A stretch of DNA of 64,000 nucleotides from Mayamaea pseudoterrestris (GCA_027923505.1 BROI01000003.1:124001-188000), one strand, 5' to 3'. Numbered from the stretch's first letter, positions 1-64,000 are shown. The notes: generated from the sequence alone by a model not told the origin. Numbers and translations are program-made.

Positions 1-2233
1 CAGATAGTTCTGTGACTGCCTCTCGGCGGTGCCTCCATTTGCTCCGAAACGGTTGGAAATCTCAATGGTATCAACTGTTTGATCCGCTTGGAGGTCTTCA
101 AACTCTCCAAGCATCACTGTTAGTGGGCCTGAGAACCAGTCCAGGCGACCCTGAATTATCTTGCCGGCGCTCTCGTGATACCAGCTCGAATTGGTTCTCG
201 CGTTGACAATATGCGACTGCGGTGGAAGACTGGGATTAGCTTGTTCAATTTGCGACCCCCAATTTTGATCGACGCGAGCGATGGCCAGCACGACAAGTTT
301 ATCGTTTGGTCCAAAACCTTCCGAAATATCAATCGATCCAGCAAAAGGCTGACCAGCACTTCCGTCCTTGGAAAAGCGAGTTGTCCCTCGCGCATCCGTC
401 AATAGTTTGCCTTCTCTGAAGTAGCGTTGTAGGTCGTCAAAAGACGGTTGGGATAGACAATCCAGTAGCTCCAATGGGACATCATCCCATTTCGCATACC
501 ACAAGCGAGTCTCGTCAATTGTTAACGCACCGCCAACGTGCCAATTCAGAACAACCTTGCGACTGTTAAACGGAACCTTCACCGCACTTGTAATTTGGCA
601 AGACCGACCTTCTGGTCGCATTAGTGGAACAACGTCGTCGGAGAGCTCGAGTTCATTCACAGATGTGAATGCAACGTAAGGCTCGACAAACTCTGCGGCC
701 AGCAAGCTCAGGCGAATGTTCCGTGACACGTATCCGTTGCCCTTGGTGCCGTCACTGGCGCTGCGTCGCAGCAAGTTTTCGCTCGTACCCAACGTACTTT
801 GCGATGGAATCTTGTCGTTGCTCGATTCCACCAGCATGTTGAAGACCCGCAAGGTTGATGGTCCGTAGACAGTCTTTTCCTTTGGGTATCCACCAAACGT
901 TGTGGGCTCGCACTGCAGCATGCGGTCCGTATCCCAACTACCAGCGTACGCAAAGTCTTCCATACCTCCGCGCACAGGATATACCAAATCGTTCATGTTT
1001 CCATATTCGTATGGCTTGCTTTGCGCAAAACCTCCGCCATATCTGCTGTAGGCGGCAGCAATCTCGGATTGGGCCGCATCGTCGGGTGACATGTTGGGCT
1101 TTGTCCAGGATGGCGCGCCCCATTCGTATCCAATCACTTCCATGCCTGTAAAAACCAAAAATTTGAGATACGAATAGCTTGCCCATGTGTGGAGAATGAC
1201 TTGATTCATGCGTCATGGGCCGTTAACTTTGCGTCAAGGAAAAACATGATTTATGACACCATGTGTACTACTCACCACCATGAAACGTGAGCGACAACTG
1301 AAACATGTGACTCCGAAACACTTCGTTCAAGGTTCGCCCGGCAATCGTTTGCATGCACAACGTCGGATCGCGCAAATCGTACGGAAAGTCGCGGTTCGGA
1401 TCAATGTTTCCTTCCTCGCGTACTTTGCGAAAGTAGCCCAAGGCATTGGCCGTTGGAACAAACACGATGCGCCGGGTACTCAGAAGGCGCGCCAGCCACT
1501 TGAGATCGTAGTCAAGATAGCCGCGGTCGCTCCAATTCTGCCGACATTTTCTTGCAGCCTCCAATTCGTCCTTCCAATCGCGAATGCTTTCCTTCATCGA
1601 GGTGCGAGGGAGTGATTCACACTCTGCCGCGTCGAGCATTACTTGAGCCGCTTCCAAAACGGCCGTTGGTCCGACTTGTTCGTTGCCGTGGACTTCTCCG
1701 GACCATCTGTGCAAGTATTAAATAGACATGAATGAATGAGTGATGAGGGAGTGAATGAGAGAAAATTGTTGGAGTTTAAACAAGGTCTGACATTAACTCT
1801 CTTGACAAAGCCTTTCGTTAATCACTTACAATACCTCTGGTAATCTGTTGCTACTCTCACTATTCTCCGGATGTTTCACAAAGTCTTGCATCGTCACAAT
1901 GAAGTTGAGACAGCCGTCTCCGCCAAGGTCGTAGGGACAGTCGTTGCTTGAGCCGGCGCGCGGCAAGCCGAAGGCATCTTGCGCCGTGGTGACGCGGACA
2001 AAATCGGGATAGCGGCCGGCCCATTCGAGTAACGTTTTCGAAATTAATTGAGGTTCCCATAGAGAGTAGGTTTGTATGATTTTTGGTGTTGCTAATGAGT
2101 TTTCATTGCTGCCATCAAGACGTCGTCTCGTGAGCGAGTCATGGTGCAGGTTTGCATAGTTCAGTGCAGCAGCAGCTGCTGCTCCGCAAGTTAGAATTGC
2201 ATACGATATATACTTGTTTATTCTACTTGTCAT
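1..2233 (-). CDS. Zinc carboxypeptidase, peptidase family M14 (3 exons visible; runs off the left edge)
   Basis: Exons 2233-1830, 1706-1276 and 1145-<1 are joined by GT-AG introns 1707-1829 and 1146-1275. The spliced protein shows M14 motifs SGEVHGNE (HxxE), DPNRDFP, LTFHGG, YPVRGGMEDFAY and MLVESS. The N-terminus is hydrophobic. Confidence 0.85.
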
Positions 2234-2577
2234 ATCTCGATAGTAGCTTTCAAGTTGCTAGGCTATGGGCCTCGTTTGCTGTTGGAGCGGCTTTGTTCGT
2301 CATGGTCATTCATCGCCATCGGTCACATAGCTCAGCACCACTGAAAACTGTAAAAGATACCTGTCGTTGCGACACGTGCGCACCTTCCTCCGTTGACGTG
2401 ATGCTGATCATCAACCGTTTGGACCATGATGACAATCACTTGATGATCGTGCCATTTGAACGCGATACTTGTTGCGTCTTGATCAAATATTCACAAATAG
2501 CAGACTAATAGGCGTCCTGTCTCTGTCCATCCGCCATTGATTCGCTTTTTGTTGACGTGTCAAAAGATCATTTCAAT

Positions 2578-5230
2578 ATGAAGCAATCCAAACTTTCATG
2601 CAGCTCCAAGCATCAGCAGTCGCCCGCTATGACGCTGACCAGACCCAAGGAATCGCGAAACCTGCATCACTACTTTCCCGCCATGCAGCAGCAGCAGCAG
2701 CGCTATAAGACGGAGCAGTCTCGCGCTTCGTCGCGCGCTGGCGTCGCCATGAATAATCAGAGGCAGCACCAGCAGCAAAGTGGCGCAAAAAGTATCGCCC
2801 ATGAATCATCTCACGTGGAGCGTCATGCTGCCCGCAATCAGCAACAACAACAACCAGTAAATCCCCAGCTAGTGATTGAAATCATAGACGATGACGACGA
2901 TGACGATGCGCCGCTCTATTGCTGGTCGCCAGCCAAAGCAACCAGCAAGCACGGTAATGAAGGCTTGAATGGCACTCATCACAATCATGGAGCCGTCGTC
3001 GAGCATCGTTCCGTGAAGAGTTCGAACAGCAATGGTCGTACACTAGCTGCTGCTGCTTCTGCCGCGCCTGCGAGTCATGAGCGACATACGCTTGCGATTG
3101 GCAGCAAACCGTCGCATTCGCCAGCCAAAACCCATCATGAAGAATTGCGTGACTTGAATGGCACTCACAACAGTCATGGAGCCGTCGCCGCGCATCGTTC
3201 CGCGCATCCTCCACCGAAGGGTCGCACACTTGCTGCTTCTGCCTCGTCTACGAGTCATGAGCGACGCACGCTTGCAACTGTCGGCAAGCAGTCGCATCTT
3301 GAATGGCACTCACAACAGTCATGGAGCCGTCGCCGCGCATCGTTCCGCGCATCCTCCACCGAAGGGTCGCACACTTGCTGCTTCTGCCTCGTCTACGAGT
3401 CATGAGCGACGCACGCTTGCAACTGTCGGCAAGCAGTCGCATACGCCAGCCAAAACCCATCATGAAGAATCGCGTGACTTGAATGGCGCTCACAACAATC
3501 ATGGAGCCGTCGTCGAGCATTGTTCCGTGAATGTACCAACCGGTAGCACGCATGCTGCTGCCGCGTCGGCGGCGAGTCATGAGCGACGCATGCTTGCGAC
3601 TGGCAGCAAACCGTCGCATCACAAAAGGTCGCCGTTTGCGCGGCGCAAGCGCGCCAATGACGTTTTTATGAAGACTGCTACTAGTAGCAGCGCCAGCAAG
3701 CGACAGCGTTTCAATGTGCATGCAAGTAAAGCGACTCGAAACGACGTGCCAAGCAATCAAAGTCCAGCTGCGGCAAACTACTTTACGTTGAGCGACAATG
3801 AGTCAGACGAGCAGACGGTACATGCCCAGCAGCAGTCGATCCAGCGTCAAGAGTTGCGAGACATTGAGCCAGCGGCGACTCAATATGCCGATTCGGCGCA
3901 ACGAAAGCCAGTTGTGAGTCAACAAGTCCAAAGGCCATTGGCATTAGCAGAGAAGCACCATGGTAGCAGGACGCACGGCAACCAAAAGCTGGGAGTGGCC
4001 GAATCAGATAGTCGAAACTCGCTGTCGGCAACGCATACATTGAATGCACGCGCACCACTGCCCGTGTTTGCAACCAACGCAATTCATGCGGACGGTATTC
4101 GTGCGACTGCGGGGCCACTTACTGCCGAGCAGCTGCAACAACAAGTCGCACACTTGCAGGAATTGCCGGAGCATGTAGACTCTGAGCTTTACACTCTGGA
4201 TGAGTTTATCACAATTGCTAAGGCAATGTGCCGCACGATAACAAACACCAAGGAAGTCAAAGAAAAGGATCCTTTGGTGGCGATTGAAAAGGGCATTTGC
4301 AGGAATGCCAATTACAACATTAAAGGTAACCGGGAGATTCAGCAGAAGGCGCAATATGGACGTGTCACTTTTCCCGCGATTGAGAAACTATTTCGCAAAG
4401 ATTACTTTCATCTCAAGCCGGATGACGTTTTTCTTGACTTGGGACATGGGATTAGGCTTCCTAGCTTTCAAGCTGCCTACACTGTAGGATGTGAGAGTCG
4501 AGGTATAGAATTGGATGATGATCGCTTCTTGGTAAGCCAGGTCTTTGAGGGGATGTTTAAAGATCAATTGCAGGCCATTCAGAATGAATGTTTGTTACAT
4601 CGTCAAGGCTTCTTACCGCCAACAGGCGGCAAGATGATTTTTAAACAGGGGTCACTGAGCGATTTTAAACAGGTTGATTTCTTGACCAACCAGGGTCGCG
4701 TTACAAAATGTCTTGTTAACAATTTTGATGGCGTTTTTGCGGATCGCTCAAAAAGTAAAGAAGGCGGATCCAAATACTGTTTGGATAATTTTGTTGCGGC
4801 ACTCTTTGCAAGAATGGATCCAGAGTCAATCATGATCACGCTTCATCCCCTCGATTTGGGTCGTTGCTGCATTGAAGCAGCAAAGCTTCGGCACCTGCAC
4901 CAACTAACATTTCAGCCAAATGCTTCGTTTTACGTCATGGAAGAATTAATACTGGGGCCACAAAAGGATACTGTTTCTTGGTCGTCTCATTCAACGGTCC
5001 CTCTCACTGTTTACAAATACACACGCAAGGGAGAAAGTACATTTGTATGCTGCAATGCCACCTGTGACAAGAGGAACGTACGTCAGCAGGCGACAGAAAT
5101 ACGAACATTGAAAGGGGGTTATCCGGATGAGACGACTCGTGAAGAGGATATGGTAATGGTTATCCGCTCCTGTGACTGCATGCAAAACATTCGGTCGATT
5201 CGTCAGCGGAAACCTCCCCGAATAAGTTAG
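2578..5230 (+). CDS. DOT1-like (H3K79-type) class I SAM methyltransferase with His/Ala-rich N-terminal repeats; frameshifted as assembled
   Basis: The C-terminal ORF has QYGRV...LKPDDVFLDLGHGI...QAA..VGCESRGIE...VNNF, the DOT1 motif order. ORFs 2557-3405 and 3158-5230 join into one frame if one copy of the 145-bp duplication is removed. Confidence 0.7.
2964..3620 (+). repeat. Coding tandem repeat, 4 units (starts 2964, 3153, 3298, 3478), including an exact 145-bp duplication
   Basis: Each unit begins cttgaatggc(a/g)ctca. Spacings are 189, 145 and 180 nt. 3153-3297 and 3298-3442 are identical by eye. Confidence 0.9.
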
Positions 5231-5338
5231 TCGACCCTGTATTTACCTAGATACACTCGATTGATTTGGCAGTGGGAGTCTATTTAACAGTGAAGTACTA
5301 GTCTGCATAGTTCTCTGATCATTATGTCGTAGTGACTT

Positions 5339-7294
5339 CTATTGTAACCTTATAATTCTATCGGATATTTCATTTCGAAACATGCAGTCAAAGACATCGG
5401 TGTTGTAGGTACGATACAGCTCCTCATCGTGCTCATAGGCATCGCAAACGGCGTTATTAGCGGGACAAAAGGTCACCTCGGTCAGCTTCACCGTAATGCT
5501 ATCGTCTGACTCGACTTGAAACATGACATCAACGCCGTAGATAGCACGTGAATGATGCTTTCCTTTTGACATTCCGGGAAAGGCTCGCGTCATGCCATTG
5601 AACAACTCTCGTATCATGTCATGGATCAAAGGAAGAATTGCCCCGTTCCAGTCAAATCCAGAATATTGTCTCCCTAATTCAGCAATAGTTTCAATATCAA
5701 CCGGCAATGTTTGCAAAGGGTCGCCGGTGCTTCGATGGTCTTTCGTTAACAAATGATTCGCTGTGAGAACAGACTCGAGGTCATAAAGATTTGATGCGAC
5801 GATAATCGAGTGTACTTTGTTAGCAATTCGAAAATAGACACGCTTGTGCATGTATAGCTTGGGTTTGTATGAAGCATCACAAAGCATGACTATACAGCGA
5901 CAATCCACTTTCCGGTCTTGATAGCAAACTGGCCGCTCAATATATCGCTGGACCACCCAACTCTGCGTTCCCGCATCCACTAGACGCAGTATATGAGCAG
6001 TGCTCCTCGTGATCAAGTGCCCCCTGCTTTGCGTGCCTCGAGCTGGCTTGACAATCCAAATTGGCGGTTCCTCTGATTGTCCCTGCGCCAAGACTGCGGC
6101 GCCAATGAACTCACCAAGATGAACATCCAAATCATACGTCTCAATGGACCAGCTTGGTCGTGGTAGTCCATGTTGATTCAAAACTTCACGAGCAAGATGG
6201 TCTTTCTGCACAAAAGCTCCCTCGTATGGAAACTGGTTGACGTAAAGTGATCGGGGAGCGTCCTCGAGAAAAGCATAAACCTTGGACATGACGGCGAACA
6301 CCGACTGATACGAGAAAATAATGTCCGCATCCTCCAGATTATCAACGAGCCGATACTTGGCAGGGTCGAGACCAGCTTTTTTGTGACTAAGTTCCATGGG
6401 ATCGTTCGTGTCAGTGTAGACGCGAAGGGCAGCGCTGGTTGTCTCAGCCTTTTCTTCCTCACTTGTCGAAACAACTGTGCGACTTGACATTGTGTTTGTA
6501 TCATTAGCATCAGCTGCTAGTTTCGCTTGTCGTTTCAAGTGATATTGGTGCGCAAACTCGGCATGCAGCAGCTTGGCCGTAGCGAGTGCTTTGCCTGGTG
6601 CCTGCAATCCAAGCAGGGCGGCGTATCGCACGTGGCGCGTCGCGTCGTTAGGACAGGAATGCTTTGGCACCAAATCCAACGTTGGCATGGCAGCTGCGCT
6701 GGAGTCCATGCCGGGCGAGAGATAGACGAGGGACGTTTCAATCACTTTGTCGCCCACGTGATATCGGAAAGGAAATGGCCCAGTCAAGTGTGCTTCCTCA
6801 TCGATTTCGCACTGCGGATAATACGGCGGAGCTGGAAGAGCCGCTCGGATGGAACCGTCATGTGATCGATACAAAATGACTCGAGACCATGTAGCAGGCT
6901 GTAGAATCGTATCAATAAGCGCTTTTCGGTCCAAAGTCGTGAATTCTCGTTCCGTGGCAGCAGCAGGGCTCGCCTTGTTTATCCAAACCTGCTCCTGAAG
7001 TGCCTTGAATACTGTTTGCATCGCTAGATCACTCAACTTATTCAAATCGATTAGCATACCCTTGTGACAGGAGATATCCCAGCTCATAACGTGAGGTACT
7101 ACAAACATTGCACCATACGGCGAGTCTGTCGCCGTTGCAGGCCGGCATTGCGTCAAGAGACGGTCCTGGTTGACTTCATCATTTTCATCTAGACAAAAGC
7201 ACTCTGTCAGTCTATCGTAGAGACTTTCAAAGAGCGCCTCGGGGATGTTCAAAGCATCGAGTTGGACTCGGTGAGTTCTAACAAAGGCCTCCAT
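5339..7294 (-). CDS. Tubulin-tyrosine ligase family protein, TTLL12-like
   Basis: 651-aa ORF with ATP-grasp TTL motifs VNQFPYE, WIVKP, VVQRYIERP, KVDCR, RAIYGVDVM and EVTFCP. Confidence 0.8.
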   Translation of the reverse strand: MEAFVRTHRVQLDALNIPEALFESLYDRLTECFCLDENDEVNQDRLLTQCRPATATDSPYGAMFVVPHVMSWDISCHKGMLIDLNKLSDLAMQTVFKALQEQVWINKASPAAATEREFTTLDRKALIDTILQPATWSRVILYRSHDGSIRAALPAPPYYPQCEIDEEAHLTGPFPFRYHVGDKVIETSLVYLSPGMDSSAAAMPTLDLVPKHSCPNDATRHVRYAALLGLQAPGKALATAKLLHAEFAHQYHLKRQAKLAADANDTNTMSSRTVVSTSEEEKAETTSAALRVYTDTNDPMELSHKKAGLDPAKYRLVDNLEDADIIFSYQSVFAVMSKVYAFLEDAPRSLYVNQFPYEGAFVQKDHLAREVLNQHGLPRPSWSIETYDLDVHLGEFIGAAVLAQGQSEEPPIWIVKPARGTQSRGHLITRSTAHILRLVDAGTQSWVVQRYIERPVCYQDRKVDCRCIVMLCDASYKPKLYMHKRVYFRIANKVHSIIVASNLYDLESVLTANHLLTKDHRSTGDPLQTLPVDIETIAELGRQYSGFDWNGAILPLIHDMIRELFNGMTRAFPGMSKGKHHSRAIYGVDVMFQVESDDSITVKLTEVTFCPANNAVCDAYEHDEELYRTYNTDVFDCMFRNEISDRIIRLQ

Positions 7295-7543
7295 GGTGGT
7301 GGTTTGTGGGAACGCGAGTTTCGAATTTGTGTTTTCATTCGCGCTTACAGTCTTACTGTGACTGTCCGTTCAAAGCCCGCCCGGCTCGCCGTGGTTTCGA
7401 ATTGTGGCGCGAAACCGCGATGCGATCTGCCGCGTAACCATGGACGCAACACAATCTTGTCCTTGACGATCATCGAGCCCAAGCACTGCTCCCTCTTGCA
7501 AGTAACCAATTACTACAGTGGTCATCTCTCTTCATTCCTTGCC

Positions 7544-8428
7544 ATGTCATCCATCTCTGAAGCCGCTTCTCGTCTCCTCGGCGACGCCTGGACCAAGCCG
7601 TCGGACCGCTCCTCGACTGAAACAGCATTGACCTCCACCTCCACCACTGCGTCATCCTTTGCCTCCGCCAATGACAATGGACCCGAAGAAAACGACTACT
7701 GGAACGATGACGACTGGGTTCCTGTCAACAAAAATGGAACGCAGCGCAGTCCCAATCAGATTCGCAACGAGTTTCAGCGCTACTTGGACAAGTGCGGCAT
7801 GACGCAGACAACAATTCTTTCTCGCATTGGCGTGAACAGTAACTCCTTTCGCAAATTTATGAACCCCAAGACGTACAAGAATCCATGGAGCGCCGTTGAG
7901 AATGGAACCTACTGGGCGGCGGCGCGTTTGCTGGAGGAGGAACGCATGAAACCAAAGGCGTCGTCGGCGACTGGTACCAAGCGCAAGGCGAACGACTCTG
8001 CTGGCGGCGCGGAAGCGAAAAAGAGCAAGGCCCAAGCCAAGTCGGATGCAATGGCGCTCATGCAGCGCATCATGGCGGTGGAGAATGTCAATGAGCGCGC
8101 CGTCTACGACAGCTGTCCAGAAGTCATTAAAAAGATTAAAACCTTCCTCGAAATGGACGGCGTCACCAAGAGCGACTTTTGCTCGTACTGTCTCGACGTA
8201 CAGCCGGCGCAGCTCAACAAGTTTCTCATGACCAAGCAGCAGGATGGAGCTGGTCAGGCGGTGTACCATCTCGCGTGGACATTCTTTGAGAAGAAACGCT
8301 TGTTGGACGGAGAACCCAAGAGCAAGGCTCGCATCAAGAATGAATCCGAGCATCCTCGTGGGTTTGACCTTGCGCGACCTCGCACACACATGTGGGTTTA
8401 CGTTGGTGCTAATGAACGACTTTTCTAA
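7544..8428 (+). CDS. Conserved hypothetical protein with two related HTH-like domains (putative DNA-binding)
   Basis: ATG at 7544. Two similar segments (RSPNQIRNEFQRYL..MTQTTIL..IGVNSNSFRKFM and YDSCPEVIKKIKTFL..GVTKSDF..DVQPAQLNKFL) flank a basic linker (TKRKA, KKSK). Confidence 0.6.
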   Translation: MSSISEAASRLLGDAWTKPSDRSSTETALTSTSTTASSFASANDNGPEENDYWNDDDWVPVNKNGTQRSPNQIRNEFQRYLDKCGMTQTTILSRIGVNSNSFRKFMNPKTYKNPWSAVENGTYWAAARLLEEERMKPKASSATGTKRKANDSAGGAEAKKSKAQAKSDAMALMQRIMAVENVNERAVYDSCPEVIKKIKTFLEMDGVTKSDFCSYCLDVQPAQLNKFLMTKQQDGAGQAVYHLAWTFFEKKRLLDGEPKSKARIKNESEHPRGFDLARPRTHMWVYVGANERLF

Positions 8429-8974
8429 GGTTTGTACCGATGCTTGAGCTTGTTCGAATTGGCTGGGATGGAGGTTCGTAGTTGCGTAATATTGGATAGT
8501 CTTTGTGTTTACATTTTCATTGTATCATGCTTTTCGTAGTCATGCCTCATCTACCGGTATGTTAACTTTGTTGAACGTAGCTACATGCAAGCTACTGAGG
8601 TCCACAGTCAGCTTACGAAGACTAACAACATTTCGATTGGATTGGGCTTGGTGCCTACGTACCAAAATACATTTTCAGAGAATTTCGGCTCTTTCGTGGC
8701 TACCAGTTTGCTCACTGATATTCCAATAGCTACGATACTGTATCCTGTTTGGCTTGCTAGTATGATATATACCGTACAAGAAGAAGTATTGTATGTTCCT
8801 AACAGGAGATGGCAGAATATGCAGCTAAATTCGGTACCGCAGCGACGAGAAATCTACGTCACACCGCGACTCAACAGCTTTTTGAAATTTTCGAATGCCT
8901 GGATGCCTCATTGGCCTGCATACTGCATACCGACTTGAAAACCATTGCATCGATGCTTCATAGCAAGGACGTCC

Positions 8975-10381
8975 ATGATGCAGGAGCCAATACTGAAAGA
9001 ATCTCGCCGACGGAAATATACTAGACGAGCGCTGCATACACTAGTCGTCTGCTGCATTGCTGGAGCATTGTTGTATCAAACCAGCTTTTCCGCCAAAACT
9101 GTGAAGGCCACCCTGCAGAACATTCACTTTTACGAAAACGACAAGTCTGGTCCACTACAAGGACTGATAGATGCAGTGTCGGATGTAAAACAACACGCTG
9201 CGAAGGATCTTTGGTTTCACATGCTGTCGATTCCAGAAACAACCGATTGGCTGATTGGCAACTACACGGACGAGGCGAAGAATTTTTACGCCACGACTTT
9301 GAACGAAAATGCCGCCGAGATTTGGCTACATCGCGGCTTTCTGAATGAAACAGACTTGGTCGACGATCCTTCAAACGCTGATGTGATACTGATTCCATCC
9401 TACCTGTTGCTGCATCGACACATTGGTGGTGCCGTCCAAAACAAGACGGTCGAACACATGGACATTTCAGCTCAACTGGGCAACCTGCTCGTCCGACGCA
9501 TTCAACCTTTCTTCAACAGCTCGCAGCATCGCATCGTGTTAATGTCAACGACGCAGAATCCCACGGAATCACGACGAATCGGAATCCACTCCGTCGTGGG
9601 GGCGCTGCGAGAAAACTTTGGCGGCGAAGCAGTCTACAGTCTTGGGTTCGAACGCAACTTTTTTTGGCATCCGGTGCATGCGAGCCAAGTGATTGTTATT
9701 CCATACGTTGTCAAGCCCACTAGTCTTTATACTGACCATGTGTTTGATTATGCAAAGCATGGCGTCTTTTACCGGGGTGACTACCGCAACAACGCAGTCC
9801 AATGGGCCGGATGCAATCGCAGCATGGTGCTTCCGCTATCAGATTATGGACAACAGTATCCAAACAACACGGAAGGCATCAATGTGCAGCTTGTCGCCAA
9901 GGGCGTGCGGCTATCTCAGGACGACTACAATACAATGGTGGAGCATTCCGAGTTTTGCCTGGCAGTGTGTGGCGATACGGTAACGAGTCGCAGTTTGGCA
10001 AGCTACATGGTGGCTGGATGCATTCCAGTGAGAATTGGATCAAGACTACGAGGGTACTGCGACGCACCTTGCCGGATCGGGTGGGGCTGGACCTTTACCA
10101 ATGGATCTTCTCATTTGCCGTATCCCTTCATGATTGATTGGAACAAATTTCCCGAAGTCGATGAGCAAAAGTTTACCATTGATCCAGTGCAAGAGCTTCG
10201 CGATATGCTGGACACTGTCACTGTGGAAGAGAGACATGAAATGCGTCGCATCATGCAGCGAGTGCATCGTGGCTTCATATATGGATGGGGCAATCCAGTC
10301 GACCCTCACAAATTTGGTGAGGCATTCGGCTTTATTCGTCAGTCGATCGTTGATCACTTGACGTATGCTCCACTAGGATGA
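8975..10381 (+). CDS. Exostosin-family (GT47) glycosyltransferase, type II membrane protein
   Basis: N-terminal basic stretch plus TM anchor. Contains DPSNADVILIP and SEFCLAVCGDTVTSRSLASYMVAGCIPV, typical of the GT47 C-terminal motif. Confidence 0.8.
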   Translation: MMQEPILKESRRRKYTRRALHTLVVCCIAGALLYQTSFSAKTVKATLQNIHFYENDKSGPLQGLIDAVSDVKQHAAKDLWFHMLSIPETTDWLIGNYTDEAKNFYATTLNENAAEIWLHRGFLNETDLVDDPSNADVILIPSYLLLHRHIGGAVQNKTVEHMDISAQLGNLLVRRIQPFFNSSQHRIVLMSTTQNPTESRRIGIHSVVGALRENFGGEAVYSLGFERNFFWHPVHASQVIVIPYVVKPTSLYTDHVFDYAKHGVFYRGDYRNNAVQWAGCNRSMVLPLSDYGQQYPNNTEGINVQLVAKGVRLSQDDYNTMVEHSEFCLAVCGDTVTSRSLASYMVAGCIPVRIGSRLRGYCDAPCRIGWGWTFTNGSSHLPYPFMIDWNKFPEVDEQKFTIDPVQELRDMLDTVTVEERHEMRRIMQRVHRGFIYGWGNPVDPHKFGEAFGFIRQSIVDHLTYAPLG

Positions 10382-10652
10382 TTGGCAAAGTCATTGTCAA
10401 GCGCGGGATCATAAGATGATACAGAATATTGCCTGCGAAAGTGAATGGCCGTGGCTTTTAACAATTTGATTTCCATTATCCCTAGACGCGGACGCTAGCT
10501 TTGGGCAACATAATTTAGAAACGCGCTGTTTCCAATTACAAACTTAATTTACAATAAAGTATCCGTTTATCATCGACTATGTGTTTGAAGGCCATCCTTG
10601 TCGAATCTGTGTTTCCGTCTATCTTGAAAGAAAAAGTCAAAACCAGAAATTA

Positions 10653-12356
10653 TTACTCGATTACATCAATATCCTTTTCCGCTCGCTTTCGAATAGTATT
10701 CAGTTGACCAAGCAATGTATTCGCCTTGACAAACCATTCTCCTTTTCCCTCATCGCGCAGCTGTTTTTGCTTATTATTCGCTGTATGGTAGAGGAGCGAC
10801 TTGGAAAAGTTGGCTGGATCCAGCATAATGATCCGTTGCATGTTGCAGGCGTGGCGAACCGTACTGAGCTGCATGGCGCCGCTATACCATTCAACGTTGC
10901 GCATGTCAAGTCCGTCGTATCGATAGTGTGGCGCCTCGTACGGTCTTGAGTAGTGGTGATTCAAAGAGGGGACATTTCCGAACGTGTGAGCGACTGTGAG
11001 CGATGCTGGCATCAATATATATATACCTTATTTTACTTACGGTAAAAATCCGCCCGGACATATTTCTGTATGCCACCGCCAAAGCTGTTGCCGAGTCGCC
11101 ATCCAACCACCTTGATTGTTGATATAGCGAAACTCTTGACCACTCGGTCGAGAGCTGCCAGGATAGTAGTCATTGTTCCGATTCGTCCAGTAATCACCAA
11201 TAATGGAGGTTGCATTCAGCTTGCCTTGATTGGGACCGCGCTGCGTCACAACCCAGTTGATCCAGCTTTCGTCGGGTAGTTTGCGGACGCCGAGCGGCAT
11301 TATATTTGTCTCCCAAAGCATGAGCTTGCTACTCTCTGGCTCGGCAGGTCGATTCTGCGAAATATGATCACTAGAGACGTGGCAACATACAGAAGGATCC
11401 ACGTTTTTGGTGGTGCCGCCAAACTCCAAATCAATGGGGACTGGACCAGTTTTATTCTGGGCTCCATACTGTTCCTCATTGAGCAAGATTTCGACGCGAA
11501 TCCAACCAGGAATGGTCCTTGCAAGCTGTGACTTGGTCATGACACCATGATAATGCCTGAGCGCATCTTGATTAGAAAGGTCTGGTGCAACTGGTTCGTC
11601 CGGAGCAAGCTCGTATAATCGTTCAATCTCGTTCGTCATGGCAACGTAATGGTCCACATGCTTTGCCGTTATGAGCATATCGTCCTCGAAGCAGACAAAT
11701 ATGTCATAATCCATTAAATGATCCTTGATGACAAACCGATGCTGCCTCGACAAGTGCAGCGTCCGATTCTCCAGCTTTTTGAACGGTTCCCTGCCAGTAT
11801 CGTACCCCAGTGGAGTCGCCTCACTCCAACTATGCAAACCGACGCCAGCAGGCAGTTTGCTTTGAATGAGTGCTTGTCGCTCGGGCAGTAGCACAAAGTG
11901 GCATACCAAAAACAAATCCACATGGTAGCCAGCGTCAATCATGGTCTGAATTCCTTCCGAAACGACTGGAATGAGCGTCTCCTGCAAACGATCCGACCCT
12001 CGCACCGTGGCGCGAGTTCCAGTATTGTACTCGGCCAGTGTCGTGACAATGTATAGAATTCGTTGCTTCTTTGCATTAGCTACTGCATTCATTGTAGATA
12101 ATCTTCGTACGTGGTCTGTATGGCGCAGAGCTTTTATATTGTTTATGGAGGTGCGTTGCAGTGTGACGAAAACGGCAGCAAACATGAGCAGAAACGCCAG
12201 CAATATGCATTGCCTTTGCCATTTCAACTGCAATCTATGTTTCCAGAGTGACGTTTGATGAATGCAAAAGTCGTTCATTGGCCTTGTGCAATGATAAGTG
12301 CGCGGAAATGATGATCCAAAGGCTATCAAGGTGAGCATGAAAATCGTCATGGTCAT
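10653..12356 (-). CDS. Putative GT-A-fold glycosyltransferase, membrane anchored (2 exons)
   Basis: Exons 12356-11041 and 10944-10653, intron 10945-11040 (GTAAGT...AAG) joining ..GGFLP|PYEAP... TM segment ILLAFLLMFAAVFVTL and a YDIFVCFEDD acidic motif. Confidence 0.6.
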
Positions 12357-12595
12357 CGGTGCTGCATGGCGTCCGTCACGCTTTTGTCTGACCGGTTTTC
12401 AGTGAGCTAGGTCCGTTTCCGGCAAGAAGTTTACCCGCCAACCGAGTTCTGCGGTATATACCTACCTACCGTCTGCAGAGTTGAACAGTTGCTTTCAAGT
12501 AAAATTTATCGCTAGTTGTTCAAAACCATAAAATCCCAGCAGCAACAGCTGCTTTCAAAAATCACACTTCCCAAAATCGTTTCTCAACATTTCCA

Positions 12596-13585
12596 TTAGC
12601 TACTGATAGTAGCTCGCTGGGCCAGGCGCTCAACCCATTCATTTCCCGTCATTGGAAGAGCAGGTTTCTCCCACCCAGTTCCAATGGTCGATAGACTATC
12701 GTCAAAGCTGACCGGCTTGGACGCTGGATCGATCAAGCTTGGAACATCCGACTTGGAAGCCTTGGCTCGGCTGGACTTGTGCAACAATTTCTTGTCCAGC
12801 GACTCGTGACTGGTGCTGCGTACAACAGGCTTGGCATAGTCTCGCGAAGCGATGGATGACTTGGAGAACTCCTTGGATCGATCCTTCTTGCTCAAGTCCT
12901 TGGACGAGCTGGAGGAAGACACTGTGAAATGACCAGAATCCAGTTCGAACTTGTCACTCCGACGACGTAAATGATCGCTGCTAGTCGTGCTACGCCTCGC
13001 GGACCGTTCCGACTCGTCCCGCAAGCTATTCCTGCTTCCGCTCTTGCGAATAGACGACGACATTGAAATGGAAAAATCCTGCAGCAAGTCGGCAAGCTTG
13101 GTATCCAGCTTGGTAGCTAGTTCAAGCGGAGTGGAACCCGTCTCATCCTCCTCATGCAAGGCAGCCGGAGCTGCTCGCAGCAAGGACTTGATTATATCGC
13201 TGCTCACCTTGTTGCTCACAGCATAGTGGAGAGGAACGCGCCCATTTAAATCTTTGGACTTGGCAGCCTTTTTGACGAGGAGCGCGCTGATGATTTCCTT
13301 GCCGCAGTTGCTTAGAATGGCCACGTGGAGCGGGGTGCGTCCCTTGGCGTCGCGCTCCACCAAGGCGTCCTCGCGCACAACGCCAACGACAATGGCCATT
13401 AGATCTGCTGGGGCGTGGTGTTTCAGAAAGGTAAAGAGTATGCCTTCTCCGCCGAGTAACTCTTGGGCCATGACAGGATCTTGCATAATGACTTGGGAAA
13501 TCACACTGAATTTGCGTTGCTCCAGCATGAGGCCGAGGCCACCGTCGTTCGTTTTCTTAACGTGGCTATTGCCAAAGAGTCTCAT
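12596..13585 (-). CDS. Ankyrin-repeat protein with Ser-rich tail
   Basis: GRTPLHVA, GRVPLHYA and GSTPLELA ankyrin motifs. Confidence 0.85.
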   Translation of the reverse strand: MRLFGNSHVKKTNDGGLGLMLEQRKFSVISQVIMQDPVMAQELLGGEGILFTFLKHHAPADLMAIVVGVVREDALVERDAKGRTPLHVAILSNCGKEIISALLVKKAAKSKDLNGRVPLHYAVSNKVSSDIIKSLLRAAPAALHEEDETGSTPLELATKLDTKLADLLQDFSISMSSSIRKSGSRNSLRDESERSARRSTTSSDHLRRRSDKFELDSGHFTVSSSSSSKDLSKKDRSKEFSKSSIASRDYAKPVVRSTSHESLDKKLLHKSSRAKASKSDVPSLIDPASKPVSFDDSLSTIGTGWEKPALPMTGNEWVERLAQRATISS

Positions 13586-14378
13586 TCTGCTCGTTTTGTT
13601 GTTGGCTGTTGCGATGGTAGAGGACAGAAAGATGATCGATTCTTAAAGGGAATGGCTGGAATGCGATAGGATGAGATCGTGATATTTCGCTGCCCTTTTT
13701 CCTTCTAGCTCGACAAATAATGAGGTCGGATCTGTCTTTACGAAAGAATGGGGAGAGCAAATTGGCTGGAAGTTGTGGGATCTTGCTGTATTTTCCCTTC
13801 ACTCGATTAGTGAGTGGCTCGGACTATTGCAATCTTCTCCGCAAGAGGCAGAAGATGGGGATTGCATCCGAGACTGTGCCTCGAAACGAAGACCAAATAA
13901 TGTCAAACAGGTCATCTTAGTCGTCAAGGCAATAGTAAGCGGACATTTGATGACCAGTGTCAGCCGTTTTGACAGTCGTCAGTCGAACAAATTGCAATCT
14001 GACGACGCCAGTCGCGTCAGCTGGACGATATGTCGGGTATTTATGCCCCAAGTCGGTTTCGTCGACGAGCAAGACACAACTGCTCAGCTAATGAACCATT
14101 TCCAATAGTTATTAAGTTGCAGGGTTGACGCACAATATACCTGTAAGTCACGTACAGTCACTATAGTGAATATCAAGCTAGATGGCAAATGTACATCTTG
14201 TACTTTCCGTACTCTCTTTGAAACGACAGGAAATGGAAATCCTATCTCCGTCGCGGCTCAGCAATAATAGCTCCCAATATTTACGCGTTCCTGAAGCAAA
14301 AGAGCATTGCTGATGATGACCGTAGCGCCCATAGCTTAGAGCGCTTGAAAATTCAACAGCGTATTGCGAGTCTGTTTT

Positions 14379-15302
14379 CTATATCCATCGGGCTTCGTCA
14401 GGCGTTGTTTCTGCATCTTCCACCGGTGCACTCGCTTCCACATGCTCATCCTCTGCCTCATTTGTAATCTCCCACTCATAATTTAAATCCGTCTTTAACT
14501 TCGTCTCCTTCATATCGATCGTTGAAATATCATCCGCAGTGGCTGGATCATACTCAATCGCCACTGGAATCGGACCTGCAGCTACAACAACTTCGCACTC
14601 CTGCGACGGATCCGTGAACGGCGATCGCGCGTCATGGTCGTCGTCGTTCAAATGCATGCGCGCCTCCAATAGCATGTCGGTGATGCGGTCGTTGACGCGC
14701 TTGGCCCGCGCATAGTCGAGCGGCGTGCGGTCATAGTCGTCGGCCATGTGCGCGACGAAGCATTCGCAGTCCAGCAACATGTTGACAATCTCCATGACTT
14801 GCGCCAATGGTCCCAAATGATCACTCACAAACAGTAGATGCAGTGGACATCGAAAATCCTCGTCGCGGCAAATGCTTGGTACCATTCCGGACCGACCATT
14901 GAGTAGTTCGCGAATCACATCGGCACCGCATTGACTGTAGCATGCAACGTGTAGTGGGGTTTGTTTCCTTGCGTTCAAAGACTCATCGGGTGTAAAGTCT
15001 TGGCCCATGATAGTGTTGAGCGTCGTCCAAACTATTGAAAATAGGGAGAATGGAGGCCGACTTGCCAAGATCAAATGTAAAAAGGGTTCCTCTCTTGGAG
15101 GATTAGAGCTCATATACTTGTTGATGAAACGCTCCATGCATTCGTTAGCGTCTGGCTGCAGCTGCTCCAAGGCTTCATCGAATTTGCGTTTCTGAATGAG
15201 TTGTAGAAAGCCATCGAGTTCGTCTAATGGCTTCAAGCGAAAGACCGAGGTAATGCCCTTGAGTATTTGCGGGGGTAGCGTGAGATGGTTCGACTTGTTC
15301 AT
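14379..15302 (-). CDS. Ankyrin-repeat protein with acidic tail
   Basis: QTPLHVAC, RCPLHLL and RTPLDYA motifs; first ATG at 15302. Confidence 0.8.
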   Translation of the reverse strand: MNKSNHLTLPPQILKGITSVFRLKPLDELDGFLQLIQKRKFDEALEQLQPDANECMERFINKYMSSNPPREEPFLHLILASRPPFSLFSIVWTTLNTIMGQDFTPDESLNARKQTPLHVACYSQCGADVIRELLNGRSGMVPSICRDEDFRCPLHLLFVSDHLGPLAQVMEIVNMLLDCECFVAHMADDYDRTPLDYARAKRVNDRITDMLLEARMHLNDDDHDARSPFTDPSQECEVVVAAGPIPVAIEYDPATADDISTIDMKETKLKTDLNYEWEITNEAEDEHVEASAPVEDAETTPDEARWI

Positions 15303-15695
15303 ACTATTATACAGTATTGTAAGCGACTCTCTTTGGTCTGTCAATTGCTGTCTTCAACCCGAACAGTATAAATGCCGCCGTGCCTTCCGCTACGATGATG
15401 GTGGATTTGCCTCGTCGGTCATGGCCGAGACTCGTGGCAGTGACGCCCGAGCACTTCAACAAAAAATGATGAATACCAGCACGAATGAAAACGATCGAAT
15501 AAGTTTCTACTATGCACCATAAAGAAGACACTTTTGCACGACTGCAGTCATTGTTCTGCAAAATTATCGTTCGGAATAAATGACTCGAAAATGTCATTCG
15601 GCACTCCGACCAACTTCAGCGGCTCGCCGCGAAGCTTGACCATGAACATCCCTCCTTGACTGTCACTCCAGCGGCAGCAACAGCTACAATTGAGC

Positions 15696-16670
15696 ATGGG
15701 TCTCTTTGATCGATTTAGACTTAAGCATACGGAGAATTCCAAACATGAAATGCACAATGAGCTCTTAAAGTACATTCAGCAGCGCAAGTTTGCCCTCGTC
15801 CTCAAATTCCTCCTGGCCGATCAAGACTATGGCCGCGAAACGATTCGATCCTTTGCAAGTAGCGACCATGGAAATTTTCTTCACTTATTGCTGCGCTATC
15901 AGCCTCCGCAGGAGCTCGTGGCATTGGCGGTCCATCTCATGGTCGACTCGGACGAGCTTGTTCCGGAGGACACGCGCGACGCTTCCGGCGCCACGCCGCT
16001 CCATGTGGCGGTGCAACACAACTGCGACGCATCAATTGTGCAACTTCTCGTCGAGGGAATGGCTGGAACACTGCCGGCGGTGACAAAGGATGAAATGCTA
16101 CGATATCCATTGCACTGGGCTTGTGCGAATCCGAGTGGAAGTGTAGCGAAACTGAACAAGCAGCAGCAGCAGCATCATGCAGGAGCAAACCAAGGCGACA
16201 TGCTCAACATGCTGCGCATCATTACCATTCTAAGCAAGATTGAGCCAATGAGTGTCAATGTCAAGGACGTCAACGGTCAAACGCCACTTGACCTTGCTTT
16301 GGAGCATGGTGCCGACGAACGCATCATGCAATTGCTCCACAAAGCGTCAACAAAGGCGCGCAGTTGCGTGTATCAAGCTCACGACGAAAATGATGACGAC
16401 AATGACGAACATGACGTGACGCATCATCATCATGGATACCCTCCATCGATTCAATGCAGCCAAAGCAAGGACGACGACATTTCCAGTGTCAGCTGGCAGG
16501 AAATGGCAAAGAACGATGAGTCGGCCATTATGGAATGGGAACGAACCTTTAAGAAGGACTGCGGATTACTGGACGATGATGACGAAGAGTCTGACAATGA
16601 TGATGATGAAGACTTGAGCAGTAGTAGCGACCGCTCGGGGTGTGCCGTCAACTTGACGACGCCACCGTGA
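15696..16670 (+). CDS. Ankyrin-repeat protein with acidic tail
   Basis: GATPLHVA, RYPLHWAC and GQTPLDLA motifs; first ATG at 15696. Confidence 0.85.
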   Translation: MGLFDRFRLKHTENSKHEMHNELLKYIQQRKFALVLKFLLADQDYGRETIRSFASSDHGNFLHLLLRYQPPQELVALAVHLMVDSDELVPEDTRDASGATPLHVAVQHNCDASIVQLLVEGMAGTLPAVTKDEMLRYPLHWACANPSGSVAKLNKQQQQHHAGANQGDMLNMLRIITILSKIEPMSVNVKDVNGQTPLDLALEHGADERIMQLLHKASTKARSCVYQAHDENDDDNDEHDVTHHHHGYPPSIQCSQSKDDDISSVSWQEMAKNDESAIMEWERTFKKDCGLLDDDDEESDNDDDEDLSSSSDRSGCAVNLTTPP

Positions 16671-17141
16671 CGACACACCGTAGACACTTTCTGCGAGCAA
16701 CCTTGAGCGCGGGCACCCTCTGCCATTGAGCACGACCGCAGTAAGCTCACCAGCTCACCATGGAATGAGAATTTCTCGGAAAATAGATATTTATTAGTTG
16801 TACAATGTCATGTGAGGTAAATGGTATATGTGCGTGTGGTCCTTGTCATTCTACGTGTTCGTCAGGTGTACCAACAAACTGAATGTTCTGTGCTAGAGCT
16901 TTTAATTTGCCACCTTAATGAGTAGATACAAGGTCTTCAATAATGCATCGCTATATTTCAGTGCGTGGTATGGGGATTGGTAAAAAATTATCTTCAACAT
17001 ACGGTTGTGGAGAGTCGCCATACGACAGTGCTGCTGGAGATTTGATCAATGAGAGTCAACACCGTTGCAACACATGCTCTGGAAGTTCCCGCTTCAGCGC
17101 ATAGCTTTGAGCATTTTACCACAAAGTGCTCAAAATTACGC

Positions 17142-17747
17142 TCAAATGGACAACAAAGAGACGCCTGCAGCAAATTCCTCGTCTCCCTCCTCGACGGCTG
17201 AAAACGTGCACTTTGCCGGAACAATCAACGAGCTCGAACTTTCATCGTAATCATTGTCAAACCCAACGCTAGAAAAGCTCGCTTCCAAAGCATCCGCCGG
17301 CCTCGAAACAATTGAAAACTCGTTCGAGCTGAGCGGCGCCTGAAAGGTTTCGCTGCAAACCTTTTCCCCACCTCGACACGCTTGCTGCACCACTTCAATG
17401 CGACTAATGATGCGAGCATCGGCGCGATGTTTCTTGGCCAGCTCTAGTGGTGTTTCACCTTGCTTGTTGCGTAAATGCGCCGCCTCTGAATTGGCTTGCA
17501 ACAGTTTGGCGACAATCTCCGTCGCATTATTCATGCCCGCCAATTTCTTTAGATTTTGTTGCTTTCGAAACGCAGCAAAGTTGACGCTACATGCCGCGTG
17601 CAAGGCCGTGTTGCCAGCCTTGTCCTTGACGAGTGCCGGCATGACACCGGAAACGCCAGTCAGCAACATTTTGACAATGCGCGCGTCGCAACCATGCGAG
17701 GCAGCAACGTGGAGAGGAGTTTGAGCAGCGAATAGTCTCATGGTCAA
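17142..17747 (-). CDS. Ankyrin-repeat protein, N-terminally short relative to its neighbours
   Basis: QTPLHVAA, GNTALHAAC and GETPLELA motifs. It shares G(x)SGxMP / GMAGTLP with the neighbouring paralogues but lacks their N-terminal ~100 aa. Confidence 0.7.
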   Translation of the reverse strand: MTMRLFAAQTPLHVAASHGCDARIVKMLLTGVSGVMPALVKDKAGNTALHAACSVNFAAFRKQQNLKKLAGMNNATEIVAKLLQANSEAAHLRNKQGETPLELAKKHRADARIISRIEVVQQACRGGEKVCSETFQAPLSSNEFSIVSRPADALEASFSSVGFDNDYDESSSSLIVPAKCTFSAVEEGDEEFAAGVSLLSI

Positions 17748-18270
17748 GCATATTGTAGTTGATTGCTTCCGCCGGCTGAACGGTGTCTCGGCGTATGTTG
17801 ATCATCGTGTTGAACTTCAATTTGGTAACTCTACTATATGCAGTAAAGTACAAAAATGGTCACGCCAGAAAGACCCTAATCGGTCGTGTTGTCATTTGAC
17901 AAGACTACCGTAGAATCGGAACTCTAAAATCTGTCATGATTTTTCGACAAACGACCAAATTTCGACGTCACGACTGCCACGTACGCTTTGCAATACTACT
18001 TGCTGACGCAGTTTCGGCGTTTCATTCCGAAACCGTCATGTCGTACAAAGACTTGACGATTATTGCCCTCCATGCTCTTTTCTATAGCCCTTCGGCGACA
18101 CTACCGAACCATTTCACTTCTTTCAAACTGCCCACTGGCGAGCGGGAGGAACACGCGTGGAAGTTTTCTCCGCATCTTGCCTCCCACTCGATTAGAAGCA
18201 AGGGCGCGCCTCCCTCGTCAGTCCCAACAAGACCCTTTGGCGGAAGCCAAACAGCAAGACCATTTTCACC

Positions 18271-18945
18271 ATGGCCAAGTCTTTGACAGCTACAACGACA
18301 ACTACAACAACTAGCATGATGAGAAAACCAGCAGACATGACGACTAGTTTGGACCGATGCAAGAGCGAAAAGACGGTCGACACGACACTCATGAGTCGAG
18401 GTGAATCTCGGTCGAGCCTCTACTCGAGAAACAGCAGCAGCCGGCATTCACTCTGCGGGTCATCGGCCCGCTCACTGAGCAGCAAGTCTATAGTGGCGAC
18501 GACGAGACTTGGAAGCGAGCGGTCCCTGGCGAGTGCACCAAAGTCGGCACAGTCCGCTGCCTCTCGCAACGATAGTCATGCGGCATCCATGCGAACGGCG
18601 GCGCAACATGAAACAGCAGCAGCAACAAGTCCGGATCGACGCGTTCGCAAACTGGGGTACACGGAGGAGGAAAAGCTGCTGCTCGAGTGTCAGTCTCCGC
18701 AACGAATTGATAGCTCTTCATCAGCTAACCGAAAGCCAAGTCGGATTCGGAAAATGCTGTCATGGGTTGCCCCCAAGCCGATGAATGAAGACGACCATCT
18801 AGTATTACCACGTTGCAGTAGCAGCCGCAGCGAAAATGGCTGCTACGACCTTTTCAAGACTCCAGCAGCAGCAGCGCCTCGCCGACGAAGCGCTGTCTTT
18901 ATCAAAACCTCCAATGGCTTGTCCGAGGGAATACTCTATCGATAA
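18271..18945 (+). CDS. Ser/Thr/Arg-rich low-complexity hypothetical protein
   Basis: 224-aa ATG-started ORF with a good start context (caccATGG); no recognisable domain. Confidence 0.5.
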   Translation: MAKSLTATTTTTTTSMMRKPADMTTSLDRCKSEKTVDTTLMSRGESRSSLYSRNSSSRHSLCGSSARSLSSKSIVATTRLGSERSLASAPKSAQSAASRNDSHAASMRTAAQHETAAATSPDRRVRKLGYTEEEKLLLECQSPQRIDSSSSANRKPSRIRKMLSWVAPKPMNEDDHLVLPRCSSSRSENGCYDLFKTPAAAAPRRRSAVFIKTSNGLSEGILYR

Positions 18946-19502
18946 GCAGAGCAGGAACAATGAGGTGGCCTCTGTTTTGGGTAGCAGTGGAGGTCTTAGC
19001 AAGAGATGTTGGATCGCCCAATCTCTTGGCCGAGTGTGTACATAGTATAGCCATTAACCGAGGATCTACCGCAGATACTCATGGTTCATCTGTGTGAGCG
19101 AAAAGCTTGCCTGAAGCTTCAGTCTTTGAAGTTTTTAAATAAGAACTTATTCATTTGCGTAGTCTATGTATTTCTATTGCATAGATAACGAGTAAACGAG
19201 CACTAAGTTACAATAACGTACTTGCCCGCCAGTTTAGGGAGAGGGCGCATCCGACCTCTCCAAATCGGCGTGGGAGTCTCACTGCTTTGGTACGATCGCT
19301 TGGATACGATGGCTAGTATGAGAGTATCCTCTTTGGCAACAATCTATTGAATCGTTTACGCTACGAAGCTTGCTACTATAAAGACATTCAAAAGAGTGAA
19401 AGATAAACGAGGCTATCAAGGCGAAAGCCATTGTTATCTTAATCTACATGAAAGTTTCCAAGTCGGCGAAAAAGGCCGCTCAGAGTGCCGGGATCGAGCA
19501 GT

Positions 19503-19922
19503 TTACTCGTCGTCGTCGTCATCATCATCTTCCGTCGACATGTCAATCAAGTCTGCCGCCGAAAACATGCAGTCGCAGGAGAGCGACTCGCCCATTTGAT
19601 GAAAAAACTTGCGGGCGGCCGTGATTTCCGGAGTGCTCTGCGAGTGGCTCTTTGGAGCGGCAGGAACCATCGACTTGCTGTTGCTGCTGCCATTGCTATT
19701 TTGATATTGCAGACGCTGCAGACGCTGCTTGTTGAACATGCCATTCTCCAGCTGGACGAGCATGTTGATGAGTACTTCGTCCTCCAAATCCATGGCCGAA
19801 ACGTCCGAGTCCGAGCTCGTGCTTTCGTTGAGCTGGCTGCAATCGCTGCCCATGTCCAACTCGAGGAGCGACGCGGAGCTGCTTTGCTGGTCCTTGTTGC
19901 CAAGCAATGAGACGGAAATCAT
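19503..19922 (-). CDS. Small Ser/Asp-rich hypothetical protein
   Basis: ATG at 19922 (accATG), about 139 aa, poly-Asp C-terminus; lies downstream of repeat copy A. Confidence 0.45.
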   Translation of the reverse strand: MISVSLLGNKDQQSSSASLLELDMGSDCSQLNESTSSDSDVSAMDLEDEVLINMLVQLENGMFNKQRLQRLQYQNSNGSSNSKSMVPAAPKSHSQSTPEITAARKFFHQMGESLSCDCMFSAADLIDMSTEDDDDDDDE

Positions 19923-20106
19923 GGTAGTAGAGTAGAGGGGGGTGATGGCAATGATGGTGCAACGGTGCAATAATCGTCGAGCAAGCAGGTGCGCGCCGCC
20001 GTGAGAGACCGAGATGCCAAAGCACCGATGCGTTCAATTGTGGCGACAGACACACTTGCCGGGCCGCAAAGGATTGAAAGGCTTTTGTTGTTGGTTTTGG
20101 ACGAGC

Positions 20107-20582
20107 CAAACACTTCCAAAATCGTGCCATCCGATGCGGTCTGGGTTGAAGCAAAGGAAATAGCAAGACCAATTTATTATTGCCTTGATGCGAGTGATGC
20201 ATCTATTTATGCCACTGGCACGACTGAATGACATGTTTTGAATTGCCTTGGATGACTCTTAAATGACTTGTGAGCATTCGGTGCAAGCACAATGTACACT
20301 ATGCCTGATACTCGATTCAAATTGACGAACGACAGTTTGCCGCTGTCTCAGACGAGCCAAACGCGTCAATCCTCAAAAGATCGCCAAAGCCAAAGGGTCA
20401 ATTGATCCTTGGAGCGTGCAATGACCAATCGTCGGCGCCTCCCGCTTTGTTGGCCAATGCCATGATGATACGTTACATTGTCAACCTCAGTCGGAGTTGC
20501 TAAGGAAATGGGACGCAGATGCCTACCATAGGCTTTGGAAAGCAAGAAAGGAAGCACAACACGCTACTGCACTACTCGCGAG
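20107..20582. repeat. Direct repeat copy A (host upstream/promoter-like sequence; not an LTR)
   Basis: Aligns by eye with 24917-25418. The first 70 nt and block 20342-20402 are identical; the rest has substitutions and indels. There are no TG..CA ends. Confidence 0.9.
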
Positions 20583-20793
20583 TGTTGGATCTAGAATATA
20601 TCTTGCGCGCCCTTGAAGCAAAACTAATGATTAAGCAGAACAGAGTCAATAAAACCACTTTACTTATTTTCTCCAAGAAGTGATCGTCCTCGATCCACTC
20701 CTTCGGTTGCCGCTTACCGCGCTTACTTAAACGTGACCGTCTTCGTGACGTCACCGCTGCCGCTTCGGTTTGGGTTCTCATCCGTGCTCAACA
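20583..20793 (-). repeat. 3' LTR of the copia element (211 bp)
   Basis: On the minus strand it begins TGTTGAGCACGG immediately after the purine tract and ends GATCCAACA (5-bp inverted termini TGTTG/CAACA). The pol stop at 20723 lies inside it. Confidence 0.85.
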
Positions 20794-23700
20794 CACTCCT
20801 TTGGGCCGAGTAGTACTTACTGCTCGAGGCCAGATTCATAACCAGGTTGCGGAGCTTTCCAAACTGGGCTCCCTGCAATGGTTTCGTAAAGAAATCCGCG
20901 ACCATGTCTCCGGTCGGACAATGCTCAATGTTGACTTCACCAGCAGCCACGCGATCCTTCACAAAGAAGTACCGAACATTCATGTGTCGCGTGCGCTTTG
21001 TACTTGAGCTTCTGCCATTCTTTTCCAACAGCATTGAACTCATATTGTCTTGATACAATTTCGTGTCCTTGACCCCGAAACCTTGCGCCTTCAGAAAATA
21101 TCCTGTCCACAGCAACTGCGGTAGCACATCATGAACTCCCACGACTTCACTCTCCGTCGAGCTTCTTGTTACCAACTTCTGTTTAGCCGACGTGCTGTAC
21201 ACTGACCCTTGGCCAAGTGTCATTGTTCCACCAGTGTGACCCTTCATGTCTGGGTGTACCGCGTACGACGCGTCGACCCACCACTGGACTACTCCGGACT
21301 GGTCCGCCTTCAGCGTCAAAACCATGTCCACGCTCCCGCGTAAATACTTCACCACTCTTGCAGCCTTCTTATAGTCGTCTTCGTCCGGCTGTTGCAACCT
21401 CGTGCTCAAGAAAGAAATTGCTGTGCGAATGTCCGGTCGCGCACGCTGGCTCAGGTACAGACACTGCATCACAATTGTCACAAAAATGCTCTTCTTTTCT
21501 TCGCTCAGCATGACTGGATTTTCCGAAATCTGAAACAAGTGACTGGCCGCCGGAGTCGCTGCCGTTCCATCCATGTCGCCTGGCGCATGATGGAGCACAT
21601 TCTTCACATAGTCAATCATGTTGATTGCTACTTCTCCAGGCTTAGTATAGTCCAATACCATGCCGAGGTAATCGTGTACTTTTCCACGTGACTTGTTCAT
21701 TGGAGTCTCCTTACCGAACTCCTCATCCATCTGCGCGATGAACTCATCCACGACGCTCACTTCAACGTGCGAAATCTTCAAATCATCCACGTGCCATCCC
21801 ACGGTGATTTGCTTTCCATTGACCATCTTGTTACACACACATGGATCATACGGGTTCTTCTCAAAGCCCCACTCGAGCAATTTTGCAGACAACTTCTCCC
21901 AGAACAGTCGCGCTGCTCGCAGTGTGCCGTAAAGTGCCATGAGTAATTCAACGTACATGACTTTCTCGCCGTTCTCCATTGTGACGCAAGGCTCGTACAT
22001 TTCGCGATCAATCTCCAACAGTAGCTCCACCATCTTCCCAGTGAAACGAACGTGCACCAACTCGTCCATTTCCGCTTGCATGAACGCGCCCGGAACATCA
22101 ACCACAGCAACCTCGCGTCCTTCCATAGCGTCAATGATTGCCGTCAGAAAAATGGCCTCAGTCGCTATCGTGGGAGATGCCGCGTCTTCCTTCGCAGTGT
22201 ACGCTCGTTGCTTGCGTCCATCTGCACATCCGCGTCCCTTCACAGTTCCGCACCGCTTGCGCTTGAGAAACATCAAATATGCCAGCGCATCCTTACGCTG
22301 CTGTGGAGTCAAAGTGCACTGGGGGACTGCCTTCATGACGTGTCTATCGTGTAGCTGCTGCATTTCCTTGCGCACTGCCTCCACTCCAGCATCGCCAAAC
22401 GCCTTCAAACCTTGCCGCATATTCATCTGCGCCGTGACGAGTGGCTCCGACACTTCCTCTGCAGCGTCGAGCGTGAACAAATGAGCGAACGATCGAGGTT
22501 TGCGCGCACGCAGGCCATACCGACCAGTGCGTGGGCCATAGCGCGCATCGAAATCCTCTTCATCTGCAGCAGCTGGCACTCCTTCAATTTCGCCTTCATC
22601 GACTCCTTCAATTTCGCCATCATCCATGGCCGGCGCGTCGTCAAGTTTGCCTTCAATGGCCTCACCATCCTCATCTTCCGGCACTCCTTCGATTGCGCCG
22701 TCAGCACTATCGTCGTCGTCGCTGTCGTTGTCGTCATCGGTCGCATTCACTCCTTCGCTTCCGCCGGCAGAGTCGTCGTCGCCGCGAGAAGCGTCGTCAT
22801 CGTAATCAGAGTCATCATCATCCTCGTCGTCATCAGCGTGCCACATGACTGGCTCAGCAGCCTCCGCAACACGGCGGCGGTCCATGAACACGATGCCCGG
22901 ATTGGCCTTCTGTTGACGAGCGAGACGATGCACGCGCTCAATGACATCATCAGGCATGGGCAAAGGCGTAGCGTGGCCACGATTCAGAATTTTGCCCGAG
23001 GACAAACTGAGGAAATAAAACCCGCCCTGCACATTACCAGTTGGGCGCAGAGCCAGCGCACCAATCGTGCGCGCCTGCATGTCATTGCTGTGCGACTCAT
23101 GCGTTTGCACATACTGACCGAATTCATACTTGCAATGCCGATTAAAGTCAACTGTCTGACCAGTCACAATGGTACGTGGACTGAGATCCTTCGAAATGCC
23201 ACGCTCGTTCGGAAACGCATTCAACCAAAACACGGCAGACTTCGTCATTTCGATAACCAATCGTGCCGGCACGTGCTTAAACGGCAACGTGTTGTATGTC
23301 GCGCGCACCCGTTCCTTCACGACACGGATAAAACGTTCGATTTCGCCAACGTGCTCATCCTCAGACGTCGCATTGAGCGCCACTCCGAGATCAGCCAACG
23401 CGCCAAGCATTGGAGCGAACTCCCCATCCATCAGAGCCGCAACGACACGGAACCCACCGCGTGCGTAAATCTTCAACACAGACTCGATTGCCTTCAACAT
23501 AACCGGAAGCGTACGGTTTTGAATCACCTCGACCGTAGCAAAACGAATGCTGCGGGAGAACGTCACCAACATAGGGACCTTGTTGATATACATGATGTCT
23601 GCACAAAGAGTAACGTCTCGATAGCGACTCATGATAGCCGGTGGAAGCTGCTCAACAATCGCAGGCTTCACCAGATGCGACGCGCGACGCGTCGTCTTTC

Positions 23701-25012
23701 CTTTTAACGAGCCAACATCGGGTCCAAAGATGTGCTCAGCCGCCAGGATGTCGGCTTTTGTCACGGGGCAGTTCGGCAACTGATTGCTAGTAACGATGCG
23801 CAGGTAATCCTTGAGGCTTGGCCGTCCAATTTTGATTTGCAATTCCCTAGCTCTAACAGCGCGTAAATAGTCATCATTGGTGTAGTTAGTACGGTTATCG
23901 TCTACCGTAGTCAACATCGCCACTCCATCCTTGACATCGCCGCGCTTGCCCTTCGAAAAACTCTCGCATACATACAGCCCAGAGTCAGTCTCGACAAACT
24001 CTCGCTGCTTACCGTCCGGCTTCTCCACGACGAACCTTGGACGCTCCATGCCGTGCATGAGATACTCCACGGTAAACTTCTTCCGGACTTGCGCCAAACT
24101 CAAAATGTTCGCCAGCCCCTGCGGATACCACCACACCGGACCATAGCCCTCCAAGTCGCCCATCATGTTCGTCCTCACTGTACCAGCATTGCACTTGATC
24201 ACCATCCACGTTGGTACCGGGCGAATGTTCGTCAGCATCTTGGCGTTGCAGAACAGATCCACTGTCGACTGATTGTCCAAAAGCACGGCCTTCTTCGAAA
24301 TGTTCACTTTCGACTTCGGCGGCTGCGCGAACATGTAGCCGATCTCGTCGTCGTCGTCGCTATCTTCCTCGCTACCCAGCGTGAAGTGCTGCGCTCCACT
24401 AGCCTCTGCAGCCGGCGCACTCTCCGTAGACTCCGTTCTAGTAGGACAGTCTCGCTGCACATGGCCAACCTGTTGGCAGATCCAGCACCTGGGAGGGTCA
24501 CGCGCGGTACCAGTCGTGTGGAACGCCACGCCCTCGTTCGTTGGCAGCGTGGCTTCGCCATCTGCGTGCTCACGACGCTGCATGATGTTGTACGCATCGT
24601 GGATCGTCAACGGGAAATTGTCATGCCCGTCGAGATAGCAGTTGCGCAAATGCTTGCAATACCCAGCGTACTCGCCCGTCGCGCCACACACGAAAAGCAT
24701 CGCAAGCTCAAGCTCCTCGGCGGCCTTGATGTCCTCAGCGGTAGCCTGAGTACGGTTGTCATCCTTGGCAATGTTCGACGCGACAATATCATTGTGCATC
24801 GTGACGCCAACTGCCTTCGCGACATCTGCCAGCGTGACCATGCTTTCGTAGTATTTCTGCAGGCTTTCGCGCGCTCCTTGAGTACTTCGAACAACTCGGC
24901 TGAATGTCCACGACGACAAACACTTCCAAAATCGTGCCATCCGATGCGGTCTGGGTTGAAGCAAAGGAAATAGCAAGACCAATTTACTATTGCCTTGCTT
25001 TGAGTGATGCAT
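20723..25012 (-). CDS. Copia Gag-Pol polyprotein (uninterrupted 1429-aa ORF; first ~32 aa derive from host repeat copy A')
   Basis: CCHC knuckle CWICQQVGHVQRDC; protease LLDNQST; integrase ADIMY / MDGEF / EIERFIR; RT VDVPGAF, LYG, WHVDDL; RNase H VDASYAVH, SSTESE, QDN, ADFFTKPL. Confidence 0.9.
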   Translation of the reverse strand: MHHSKQGNSKLVLLFPLLQPRPHRMARFWKCLSSWTFSRVVRSTQGARESLQKYYESMVTLADVAKAVGVTMHNDIVASNIAKDDNRTQATAEDIKAAEELELAMLFVCGATGEYAGYCKHLRNCYLDGHDNFPLTIHDAYNIMQRREHADGEATLPTNEGVAFHTTGTARDPPRCWICQQVGHVQRDCPTRTESTESAPAAEASGAQHFTLGSEEDSDDDDEIGYMFAQPPKSKVNISKKAVLLDNQSTVDLFCNAKMLTNIRPVPTWMVIKCNAGTVRTNMMGDLEGYGPVWWYPQGLANILSLAQVRKKFTVEYLMHGMERPRFVVEKPDGKQREFVETDSGLYVCESFSKGKRGDVKDGVAMLTTVDDNRTNYTNDDYLRAVRARELQIKIGRPSLKDYLRIVTSNQLPNCPVTKADILAAEHIFGPDVGSLKGKTTRRASHLVKPAIVEQLPPAIMSRYRDVTLCADIMYINKVPMLVTFSRSIRFATVEVIQNRTLPVMLKAIESVLKIYARGGFRVVAALMDGEFAPMLGALADLGVALNATSEDEHVGEIERFIRVVKERVRATYNTLPFKHVPARLVIEMTKSAVFWLNAFPNERGISKDLSPRTIVTGQTVDFNRHCKYEFGQYVQTHESHSNDMQARTIGALALRPTGNVQGGFYFLSLSSGKILNRGHATPLPMPDDVIERVHRLARQQKANPGIVFMDRRRVAEAAEPVMWHADDDEDDDDSDYDDDASRGDDDSAGGSEGVNATDDDNDSDDDDSADGAIEGVPEDEDGEAIEGKLDDAPAMDDGEIEGVDEGEIEGVPAAADEEDFDARYGPRTGRYGLRARKPRSFAHLFTLDAAEEVSEPLVTAQMNMRQGLKAFGDAGVEAVRKEMQQLHDRHVMKAVPQCTLTPQQRKDALAYLMFLKRKRCGTVKGRGCADGRKQRAYTAKEDAASPTIATEAIFLTAIIDAMEGREVAVVDVPGAFMQAEMDELVHVRFTGKMVELLLEIDREMYEPCVTMENGEKVMYVELLMALYGTLRAARLFWEKLSAKLLEWGFEKNPYDPCVCNKMVNGKQITVGWHVDDLKISHVEVSVVDEFIAQMDEEFGKETPMNKSRGKVHDYLGMVLDYTKPGEVAINMIDYVKNVLHHAPGDMDGTAATPAASHLFQISENPVMLSEEKKSIFVTIVMQCLYLSQRARPDIRTAISFLSTRLQQPDEDDYKKAARVVKYLRGSVDMVLTLKADQSGVVQWWVDASYAVHPDMKGHTGGTMTLGQGSVYSTSAKQKLVTRSSTESEVVGVHDVLPQLLWTGYFLKAQGFGVKDTKLYQDNMSSMLLEKNGRSSSTKRTRHMNVRYFFVKDRVAAGEVNIEHCPTGDMVADFFTKPLQGAQFGKLRNLVMNLASSSKYYSAQRSVLSTDENPNRSGSGDVTKTVTFK
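20794..20803 (-). other. Polypurine tract
   Basis: Minus-strand CAAAGGAGTG directly precedes the LTR TGTTG. Confidence 0.75.
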
Positions 25013-25418
25013 CTATATATGCCACTGGCACGACTGAATGACAGGTTTTGAATTGCCTTGAATGCCTTGTGACCTGCTTGTCAGCATTCGGTGCAAGCAT
25101 ATTGTACACTATACTCTATACTCGATTCAAATTGATGTCCGACAATTTGCTGCTGTCTCAGACGAGCCAAACGCGTCAATCCTCAAAAGATCGCCAAAGC
25201 CAAAGGGTCAATCGATCCTTGGAGTTGAGCCAGCCTGCAATGACCAATCGTCGGCGAGCCCCGCTTCCTTGGCCAATGCATTATTGGAAGATCCGCTACA
25301 TTGTGGGCCGGCAGAACCTCATTCGGAGTTGCGAAGAAAATGGGACGCTGATGCTGACCATACCGTAGGCTTTGGGAAGCACGAAAGCCAGCACAACGCG
25401 CTTCTGCAGTACTCCGAG
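24917..25418. repeat. Direct repeat copy A'
   Basis: Diverged copy of 20107-20582, offset 4810 nt at its left end; abuts the broken gag. Confidence 0.9.
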
Positions 25419-25541
25419 CACAAGCTTGCAGTCCCGGTAGCTCAGCGACTCGGCGTCGCGTAGAGCGCCATCTATGGCTATCGCGCTATTATGTGATAGA
25501 TATGATAATATACATTTATGAAGTCATAGTAGAGTTATTGT

Positions 25542-28500
25542 TTAATCGCTCGTGTCGCTCAACGAATCGGACGGCAGCTCTAGATAGGCGCTCTTGAAAA
25601 TTTCTGACGCCGAGTCGACAGAGTCTTGCGATGGCCGATGGAGCGATCTTCGTGGGGGATCTGCATGTAAATTATCATTCAGGTTGTTAATGGTCGTTGG
25701 CTGCACTTCGCCGACTGCAGCGTTAAATTCGTCGCTCTCCAACAATGCATCAGCGGATGGCGCGTTGGAAACCGACGCTTGCGCCCTCTCTCTCGGCAGT
25801 TGCAACTTTAATCTCGCGATTTCTTTGCGTAAGACTTCCAAGTCCTCCTCGGAAACGTGGGCTTTCGCTGACTGCTGCTGCACTTCATTCCGTAGTTTCA
25901 TGAGCTCGAGCCGGATTTCAGCTACTACTTCACTTTCAGGTCCAGAAGTTTTCAAGGCTTGCTCAGAACTAAAGATCAAAAGACGTTCCATCAACCTCTC
26001 CATTCGGTCCATCCGATTCTCCGTGGTCTCCGGAGCATGGGCTGTCAAACCTGGTGTGGTGTCTGTAAATTCTTCAGGTTTCAAAACCTTCTTCTTCGAC
26101 TCGGACCCAAGGAATGGCGCACGAGCTCTAATCGATTTCAAAATTGAGTCATTCCCCTGCATATTCATTTTCGACGAGTCAAGTTGCTTATTCGTATCCG
26201 CGATCGCACCGGTGGAAGGCATCTGAGATCCTGGGAAAGAGATAGACGTGTCTTGAGCTTCAATATCTTCTTCGTTCCAAGTTAAAAGCTTTTCAGTTGA
26301 TCGGGATTCTTGGTCGGGGGTATCGGCATTAGCTGGCAATGTGCCGTCGCGAAAGAGCTCATGACTTATATCATCGGACAGACCAGGTCCGAGCTTCCTC
26401 CTTCGGTCTCTTTTTCTAAGAAACGGAAGCATATCCGCTCCAGTTTCGAGGAACCCATCAGCAATCGAAGGAAGGGGCGACGCAGCCCATTTCTTGAATT
26501 TGGAAAACCGCGATTTTCCTGTGTGGTTGGCACTTAAAGGCTTGGCAACGCTTGTATTGTCATCAATATCAACATTATCAAGCAGAGTGACGTCTGTGGC
26601 GGTGTCGTGATCGTATATTGCTCGAGCTCGGGCACTGATTAGCCACTCTGGGCCTCCCTCCTTCTTTGAGCTTTCAAGCTCACTCAAAAGCGTCACGCTT
26701 AGTCGTTGCTCTTGCAGCATCACCTTCTGTTCAGCTTGCGGTTTGCCCTTTAAAACATAAAACGTGTTTTCGTCCATCCATGGAAGGTTATCCAGTATTT
26801 TTGCAGAATCGGCGTGATCTTCTCCAAAAGCTTCATGCTCTGCGTCCACTGGTGAGAATTGGTACATTCCAAATGAAGTATATCCTTGAGAGCTTGCGGG
26901 GTGTCCCAAAGATGGGTCAAAGACGACGGCGTCGAAGTTCCCCGTCATGCAAGAAATGGCATTATGCAACCTAGCCAACTGCGCCCTGCTATCGTATTCA
27001 GCAAGAATTGTGAACCATTCAAGGAGCTCGCCCTGGTCTCCTGTTTGGGTGCCATGAAATTGGCCTTCTCCGTCCAAATCAAAACCTAATCGGTTTGCTA
27101 GAGAATCTGGATCGGCAGGGAGATCAGACAACCCGTCCAGGCTTTCAGCGTCCTTTGCTGCGTCATCAGTTTCGCCCATTTCCTCGACGATCTCAAAAGT
27201 GACCGCTTTTGTTGTGTCTCGCTGTTGCTTCGCTACAGTCACTGTAAGCGCCACGCCATTGTGTCCATGCTCAGAGAGTCGAGACGACACGACAGCTCCC
27301 AGAGCTAGTGAAACCTCCCAACAGATCGAGGTCACAACTGAACCTGAAGCATCCTTCCTCGCTCTTATGACAATGACGCGGCAGGACGTAAGAATCAGAT
27401 ATGTATCACCGGAGACGCTGGAAAGCACTTCGACATGAACAATGACTTCGTCAAAGTTTAACTGCTTCAGAACTGATTTCTTTAGTGGGTATCGCTTCAG
27501 TAGTATGTTTGCACGAGCAGCGACTCTTTCGAAGGGTGCAAGTACATACATTAATCCGAAAATATATGGAAGACGAAGCTTTAACGCCGGTTGTCGACGT
27601 TTGTCCAATACATTGACGCTCTTAGCGATGTCGTGAATGGATGCAGAAAAGTGGGTCAAAGCGTCAAGAACTCCAACGAGAGGTTTTGTGACGATGCCAA
27701 TAAGTCCACTCGCCATACCCTTCATCAAACCAACGCTTCCGTCGCGTCGATAGCCCTTAACAGGGGCGACGAAAATCCCAGTCATCCCAAATGCAACACC
27801 GAATAGAACATCAGCGACAACTCTTACAACCATCGCCTTAGCACTTTGAACCCCTCGACGCTTCCACTCCCTCGACAAGTTGGTCACCTCGGTTACGATC
27901 TTGTCACGATGCCAAATTCTGTACTCGTCGTCAAGCGTTACCCAAGCAATCCCCTGCCCTGCTGCAGCTGACACCTTAGCCCCAAAACCAAAGAAACCAC
28001 TGGCGCAGTATGAAAAGAGTGACAAGGTCCCCTTCGCGACGCCAATCCCCACTCCTGATGCATCTGTAGGAGATCTCATGAATGCTTGCGATGGAGTCAA
28101 GACCAAATCACGGACTCCTGAAAAGAAAGAGTTGAAGAGCATCGTCGGGTTGCCAACAAAGTCTAATGAGCCAATGAGTCGATAAAGCTGCCGCAACGTT
28201 TCGTTTACATAGAACTTTCTGATGTTTAACAAGATCTCGCCGGGTCTCTCGAAAATGTGGTTCAATGCCTTCCCTTGCAATCGGATGGGTGCATCCGACA
28301 CATTTGGAATAAGACTTGCCAAAAGCTGAGGAAACGTTACTTTCCCTAGAAACAGATTGTGTCAGAGATTACAGCACAACACGATACCAATAAATTTCAT
28401 GATTCTTACCTTTTTGGTCTAGCTGTTCATCGTCGGCTGTATGTTGTGCCCAACTCATGAGCGCATCCGAACTATCATGAAACAATGACGATGAGTTGAC

Positions 28501-31500
28501 CAACACTTCCGTATTTTTATATGCGCGGCGTCTGCGCGTCTTTTTTTCAACAAATCCGCCTTGGCTTGTCAGCTCCCACGCCTGCTTTTTCCCTTTCAGG
28601 TACGAGAGATTTACTTTGACAACACCCAAAAAAAGCTGCTCGATATATAATTTTGTGGCGTTCGGCAAACTTTCGTCGCCGCCGCAATGAAGAAGCGAGA
28701 TTATCGCTTCAGGTGACGAATCTCTCTGCATTTTAAACACGCTCTCTGCGCCAGCAATTGATTGCATCAATGTATCGTCAATGGTTTGATTTGCTTTGAC
28801 AAGAAATCCACGTCGTAGCCTGACGGAATTTATAAAGTCAAATACATCAAACAAGATACTCTCCTCAACCGTGAGATCAAATTCCGCAACGGAAACATCG
28901 ATGAAGTCAAGTGAGATAACCTCAGATATACTTCGCACATTGTCTTTGACCGCAAGTGCTTGTATAACTGGTCCTACGTAGCTCATTGGTGTAGGTGCCA
29001 GAACGACGGGCTCCCGGGCATTGTCATCTTGTTGATCTATCTGTAACCAGCCTATCGAAATAGCATACCGTGTCTTTGCCTTCGTGGTCCAGTACCTCAA
29101 ATCAATGTCTGATATAGAAAGGGACAACAATTCAAATGCCCTCTGAGAATCAATCAATGCTAATGAAATTCGGCCTATGTCAGCGTAGAAGTATTGTTGG
29201 ACCGACAGTTCGCCATTCGCCTTTGATGGAATCTTCCGTGACTCCGCCTTGGAAATAGTGGATACTGAACCATCGTGTGACGGTTGAGACAAATGATTCT
29301 CGAAATGCTCCTCGTTGTTAGAGATGACGCTGTCAGGGAACCACAGGATTGATAGCTGGATGCAAGGAGCGAAATATTCTTTAAACATGCTATCGTTCAA
29401 TTTCTCAGATTCTGGGGGCCTGTAGCTCAACCCCCAGTCGCCTTCCACGGGAACTACATCCTTCGGATCCATAAGCGGGAACCACCGCGAGTAAGCTTGC
29501 GACGAAGCAAATTCGTGCACAGACGCAGCGTTTTCGTTCGCGCAGTCGATGCATGCCGATATGGTGGATCCCAGCGGAAGATGCAAAACGCCAAGCTCAG
29601 TTTTGGAGCTCAGATTGGGATGACTTTTCTCCCCAAAAACGGACAGTCGGATAAAGCCGCTTGTTTTGCGCGGTGCTATGTGGATCAGCATGTCATTTGG
29701 GCCGTACTGAAAAGATTCATGGTCCATTGCAACAGCTTTCCTATTCCAAGTTGGTGTAACTTTTGCGTCGACTGTCTCACTCACGAGAGTCTCTGGGCCA
29801 AAAGAGACACGCACAAACATACCAGTATATGAGTCAGGGAGATTTAGCGCGGTGTGAAGGCGGATCACCACCCAACCACCAGGATGCAATACAGCTTCCG
29901 ACTTTCGCTTTGTTGCACGTTCAAAAAGCTGATGGGCATTTTTTAGCGCAGACACCTGTTCAATAACCTGGGCTGTCAAAAAGGAAGGAGCAATAGCAGG
30001 GAGGCGAAGTCGGGCGGTAAATGGCGCAGAATCATCAAAGCCAGGAGAAAGCTCCGATCGCTTTATTGGTCTGATCGCCCTCAACTTCACCAAGACTTCG
30101 TCCTCTTTCGCGAAAGCCTCTAAATCATGGTCTTGAAACAACGCGTTAGAGGCCGACCATAATTTAAATCGCCTTACAGTGACAAATCCTGCCGCCTCAG
30201 GGCGAGCAAGCATAGTTTCTAGCATTTCATTATGCACCTCAAGCGGCGCGAAAGCTTTTGCTTCTTGATGCTCGCTACGTTGTTTTGATACAAACTGCCC
30301 CACTTCCTTCTTCGATCGACGTTTTATATGCGCATGCCCGTTTTTCACGGGTGATGACGCCCAGTGACTATGATATGATCGTATAGGTGCGGGATGCTCG
30401 TACTGCTGCATCCTGTTTGATTTTTCTTCGGTACGCGGCAACCTGGGAGGCGTTAGCCGCTTAGACTTTTTCAATTGCGTCGAAAAGGAGACCAAATCAT
30501 GTACTCGAACGCGTTGAAAGCCATCTGTTGCATCGAACTTACGCTCTTGCACTTGGCGCTTTTTGTCCAGCTGTTGTTTCAATCCTTGCAAACTTCGATT
30601 CAAATCTAGGAGCCTTCTTTCTGATAAAAGTATGAAGTAGTTTAGTAAGGAAGTGCTCGAATATATCCATTGAGCACTGATCCGCACTGATCCGCGCCCC
30701 CAGTGAGAAAGCGCATTGTCGAGCTCTTGGCGACCTGTCCTCCCAGCTAGAGGAAACCAACCATCTAAAGGTTTTTGATCACGAAGACTGTGAAGTTCAA
30801 CTTGTGCCCTCCCCAAAACCTTGTGGTTTGCAAAAGCTCGGAAATTACGTAAACGAATCGTCAACGAGTGGCCCCTAGGTGTCTCGATTGCTTCCGCCGG
30901 GACATCAAATGTAAACGTCTGTGAATTCCAAGATGGACACACTGTTTTCTTAATGTAGTACGTCTTATGAAGCGGTCTTTTGCGAAACATATCGCGTCGT
31001 CCGTTGCTTTTTAATGAAACCTCGGCGTATGGGTTGCACGCGCCGGCAAAGGTATCGGTATCAAGCCCATTGGCTTCATGTATAGTTACGACCAATTGGT
31101 GGCGTCTAGTAACCATCGGATCTTCTGGAAAGTTGGCCATCAGCTTCTGTGCTTCCTCGACAATGGAATCGGATGGCGAATCCTCCGGAAGACTATCAAG
31201 CGCAGCAACAAGCTCCTTCAAGTGTTCGTTGCGAGACCTCTCTTCTGTTTGAATTCCGTCTAACGTTTGTAGATGGTTAGCAAGTTCTGCTTCATCCCCT
31301 TCTGCAGAGGCATCTTGAATTGTAAGAACGCGAGTGTTACCAGTAACATTCGTGACAAGTTCAAAACACCGAGCGCTTGCCCCATCAGTTCCAGCGCACG
31401 TCAACAGATCCCTAAATCCAATTTCTTCCAGACGAACGCTAACAGGTGCTGAAAAAACGGCGTCCTCTTCATCTCTAACATGTTGCAAAAGTGGTTGACG

Positions 31501-34500
31501 CCTCCTATTTTCGCGTGCACGGAAACTACCAGTTGACCTGCCTATGTTAACCATCAGAGCATCTTGTGTCCCGACTCGTACAGTGAGTCTCTTAGGTTTA
31601 AGTGGTTCTTCCCAGGAATAATACTGGGATTGGCCTGGCTTTAATAACTGCCATGGATGACCGGAACAACCTTTTTGGCGGTAGTAAATTGTACTGGCAA
31701 CGCAACAATTGTCGATCCGATAGGGTAGAACGGTTTCTTTGCGTATAACTAGGAAAAGACTGTGCTGCAGAGAACGCAATTCTGCTTTTATGTATTCCAA
31801 ATCAAAGGATGTGGAAAGTCCACTAGTAGGCGAAAGCATACGATCACGTGAGAGTGTGGACGATGCATCCTGACCAGTAACAGAAGCTTTCATTCGAAGA
31901 CGACGGAGACGATCTGAGTCATGAGTCGAAAAAAGGTAAGTATGTCAAGGGGTACGGTGCTAGGAAGCATGGAGAAGCGCATAAAGTACGCACCTTCGAT
32001 AGTTCTAAAGCGCAAAACCAATGGAACCACCTCGCCTTCAGACGCCGATGTATTTGCTGATCGGCCGAGGCCGACAGCTGAGCTCACCAGTCGTATGCTT
32101 GCTCTGCGTAGTGTCGCTCGCGGGCGAATGCGAGCTGAGTTCTCGGCAAGCTCCGTCATCCGGCTTCGAAGCTTGTTCATTGTCTCAACAAACGTCAACC
32201 GAGATACAGGCACTCCATCAATCGACAACAACTGGTCCCCTATGTGGACATCAGTTTCATTAAAAGCAAACGAATCCTTCTTCACCGCTTTAACGATTAG
32301 GGTCTTCTCACTTCCCCATTCCGTTTCAAACCAAATGCCCAGCTCGGTGGCCAAAAGATGCAAATTCGTTGATGGCAGGCGAACCTCGTATTCATTGGAC
32401 GCCCTGGTTAACACATGTGGGACCGCCTTCAAGTCCACTGCCTTCGTCACCTTCAAAGTGTGTTCGCCGGGTGAATCTGTCGATATACTAGCAGTAAGGT
32501 TGTATTCGCCGCCTAGATCAACACGCAATAACCTTTCTCTTCGCGAATCCGGCAGTATGAATGGAATAATTTCTGAAGGTCCAGCTGTTGTTACGTAAAG
32601 AGCCGACGGATGGGCGCGAGTAGTACTTGCTACAGGACCATCATATCGCTCATCAAGAATTGTCTCTCGCCCCCACAGTGCTTCATACTGGTTAACTTTT
32701 TTCATGTTTTTCTTGGTCCTGTCTCTCGGGAGGCGCCAACGCCGTTCCTTCATGGCTACGTCGACGGATGTGTCAGCGGCTGATGGACGGAAGATAGAAC
32801 TGTCCTGCCAGAGTCGAATCGCAGAAGGAAGCGCATTGACAACTAAATATCGAGGGAGGAAGCGAACTATTTTTGTGTATCCAGATAACATTCCTGGAGC
32901 TACACTTACCACCATTGTGAGTTCAATCATTCTTCCGTCTCGGCAGTGCATGCTAAAATCAAACGAGCTGAGACTAACAGATATTAACAAACAAACGTTT
33001 TCAAGCGCGCCTAGACAGAACGTACCTCACTACTTGTGAGAAGCCCACAGAATCAAGACTGAAACCCTGCGACCAATCAGATGCGTAGTTAGTAGCACCA
33101 GTACCGTCCCAAAGTTGTACACATAGTTTCTGATGGCCGATTGACAGAACACCTTCGTTGAAATTAAACATGCAAGCAATTTCAGCTAGCTTGGCTACTG
33201 CAAGGTCAACTTCGACTAGGGCTGCTACTTCACTGGGTAGGAGGTCGCATTGGCCTGGCGATGAAGCCAAAGCGCCCGGTGTTCCCGAAAAAACTGTTTT
33301 AGACTCACGACGTTGAAATATCGGCAGGCTTTGTAAAGAGTCAGAATGTTTAACTTGCGCACGGCCGCCGCTGAGTGGTTCAGAACCGTCTCGATCCGGA
33401 CCAGTAACAGTGCCTGAAACAAAACTCTTGCTCTTGTCCTGTCTATACCTTAACGAGTGTTCTGTTGTGTTGACTATCCAAAACGGTGAAAAGATAGAGA
33501 TATGACGTTGACCTCCACCTCCACGAACATTGTCGATGTTTAGCGTTAGTCGCTGACCAAGACTATCGACGACAATAGTTTCCGCCACGACATCTTGTGG
33601 GAAGAACGTGGCGGTGTCTGTGCGATATGTCTTTCCGCCGACATGGTCCATAGCCACCATACCTGCGCGTGCAGATAAATTTGACAATTTTAGCGACCGA
33701 ATAACCTGTAATTTGATCACTTGGCGCCAGACTTACCTAAGTCAAGTCCAAGATCTGATTTCCCGTCTATGCGATTGTTTAAATCTTTCTCTTTGTTTTT
33801 TGTTGCAAACTGGGGGTTTTGAACCAAAAATAATTTCTCGTGGCCACGTTTATCGGGGCTGTCACCTATTTTTGTGAGTGTCTTCCCAAGTTGTTTCGTG
33901 ACGGCTTTACCCGCCTTGCCAATCGACTTTAAACCTGCGAGTCCCTCTGGTGATCGATGGAACCCTTATGAGTTTGAGTCGCCTAACAATTCATATTAAA
34001 CAAATTATAAAGCTTACCTTTCATAGCTCCTCGAGGCTGATCCAGACCATGATGGACCAAGGCGCCCTCGCCAACAGGAGTTTTACAAAAACCAAGATTT
34101 ATGAACAACAAAAGTGGCGCGTCTAATCCAACAGAGTGAACGGACACCAGCTGACCAGGCTCAAGATCCGCAAACCATACGACACTTCGATGAACCGCAT
34201 GCATAAGTTCAAAGCGGCCGCGTTCTGGTAGCAAGTTGGCAACAACAAACGTTGGGTATATCGACAAGGTGTATGCCACAGGACCATGGATCAACTCCTT
34301 CAAGTCATCTTTTGAGGGTGCCTTCACGAGTGGACTTCGCACGATCTCCACTGCATAGCAAAACGGCGACAACCGTTCATTAGTTTCCACAACTACTGGA
34401 CAAGATACTTGCAAACCAGTTTGTGCTTCCAGCTGAGACATGTCTTTTCCGTAGTTACTTTCGAAAAGCGAAGCGGACTCGCTCACGATTCTTGCTAGCT

Positions 34501-37500
34501 GTACTGGGCGTGAAGTGAACTTCACCGTCCCATTTTTCAAATCACTCTCATGCAAAAACGGCATTAATAATTTCCCGTCATCAAGCGCTCGATCATGCGG
34601 TCGCAGCCACAACGAGCCAATATGGCTTCCAGATTGCCGAAGTGCGCTTTCAATAAGGAGAGTTGGAATTTGAAAGCTCTCGCCCGGTTCAACAACAGCA
34701 TCTTCGTTTGTGACAGACGTCTTCGGCCCAAAGTCCGGGCTCGCAAGAAAAGACGTGTCGGGGTCAAAAACAGGGTCCGGGTGCAAAAGCATCGATACTT
34801 TGTGCGAGGTTCGGTTTACAACCGAGAAGAGTGATTTTACTGTCACTTGGCGACCACCGTTCTGCAGACCCACCTCAATTAAGAGCTTGTAGATATTACT
34901 CAAACGCCAATCGCTCACACCCTTCGCGACAAGCTCCGGAAGTCGAGGAACAATATTAATGAAGCTTCTACCAAACGCATCAACTTTTATGCCATGGATC
35001 CAGTGAAAGCCTGGTACTTGCAAATCGATAGCATGCCGGGCGACGTTATCTTGCCCCTGAGGAGCAGTCCCGCGGTTTTGCAAGCCAGGGAAATCGACCT
35101 CAACAACTGACATATTACGTATCACAGACATAGTAGGCCGGAAAAGGAGCTGCGTCGACTTGGTATGATCAAGATAGCTTATCACCAACGACTTCGACTG
35201 ATCTCCGTTGCGTCCACTATCGGGCTTTCTAAGACGAAACTTCTGTCCTGACATATTTCTGATTGAGAAAGCGACCCGATCGTCGTCTCGCAGTCCCGCA
35301 GGTAGCTCCTGAGACACCTTAACCTTCCCGACTGACTCCTCCACGGTCTGTTTCGTCTCTGCAACTAGCTGAGTACCTAATTGTCCAGAGCTTGCACCCA
35401 TTTGTTCGGTTAGGAGCCGACGGAAGGAATCGACGACCTCATCAATGATAACAAGGAGCGCACCTGAAACGTTGACATGAAGGGGAACGTCTGATTCCAG
35501 TGCAATACCAAATCCTCGTTTCCGAGATCTTTCAATAAGGCAAGTGCAGCGATACGGTTCGAGCAATGGTTCCCAACTTCTTGTTTGGCCCAGCTTAAAA
35601 TACTCTCCCCATAATACGCTTTCCATTATCACATTGAGCTCATCCTGAGTGTAATCAATCTTTTGCAATTCCGGATCTGAAGTGTTAAGCTGTGAGGCTG
35701 TGACATTGAACGTCGAGACAGACATGACACCAACAGGAAGATGTGGCCCAAGTACTGGATCGAGAAAGAACAGGCGGACGTCCGCGATTTTCACATAAAG
35801 CAAAAAGCTGGATAAAACTTGACTTGCATCCACTACATGTCCGCTGTCCAATTCTTCGCAATCTTGGGCCTCGGCAGACGCTCGTTTGGTTTTCCCGACC
35901 AAAGTCAAGAAAGTAGACGAAACCAAGGGCATGACTTCAAAGACAAACGTGACATCGCAAATGGATTTGCCCAGATACCGCCTAGGCTGCTCAAACGGTT
36001 TACATATCCTTGCCGGTGCAACTCGCTGAGGCAGGACCGAGATCATCGGTGATACGAGACTGCAGGAATGGCCCTCATCAAAAGGCATCTCGAACGCATA
36101 ATTGGAGTGGTTCGTCAAGAGATTGAAGTTTAACGAGAGCCCGAAGGAAAGATTGTCTACAAGCTTGTGCGCAGTTGAGCTAAACTGAGGCTCACGAAGA
36201 CCAAATCTAATGCATCTGTCATCGAAATACAATTCCAGATTCCTTGCAACAAGTTCTTGCACAGTAAACGTCCGCAGCGAAGAATAGTGATACCAGATGC
36301 CATCAGCGTGAGTCCTCACACCCGGAGTGGCTAGGGAGGTGGAATCGCATGCCATGGACAAGCAAGGGTTCACCAGCCAGAGACGAAAGTCAAGGTTGTT
36401 TCCAGGCAAGTCCCACTCTTCGGTTTCCTCCGTACTTTTTATTAATGATTGCTGAAGTTGCGTCTTCAGTTCACAATTGCGCTTAGTTGCATCGAATGCA
36501 GGATGGCCAAAGATAGGATCGGAGAAATAGCTTGATACGAAACTCAAAAGTCGAAAGATCGATGAAAACTCATTGAGATTGGATCGTCCACTATCAACCC
36601 CCAGATTGTATAGCGTCCATTTTGGGGTCATGCAAATATTCATCTGGAACGACTGCGGCAGTTGCTTCGTAAGTAAATTGTAATCACCATTTAGCCCAAA
36701 GGTAAGATCAGCATGAGATATGACATTGTCGCCATCGCCGTGCGGAATATTGAAGACTTTGTCAAACGTCTTGCCTTCGTCGACAAATAGGACGTCCGTA
36801 CAGCCAGATCCGACACGGCTAATTCCTTTCCAATCGTTTGCAATATGAATGACGGGGTTACAGAACTCCAATCGCAGTGCACCGGAGGATGATTCGTTGC
36901 AAACTTCGGTGACGCCAAAATAACCGGTGTCAAAGCTACATCGGAGACCAATGTATCGCATGTGGACGCAAACTTCAGACTTGAAAGTTGTGAGTTGACT
37001 GACAACAGATTGGAACTCTTTCGTTCCGAACTCCGGAAAAGGCATCTTAAGATAAGATGGGAGCGCAACGCCCGCCAACTGAGAAATCGGATAAGGAAAG
37101 TGCATCGGAAGTTCTTGCATATTGGAGAACCAAATCGATAGAAGTAGGCACCATTGCGAGAGTGCCACGTCGAGGGATAAACGATTAGATAGCATTCCGA
37201 ATGGCTCAGTCAGCAAAATTCGTGTATGAGGCGCTTTGTCAAATAAAATATCCAAGTCCACTGGCTCGGTAGTTATTCTCTTCCAAACACGCGAACGTCT
37301 TTCATCGCTGACTAGCGTGGCGTTAGCCGCTTCGGCAAGCATTGCAATGTCGCGAATTGCGTACACTGGTTTGTTGGAGGCGGCTTTACCGTCCACAGTG
37401 TAGTAGTATCGAAATGCTGCATTTTGTGCGCTATCGTAAAACTCGTCCAAGTCTCCCAGGGCAGTAAACAATTGAACGTTTCGGCATTCGATCTCTACTC

Positions 37501-40500
37501 TTTCGACAGGAGCACATGCATGGTTTATAGAATCGTTAAGTGTGTTAGGTTCTTTCAGGTCCTGTTCTACTGCGCTATACCTCTGCAGAATTGTTGACTC
37601 CGTTGGCATCTGAAATGTGGACGAGGCAAGATATGTCATGATTCGAATTTCCTTCGCTTCAATTGCCGTGGCGTCTAAGCTTGAGCTCAGACGTGGGATA
37701 GTAAGAGATGTGTTATGCATTTCACACCTAAATCGCATTCGTGATCTCTCTTTATTGTTGGCTGGCGCTCGAGGAACAAGGAGCTTTAGGCATGGAATAA
37801 GGCCGTCTGGCTCAGCCAAGAAGAATTGACTGCATTCGCTGACATACTGCTGTAGAAAACAAATCTGAAGATCGCATGTCGTCACAGTGAGCGACAGTCC
37901 TTTAGCGTCTGACTGCATCTCGACCTGGACCGGCATTGACGGCGTGTCGGTTGAGACCGTGATAGCGTCAGGATGCAGCTCGCCACCCGCAGTCAAGTTC
38001 TCCATAAGTATTGACTCAATTGCAATGGATAGCATCTTGACATTTGCGTCTGGCTTATTTTTTACCAGGCAGCCCTCAGTCGTTAATCGACTAAATGGAG
38101 TCAAGTCTTCCGAGGCGAACAAGACTGAAAAGGATGATGACCAGCATAAAACTCTTGACTTAGATGTAACGACTGACCGAGCGACTTCACGATCTGCCCT
38201 TTCAGTCCTATCCCGCGGAGTATTCAGAAACGGTCCAGCTACATCCCAAAAGACCGAAGCAAGCGTTCTGGTGACAGAAGTTGAGCATAGAAACTCAACA
38301 TCACAAACCTCAAGATCATGCAAAGACTCCCGTCTTCTCTCGCCAGCTCCTGCTTCGTTCACATCGGATGCTAGTGCATTAAGGGAAAGACCACCTTTGC
38401 CAAACGGGCTGTCCTCGTCCATCAGGAACATCTGAAGGCAAGCGCCGATGGTGGATGCACTCGACGTCGAGTTGTCTTGTTCATGCGGAATGCTGTCATT
38501 GTCGCTGCCATCCCGCACATCACCAATCTGCCGGTTAGCTATCCGTATAACATTCAGTCCGGTGCTTTCGGACACAGTCGCAGAATCTAAGCTTACATTG
38601 ACATATGTGTCATAGTATGCCCTAACGAAGGCACAGCATATTCCGGCAGGGACGTCGAGGCCAATGTCAGGCGGAGTGCTGTAGTCATCGCGAACCATGT
38701 CGAGAAGGCCGCGGAAAGACGCCAACGTTTCTTCCACTGAATCTTGTACCATTTTATGCACCAGATTTTCGTCAATCGTTTCGTTGCTGAGTACATAAGC
38801 ACGATTGCGGAGGGTAGAGGCATCGACGATTGAAGCGCCCGAGGGTATAATTTCGAGAAATTTGAGAAGCGAAGCATTAACAACTTCCCAAGCGTCGTCC
38901 AACGAGAGTCTTATCCCATTTAGCTTGTCAATACATATCTGCATCGCAGACGCGAGAGCTTCTTCATGTGGAAAGGTTCGGTCGAACGAAGAAGCGAACA
39001 ATAAGAATCCATGAAGGATTTGCTGAAACTGTTTCTCCGGAGATACACCATTAAATTGCTCTGTCAGGTCCTTCGTTTTAAACATTGAGATCCTTACTCT
39101 TTTAAGGTGCAGGTCGGCCCTGAACAATAGGAGCCGTGAAAGAATCTCCAATCGCGGAAGTAACGGACTGCAGCTTTCGTCGGATACGTCGGAATCGTTC
39201 TGAACAGAAAATAGATGTAAATGTGGAAGACCTTCAAGTCTGTCTTTAGAAAGCATTACATGAATGTCCGAAGCTTCAATTGTACATTCATGTCTGGCTC
39301 GATTCCTGTCGCCGACAGAATCAACATTAACTACAACAAGAGCTTCGAAATCAACAGGGTGCTCAAACATGCTCTGACTGACAGTCCAGTTGAATTGAGA
39401 ACTTTGACAGTCGACTACAATATCAACCCCAGTCATGGTATAGACCTAGGAGGCGACAAAAGCAAATATTTAGAGATACGAGGTTTATGCATATCACTCA
39501 AATGAAAAGGAAACTTACCCAGTTTTGCGCTACGAAAGTTGGCCGTAATGACTTAATATCTCTAATCCGTAGCATGCGGAGGCTCCGAACTACTGACTTA
39601 TTGTCAACGTCGCCATGTGTATAGATGTCGTCGTGGTCGGTATCATTATCGTTGGCTAATGGTGAAACAAATGATCCGCTGTAGGCTTCAATGAGACCGG
39701 ATCTCAGCATTACGCCCGATTTACTTGATGACAACGACAAGGAGATAAACGATTTTTCCTGGGAACTCCCACCTTTCGCCAATGAGGCATATTCCTCGGT
39801 AAAAGGAATGACGACTTTAAGACCATGGAGTCGAATAGAAGAGTTAATAACTCTCGGTTGTGTCGCGGATGTCAACGCTCTCACGCGTTGCCTTGCTTCC
39901 TCCGCCTGACTCACTTTTACAAGCCTGGTCGGTAATCGAATAGGTGATCTGAAAGCGCGTTTTATCTCATCAACTGTTTCCATGTGAACGACAATCAAGA
40001 TGGGAGACGTGTCCAATTGACATACGCTCTCGGACTTGGTTGTAAGAATCGACAAGGTCGTCGCATCCATCTCGCGACGTTGCGAAACGACGGGATTGTT
40101 AATCATCGAATCACCATCGCTTTCCGAACCAACACTAAGAAAACAATAGTCTTTGACGCCTAAGGCGTATATCCCGCCTATATTCATGTTCATATTTCGC
40201 GACCTTGGACTACTAGTGCTGACTGAGAGTCGCGAACAGGTTATGGAAAGGCGGAGAAGAGCATTCTCGGGATCCTTGAACAACAAAAAGTCAGTCGATG
40301 GTAATATCGGCCCGTCGTCTATGCTTTCACCATCAACAATTGGATTCTGCTTGCTATTTCCTTCCTTATAAAATCGCTGATCATCGGTAAGAACGGACAC
40401 ATCAGTCGTCGTGGCGTCGCTTGTCGAGAGGCTAACATCACTCGAAACAACATAGTCATAGTCAACCAAGCGGAGTTGGGGAGGATCATCGTCTTTTACA

Positions 40501-43010
40501 ATAACCAACTCAAGTTTCTCAACATCTAAAGAAAAACTGAGACGTAAAGCACTTAGCTCGTCCGCTCCTTGATTTTCAGCTCCTTGAAGTTCCAATGCCG
40601 TCTTCACCATCCCTCCGGACTCCGCCGTATGCGCAATAGTGGCTTCCTCTACGATAGAAGGAGCATTTACTTCCAAATGCGCTGGAGATGAGTAGCTAGT
40701 AAACCTTGCGAGCTCCCTTACGCCAACATCATGCCGCGTTCGTGCTATTTCGGCTTGCCTGCCAATCCACGCCATATTACTTGAAATATTTTTCGTGTTC
40801 CCAAGCAGTCGTCGCCCGTCTGGCGGTTTCCTGCGAGGCGTTCGATGGTTTCCCGGACCCTCAATACCACAAACATCAAGAAGGGATCCTGTCAACTCAG
40901 TGCGTCCGCGAGCGTATAACTGTCGAGCGATGGCGCGGTAGAGGAGGATCTGCTCCATACATAGCTCGTCCTCAATAGCCAATAATTTCGATTGCAATGC
41001 AATGTCCTCATAATCGTCCTTGTTAAGATGAACACATGTGTATAGCTTTATGTACTCCTCTCTTTTATAACGTTGCTTTTTCCAGTCAAATGACAAAAAC
41101 ATGTGTTGAAACTGCACTCGTAAACGACGTCGCTGACGCAACTCCCGAATAATCACTCGAACAGCATACCTCCACCACCAATTAACAACTCGCCGCCTAT
41201 GATGGGTGATACTAATTGTTGACACATCTGCGGATACGGCAGTAGTTGTCTTTGGCATAATGTCAACGTCATTGTCATCAGCTGTAGTGTGTTCTTTCCG
41301 CCTTTTCTTTTCGTGCAGCACCTCAGCTATTGTTTTCGATGGCCGCCCATTTCTGATTCGTGCGCTCGAGGCCAGCAGTGTGCCCAGTAGTGCGTAATGT
41401 CTCGTCGAGCAAACAAGCTCGACAGAACCCATCACCATAGTCGACGTTAAATGAGGTACAAGCAATCCCCTCGTGGACATGTCATATGCCACCTTTAAAT
41501 TTTCTGCTTGTACAAGAGGTTCCACAGTGGAACAAGAAAATTCATCTCCTTGAGTTGTCCTGCTACGTGCCAATGACGGACGAGCGCCGACTCTGTGTCG
41601 AGACTCGCTATATGGTTTACTTTGTATGATCGCGTCAGAGGCCTTTTCGTGTCCATCGATTTCGTGAACACTGGAGCGACTTCGAAGACTGCCACTTTCA
41701 ACATTATGCATCATCGTCTCCGGAATTGATGCTACAGTTTCTTCTTCTACATGGTTGCCATCATCCTGACTCACTGATGGAGCCTTGTCGCGCTTACCTC
41801 GACGCTTCGACGATGCAAGAGACGCGGAACCTTCATGCGACGCGCCAGTGAGTGCTGTCGGAACTGTCTCATCTATCACCACCTTTGTCAAAGGAACCGT
41901 CGCGGCTTTTCGTTTGTCCAGTGAGTATGGATAGAATATTGAATACGTCAAACTCGCATCGACGGGCCGGAGCACAAATTCCTTGGTAGAGGGATCACCT
42001 TCGACACGTTGTCGCGACCTGCCGTCGGTACGTTCCGTCGTTTGCCGCACATAGACTCCTAATCCTGTCACCTTGATGCACTTGTCCACGTGGTCACCAT
42101 CGTCATTATTGCTGTTGCTGCTGTTTTGCGCTGCATTGACTTCCACTTCGCCGACCGGAGCAGCTTCCTTGCCAGCCATGACATGCGTCAGCGGCAGCAT
42201 GAATCCCAGCTCGACTCCATCCTGGATCAAAATAATCTTGACGTTTTCAATCGTCATGGCCAAGCCACTATGAAACCTCCACAAAAAGTCCTTGGTGGCA
42301 CTCTGCAGCCAAGCATCCCACCAATTACTCTTGAGTTCGTCAGCAAAAGCGGTGGCACCATTCTCATTCTGCTGCTGCAACTTTGACAGATTCTGCTGCT
42401 GCTGCTGGTCGCGCTTGTGCACGCTGCGCAGCCACGGTCCCATGGGATGTCCTCGCGACTGCCGTCGCTCCGCCTCGCGCAGGCGACTCTGCTTGACTTC
42501 GCGCAAAAAATCGGACTGTGAAGGTGGAATCGACGGAGATGCGTGACTACTTGGTGCGTCATTGTCGTCAAAGACCATGTCGGGAAAGAGTATTTGACTT
42601 TCACTACTTGCATCTTTTGCGTCATTTTCATTCTCAGTCACTGCTGCTGCTGCTGCTGTACGTTCCTCCCATTCCTCGACACTCTCCAGTCCAAGTACAA
42701 TGCAAACGTTTTGCACCACGACTTGCACGTCGCCCTGCCCCCACACCAGCCGCTTCCACGGAATGGTCACGGTCAAGTTTCCAATCTTGCTCGAAATCAG
42801 TTTGAACCGCAGTGGCGGTTTACCTAAAGCAGCAGCAGCAGATGCATGCGCATTCAGTAGTGGATAAATGGCGTCGTGGCGGAGGGAAACGTTGGTGAGC
42901 TGCAAGTGACCGCTCCACACGCCCAGCGTGAGTTGCTCGGGATCAAATTCCAAGTAGTTGGATAAAAGGTCGGATATTTTGCGCGAGGGATTGTACATGT
43001 AGGATGACAT
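25542..43010 (-). CDS. VPS13: VPS13-family bridge-like lipid transfer protein, 7 exons, ~5,680 aa, with PDZ and C2 insertions
   Basis: Chorein-N start (LLSNYLEFDPEQLTLGVWSGHLQLTNVSL), WEPLLEP, VAB/SHR-BD repeats (SPFWIVNTT, RFLPRYLVVN, PYRIDN..YSWEEP), LQIDQQ, and VPS13_C (IGSLDFVGNP, GVAKGTLSL, PVKGYRRDGSVG). GT-AG introns at 39446-39518, ~33947-34017 (alternative acceptor 33935), 33663-33736, 32953-33025, 31914-31993 and 28346-28409 keep the frame (17,034 nt CDS). Confidence 0.9.
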
Positions 43011-43312
43011 GATGTTCGTACTATGTGAGACAATCAGTGCCAAGCCTTGTTCTTGTTCTCGTTCTGCTGCAGTCGGGTCGCAGTTGAAGCCGTGGATTGC
43101 TGCGTGTGTTCTTTCGTGCCTCTGATCAAAACTATTTTGCTTGACCAGCAAGCAAATTGGATATATACTGATAGTAACAAAGTGGTACAGTCGGTTGCGT
43201 CTCTGCTTAATTCAGGAAACAGCAGGCATGCGATAGTGTCGTGCAGTCATGGTGGAGAGGATGCGTTCCGTCAGATTTTAGTAACGCTGCGACTTTTGTG
43301 TTGCTCTGCGAC

Positions 43313-44615
43313 ATGAAAAAGACATTTTTTCGTGATATGCACGAGTCACAAATCGCTCGCATCCACCATGGCGACATGGGCCGCTCTTGCTGGTTGCTTT
43401 CCGCACTTTTCGCGGCTGCACTATTCTTTGGCATTGTCAATATTGGTATAGGAAGCGTCTTCACGTCCCATAGTGCAAAACATGGTGCGCTTCTTGCTCC
43501 CGCTCGCTCTGACTCAAAGAGTAATGACGCTACTTCTCCACAATCACGACCACCACTCGACTCGATACTGCACGGCAAATGGAACATTACGGGCGACCCC
43601 AGCTGGTTGCTGCACTTTGCCATTATTGGATTCCCCAAGTGCGGCACCAGCACCATGATGCATCACCTTGGTCAGCACGAGCAAGTCTCTATTTTTGCGG
43701 ACGAGCGATGCGATTTGGCCTACAACCAGCAGGCAATGCTCATCAGGGACAGCTACAATCATCTCGCGAAAGAAAAGACGCGCGGCATGAAATGCCCCAT
43801 GCTGCTAGAGTCGACGCAGCTGGGAATGAGAAACATGCAAAGGTATTTTTACAAGACGAAGTATATTGTGGGCATTCGACATCCAGGTGCGTGGTGCGTG
43901 TGATGCAAACGAGTAGCATTGACTCTCAATGTTTCATTGCTGCTATTGACAGCTCACTTGTTCACTTTTTGCCATTTTGATTACAGTCCTTTGGTTTGAA
44001 TCATTCTACAACTTTCGCATACAAAACGAGTTTCCCATGCCTCCACCCAATCAACTTTTCGGCAAGTGCACCAAGGGCGGCTACAACGTTTGCACCTTTC
44101 GATCCAGCTTTCACCTGTTTCTCAGCAATCTAAACATGACGCCCATGGACTCAAACGAGCTAGCATACATTGACAGCGACTATCACAAGGCAATGGATAC
44201 GTTGCCAGTGTCGGCTAGCCGTCCCAATGTGTTTCTGTACGAGCTGTCGCAACTGACGTCAAGAAACGACGCGGCGGGAGAGTTGGACCTTCGTCGCGCC
44301 CTGCAATCCTTTCTTGGTCTATCGTTACCCATCAAGCCCTTTATTTGGATCAAACCGGGCGTGGAGCACAAGAATTCCACAACGAAACAGCAAATTGACG
44401 CAAACAAGATTGACATTTGCCAACACCAATATGACAGCTTGCGCGAAACGCTGCAGACGCAAGCGACCAACGTTTCCTTGTGGATTCGCAGGCATTTTCT
44501 GCACGCTCCCGGAGTTTTTGTCAGCAACAAGAAACGGTTCAACGACATCATGGAAGGCTGGGAGAAGGATCCATGTTTGCAGCGACAATGGCGCAAGGAG
44601 CAAAAGACAAGTTGA
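43313..44615 (+). CDS. Membrane-anchored sulfotransferase-like protein (2 exons)
   Basis: TM anchor and 5'-PSB loop FAIIGFPKCGTSTM. The 3'-PB-like GIRHP|VLWFESFYN spans intron 43887-43986. Confidence 0.75.
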
Positions 44616-44949
44616 TAGATTATAACCTGGCCTGTTTCCTTGGCGACACGTAAACAAAGCGTCGGATTGTTACAGCAATGAACTTGCACAGGGCAGCGAC
44701 TTACCGTCGGGCGGCATGAGTGATCACTCCACGCTTACTGTATCGCAGGCCCTCGCAGCACAAATCACACAGTTTTTGCCCTTGCGTCACGATAATGTAC
44801 TCCTTACGTGCTTTAGTTAACTACAGCAAATTAAAAATTTAGAATATAACGCAACAGTTAGATATACAAGGTTACAGCAGCGTAAGGCACATACAAGCCT
44901 GGCAAAAAAGTGCCGGCAATTACAACAGAGTCGCTATTTACGCAATTCG

Positions 44950-46860
44950 TTATGTAATGAGATTCTCCGGCGGCACTTTTGCAAAGAATTCACCATTGTT
45001 GAGCGCTTGCTGAAAGCCATCCAAGATTTCTTGCTGCACGGCGGCTTCGTCATCGCCTTGCTCCAATACAACGCAAGCGTCCGTCACAACAATGGCACAC
45101 TCGAGAGTGGCTTGATCGGGCTGCGGACAGAATGGATCGGCAATCACATCGGTAATGTTTGGTGGTAATGCGGCAGTCGCATAAGCCAGTTTTCGATTAG
45201 TTTGCTGCGCGGACGTTTCGCTCAATTGACGCTGCCTTCGCCGCTTGCTGTTATTGGTGTTTCGCACCGGCGTGTACAGCCCATACAAGAATTCGTCCAG
45301 CAATCGATCAGCGTCATTTAGTGCAAAGTAGTTGGATATGGCAATGTCCATGGCGTGCGTCGCACCCATGGTGTAAAAGTGCTGAATCGCCGCCGTGGCG
45401 GCTTGAATCTCCTCGGCTGCCGTTGTTCTTCGTCGTCGAAACGTAATGGCTGCTGCGTTGGTCGCGTTGGAAGTAGACGTTCCATTCAATATAGACTTGA
45501 GTGTTTGAAATGTGGCTACTTCCAGTCCAGTCTTGAGCGTGTTGCCATTCTCCGTCAAAATGTCATTGGCGGTAAAGCCTGCCGAGTTTTGTATGGAGTA
45601 AAAGAACGTGACGCACGAAACATTCTGCGTAATATTCGAAGTCGGAGCGACAGTCGGTTTCTTGGCAGGAGTCTGGCTTGGCGCTGACGTGACGTTTTTT
45701 GTTGGCGTTGGGGTGGGCTTTGTGGGCGTCTTTGTCGGCAAACCAGTGGGTGCAGCTGTGGCTTGACGAGTCGGTGCAATGGTTGGAGTAGCGGTTGACG
45801 GCTTTTTCGTTGGTGCAGCTGTAGGCTTTGTCGTGGTCACACTGGACGTTGGTTGTGGTGCTGCTGACGAAGGTTTTGGGCCTGCGGTAGGCTTTGTCGT
45901 GGTAACATTCGAACTTGGTGTTGGTGCCGGCGTGGAGGGCTTTGGCCCAGACGTGGGTTTTTGCGTCGTCGGAGACGCCTGAGGTGCAAGAGATGGCTCT
46001 TGGGTTGCGGACGACGCTTGAGGTGCGGCAGTTGGTTTGGGTGCAGCTGCGGGTTCACTCGTCGCTGCCGATGGCGCAGCTGCTGCTGGTTTGCTCGTCG
46101 GAGCCGACGGCTTGGAAGGTGAACTCGGCTTGGTGGGTGCAGCAAGTGACGGTTTTATAGTCGTTGGAGAAGGTACTAATGCCGTTGGTGACGATGGCTT
46201 TGTCGGTGCCGCTGCCGATGGTTTGCTGGTTGATGCCGACGGCTTTGATGGCGCACTGGGTTCCTTGGTCGTTACTGTTGGCGTCGGCTCGGGAGCTTCG
46301 GTTGGTTCCTGTGTTGCTGCAGTGGGCTCTTCCGTTGACAATCCAAGCGTATCATCAATTGCTTGCTGGACAGTGGCGCATAGAAATCTGGTCGTTTCGG
46401 CGTATCGCTCCGCGTTGGATCTTTGAATGTTAATGACGGCGCTGTTTCCGACGCAACAATTGTCTGATTGCGTCGTCCCATAGCATTGGTTGCAGGCGAC
46501 ACCGTAAAAGGTAGCAATCAGAATGAGTCTCATGTCAGCAAAAGGTACCGATATTTGTCCATCGCTTTCCAATTCGACAAACGTGCTGTACTCATCCGGA
46601 CTCAGCTCGTAGTCATTGTTTTCGTTGCTGCTTTGCAGATTTTGTCGGCAAGTGTCAAGAGTGTCTTCTGCCAAGAAGCGATTGACGCTCAGAAACGAAA
46701 CGTTTTGGATGAGCCCGACAAAGTACAAGTTGTAATTCTCGGCTGTAAAGTTAAAGGCTGTCAAATCAAAGAGCGAGTCGAACTGCAGCTCTCTCGACTG
46801 TCGACCAAGCGACGGCCGCGTCCATGACAGCAGGAGTAGCAGAAAAAGTCGTTTGAGCAT
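44950..46860 (-). CDS. Secreted mucin-like Pro/Thr/Ser/Ala/Lys-rich protein with Cys-containing terminal domains
   Basis: Signal peptide MLKRLFLLLLLSWTRPSLG, about 240 aa of TKPS/KPT/APT repeats, and Cys in both the N- and C-terminal globular parts. Confidence 0.75.
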   Translation of the reverse strand: MLKRLFLLLLLSWTRPSLGRQSRELQFDSLFDLTAFNFTAENYNLYFVGLIQNVSFLSVNRFLAEDTLDTCRQNLQSSNENNDYELSPDEYSTFVELESDGQISVPFADMRLILIATFYGVACNQCYGTTQSDNCCVGNSAVINIQRSNAERYAETTRFLCATVQQAIDDTLGLSTEEPTAATQEPTEAPEPTPTVTTKEPSAPSKPSASTSKPSAAAPTKPSSPTALVPSPTTIKPSLAAPTKPSSPSKPSAPTSKPAAAAPSAATSEPAAAPKPTAAPQASSATQEPSLAPQASPTTQKPTSGPKPSTPAPTPSSNVTTTKPTAGPKPSSAAPQPTSSVTTTKPTAAPTKKPSTATPTIAPTRQATAAPTGLPTKTPTKPTPTPTKNVTSAPSQTPAKKPTVAPTSNITQNVSCVTFFYSIQNSAGFTANDILTENGNTLKTGLEVATFQTLKSILNGTSTSNATNAAAITFRRRRTTAAEEIQAATAAIQHFYTMGATHAMDIAISNYFALNDADRLLDEFLYGLYTPVRNTNNSKRRRQRQLSETSAQQTNRKLAYATAALPPNITDVIADPFCPQPDQATLECAIVVTDACVVLEQGDDEAAVQQEILDGFQQALNNGEFFAKVPPENLIT

Positions 46861-47207
46861 TATCAGTTTCTCTATTCAATGAGCGATGGACGAATTTGGC
46901 AATTACTGGCGAACTTACTTCTTGGCTTGCCTTGTCGGTCAAGGAAGAGCGCAAAAGCGTGCATCATGGAGTGAGTTCCTACAAAATTCGAAGCGGCTGG
47001 CGCGCAATATGTGAGAGTCAGCCCAGCTCGTGGTGCGCTTACTTAAATGCAACAGCATGCACGACATCTAAGTGCGCGTTCTGAACGGAAAAGTCAAAAT
47101 TATCGTCCCTGTCACGCTTTGATGCTCGGAAGGCAATGAATGAGCGCAGATATCACCGTATCCATCACCCACGATCCATAGCAGCTGCTGTTACTCTTAC
47201 GTTATTT

Positions 47208-47507
47208 ATGATGAACAAGCTCACATTGCTACTTGCGTTGTTCGTTGCGACGCTTCTTGACTTGTCCCAAGCCAGTTCCATCCGCGGCAACATTGCCAAT
47301 GATCCCGACAGGGTACACAAACGCCGCAAAGACAGGCGCCAAATGGATCAACAAGCGTCATCTGCCTTGCCGGAAGAGCCGAAATCCTTGCTGCAAAAGC
47401 TAACGTTTGATCACGTCAAGAGCCGTCACCCGTCGCTGGTCAAGAGTCTCGAAAGCATTTGGGGTCTTTCGGAGAAAGACGCGCCCGTCCAAGAGATGAG
47501 ACGCTAG
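47208..47507 (+). CDS. Small secreted protein (~99 aa)
   Basis: Signal peptide MMNKLTLLLALFVATLLDLSQA followed by SSIRG and a basic cluster KRRKDRR. Confidence 0.55.
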   Translation: MMNKLTLLLALFVATLLDLSQASSIRGNIANDPDRVHKRRKDRRQMDQQASSALPEEPKSLLQKLTFDHVKSRHPSLVKSLESIWGLSEKDAPVQEMRR

Positions 47508-47837
47508 GGAAGTGGAGAAAGGTACCAAGCTGATGGCACGGGGATTGCTACCGGTTAGTTCAAGGTACAATCAGGTTGTGTCAGAAATTGCCGGTCTATC
47601 GAGAGTAGCAAGTGTTGTAATAGTAATGTTGTAAAATGTCATAGCGATGTAATAGCTTTTCGCTGGTATCAAAGTAGCGCTATAAAATGTTGCGAATATA
47701 AGTGTTTATTGCAGATAGTGATTACTCGAAATGCGTCTGGCAGACTGACTCTGGTAAAAGCTTCACCATTAGCTGCCACCACCATTGACAATATAACAAG
47801 CGAGTTCCACTTGATGAATAGAGTGAGCAAGTCACTA

Positions 47838-49100
47838 TTATCCCAGCAACGAACTGAAAAAGGACGAAACATCCTTGTCGTCCTTCGCTTCCTGCTGCTT
47901 GGCTGCCTTGAGGGGCGTCTTTTCGCCGCGCGCGGCGACGCTGTCGTGCAACTCCTTGAGCCAGCCTTGGTCGCCGACACTTGGGTTTGGCTTGGGAAAA
48001 GCAGCAGCGTTATTACTAGACGACGACTCGAGTGGCGGCGGCAAAATTTTCAAGAGGCTCGTGGTGGTGGCATCCCACTGACCCGGAAAACTAGCGTTGC
48101 GCAGCAACACCGAGTCAATCACGTCGACATTGTCTGGCGCAAAAATACTCAGTTCGTGGCTCGCGGCTTCCACTTGTTGCAACGTGGTGCTGCCTCCATC
48201 TTTGTCGTCGTCATGTTTTTCCTCGGCCGCGGAAGATCCAGCAGGCGACGCGAGCGTCAGTGCTGGTGGTTTGGCAGCAACAATACCTTGGGCGAGATCC
48301 TTTAAGATTGCAGCAACTTGCAGAGGCGTACTAATGGGAACAATGGTATTCATACGATTGGAATTTTCGCTCTCCGCGTCGACACTCTCATCTTCTCCAT
48401 TGACAAAGATCAAACTGGCCTTGAGCTGACAGGCAAACTTGTATAAATGATAGGTCAGCAACGCTTGAACCTGTTGATCGCGGTAGTGGTCCGGCGCTGC
48501 ATCTTTCGTTTTGCTCAACTTGGCCAAGATTGTCAAACAAATGTGAACGTCGCGTTCCTTGACATCTGGTTCCTCCACCACAGCACTACTCTCCGCGTCA
48601 CCTTTTGGCGCCACGCCAAACTGCGCCACTTGCAAATCGTAGAGTGACGTTGTGGTGGTTTGTAAAGGCAACGCATCATCACTTGCGCTAACGTTTCGCT
48701 CCTTCAAGTGACGAATCAGTGCATGCTGCAGCATCGTCATATTCGGTGCCACTTGGTGTGGTTGCCCCAAATCCACCGTCAGCACAAACGTGCGACATTT
48801 GGCTGGTACGTTGGACAACAGGTTGGGCGCATCATTGTGAATGCGCACGTTCCACACACCCAGTTCCGGCACGGGATCAGGCACCGGTTGCTGCTTCTTT
48901 TTATTCAGTGGCGTTGCACCAACGACTTGCTCCTGCGCCATGGCAACGGCGCTGTAGGAAAGCGTGGCGTAGTAAGGCAATGGAGCAGTTTTGGATGCAT
49001 CAAAGGTGATGGCCTCCTGGCCGTAGAGCTGCACCACGGTCGGAAGGTCCAACGAAGACTTGGTTGGCGCTGCATTGGTGAGCGTTGTAAAGAGTCCCAT
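47838..49100 (-). CDS. Divergent cytoplasmic dynein light intermediate chain-like protein
   Basis: LGVW, LTVDLGQP, HLYKFACQLKASLIFV, amphipathic helix DQGWLKEL and terminal VSSFFSSLL parallel DLIC motifs in the same order. Confidence 0.6.
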   Translation of the reverse strand: MGLFTTLTNAAPTKSSLDLPTVVQLYGQEAITFDASKTAPLPYYATLSYSAVAMAQEQVVGATPLNKKKQQPVPDPVPELGVWNVRIHNDAPNLLSNVPAKCRTFVLTVDLGQPHQVAPNMTMLQHALIRHLKERNVSASDDALPLQTTTTSLYDLQVAQFGVAPKGDAESSAVVEEPDVKERDVHICLTILAKLSKTKDAAPDHYRDQQVQALLTYHLYKFACQLKASLIFVNGEDESVDAESENSNRMNTIVPISTPLQVAAILKDLAQGIVAAKPPALTLASPAGSSAAEEKHDDDKDGGSTTLQQVEAASHELSIFAPDNVDVIDSVLLRNASFPGQWDATTTSLLKILPPPLESSSSNNAAAFPKPNPSVGDQGWLKELHDSVAARGEKTPLKAAKQQEAKDDKDVSSFFSSLLG

Positions 49101-49473
49101 GATTGATTGATTGTAACTATGAGGAGCAAGTGCGGACGGGAAAGTCCATGGTCGGGAGGTTGCGACGAGGAAGATCCTCCGTCAGAAAGTCGGACCGGTA
49201 CTGGTTAAACGGCAATGAAAAGTAAGCCGGTACCGGTGTGATGACAAAGATCACAACAAGCATCTCGCCACAGATCACCATGGCCGTTTCACCTGCCAGC
49301 AACGACGACGGAATACGCAAATTTATCACAACTAATACGCTCCAACTTTTCCATTCGAGTCATTGATTATCTATTTACGCGTTTTGTAATCAAAAAGCCA
49401 TTAACACACGGATCAACCACGGTAGAATCTACTTCCTTTCACGTCGCACATCGCTCCCTCTGCTGCCGCTAGC

Positions 49474-50589
49474 ATGTCAGATGCATTAACTTCAAATGCT
49501 GCGAGCAATGACAGTATCAGCAACGACAAGATTGAATATTGCATAACACTCGCAGACGTGCAAGCCGCCGCCGTGCGCATTCAAAACGTCGCCCATTGCA
49601 CGCCAGTATTGACGTCGCAATCCATCGACGCACTTTCTCACGGCCGCAGCATTTACTTCAAGGTGGAAGCCATGCAGAAAACTGGATCCTTCAAGTTTCG
49701 CGGCGCCTATAATGCCGTGTCCAGTCTACTGGAAGAACATGCAAACGAAAGTAGTAGTAGTAGTAGCAATGAATTGCACGTGGTGACGCACTCGAGCGGC
49801 AACCACGCGCAGGCGCTCGCCAGGGCGGCGCAGCTTGCCTCCGTGACGGCCAAACACGTTGTTACCACCATTGTCATGCCAAACAATACGCCCAGCGTCA
49901 AGCGACAAGCCGTTGCAGACTTTGGCGCCACAATCGTCTACACCATCAATGATCCAGTGGCGCGCGAAGCCAAATGCGACGAAATACTAAAACAAGACCC
50001 TCAAGCAGTTTTTGTACATCCGTCGGAAGACTTGCGCGTCATTGCCGGACAAGGAACAATCAGCTTGGAAATGCTGGAGCAAGTGCGCGCAATAAACGTA
50101 CGGTTGGATGTGCTGATCATTCCCGTCGGTGGCGGTGGATTGGCAGCCGGCAATGTTATTGCGCTCCGCGGCATGCTGGGCAGTCATGTGAAAATTGTCT
50201 TGGCGGAACCGGAAACCATGAACGACGCCAAGCGCTCGTTTGACAGCAAGACGCTGTGTAAACACGTTGACGATGCCTTGCTGGACAGTGTCGCCGACGG
50301 ACTCAAGACGACGCTGGGCCAAAACACCTTTCCCATTGTTCGCGATTTAGTGAATGACGTTATCACAGTGAGTGAAGTCGACATTCTGCGAGCGACGAAA
50401 CTGATTTGGGAGCGGCTCAAGGTTGCCATTGAACCAAGTGCCGGCGTTGGCGTGGCCGTGCTAATGTACAGCCACGAGTTTCAAACCAAGTATCCAGCGT
50501 GCGACTATCCAAACGTTGGTGTCATTCTATGCGGAGGCAATGTTGACATTGTCAAAATGGCGAACAAGATGCAAGAGATGGGAATATAG
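49474..50589 (+). CDS. PLP-dependent serine racemase / Ser-Thr dehydratase (fold type II)
   Basis: FKVEAMQKTGSFKFRGA (PLP lysine), HSSGNHAQA, PVGGGGL, ADGL, IEPS and ILCGGN; no ACT regulatory domain. Confidence 0.88.
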   Translation: MSDALTSNAASNDSISNDKIEYCITLADVQAAAVRIQNVAHCTPVLTSQSIDALSHGRSIYFKVEAMQKTGSFKFRGAYNAVSSLLEEHANESSSSSSNELHVVTHSSGNHAQALARAAQLASVTAKHVVTTIVMPNNTPSVKRQAVADFGATIVYTINDPVAREAKCDEILKQDPQAVFVHPSEDLRVIAGQGTISLEMLEQVRAINVRLDVLIIPVGGGGLAAGNVIALRGMLGSHVKIVLAEPETMNDAKRSFDSKTLCKHVDDALLDSVADGLKTTLGQNTFPIVRDLVNDVITVSEVDILRATKLIWERLKVAIEPSAGVGVAVLMYSHEFQTKYPACDYPNVGVILCGGNVDIVKMANKMQEMGI

Positions 50590-50699
50590 CAGTGAAATAG
50601 TTATGTATATTCATACACAACTGCAGTAATCGCAATAATTAGAATGTCCTTAACATATCTGCTGATAACTCTTATTGTCCATCAAGTACTGCAATAACT

Positions 50700-53600
50700 T
50701 CAGTGAGCCGAGTTGGCTTGCTCGGCGCGCAGGAGCTGCTGCTCGCGAATCATGCGGCGTTCATAGTCGCTCAGTTCCTCGTCAAAGTCATCGCCACCAT
50801 ACTCCAAAGCATCCATGAGCTTGGCAAGGGCAATGATACTGCCAGTCTGCTCCAAATAGAGAACAAAGTCAATCTGATTTTGAACATCCTCGTGATTCTC
50901 CGAGTTTTCGTCGTTCATCGCAACGTTGTTCGCTTTACTGGATTCCAATTCATCCTTCTTGTCGTTTTCAGAGGCCTCGGACACGATGGAAGTGCGCGAT
51001 CGACTACCCTTCTCGTCCTTGCTGTCTTCTCCAGCGTCACAATTCGACTGCTTGACATTCTTGTCAAACTGAACGGTAGGCTCCTCCTCCTCTTGCTGCT
51101 TGGCCTTCTTTTCCTTGAGCTTGGCCTTCTTCTTCTTATTCTTACTCTTCTTGGCATTCTGCTTGGCTTGATTTTCCTCTTCCGTCGCTGCCCAAAGCTC
51201 CTCTTGGTAGTCCAAATGGTAGATATTGCAATTACAGTGACTGCAGACGTGGCACTTGCACTCCTCGCAAAAGGAAGCGTCTGATGTCCGGTGCTTGGAA
51301 AACGACATTTTGCACAAGGCACACGAGACGAAATGTTGCTTCCAAATGCGATCGGCACGCTTGGTCACGCCAGTGCTTGTGTGGGACTCGCGAGCCTTTT
51401 CGATCAACGATGCGCTCACCAAAATGGGTGTCCGCGTCGCTTCAGTATCTTCAATCTCGCCATTTTCTATTTGCTCGCGTCGAATAATCTCACGCATCTG
51501 TTCCACCTGCAAGACTCGCTCAAGGCCTTCCAACGCCATCATGACCATAGACGCCTCCGACAAAAGCACTCCCAGCACCGAAACGCACCCTTCGTCTACC
51601 AAGATTTCAATCTGCGCATCACTACCACAACTCGTCGCGTTTAACACTACCCAACAAGCTTCGGTGCGTACTTCCTGATCCGTCCTCTTATCCTTGACCA
51701 ATTTAACGAGCGGGCGAATGGCACCAGAGTCAATGACTGCTTGAATTTGATCGACAGTTCCAGCCGCAATGTTGCTCAACGTCCAGCAAGCCTCCTTTTG
51801 GATTTCACGATTCGTATGCGTCACCAGTTCCTTCAAGCGTGGCACAGCTTGACAATCCAAAATCACCTCAGTATAATCCGTCGACGAACCACCTTCGTCA
51901 CTGCACTCGGCGCATACAATATTTCCGATGGTACGAAGCGCCGGCTTGGTCACCCGCCAACTGGGATGCACCAAGAGCTCAACCAGCCGCGGCACCAATC
52001 CTCCGTAGGTGCCGTCAGCGTTGCTGACAACAGCGGCAATGTGAGAGCTTGGCCCGTCACACAAGTGCGAAAGCGTCCAGCACTATAAATGATAGCAGTG
52101 TTAGAAAGCATGAGTACAAACACCATGCTTGTGCGACGTGAGGAGTGCAGAAATCAACTCACCGTATATCCAAGCACTTCCGAATCACTCATGTGCAAAA
52201 GACGCTTCAACACGGGCAGGAGCGTCGGCATGTCAATCTCATCCACGCTCGAGTAGTCCTTGCTTGGACTGGTGCTGCTATTGGCAGTATTGGCATTGCT
52301 GCTGTTGCTAGCAGTATTCGCCGAAATTGCATTACTATTATTCGCCGCGTTGCTCTTGTGTCCACCATTGCTTCCACCTCCCGTACTGCCACTGCCACCA
52401 TGCTGCTGAAAAATGCCATCCACCAGGTTCGACAACGTCCAGCTCCCAATCCGCTGCAGCGAAATATTGTTTGTTTGCGCCTCCAGGCAGCGCAGCAACT
52501 GACTCATGACGCCAGCCGCCAAAATGACATCGCGCGCCGAAACAGTCTTGGCAATAGCTGCTGACGACGCATTATTCGTCCCATTGGTTGTTCCATCAGC
52601 AGCATTCGTACCTGCTCCCCCCAAACTGCTAGAAGAATTACTATTCGAGTTGGAGTTGCTTCCACTGCTACCACCCGTACTGCTCGGCGCATCACCCGCC
52701 GCAATACTACCCAAAATCCACATGGCTTGCTCGTACACTTGCTTGTCTTGATAGGATGTCAGTAACGAAATGAGCGTTGGAATCGCATCCGCATGTCGCA
52801 GCAACAAGTGTTGACTGCTCGACGACAATTGCTGCGGAAAGTGTGGCGCCGTCACGGGCGTTGGTGGCGGCAAAAAGGCGTTCGTTGGAACAGTGGAATG
52901 TGCGCCGCCGGGCGGAGGAGCCAGCGACGAAAAGTTGATTCCACCAGTGACTGGTAGTAGTCCGGATGCATTCGTCGTCGTGACGGATCCACTGTAGACT
53001 GCTGGTGGTGTCGCACTTGAGAGAGGCGTCCCTGCCGATCGCTTGGCTGCTGCTTGTCGACCAAACTTGGAAAACGAATTGGCAGCATCAACGCCTCCTC
53101 CACTAATCGTATTAACTGCCGTATTCGCCGCATTACTAGAAATAATAGGTGTCCCGGCCGCATAGGATGCCAGAATGCTCGTCATGCTTTGATCCACGGC
53201 GGCAACGGCATCCGGACCAAAGGCTTGTCGAAACGACAGGGGCGGAAAGGGAACGCTGCCCGGCGCCAGCGACTGCCGGTACTTGTCAACGACGCTGGTG
53301 GCATCCAATGGCCGACCGCTCTTCATGGCCAAGGCGGCGCTGTCTTGGTAGGCTTGCTGGGCGCATAGTTCGGCAACGCTAGTGAGGGCGAGGAGAGCCT
53401 CGACCTGCACGGCGGGGCGGTCGTGGAGACTGAGCCATGAAAGGAGAATCGGGATCCATTGGTTCTCTTGAGCGGTTCGAAGTAGTTCGCGATTAGAAGG
53501 GAGGAGCTTTGATAGTACAGTGTTAAAGGAGATGGAGTGTCAGAGAGTGAATCAAGACGAATCAAGTTTTCGAGGATACTCATCCTCGCTCATTCATCAT

Positions 53601-53836
53601 CATTTCCGTCAACCATCTTCAACTATTAGTTCATATTCACTCACTTCTCGTAACTTTCGACAAATGGCCAATTGCAAATCCTCCGCTCGTCCCGCCGGCA
53701 GGGCGTTTTGCGGCACAAACGGGCGCAGTTCATCGGCGAGGCGGTCCGCGGTGGAATCGTCCGGAATCATGCCGGAAGCGTCAGCGCTGCTTGCTTGCGG
53801 CACTGCATTGGCTAGATCAAGGTAAGCGGTGGACAT
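50700..53836 (-). CDS. Importin-alpha-like ARM-repeat protein with low-complexity insertions and a C-terminal Cys-rich finger (3 exons)
   Basis: Introns 53507-53644 and 52083-52162. ARM motifs VQVEALLALT, EQAMWILGSIA, WTLSNL, CWTLSHLCDG, PALRTIGNIV, KEACWTLSNIAAG and EACWVVLN. Confidence 0.8.
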
Positions 53837-54200
53837 AATGGTGTATTTGCTTTAGAAGAGAATGAGCACGGAGCAGCGCTGCGCTGCGCTGTTGCAATGC
53901 GTGTCTCGATCTATCGTGGTGCTCCATGGTTGCTGGAAGGTGGATCATGTGCTCCGTGGCGGTCGTTTATTTCGTTTCTGAAAGGTATTTAGTGAGTTCG
54001 TGCGAACGCTTCTAAGTGAGCCTTTAACCCTATGCATGAGTAGCTGTATCGTGACACTCATCGAAATGATCGACCACGTTCAGCTTCCATGTTACAAGTA
54101 GACGATTACGTACTGTACTTATAGCCGTGGAACTACCGCCATATATACCTATACCAACAACGAGATGCTCGGAAGACTCGAAGATTTCGTCGCATTACCT

Positions 54201-54236
54201 TGCTGTCGCACCGAAAACTGCTGTCGCACCGAAAAC
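54201..54236. repeat. Perfect 18-bp tandem duplication in a divergent intergenic region
   Basis: tgctgtcgcaccgaaaac x2. Confidence 0.85.
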
Positions 54237-54369
54237 CAGTGCGATGAGTTTCATTTTCATGACGTCCGTTTCCGCAAGACATAATGCACATCGATCCTTC
54301 TCAATCTGCTCATCGTTCTTCCCTCGAAAGTTGCAACTTTAGCAGACACACATCATCCTCGCATTTCAC

Positions 54370-55845
54370 ATGACGAATCCATTGCAGCAGCTGGTTGCAA
54401 ACTTTTGGAAAATGTCTACCCTGTTGCGCAACGAAAAGCTCGCCGACGTTTGGATGAATCTTTCACCCGGCCAGTCGGCACTGGATGTTGGCGTGATTAC
54501 CAACAATGACTTGCACGACGAAAAAGTCCGACTCTGCTTTCGCAACTACACGGATCGCAACTTGCTGCTATGTTGGATGGATGATGAAGGGACGCCGCAT
54601 CACTTCTACAAACTCAAAATATGTCGGGTTGACGAAGATGCGCCAGTGACGGAAAACGATCATTTGGAGCAATCGTTTTGCGGACATGCCTTTGGCTTGT
54701 ACGAGTATGATGAAGACAACGTTCAGGATGACGACGAAGAGACGGCGCGCATGCCTCCAAGCGTTCTGCTGGAACCAAACACGCGACTGATTGGAGGATA
54801 TCGGCCACTGCGTTCCAAGCAAATGACGGTAACAAGATTGAGAAGGGGAACGAAGCAAGATGAAAGCCATAACGACGATGAGGAAGACGACGACGAACAA
54901 GACAAGGAGAAGCGCTTTCCTTGTCACCTGATTTGCATTGAAACTGCTCAAGAGACTATAACATGTCGACCCTGCAAAATGCTGCGAGGATCTTCGCCGA
55001 TTCGAGCAGTCGCGATGCAGAATAGACAAGCTGCCGATGCCTCCATTGAGTCTACCTTGGATATTAGCATTAGTAGCAAACTCGTGTATCTTGATCCGAC
55101 TCCGATTGATACAACGATTCAAAAGCTGTATTGTCAGTACCTGATTGCAAACTGGCCAGTATTCATGACCCAAGCCGACTACAAGAGTCTCACCAAGGGG
55201 CAAAAGCTGGCTCTGGAAACCGACTTGAGCATTCTGCAAGAGTGTTTGCCGGAACACGCTTCCAAGGCGCTCCGCTGCAACACGCCCCTGTACGTCAACA
55301 AGTCGCTCAAGTACGGCCCAGCGCTATGTCCGCAAAAGGCGTCGGGCATGTGCTTCCACCCCGGCATTGAATGGCTCGCCGAAAATGGCTTGCACCGGCA
55401 AAAGGTGGAATGCGTTGAAATGTACTCGCTGGCGGAATATCTAAAGGAGCGAAATGGCTTTTGGCAACCGGGCGGCTTGCTGCTTCATGAATATAGTCAC
55501 GCGTACCACTACAAGATGCTCACAGATGGTTACGACAATGCCACCGTCAAGGAATGCTACGACCAAGCTATGCGCGACAAGCTGTATGACGCGGTTCACT
55601 ACCACAAGATGGATGGCACCAAGCACTCCAAACCGACGCGCGCCTATGCGTGCACGGACCAAATGGAGTATTTTGCCGAGCTCAGTGTGGCGTTTTTGGG
55701 CGGCCTTGACGACGCGGTGGAATTCAACAAGTGGTTTCCCTTTAACCGCAGCCAGTTGAAGCAGCATGATCCGCGAGCATTCGCCATGCTTAAAAAAGTT
55801 TGGAAAATGGATGACTTGACACTACGAGGGAGTAATGGTCATTGA
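54370..55845 (+). CDS. VHL-beta-like domain fused to an HExxH zinc-metallopeptidase (MtfA / anthrax lethal factor-like zincin)
   Basis: N-terminal VRLCFRNYTDRNLLLCWMDDEGTPHHFYKL..EQSFCGHAF. C-terminal LLHEYSHAYH ... YACTDQMEYFAE ... FPFNRSQLKQHDP. Single exon. Confidence 0.7.
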   Translation: MTNPLQQLVANFWKMSTLLRNEKLADVWMNLSPGQSALDVGVITNNDLHDEKVRLCFRNYTDRNLLLCWMDDEGTPHHFYKLKICRVDEDAPVTENDHLEQSFCGHAFGLYEYDEDNVQDDDEETARMPPSVLLEPNTRLIGGYRPLRSKQMTVTRLRRGTKQDESHNDDEEDDDEQDKEKRFPCHLICIETAQETITCRPCKMLRGSSPIRAVAMQNRQAADASIESTLDISISSKLVYLDPTPIDTTIQKLYCQYLIANWPVFMTQADYKSLTKGQKLALETDLSILQECLPEHASKALRCNTPLYVNKSLKYGPALCPQKASGMCFHPGIEWLAENGLHRQKVECVEMYSLAEYLKERNGFWQPGGLLLHEYSHAYHYKMLTDGYDNATVKECYDQAMRDKLYDAVHYHKMDGTKHSKPTRAYACTDQMEYFAELSVAFLGGLDDAVEFNKWFPFNRSQLKQHDPRAFAMLKKVWKMDDLTLRGSNGH

Positions 55846-56178
55846 CGATCGATCGCCCGGCTGGTAGGCTGGCACTGCCTATGGTAGATGTCATGCGGCC
55901 CTCGACGAGTCGCACACGTTGCAAGCGTTATGTAATAATGCAGTATACACTATGGAGTTCCAATCTATCTGTAGCTTCACAGGAAGAAATTTTGATCACG
56001 CGAAAGACATCTATCGCCTACGGAATGGCAAATGTACAAGCATGAAGTAACGTGTAAATCATTTAACTTTAATACAATACACCGTACATTTTGTGTGTGT
56101 GTTTTACGCTATTTTGTACAAAGCGTAGCTGTGAACTTGTCTGAGTGCGTGACAAGCCCTGCAAGTATTATTTGCTGC

Positions 56179-57471
56179 TCACTCAAAGCACCCTTCCGTT
56201 CCATAGTAGTCGCCGCACCGGTCGGCTGCACCTGCTGCCGCCACCATGTTGTAGCCTTCCACCTCCAAATCATCCTCGACATGTTCCGTTTCGCGCCAGC
56301 ACCGACTCAAGTGCTCGCGAATGGGGTCCGTCTGCTGCGTCTGCGTCTTTATGAGCTTGAGCGTTAGCTCGGGTGATGGGCGTCCAAAAAAGACTTGCTC
56401 GCTCGTGCCGAGCCAGTAGAAGCAAAAGTATTGCGGACTCACAAGAATCAACTGTCCATCCACCCATAGTGGAAGCTTGTTGCTGTTGCTGCTCTCAACG
56501 TCACTTGGCCGCGGCGCCAGGAATATGGTGCCATCATTGTCAATGGTGGTGCGTGGTACTGGCTCCTCGACGCGACCTTTTCCCACGAAGCGTGGCAGAA
56601 AGGTTTGACCGCCCCACAGGGCGGCATCCGCCATGGCGTCGGCCTGCAGCTGAATGGGAGCCAAACCCATGGTTTCGTCACTGGCACCCAGTGGAACGGA
56701 AAAGATTGGCAACTGCTGCTGCTGCATGCTTGTGGTTCGTCCAGTCACCTTGTGCGCCACAAGCATGTCATCGTCCGTGTAGGTCACGTTGATGAGCTCA
56801 AACTTGCCGCCGCTGCCACCAAACTTGCCCACCCATAGTCCCTGCAGCTGAAACTGCGGCAGCGCCTCCCTAGCTTCCATTGCCTGCGCTTGGTAGTGCA
56901 GGGCGAGCGTGTATTGCCGCTGGCGCTGCGCCAAGTGGCTGCGCTGCTTGGCCGTGGCGTAAACGTATTCGGCGTCCACTTGCTGGGCTTGCAAGATGCT
57001 GCGTTCGAGTTGCTGAATGCGAGAGTCAAGTGTAGTTGAAGAAGAAGAAGAAGAAGAAGAAGAAATTTCGTCACTATGGAACGCTTGCCGCCGCCTTGTT
57101 TTTCGCCGACTGTTAGATTGTTGTTGCTGTAATCGGAGCGATTGCAGCTCCTGCGAAAGCTCCAAGACCTTGGCGCGGAGCGCTTGAAGATCGTCGCCTT
57201 GGAGAAACCGAGGACTTGGCGAGTCTGGCGTTTGTGGATCACTATTCTTGGAGTCTCCTCGAAGGTCGACGCTGCTAATGCCAGGTTGATAGGAAGATGA
57301 CGATGACGACGAGTCATCCTGTGCCGTCATGCTACGACATGTTACGGAAGCGCCAATGCTGCTGGTACTCATCCTGCGTGAAGCAATAATGTTGTGAAGG
57401 GGGTTCACAATGAAAGCGGCAGCGCCGTTTGACGAAAGAAGTAAAGAAACGGCGGTCCACCATGAGACCAT
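56179..57471 (-). CDS. Plastid-targeted DUF3506 / Cyclin_D1_bind-domain (EXECUTER-like) protein, paralogue 1 (intronless)
   Basis: Signal peptide ending AAA-FIV, Ser/Arg-rich transit peptide, coiled coil, LPQFQLQGLWVGKFG..ELINVTY..AHKVTG, WVDGQLI and FFGRPSPEL. Confidence 0.7.
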   Translation of the reverse strand: MVSWWTAVSLLLSSNGAAAFIVNPLHNIIASRRMSTSSIGASVTCRSMTAQDDSSSSSSSYQPGISSVDLRGDSKNSDPQTPDSPSPRFLQGDDLQALRAKVLELSQELQSLRLQQQQSNSRRKTRRRQAFHSDEISSSSSSSSSTTLDSRIQQLERSILQAQQVDAEYVYATAKQRSHLAQRQRQYTLALHYQAQAMEAREALPQFQLQGLWVGKFGGSGGKFELINVTYTDDDMLVAHKVTGRTTSMQQQQLPIFSVPLGASDETMGLAPIQLQADAMADAALWGGQTFLPRFVGKGRVEEPVPRTTIDNDGTIFLAPRPSDVESSNSNKLPLWVDGQLILVSPQYFCFYWLGTSEQVFFGRPSPELTLKLIKTQTQQTDPIREHLSRCWRETEHVEDDLEVEGYNMVAAAGAADRCGDYYGTEGCFE

Positions 57472-57950
57472 TGCTTGATAAGAATCGACTCGATTAGTCT
57501 AGCGAAAGTCCTGTAACTTAGACACGGCAGAAGAACGCTTTTGGTCGCGCAATATCTTTCGCAGCAAGAGGGCGAGAGAGAGGAGAGAAGGAACAAGTCA
57601 GACGCTTGGTTTGCTTGTGTCCAGGGTCGCGACAAGTTGCCGAGCCAATGGTGGAGCCGCACCTCTTCGGAAGGACGAAACGTCAGTCATCTTTTCCGGC
57701 CACGCCGACGACGTTTCTACTCTTTGGTGCACTCTGCCAGAACTTTGGTGTCACAATTTCGGCCAGCGCTCGACGAATCAACGAATTGAAACGCTGCAGA
57801 GTGTGAGAATGTGAAATGACGTACGTGTCGTAGGGCATAAGTCGCGTGACGCCGACACGAATGACGTCAAGTGACATGGAAAACGCTCGCTCACTTTTTG
57901 GCATTTGCCTCGCGACAACTTCCGTCAAGCACGCGACTCTTTGATCGACC

Positions 57951-59373
57951 ATGGTGGCACCTCAACGACGGCTAACTGCGTCCCTTTCTCTGTTGCTAGC
58001 GCTTGGCTTGAGCAGTCGCTTCACACAGTCCTTTGTCGCCGTTCGAACGCCAGCGCCGCGTCAAATTTTGCACCGCCTGCACGAAGCGTCATTGTCCGAC
58101 AAAAGCAGCAGCAACGACAATGACTACATGTACCATCCCTCCGAATTCTTGAATCTGGAACCACTGCCACCGCCGTCGGATCGACGACTGGAGCGGTTGC
58201 AACAGGAAATGGAGGCGCAGTCGCAGTTTGTCACCTTTGGCGACGAACTATGGAAACTTCGCGCCAACATGGACGACTTGTCGAAGCAACTGGTGCAGAA
58301 GATGCGAGCATCACTGCAACAGCAAAACAAGCAAAACAAAAAGGAATTAGAACATGTAGATGACGAGTTTGAGCATATACGACAGCAATTGCGTCGAATG
58401 GAAGCACAAGATCCCGAACTCGTCTACAAGCTCGAGCTGAGCGATGCCAAGGAAGCTATTTCGAAGCGCGACAAGGAACGTCACGAAGCCAAAGCGGTTG
58501 CGGCCCGAAGCTGCTTGCCACAGTTTCAGTTGGATGGCCTCTGGGTCGGCAAGTATGGAGCTCATGGATATGAGCTCATCAATGTGAGTGCAATCGATAC
58601 ATGCATAAGGTGCCAATAAGGGGCAGGTGCTGCATTTTGATAGGACGCATCTCGACGAGATGACATGAAATGTCATGCTATGACACCTGCACCATCACCA
58701 GCGCTCATCAAGCTTTACCCTTTTATTCTTAGGTAACCTACGTTGGTGACACATTGTTTGCTACCAAGGTTACGGGCGACCGCAACGTTCCCCGCGGTGA
58801 AATTACCTTTCAAATTGATCTAAGTCCGCTTCGCTCCGCCACCGACGCAGTGTTACAACCAATCGTCTTGTCCGAAAAGGCTGCCAGCAAGTGGAAGACC
58901 CAAAAGCTTCCACGCTATGGCGGTTTGGGACAAGTTGCCGAAAATGGCTTTCGAAACCATCAGTGGATGGTACGTTGATGCTCTCGGGACATGCATTCGG
59001 GAAAGAATGTATTTCCGTCAAACTCACATACCTGAAATTATTCTCTCAGGACGGCCAACTGATTATTATTGGCAAAGATTATTTTTCGTTCGCATGGATT
59101 CCGATTGAGCAGCAAATATTCTTTGGACGACCTTCGCCAGAGCTTGCACTCAAAATGTTACGTGAACATGGTGTTGCCCCGCTTCGATCATCTGTCGCTG
59201 CTGGACCCGTCAACGTCGACGACCAGCTCGAGGTACAAAAGGAGTATGCCATGCGATGCCTTGAGATGACAGATGAAGTGTTTGAAGACGAGTTGGATTT
59301 GGAGCTGGACGATGCGCCTGGGTTCAGCTGTATCTGGCGAGGCAATGACTCGGACGAGTGCTACTTTGAGTAA
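57951..59373 (+). CDS. Plastid-targeted DUF3506 / Cyclin_D1_bind-domain (EXECUTER-like) protein, paralogue 2 (3 exons, 397 aa)
   Basis: Introns 58584-58732 and 58970-59049. Signal peptide ending TQS-FVA. GLWVGKYGAHGYELINVTY..ATKVTGDRNVPRGEITF, GLGQVAENGF and WMDGQLI are present. Confidence 0.78.
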
Positions 59374-59538
59374 ATCGACCGCTAATTTACAGGTCACCTT
59401 GCGTACATACAAAGCAAACAGACGGAGCAACTGTATATGCATGCATCTTTAGAATCAAGGGCGATGAGACCATCCCCATACATACTGTATTATAACTACA
59501 GCTACATCATTCAACAAGAAATGCTGCAGTACGCGTAT

Positions 59539-61611
59539 TTATTGGCCCTTGTCCAGTAGCCTTCTTGTGTGTTTCTCAAGCTTCTTTTGCAGCTTCTTAC
59601 GAAGTCGAATCGAGACCTCCGAACCATCCGCGTTGGTAGTCGGAAAACCATCACTATCATATTCCAGAAAGCGCCCTTCATACACGCCCATCTTGAAAAA
59701 CATTTCGACCGGCACGTTACGGAGCTCGTCTTGTCTGCGACCAACATTAGCTTCGGCAGGAGCGCGATTGTTATTCATCGTAACTTCTTGATCGCCAGAT
59801 CCGTCTGGCACGCATGGTCGCCATAGGGATAAGTTGTTTCCGTTCGTGGTCGACTCGCCATCAAGTAACTCGATTCCAATTGCTCGGAACGTATTGTCTC
59901 GAGCATCATCACAGAGCTCAAGTATTTCACGAGCATGGGCCGAGTCCTTCTCAATTTTAAGCCCGCCCATGGCTGCTGCACGCACAGATGCCCGAAAATT
60001 GACCATCGCATCCAAAAGTACTCTTTCGCCGCCGGCGACAATCAAAGGTGCTGCATGACGAGCTTGCAGACCAGCGCGACAAGTGATGTCCGAAAAGCCA
60101 ATCATTGCACAAAGCTTTCGAACAGTTCGGTCCAACACTTGGATTGTTTCCACTATTCCTCCATTCGATTGCTTCAAGTACGTTGCACCCTTGTCAACCA
60201 AGTCTAGCAACTCTCGACAAAATGTCATCCCATCCATGTCGTTGTAGAGTGCGCGCATACATTGTTCGCGTGTTTCGTGTGCGCTCCATAGCAAGTCTCG
60301 GTCTATCGACGACCACTTGCAAGCATTGTTGCCTGGTTTGTTGATGCATTCTTGTGCACTGACTAGAAAACGAATCACCTTCATGCGCTGATCTCGCGCT
60401 TGTTCCATTTGCAACTGCGTAAACGTACTTGGTCCACGATAACTGGATTGGATGCACCACCAGCGAAAGTCGTCGGCTGGACTGGAAAATGGACTGTTAG
60501 TAGCTGAATCCAGCAAGTAGTCCTGAACAGTGACAAAATTCTTGAGCGACTTGCTCATTTTCATTCCATCAATGTGTAAATGACCCGTGTGCATCCAATG
60601 AGGAATCCAATGGTCGCTGATGGTAGATGCTGGCGACTGTCTTGAATCGACATTATTGTTTCCATGATCACTGCTGCAACACGCTGCCATGGCTTCACTT
60701 TGCGCAATCTCATTGGTATGATGCGGAAAATGCAAGTCGACTCCACCAATATGAAGATAGAAAGGAACAGGTTGTATTTCCTCTTGAACGGCTCGAATCA
60801 TGGCGGAACATTCAATGTGCCAGCCCGGGCGACCAGGCATGCCGTTGGGTCCATTCCATACCAAGGCTTCGCCATGCTTTTGACGTTTCCAGAGACAAAA
60901 GTCACGTTGCTGCTGCTGCCGCTGATTGGTGATTGATTCATCTTGTTCCGTCGCTGACGCGTCAGATTGTCCTTGCTGCTGCTCCATGAGCCGACAATCA
61001 CGTTTGGAGTCACCACCTCCACGACGAAACTGCAAATACGTTTTGCCCGTTTTTCGCTCATATTCCGACACTGAAAAGTACACGCCATCCTCCTGTTCAT
61101 GTGCGTAGCCATGACGCAGCAAGTCCTTGACGAACGGCACAATGTGCGAGTCAACGTAGTCCGTGACGCGCACGACCACGTGAGGCCGCTGCACGTTCAT
61201 CGCGTCCATGTCGCGCCAAAATTCCGACTCCAATCGACTCGATAGAGTCAGTGGATCTATACTTTGGTCACTGGAGGCTTTCAGTATCTTGTCGTCAACA
61301 TCGGTAACGTTCATGACGAACAAAATGGGTGCAGCAGATGGCTGCTGCTCCAGTATGCATCGCAGAATATCCACCCACACGTAGGTGCGCGCGTGACCCA
61401 AGTGCGCGGGAGCGTACACCGTTGGTCCGCACGTGTAGCAGGCGAACGGCTGATCCGTGGGTAAGCGTTCCAGTGACGCTGTCAGGGAATTGTAAAGGTG
61501 CAGGCTTGTAGGTTGCGGCGGTGCCGTTGTCGCGTCGGATGCAAGCCATCGCCTCCATACTGACCTTGCTGAAACGAAAAGGGGTCGTTTATTTCTGATG
61601 CATACTATCAT
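59539..61611 (-). CDS. CARS: Cysteinyl-tRNA synthetase (probably organellar)
   Basis: YTCGPTVY..HLGH, NVTDVDDKI, DFCLWK, GRPGWHIECSAM, GGVDLHFPHHTNE and KMSKS. The Arg-rich, acid-free N-terminus resembles a mitochondrial presequence. Confidence 0.93.
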   Translation of the reverse strand: MIVCIRNKRPLFVSARSVWRRWLASDATTAPPQPTSLHLYNSLTASLERLPTDQPFACYTCGPTVYAPAHLGHARTYVWVDILRCILEQQPSAAPILFVMNVTDVDDKILKASSDQSIDPLTLSSRLESEFWRDMDAMNVQRPHVVVRVTDYVDSHIVPFVKDLLRHGYAHEQEDGVYFSVSEYERKTGKTYLQFRRGGGDSKRDCRLMEQQQGQSDASATEQDESITNQRQQQQRDFCLWKRQKHGEALVWNGPNGMPGRPGWHIECSAMIRAVQEEIQPVPFYLHIGGVDLHFPHHTNEIAQSEAMAACCSSDHGNNNVDSRQSPASTISDHWIPHWMHTGHLHIDGMKMSKSLKNFVTVQDYLLDSATNSPFSSPADDFRWWCIQSSYRGPSTFTQLQMEQARDQRMKVIRFLVSAQECINKPGNNACKWSSIDRDLLWSAHETREQCMRALYNDMDGMTFCRELLDLVDKGATYLKQSNGGIVETIQVLDRTVRKLCAMIGFSDITCRAGLQARHAAPLIVAGGERVLLDAMVNFRASVRAAAMGGLKIEKDSAHAREILELCDDARDNTFRAIGIELLDGESTTNGNNLSLWRPCVPDGSGDQEVTMNNNRAPAEANVGRRQDELRNVPVEMFFKMGVYEGRFLEYDSDGFPTTNADGSEVSIRLRKKLQKKLEKHTRRLLDKGQ

Positions 61612-61872
61612 ATGTCGTGGTGTGATCTCTTTATAAAGCTGGCAGTCTATTTAGGTTGCAATTGAAAACGGACGCTGAATGAGGTTTTGGTCGAGACCCG
61701 ACAATGAAACGAGAAATAATGACGTAGCGTATGACGTTGCGACGTTATTTCAGTGCCGCAACCTAAAAGATTCCGCATCGCCAATTTTTCGGCGCAGATG
61801 GTCACGTTCAAAGCTTTCACTTCATTAAAGGTCAACACGCCGTTAAGACCTCATCATTCAACTGACTAAATA

Positions 61873-62838
61873 ATGGCATCAGTTCCAGAACACTATGCGC
61901 TTTGCGAAATGGCGAATCATTGCCTGGCGGAGCGCCACCACCGCCGAGCCGCAACCTTGCTATGGGAGGCCTTTCGCAAATGCCCTTCGTCATGGACGTG
62001 TGGACGTTACAACATGTTTTCAATGTATGTGAGTGCCTTGAGCGAAGATACTTCCAGCAAACCTACTAGAAAGGACCTCAAGAATCTACAGTCAGTTCTA
62101 GACGATGAGATGGAGCTCAAGATATTCAGAGTGGCGGCTGGACAAGCGTTGGGATTGTTTTATGGAAGCGTCTTTCATGAACATGAAGACGCTGCTGACT
62201 TTTTTCGTCAAGCGATAAGCTTGGCAGATGCAGTGTCGGAACGTGAATTGAAGGAATGCAACGCTCACTCCATTTCGAACGACGGCTCTGACATTCGCAA
62301 TACCCTTGGCGAGCTGCGAAGCAACTGCAAGGCGAATCTGAATGCCATGGAAAACCCAGCCATGCACCGATTTCGGGTTGGAGAACCTCCCAATCTACCT
62401 TCCACCTTTCATCAGCGGTCGGATGGAACGATTGCCGAAACCAAGCCTTACCTGATGGACCTTCCTTCGAACGATCCAAATCGCGCCAAGGTTGGCGGCA
62501 GCGATTGCGACCATTGCCTCAAGACATTGGCGGAACTTGCCATTCCAAGGCTGAGCATTTGCACGCGCTGCAAAATGGCCTACTACTGCTCCAAGGAGTG
62601 CCAAAAGGCAGCATGGCGAAAGGGTCACAAGGTTGCATGTCGAGCACCCGACCAGCGCGAACGAGGCGATTTGATGAGACTCTTGCCGCTCGGGACGGAA
62701 GAGGAACATGTGTCAAAGCTTGTTACATTGGTGGAACAGCTTGCCAATGGGCAGTGGCAAGTCAAGCTAACGACTGCTCCGCATGAAACGTTGATTGTGG
62801 ACTCGGATAGACTTGCTCACATTCGGCCCGATAAGTGA
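61873..62838 (+). CDS. MYND zinc-finger protein with TPR-like helical N-terminus
   Basis: CDHC...CTRCKMAYYCSKECQKAAWRKGHKVAC. Confidence 0.85.
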   Translation: MASVPEHYALCEMANHCLAERHHRRAATLLWEAFRKCPSSWTCGRYNMFSMYVSALSEDTSSKPTRKDLKNLQSVLDDEMELKIFRVAAGQALGLFYGSVFHEHEDAADFFRQAISLADAVSERELKECNAHSISNDGSDIRNTLGELRSNCKANLNAMENPAMHRFRVGEPPNLPSTFHQRSDGTIAETKPYLMDLPSNDPNRAKVGGSDCDHCLKTLAELAIPRLSICTRCKMAYYCSKECQKAAWRKGHKVACRAPDQRERGDLMRLLPLGTEEEHVSKLVTLVEQLANGQWQVKLTTAPHETLIVDSDRLAHIRPDK

Positions 62839-63130
62839 GGAGTATAGAGTAATCAAACTTCAAATCGTGTATCCTGCTATGCTTGAAGATGCGAGTATCT
62901 AGCACTACATATATACCGCAGTAGCTATTTCAGAGACGTCAATATCATAGCTACCAATAACCTTGCTCGGTCCCTCGGTGCAATGCAATTAGGACCTAGT
63001 TTTCAGTGCCGCTGAGTAGAGGAATCTCGAAACTTCGATCGAATTGCATGAGCAAATTCGACGATAACGACGATTCCTCCACATTATTGCCTCACAAAGC
63101 GAGGCAGCATTGAAAATTACCAAAACCACC

Positions 63131-64000
63131 ATGGCTACCAACGGCAAGCCTATAAGTAACGGGAATACTTGTATCAATGATGTCAAGAGTGAAATGAACA
63201 CGCAGCCTCCAGCACTACTCCGGAATTGGCTCCGCCTTTCTGCCTCGGTTCCCTCCATTCGCATCGGTCCACTCGACGTTACCATTACTCTCCTGACGAT
63301 TGCCGCTTTATCGACGCTTCGATTCGCGTTCATGTACATGCTCATTCACGTGTTCCAATGGCCAGACGCAATGATATCCCGCGACGCTGCCGCCAGTCTG
63401 GTTGGAATCTTTCACTCCGTCCTGCTCGTTCCAGCGTTGGCCGCCTGCTTCCTGGCGCACCCCTACAGTCCATCCGGCGCCATGGAGATTAGTCCATTGT
63501 GGTACCAGCGCGCCGTGACGGCGCTACTGCAGTTTTGCACTGGCTACATGATCTACGACGGCACGCTCAACATTCTCATACTCAAGTATCCAAACTACGC
63601 GCCGAGCGATCTCATGTTTCTCGGCCATCACTTGGCGACGACACTGTACATGACGGCGTGTCGTTTGCTGGAGCGCGGCCACCAGTCGGCCATGATGTGC
63701 ATGTTCTTGGGCGAGCTTACCAATCCCTTTCAAAACTCGTACATGGTGGCCGAGTTTGCCCAAACCTTGGAGTGCTGCAATGGACATGTATCGCAGTTGC
63801 TGTTTTCAGTGACGGAATGCGCCTTTTCAAGTATTTACTGTCTCATGCGCGTCATAATTGGCCCCATTTTGTGTTTGCATATTACCTTTGACCTGTGGTG
63901 GCGCGGGCGGCATACCATTCCATGGGGCGTGCTCGTGGTGTGGACCTTGCTCATTTGGGCAGTGATTATTGGAAGCATTCCGTGGATTCAAGATTGCTGG
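63131..64000 (+). CDS. TLC (TRAM/LAG1/CLN8) domain membrane protein, runs off the right edge
   Basis: ATG at 63131 (accATGG). My translation stays open to the window end with several TM segments and TLC motifs GYMIYD, FLGHH, GELTNPF and MR. It is absent from the ORF track because there is no stop in the window. Confidence 0.75.
   Translation, partial: MATNGKPISNGNTCINDVKSEMNTQPPALLRNWLRLSASVPSIRIGPLDVTITLLTIAALSTLRFAFMYMLIHVFQWPDAMISRDAAASLVGIFHSVLLVPALAACFLAHPYSPSGAMEISPLWYQRAVTALLQFCTGYMIYDGTLNILILKYPNYAPSDLMFLGHHLATTLYMTACRLLERGHQSAMMCMFLGELTNPFQNSYMVAEFAQTLECCNGHVSQLLFSVTECAFSSIYCLMRVIIGPILCLHITFDLWWRGRHTIPWGVLVVWTLLIWAVIIGSIPWIQDCW

What the first reader, a model, noticed from the sequence alone, without database searches (positions are those of the whole stretch)
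56179..59373. Head-to-head pair of plastid-targeted EXECUTER-like (DUF3506) paralogues: candidate singlet-oxygen sensing / retrograde signalling module
Seen: two genes diverge from a 479-bp spacer (57472-57950). Both encode a signal peptide with Phe at +1 (AAA-FIV, TQS-FVA), a coiled coil, a helical hairpin resembling a UVR motif (e.g. LAQRQRQYTLALHY), the block ARxxLPQFQLxGLWVGK..ELINVTY..KVTG, WxDGQLI, F.F.W, QxFFGRPSPEL, and an acidic tail ending C-x-FE. Four Trp positions and three C-terminal Cys appear shared. Established: in plants, the chloroplast DUF3506 proteins EXECUTER1/2 (UVR + DUF3506) mediate singlet-oxygen signalling through Trp oxidation in DUF3506, with EX2 modulating EX1. Inference: this may be a co-regulated sensor/modulator pair in a secondary (red-lineage) plastid. 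I do not know of such a pair having been characterised.
Basis: partly seen in the sequence, partly recalled or inferred. Interest (0 to 1): 0.72.

Follow-up and report, generated by a model that had tools for sequence, protein, structure and literature searches.

The report
Paired diatom EXECUTER-like plastid genes
Two related diatom chloroplast genes sit head to head on a shared promoter, as they do in other diatoms, and one keeps the pocket with which the human protein FBXO31 recognises oxidatively broken protein ends, which points to a damage-reading role rather than simply a copy of the plant singlet-oxygen sensor pair.

Summary
The window has two transcribed PF12014 (DUF3506/SOS) paralogues, A (430 aa) and B (397 aa, two spliced introns), with plastid-type presequences and a 479-bp spacer. 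They belong to two old diatom clades. The head-to-head pair recurs in 7 of 9 informative metagenome loci, and the Fistulifera genes are consecutive. The spacers are enriched in the bZIP/aureochrome site TGACGT (21 vs 3.8 expected, seven other loci). The helical region aligns with true UVR motifs of distant relatives. Both proteins keep the EX1 Trp643 equivalent, but it is the least conserved shared Trp (49 of 107 distant representatives), and the duplication is independent of plant EX1/EX2. New lead: the only solved relative is FBXO31. B keeps its amide-reading residues (Y309, D334, I337 as Val, T343; 32 of 32 B-type, six with Ser for Thr), whereas A has lost them here (44 of 120 A-search hits intact). 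Best guess (0.35): a co-regulated reader/partner pair that hands oxidatively cleaved plastid proteins to Clp/FtsH. Binding, localisation and function are untested; no fold or complex model was available. The scan's earlier notes held nothing on this pair.

The parts
56179..57471 (-). Gene A: single-exon CDS, 430 aa; presequence, degenerate UVR-type hairpins, PF12014 barrel with degenerate pocket and a 25-aa insert, acidic tail
   Evidence: covered by contigs of the two runs that splice gene B
57415..57471 (-). Gene A signal peptide (aa 1-19), followed by Phe20 and a Ser/Thr-rich transit-like stretch
   Evidence: own heuristic; SignalP/ASAFind not run
56857..57198 (-). Gene A helical region (about aa 92-205), collinear with tandem UVR motifs of distant homologues
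   Evidence: through the family alignment
56380..56847 (-). Gene A PF12014 (SOS/DUF3506) domain, aa 209-364; Phe, Arg and non-matching residues at the FBXO31 Y309, D334, I337, T343 positions
56464..56466 (-). Gene A Trp336, equivalent of EX1 Trp643
   Evidence: motif match to the EX1 peptide in PMC6597547
57472..57950 (.). Shared divergent spacer, 479 bp, with four TGACGT sites (57680-57685 -, 57817-57822 +, 57862-57867 +, 57864-57869 -)
57951..58583 (+). Gene B exon 1 (aa 1-211): signal peptide, Phe28, helical hairpins (about aa 97-190), start of the barrel with Tyr202 (58554-58556, = FBXO31 Y309)
58584..58732 (+). Gene B intron 1, 149 nt, GT-AG
   Evidence: skipped in contigs of runs X2 and X4
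58733..58969 (+). Gene B exon 2 (aa 212-290): Asp227, Val230, Thr236 (= FBXO31 D334, I337, T343) and Trp289 (58964-58966, = EX1 Trp643)
58970..59049 (+). Gene B intron 2, 80 nt, GT-AG
   Evidence: skipped in contigs of runs X2 and X4
59050..59373 (+). Gene B exon 3 (aa 291-397): end of barrel, acidic tail with B-clade Cys384 and Cys394, stop
59539..61611 (-). Cysteinyl-tRNA synthetase-like gene (PF01406): conserved neighbour of the pair, here on the B side, on the A side in three other loci

Best explanation
Shown: two transcribed paralogues from an old diatom duplication, kept head to head around a spacer rich in TGACGT, each built as presequence, two degenerate UVR-type hairpins, a PF12014 barrel and an acidic tail. 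Inferred: both are imported into the plastid and are switched on together by bZIP/aureochrome-type factors. B uses its intact FBXO31-type pocket to bind C-terminal amides, the ends left when radicals break protein backbones, and the UVR-derived hairpins hand the catch to the plastid Clp or FtsH machinery. A has a relaxed pocket (lost in this lineage) and acts as a partner or modulator, or reads a different end group. Any signal to the nucleus would be downstream of this quality-control step. The Trp643-equivalent residue would be a rim or turnover site, not the essential sensor.
For: FBXO31 (5VZT) is the only solved relative: E 3.1e-10 for B, 1 of 7 rows under E 0.5; E 2.2e-8 for the family profile. 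The four residues whose mutation abolishes amide binding in PMC11821526 (Y309, D334, I337, T343) fall on B Tyr202, Asp227, Val230, Thr236 in an ungapped stretch with the same spacing, 25/3/6. Pocket intact (Y, D, V/I, T/S) in 32 of 32 B-search hits (26 with Thr), 7 of 7 of the UVR-bearing group, 44 of 120 A-search hits, 0 of 5 of gene A's own subclade. Among 107 distant representatives covering both sites, Asp at D334 is in 77 and Trp at W643 in 49. Linkage: 7 of 9 informative loci; Fistulifera 1Hh588/1Hh589 on one contig. TGACGT 21 vs 3.8 expected in seven other spacers; the motif is bound by PtAureo1a and PtbZIP11. Plant EX1/EX2 are caught by a ClpC1 trap, and the Chlamydomonas homologue is enriched with ClpC1 and ClpP in one proximity set.
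Against: No binding, localisation, co-expression or interaction data. No structure or complex model was obtained. Overall similarity to FBXO31 is short (48 well-aligned residues plus a weak second stretch), and a kept pocket may bind another ligand. C-terminal amides were shown for hydroxyl-radical cleavage in human cells, not in plastids. The A pocket keeps its Asp in 5 of the 7 paired loci, so 'reader plus dead partner' is not universal. The pair is broken in 2 of 9 loci, and a third gene (CysRS) is also a conserved neighbour in 3 loci. TGACGT enrichment is individually significant in only 3 of the 7 test spacers and absent in one.
Confidence: 0.35

Rival explanations
1. One reading: an EX1/EX2-like singlet-oxygen sensor and modulator. 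Oxidation of the Trp643-equivalent triggers FtsH cleavage and a released hairpin signals to the nucleus.
For: Both proteins keep Trp and Gly at the EX1 643 and 646 positions; Trp in 105 of 120 A-search and 29 of 32 B-search hits; UVR-derived hairpins; co-regulation signs.
Against: That Trp is the least conserved of the four shared Trp (the others 120 of 120 in the A set). It is Tyr or Met in the Phaeodactylum and Fistulifera B proteins, and 0 of 7 in the UVR-bearing group. The EX1/EX2 split is in seed plants, and EX has not been identified in Chlamydomonas singlet-oxygen signalling. Export would have to cross four membranes (established knowledge, recalled). EX Trp565 lies in a plant insert that diatoms lack (by eye).
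Confidence: 0.25
2. The pocket binds a specific unmodified C-terminus or small ligand, possibly the partner's own conserved (C)FE tail, and the pair is a scaffold or assembly factor in the plastid.
For: The very end is strongly conserved (CFE in 95 of 120 A-search hits, CYFE in 20 of 32 B-search hits). FBXO31 was crystallised with an unmodified peptide, and loss of D334 redirects it to free-acid ends; many A proteins lack that Asp (40 of 112 keep it).
Against: Both tails end in Glu, which an acidic pocket should repel (inference). The UVR-bearing group lacks the tail but keeps the pocket.
Confidence: 0.2
3. The adjacency is left over from an inverted tandem duplication inside a slowly rearranging block; the two genes work independently and A is drifting.
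For: CysRS is also a kept neighbour in 3 loci and the window; 2 of 9 loci have B without A beside it; gene A's subclade is on a long branch and has lost the pocket.
Against: The pair stays together while CysRS changes sides and is kept where CysRS was not found within 5-6 kb (L068, L079). Spacers stay short (477-1382 bp) and TGACGT-rich. A is intact, transcribed and conserved outside the pocket.
Confidence: 0.2

Closest known systems
Arabidopsis EXECUTER1/EXECUTER2 (AT4G33630, AT1G27510; UVR + PF12014/SOS)
   Same: PF12014 domain; Trp643 and Gly646 equivalents; plastid targeting (predicted here); helical hairpins of UVR descent; two paralogues. By eye in the supplement of PMC13477036, EX1 and EX2 keep the D334 and I337 equivalents and EX2 also T343.
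   Different: About 400 aa with hairpins directly before the barrel, versus a much longer plant protein with a long middle region; an extra acidic tail after the barrel; no Pfam-level UVR; no Trp565 insert; independent duplication; genes physically paired. Orthology was not tested in a tree, as no plant sequence could be obtained's alignments.
Human FBXO31 substrate-binding domain (PDB 5VZT/5VZU), reader of C-terminal amides
   Same: PF12014 barrel; B keeps Y309, D334, I337 (as Val) and T343 at the same spacing.
   Different: No F-box, so no SCF link; plastid-type presequence; UVR-derived hairpins instead; A has lost the pocket residues; binding untested.
Compact UVR + PF12014 proteins (atlas cluster of 108 members, commonest Haptophyta)
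   Same: Same compact layout; profile alignment runs through both UVR motifs and the barrel (probability 99.9, 216 columns); pocket intact in 7 of 7.
   Different: They carry recognisable UVR motifs (5 of 17 distant proteins scanned are over the cut-off, one more just under), lack the Trp643 equivalent and the long acidic tail. The taxa of my own sequences in this group were not determined.

Membership tests
PF12014 (Cyclin_D1_bind / DUF3506 / SOS) | Score over the Pfam cut-off of 22 bits | tested here: met
   A 28.9 bits; B 88.7 bits
EXECUTER (plant EX1/EX2) | C-terminal SOS domain | tested here: met
   a 70-80 aa tail follows the domain in both diatom proteins
EXECUTER (plant EX1/EX2) | Trp at the EX1 Trp643 position | tested here: met
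   A Trp336, B Trp289 by motif match to the peptide in PMC6597547; not universal in the diatom family
EXECUTER (plant EX1/EX2) | UvrB/C (PF02151) motif | tested here: inconclusive
   No Pfam hit in A or B; not among the 25 of 32 families shown for 75 members; collinear with true UVR motifs of distant homologues
EXECUTER (plant EX1/EX2) | Plastid localisation | tested here: inconclusive
   Signal peptide + Phe heuristic met in 68 of 97 A-search and 25 of 32 B-search proteins, versus 7.0 and 3.2 after shuffling; prediction only
EXECUTER (plant EX1/EX2) | Membership of the EX1 or EX2 clade | tested here: not met
   Those clades arose in seed plants (PMC13477036); the diatom A and B clades are a separate duplication. 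No joint tree with plant sequences was built.
EXECUTER (plant EX1/EX2) | Singlet-oxygen-dependent Trp oxidation, FtsH turnover and nuclear gene response | not testable with these tools
   needs experiments
FBXO31-type C-terminal amide reader | Pocket residues Y309, D334, I337, T343 | tested here: met
   Met for gene B; not met for gene A
FBXO31-type C-terminal amide reader | F-box motif linking to SCF | tested here: not met
   No F-box family in Pfam scans of A or B
FBXO31-type C-terminal amide reader | Selective binding of amidated peptides | not testable with these tools
   needs a binding assay

The most novel reading that the evidence does not exclude
The EXECUTER 'singlet oxygen sensor' domain is at root an FBXO31-type reader of C-terminal amides. 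Diatoms run a co-regulated, head-to-head reader/partner pair that routes oxidatively broken plastid proteins to Clp/FtsH, and plant EX1/EX2 signalling is a later use of the same pocket.
Probability: 0.3. Interest if true: 0.85.

Novelty: new variant of a known kind. Interest (0 to 1): 0.58.

Why it matters
How EXECUTER proteins sense damage at the molecular level is still open, and the 2026 review of the family covers green plants only (no mention of diatoms in its main text). The pocket mapping gives a cheap, direct test: amidated versus free-acid peptide binding by a compact 400-aa diatom protein, with a natural pocket-less paralogue and an Asp-to-Asn mutant as controls. A positive result would tie plastid quality control to a modification-based degron known so far from human cells, and would recast the plant SOS domain. 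The conserved divergent pair also allows one-step double knockouts in Phaeodactylum-like models.

Tried and rejected
A search for long relatives with alignment A2 covered only 820-2340 aa and found none, so it missed plant EX proteins; plant residues were read by eye from a supplement instead. A scan of prokaryotic genomes with A2 found 13 pattern matches and no relative, although the atlas lists a mostly bacterial stand-alone PF12014 cluster; bacterial gene context is therefore unknown. No RNA holder was listed as such; runs X2 and X4 are taken as RNA only because they skip both introns; contigs cannot give expression level. Further paralogues in the own genome: none found (2 matches of 3 candidates; 1 of 1); these are lower bounds. 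My first guess that EX Trp565 equals A Trp213/B Trp198 was dropped after reading the plant sequences. A recent lineage-specific duplication was rejected by the trees. Six other window neighbours had no match in the 78 loci. Literature searches with no result: FBXO31 + EXECUTER; four accessions incl. PF12014; chloroplast + C-terminal amid + singlet oxygen + FtsH. EXECUTER1 + cyclin D1 gave one unrelated listing. Earlier scan notes: nothing by place or sequence; eight unrelated notes by words.

Full report
1. The genes. Gene A is a single ORF at 56179-57471 (-), 430 aa. Gene B has three exons (57951-58583, 58733-58969, 59050-59373) and gives 397 aa with GT-AG introns of 149 and 80 nt. Database entry P0124 is identical to this product. 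Contigs of runs X2 and X4 (2 of 4 laid, one study) skip both introns and also cover gene A, so both genes are transcribed; level cannot be read from contigs. A and B are 32% identical over 352 columns. Both pass the PF12014 cut-off, and they are the only two matches in the own genome (a lower bound). All named close relatives are diatoms.

2. Four Trp are shared. Only one Cys is in a shared column (A C391/B C360, Cys in 118 of 121 rows). B-type proteins have further Cys at 188, 384 and 394 (30, 30 and 29 of 32). A signal peptide followed by Phe was found by my own heuristic in 68 of 97 A-search proteins (23 of 120 dropped as short or without Met) and 25 of 32 B-search proteins, against 7.0 and 3.2 after shuffling. 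All 14 genes of the seven paired loci show it by eye. SignalP and ASAFind were not run.

3. Two old paralogues. In a tree of 170 rows the group holding B is set off by a branch of 0.72 with support 1.0. In a 69-row tree rooted on the UVR-bearing group, B and the B partners of all pairs fall in one starred clade; A and five of the seven locus partners fall in another; the partners in L068 and L079 lie outside both, unresolved (53 proteins chosen by me out of about 310, plus 16 locus rows; quick method). Gene A's own subclade is on a long branch (0.6 at its base).

4. Conserved linkage. Of 78 metagenome loci (best 80 of 192 related stretches), most are too short. Nine distinct loci have at least 1.5 kb upstream of the gene (L044-L046 counted once). 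Seven hold an A/B pair head to head (L003, L006, L044, L053, L068, L073, L079); two do not (L055, L066). L068 and L079 are close kin and not independent. The B core of L003 is identical to the Phaeodactylum protein P0143. Fistulifera FisN_1Hh588 (B) and FisN_1Hh589 (A) are consecutive on one contig; orientation was not seen. Four more A/B protein pairs share an identical longest-contig length (34578, 20359, 32301, 36546), which is circumstantial. A CysRS gene flanks the pair on the A side in L003, L006 and L044 and on the B side in the window: part of the linkage is ordinary microsynteny, yet the pair held together while CysRS changed sides.

5. The spacer. I noticed four TGACGT sites in the window spacer (0.49 expected, 1 of 500 shuffles) and then tested the seven other spacers: 21 sites against 3.8 expected. 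Three are individually significant (at most 2 of 500 shuffles), three are not, and L068 has none. Upstream regions of 28 other window ORFs average 0.39 per 480 bp, at most 2; 26 in the loci average 0.15, and the single 3 among them is a B-gene promoter that slipped the exclusion. TGACGT is bound by PtAureo1a (PMC4721966, passages) and TGACGT/C by PtbZIP11 (PMC11142338, passages). This suggests shared light or CO2/cAMP control; co-expression itself was not measured.

6. UVR. Pfam finds no UVR in A or B. Among 17 distant homologues scanned, 5 carry UVR over the cut-off and one just under, three with two stretches. These align collinearly with the diatom helical region; profile versus P0308 gives probability 99.9 over 216 columns running through both motifs (the score is dominated by the barrel). 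The hairpins are therefore most likely degenerate tandem UVR motifs. The atlas lists a UVR + PF12014 cluster that is mostly haptophyte (score 0.79, a lead only).

7. The EX1 oxidation site. The EX1 Trp643 peptide (PMC6597547, passages) matches A Trp336 and B Trp289 with the following Gly. But this Trp is kept in 105 of 120 A-search and 29 of 32 B-search hits, whereas the other three are kept in 120 of 120 and 30-32 of 32; it is absent in 7 of 7 of the UVR-bearing group and present in 49 of 107 distant representatives that cover the site (30 of 137 dropped as partial). It is Tyr in Phaeodactylum B and Met in Fistulifera B. EX1 and EX2 split in seed plants, and EX has not been identified in Chlamydomonas singlet-oxygen signalling (PMC13477036, sections 6 and 8).

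8. The FBXO31 pocket. The only solved relative is FBXO31. PMC11821526 (passages and section 9) shows that FBXO31 binds C-terminal amides made by hydroxyl-radical cleavage; Y309A, I337D, T343V and D334N abolish this, and D334N redirects it to free-acid ends. In the ungapped alignment these four positions fall on B Tyr202, Asp227, Val230 and Thr236; I fixed the FBXO31 numbering from residue identity and the matching spacing 25/3/6. The pocket is intact in 32 of 32 B-search hits (six with Ser for Thr), 7 of 7 of the UVR-bearing group, 44 of 120 A-search hits and 0 of 5 of gene A's subclade. In the strict A clade 40 of 112 keep the Asp; in the seven paired loci five A partners keep it. By eye in supplement mmc1 of PMC13477036 (parts 1, 2, 5), EX1, EX2 and the Chlamydomonas protein keep the Asp and Val; EX2 keeps Thr, EX1 has Ala; the Tyr is His or Phe. 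The domain homology is known (Pfam name; that supplement labels it SOS/Cyclin D1 bind), but I found no paper linking EXECUTER to FBXO31 or to amide reading (the library lacks most subscription journals).

9. Mechanism. Shown: genes, splicing, family, two clades, linkage, motif enrichment, residue conservation. Inferred: plastid import, co-regulation, amide binding by B, hand-over to proteases, an A-B complex. Support for the protease step is indirect: EX1/EX2 are caught by a ClpC1 trap, and the Chlamydomonas homologue is enriched with ClpC1 and ClpP in the LCP1 proximity set (bioRxiv 10.1101/2025.08.22.671721, passages). That UVR motifs mediate contacts with ClpC is recalled, not tested.

10. 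Novelty. The proteins are members of PF12014 and work-alikes, not members, of the plant EX1/EX2 clades; one relative is already auto-annotated as EXECUTER-like. The conserved divergent pair, the spacer motif and the pocket asymmetry were not found in print: listings for EXECUTER + diatom + singlet oxygen (18 papers), DUF3506 (11) and EXECUTER + Phaeodactylum (11), of which I read passages in seven; in PMC11135702 and PMC2947710 the term stands only in references, and bioRxiv 10.64898/2025.12.11.693581 mentions it once, for Arabidopsis. The supplements of that preprint (closed) may hold expression data for the pair; mmc2 of PMC13477036 was too large to read. Verdict: new variant of a known kind, interest 0.58.

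Noticed in passing
window 54370-55845 (+): 491-aa ORF tail to tail with gene A, no Pfam hit at E<=1; it has an HExxH motif, and the atlas places it in an unnamed diatom cluster (0.97) next to bacterial VHL-beta-domain and zincin-like (PF07737/PF06167) clusters (0.90-0.91). Likely a VHL-beta + zinc metallopeptidase protein. Not found beside the pair in other loci.
   Followed up: partly
window 59539-61611 (-); L003:324-2258, L006:530-2380, L044:3614-5293: CysRS-like gene is a conserved neighbour of the pair but has changed sides in the window's lineage.
   Followed up: partly
PMC13477036 supplement versus window 58239-58560: In plant EX proteins the tandem UVR region is followed by a Gly-Trp motif that looks, by eye, like the start of the diatom barrel. 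Plant EX may be UVR-UVR, a degenerate first barrel, a linker and the SOS barrel, i.e. an internal duplication of the compact algal form.
   Followed up: no
PMC8491031 versus PMC13477036 supplement: One review says the Chlamydomonas DUF3506 protein lacks the oxidised Trp; the sequence printed in the later supplement has a Trp at that motif.
   Followed up: no
atlas result for P0124: A cluster of 122-aa stand-alone PF12014 proteins, 75% bacterial (commonest Verrucomicrobiota), score 0.80; its gene context could show the ancestral role. My genome scan did not reach it.
   Followed up: partly
window 61873-62838 (+): 321-aa MYND-finger protein (PF01753) head to head with the CysRS gene; the short spacer between them has two TGACGT sites (61720, 61732).
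   Followed up: no
L066:609-1187 (-): Where the A partner is missing, another ORF with a signal-peptide-plus-Phe start lies head to head with the B gene.
   Followed up: no
window 55900-59600: The public runs show many single-base differences and small indels against the window, densest in the spacer and intron 2, consistent with a heterozygous diploid or a second strain.
   Followed up: no
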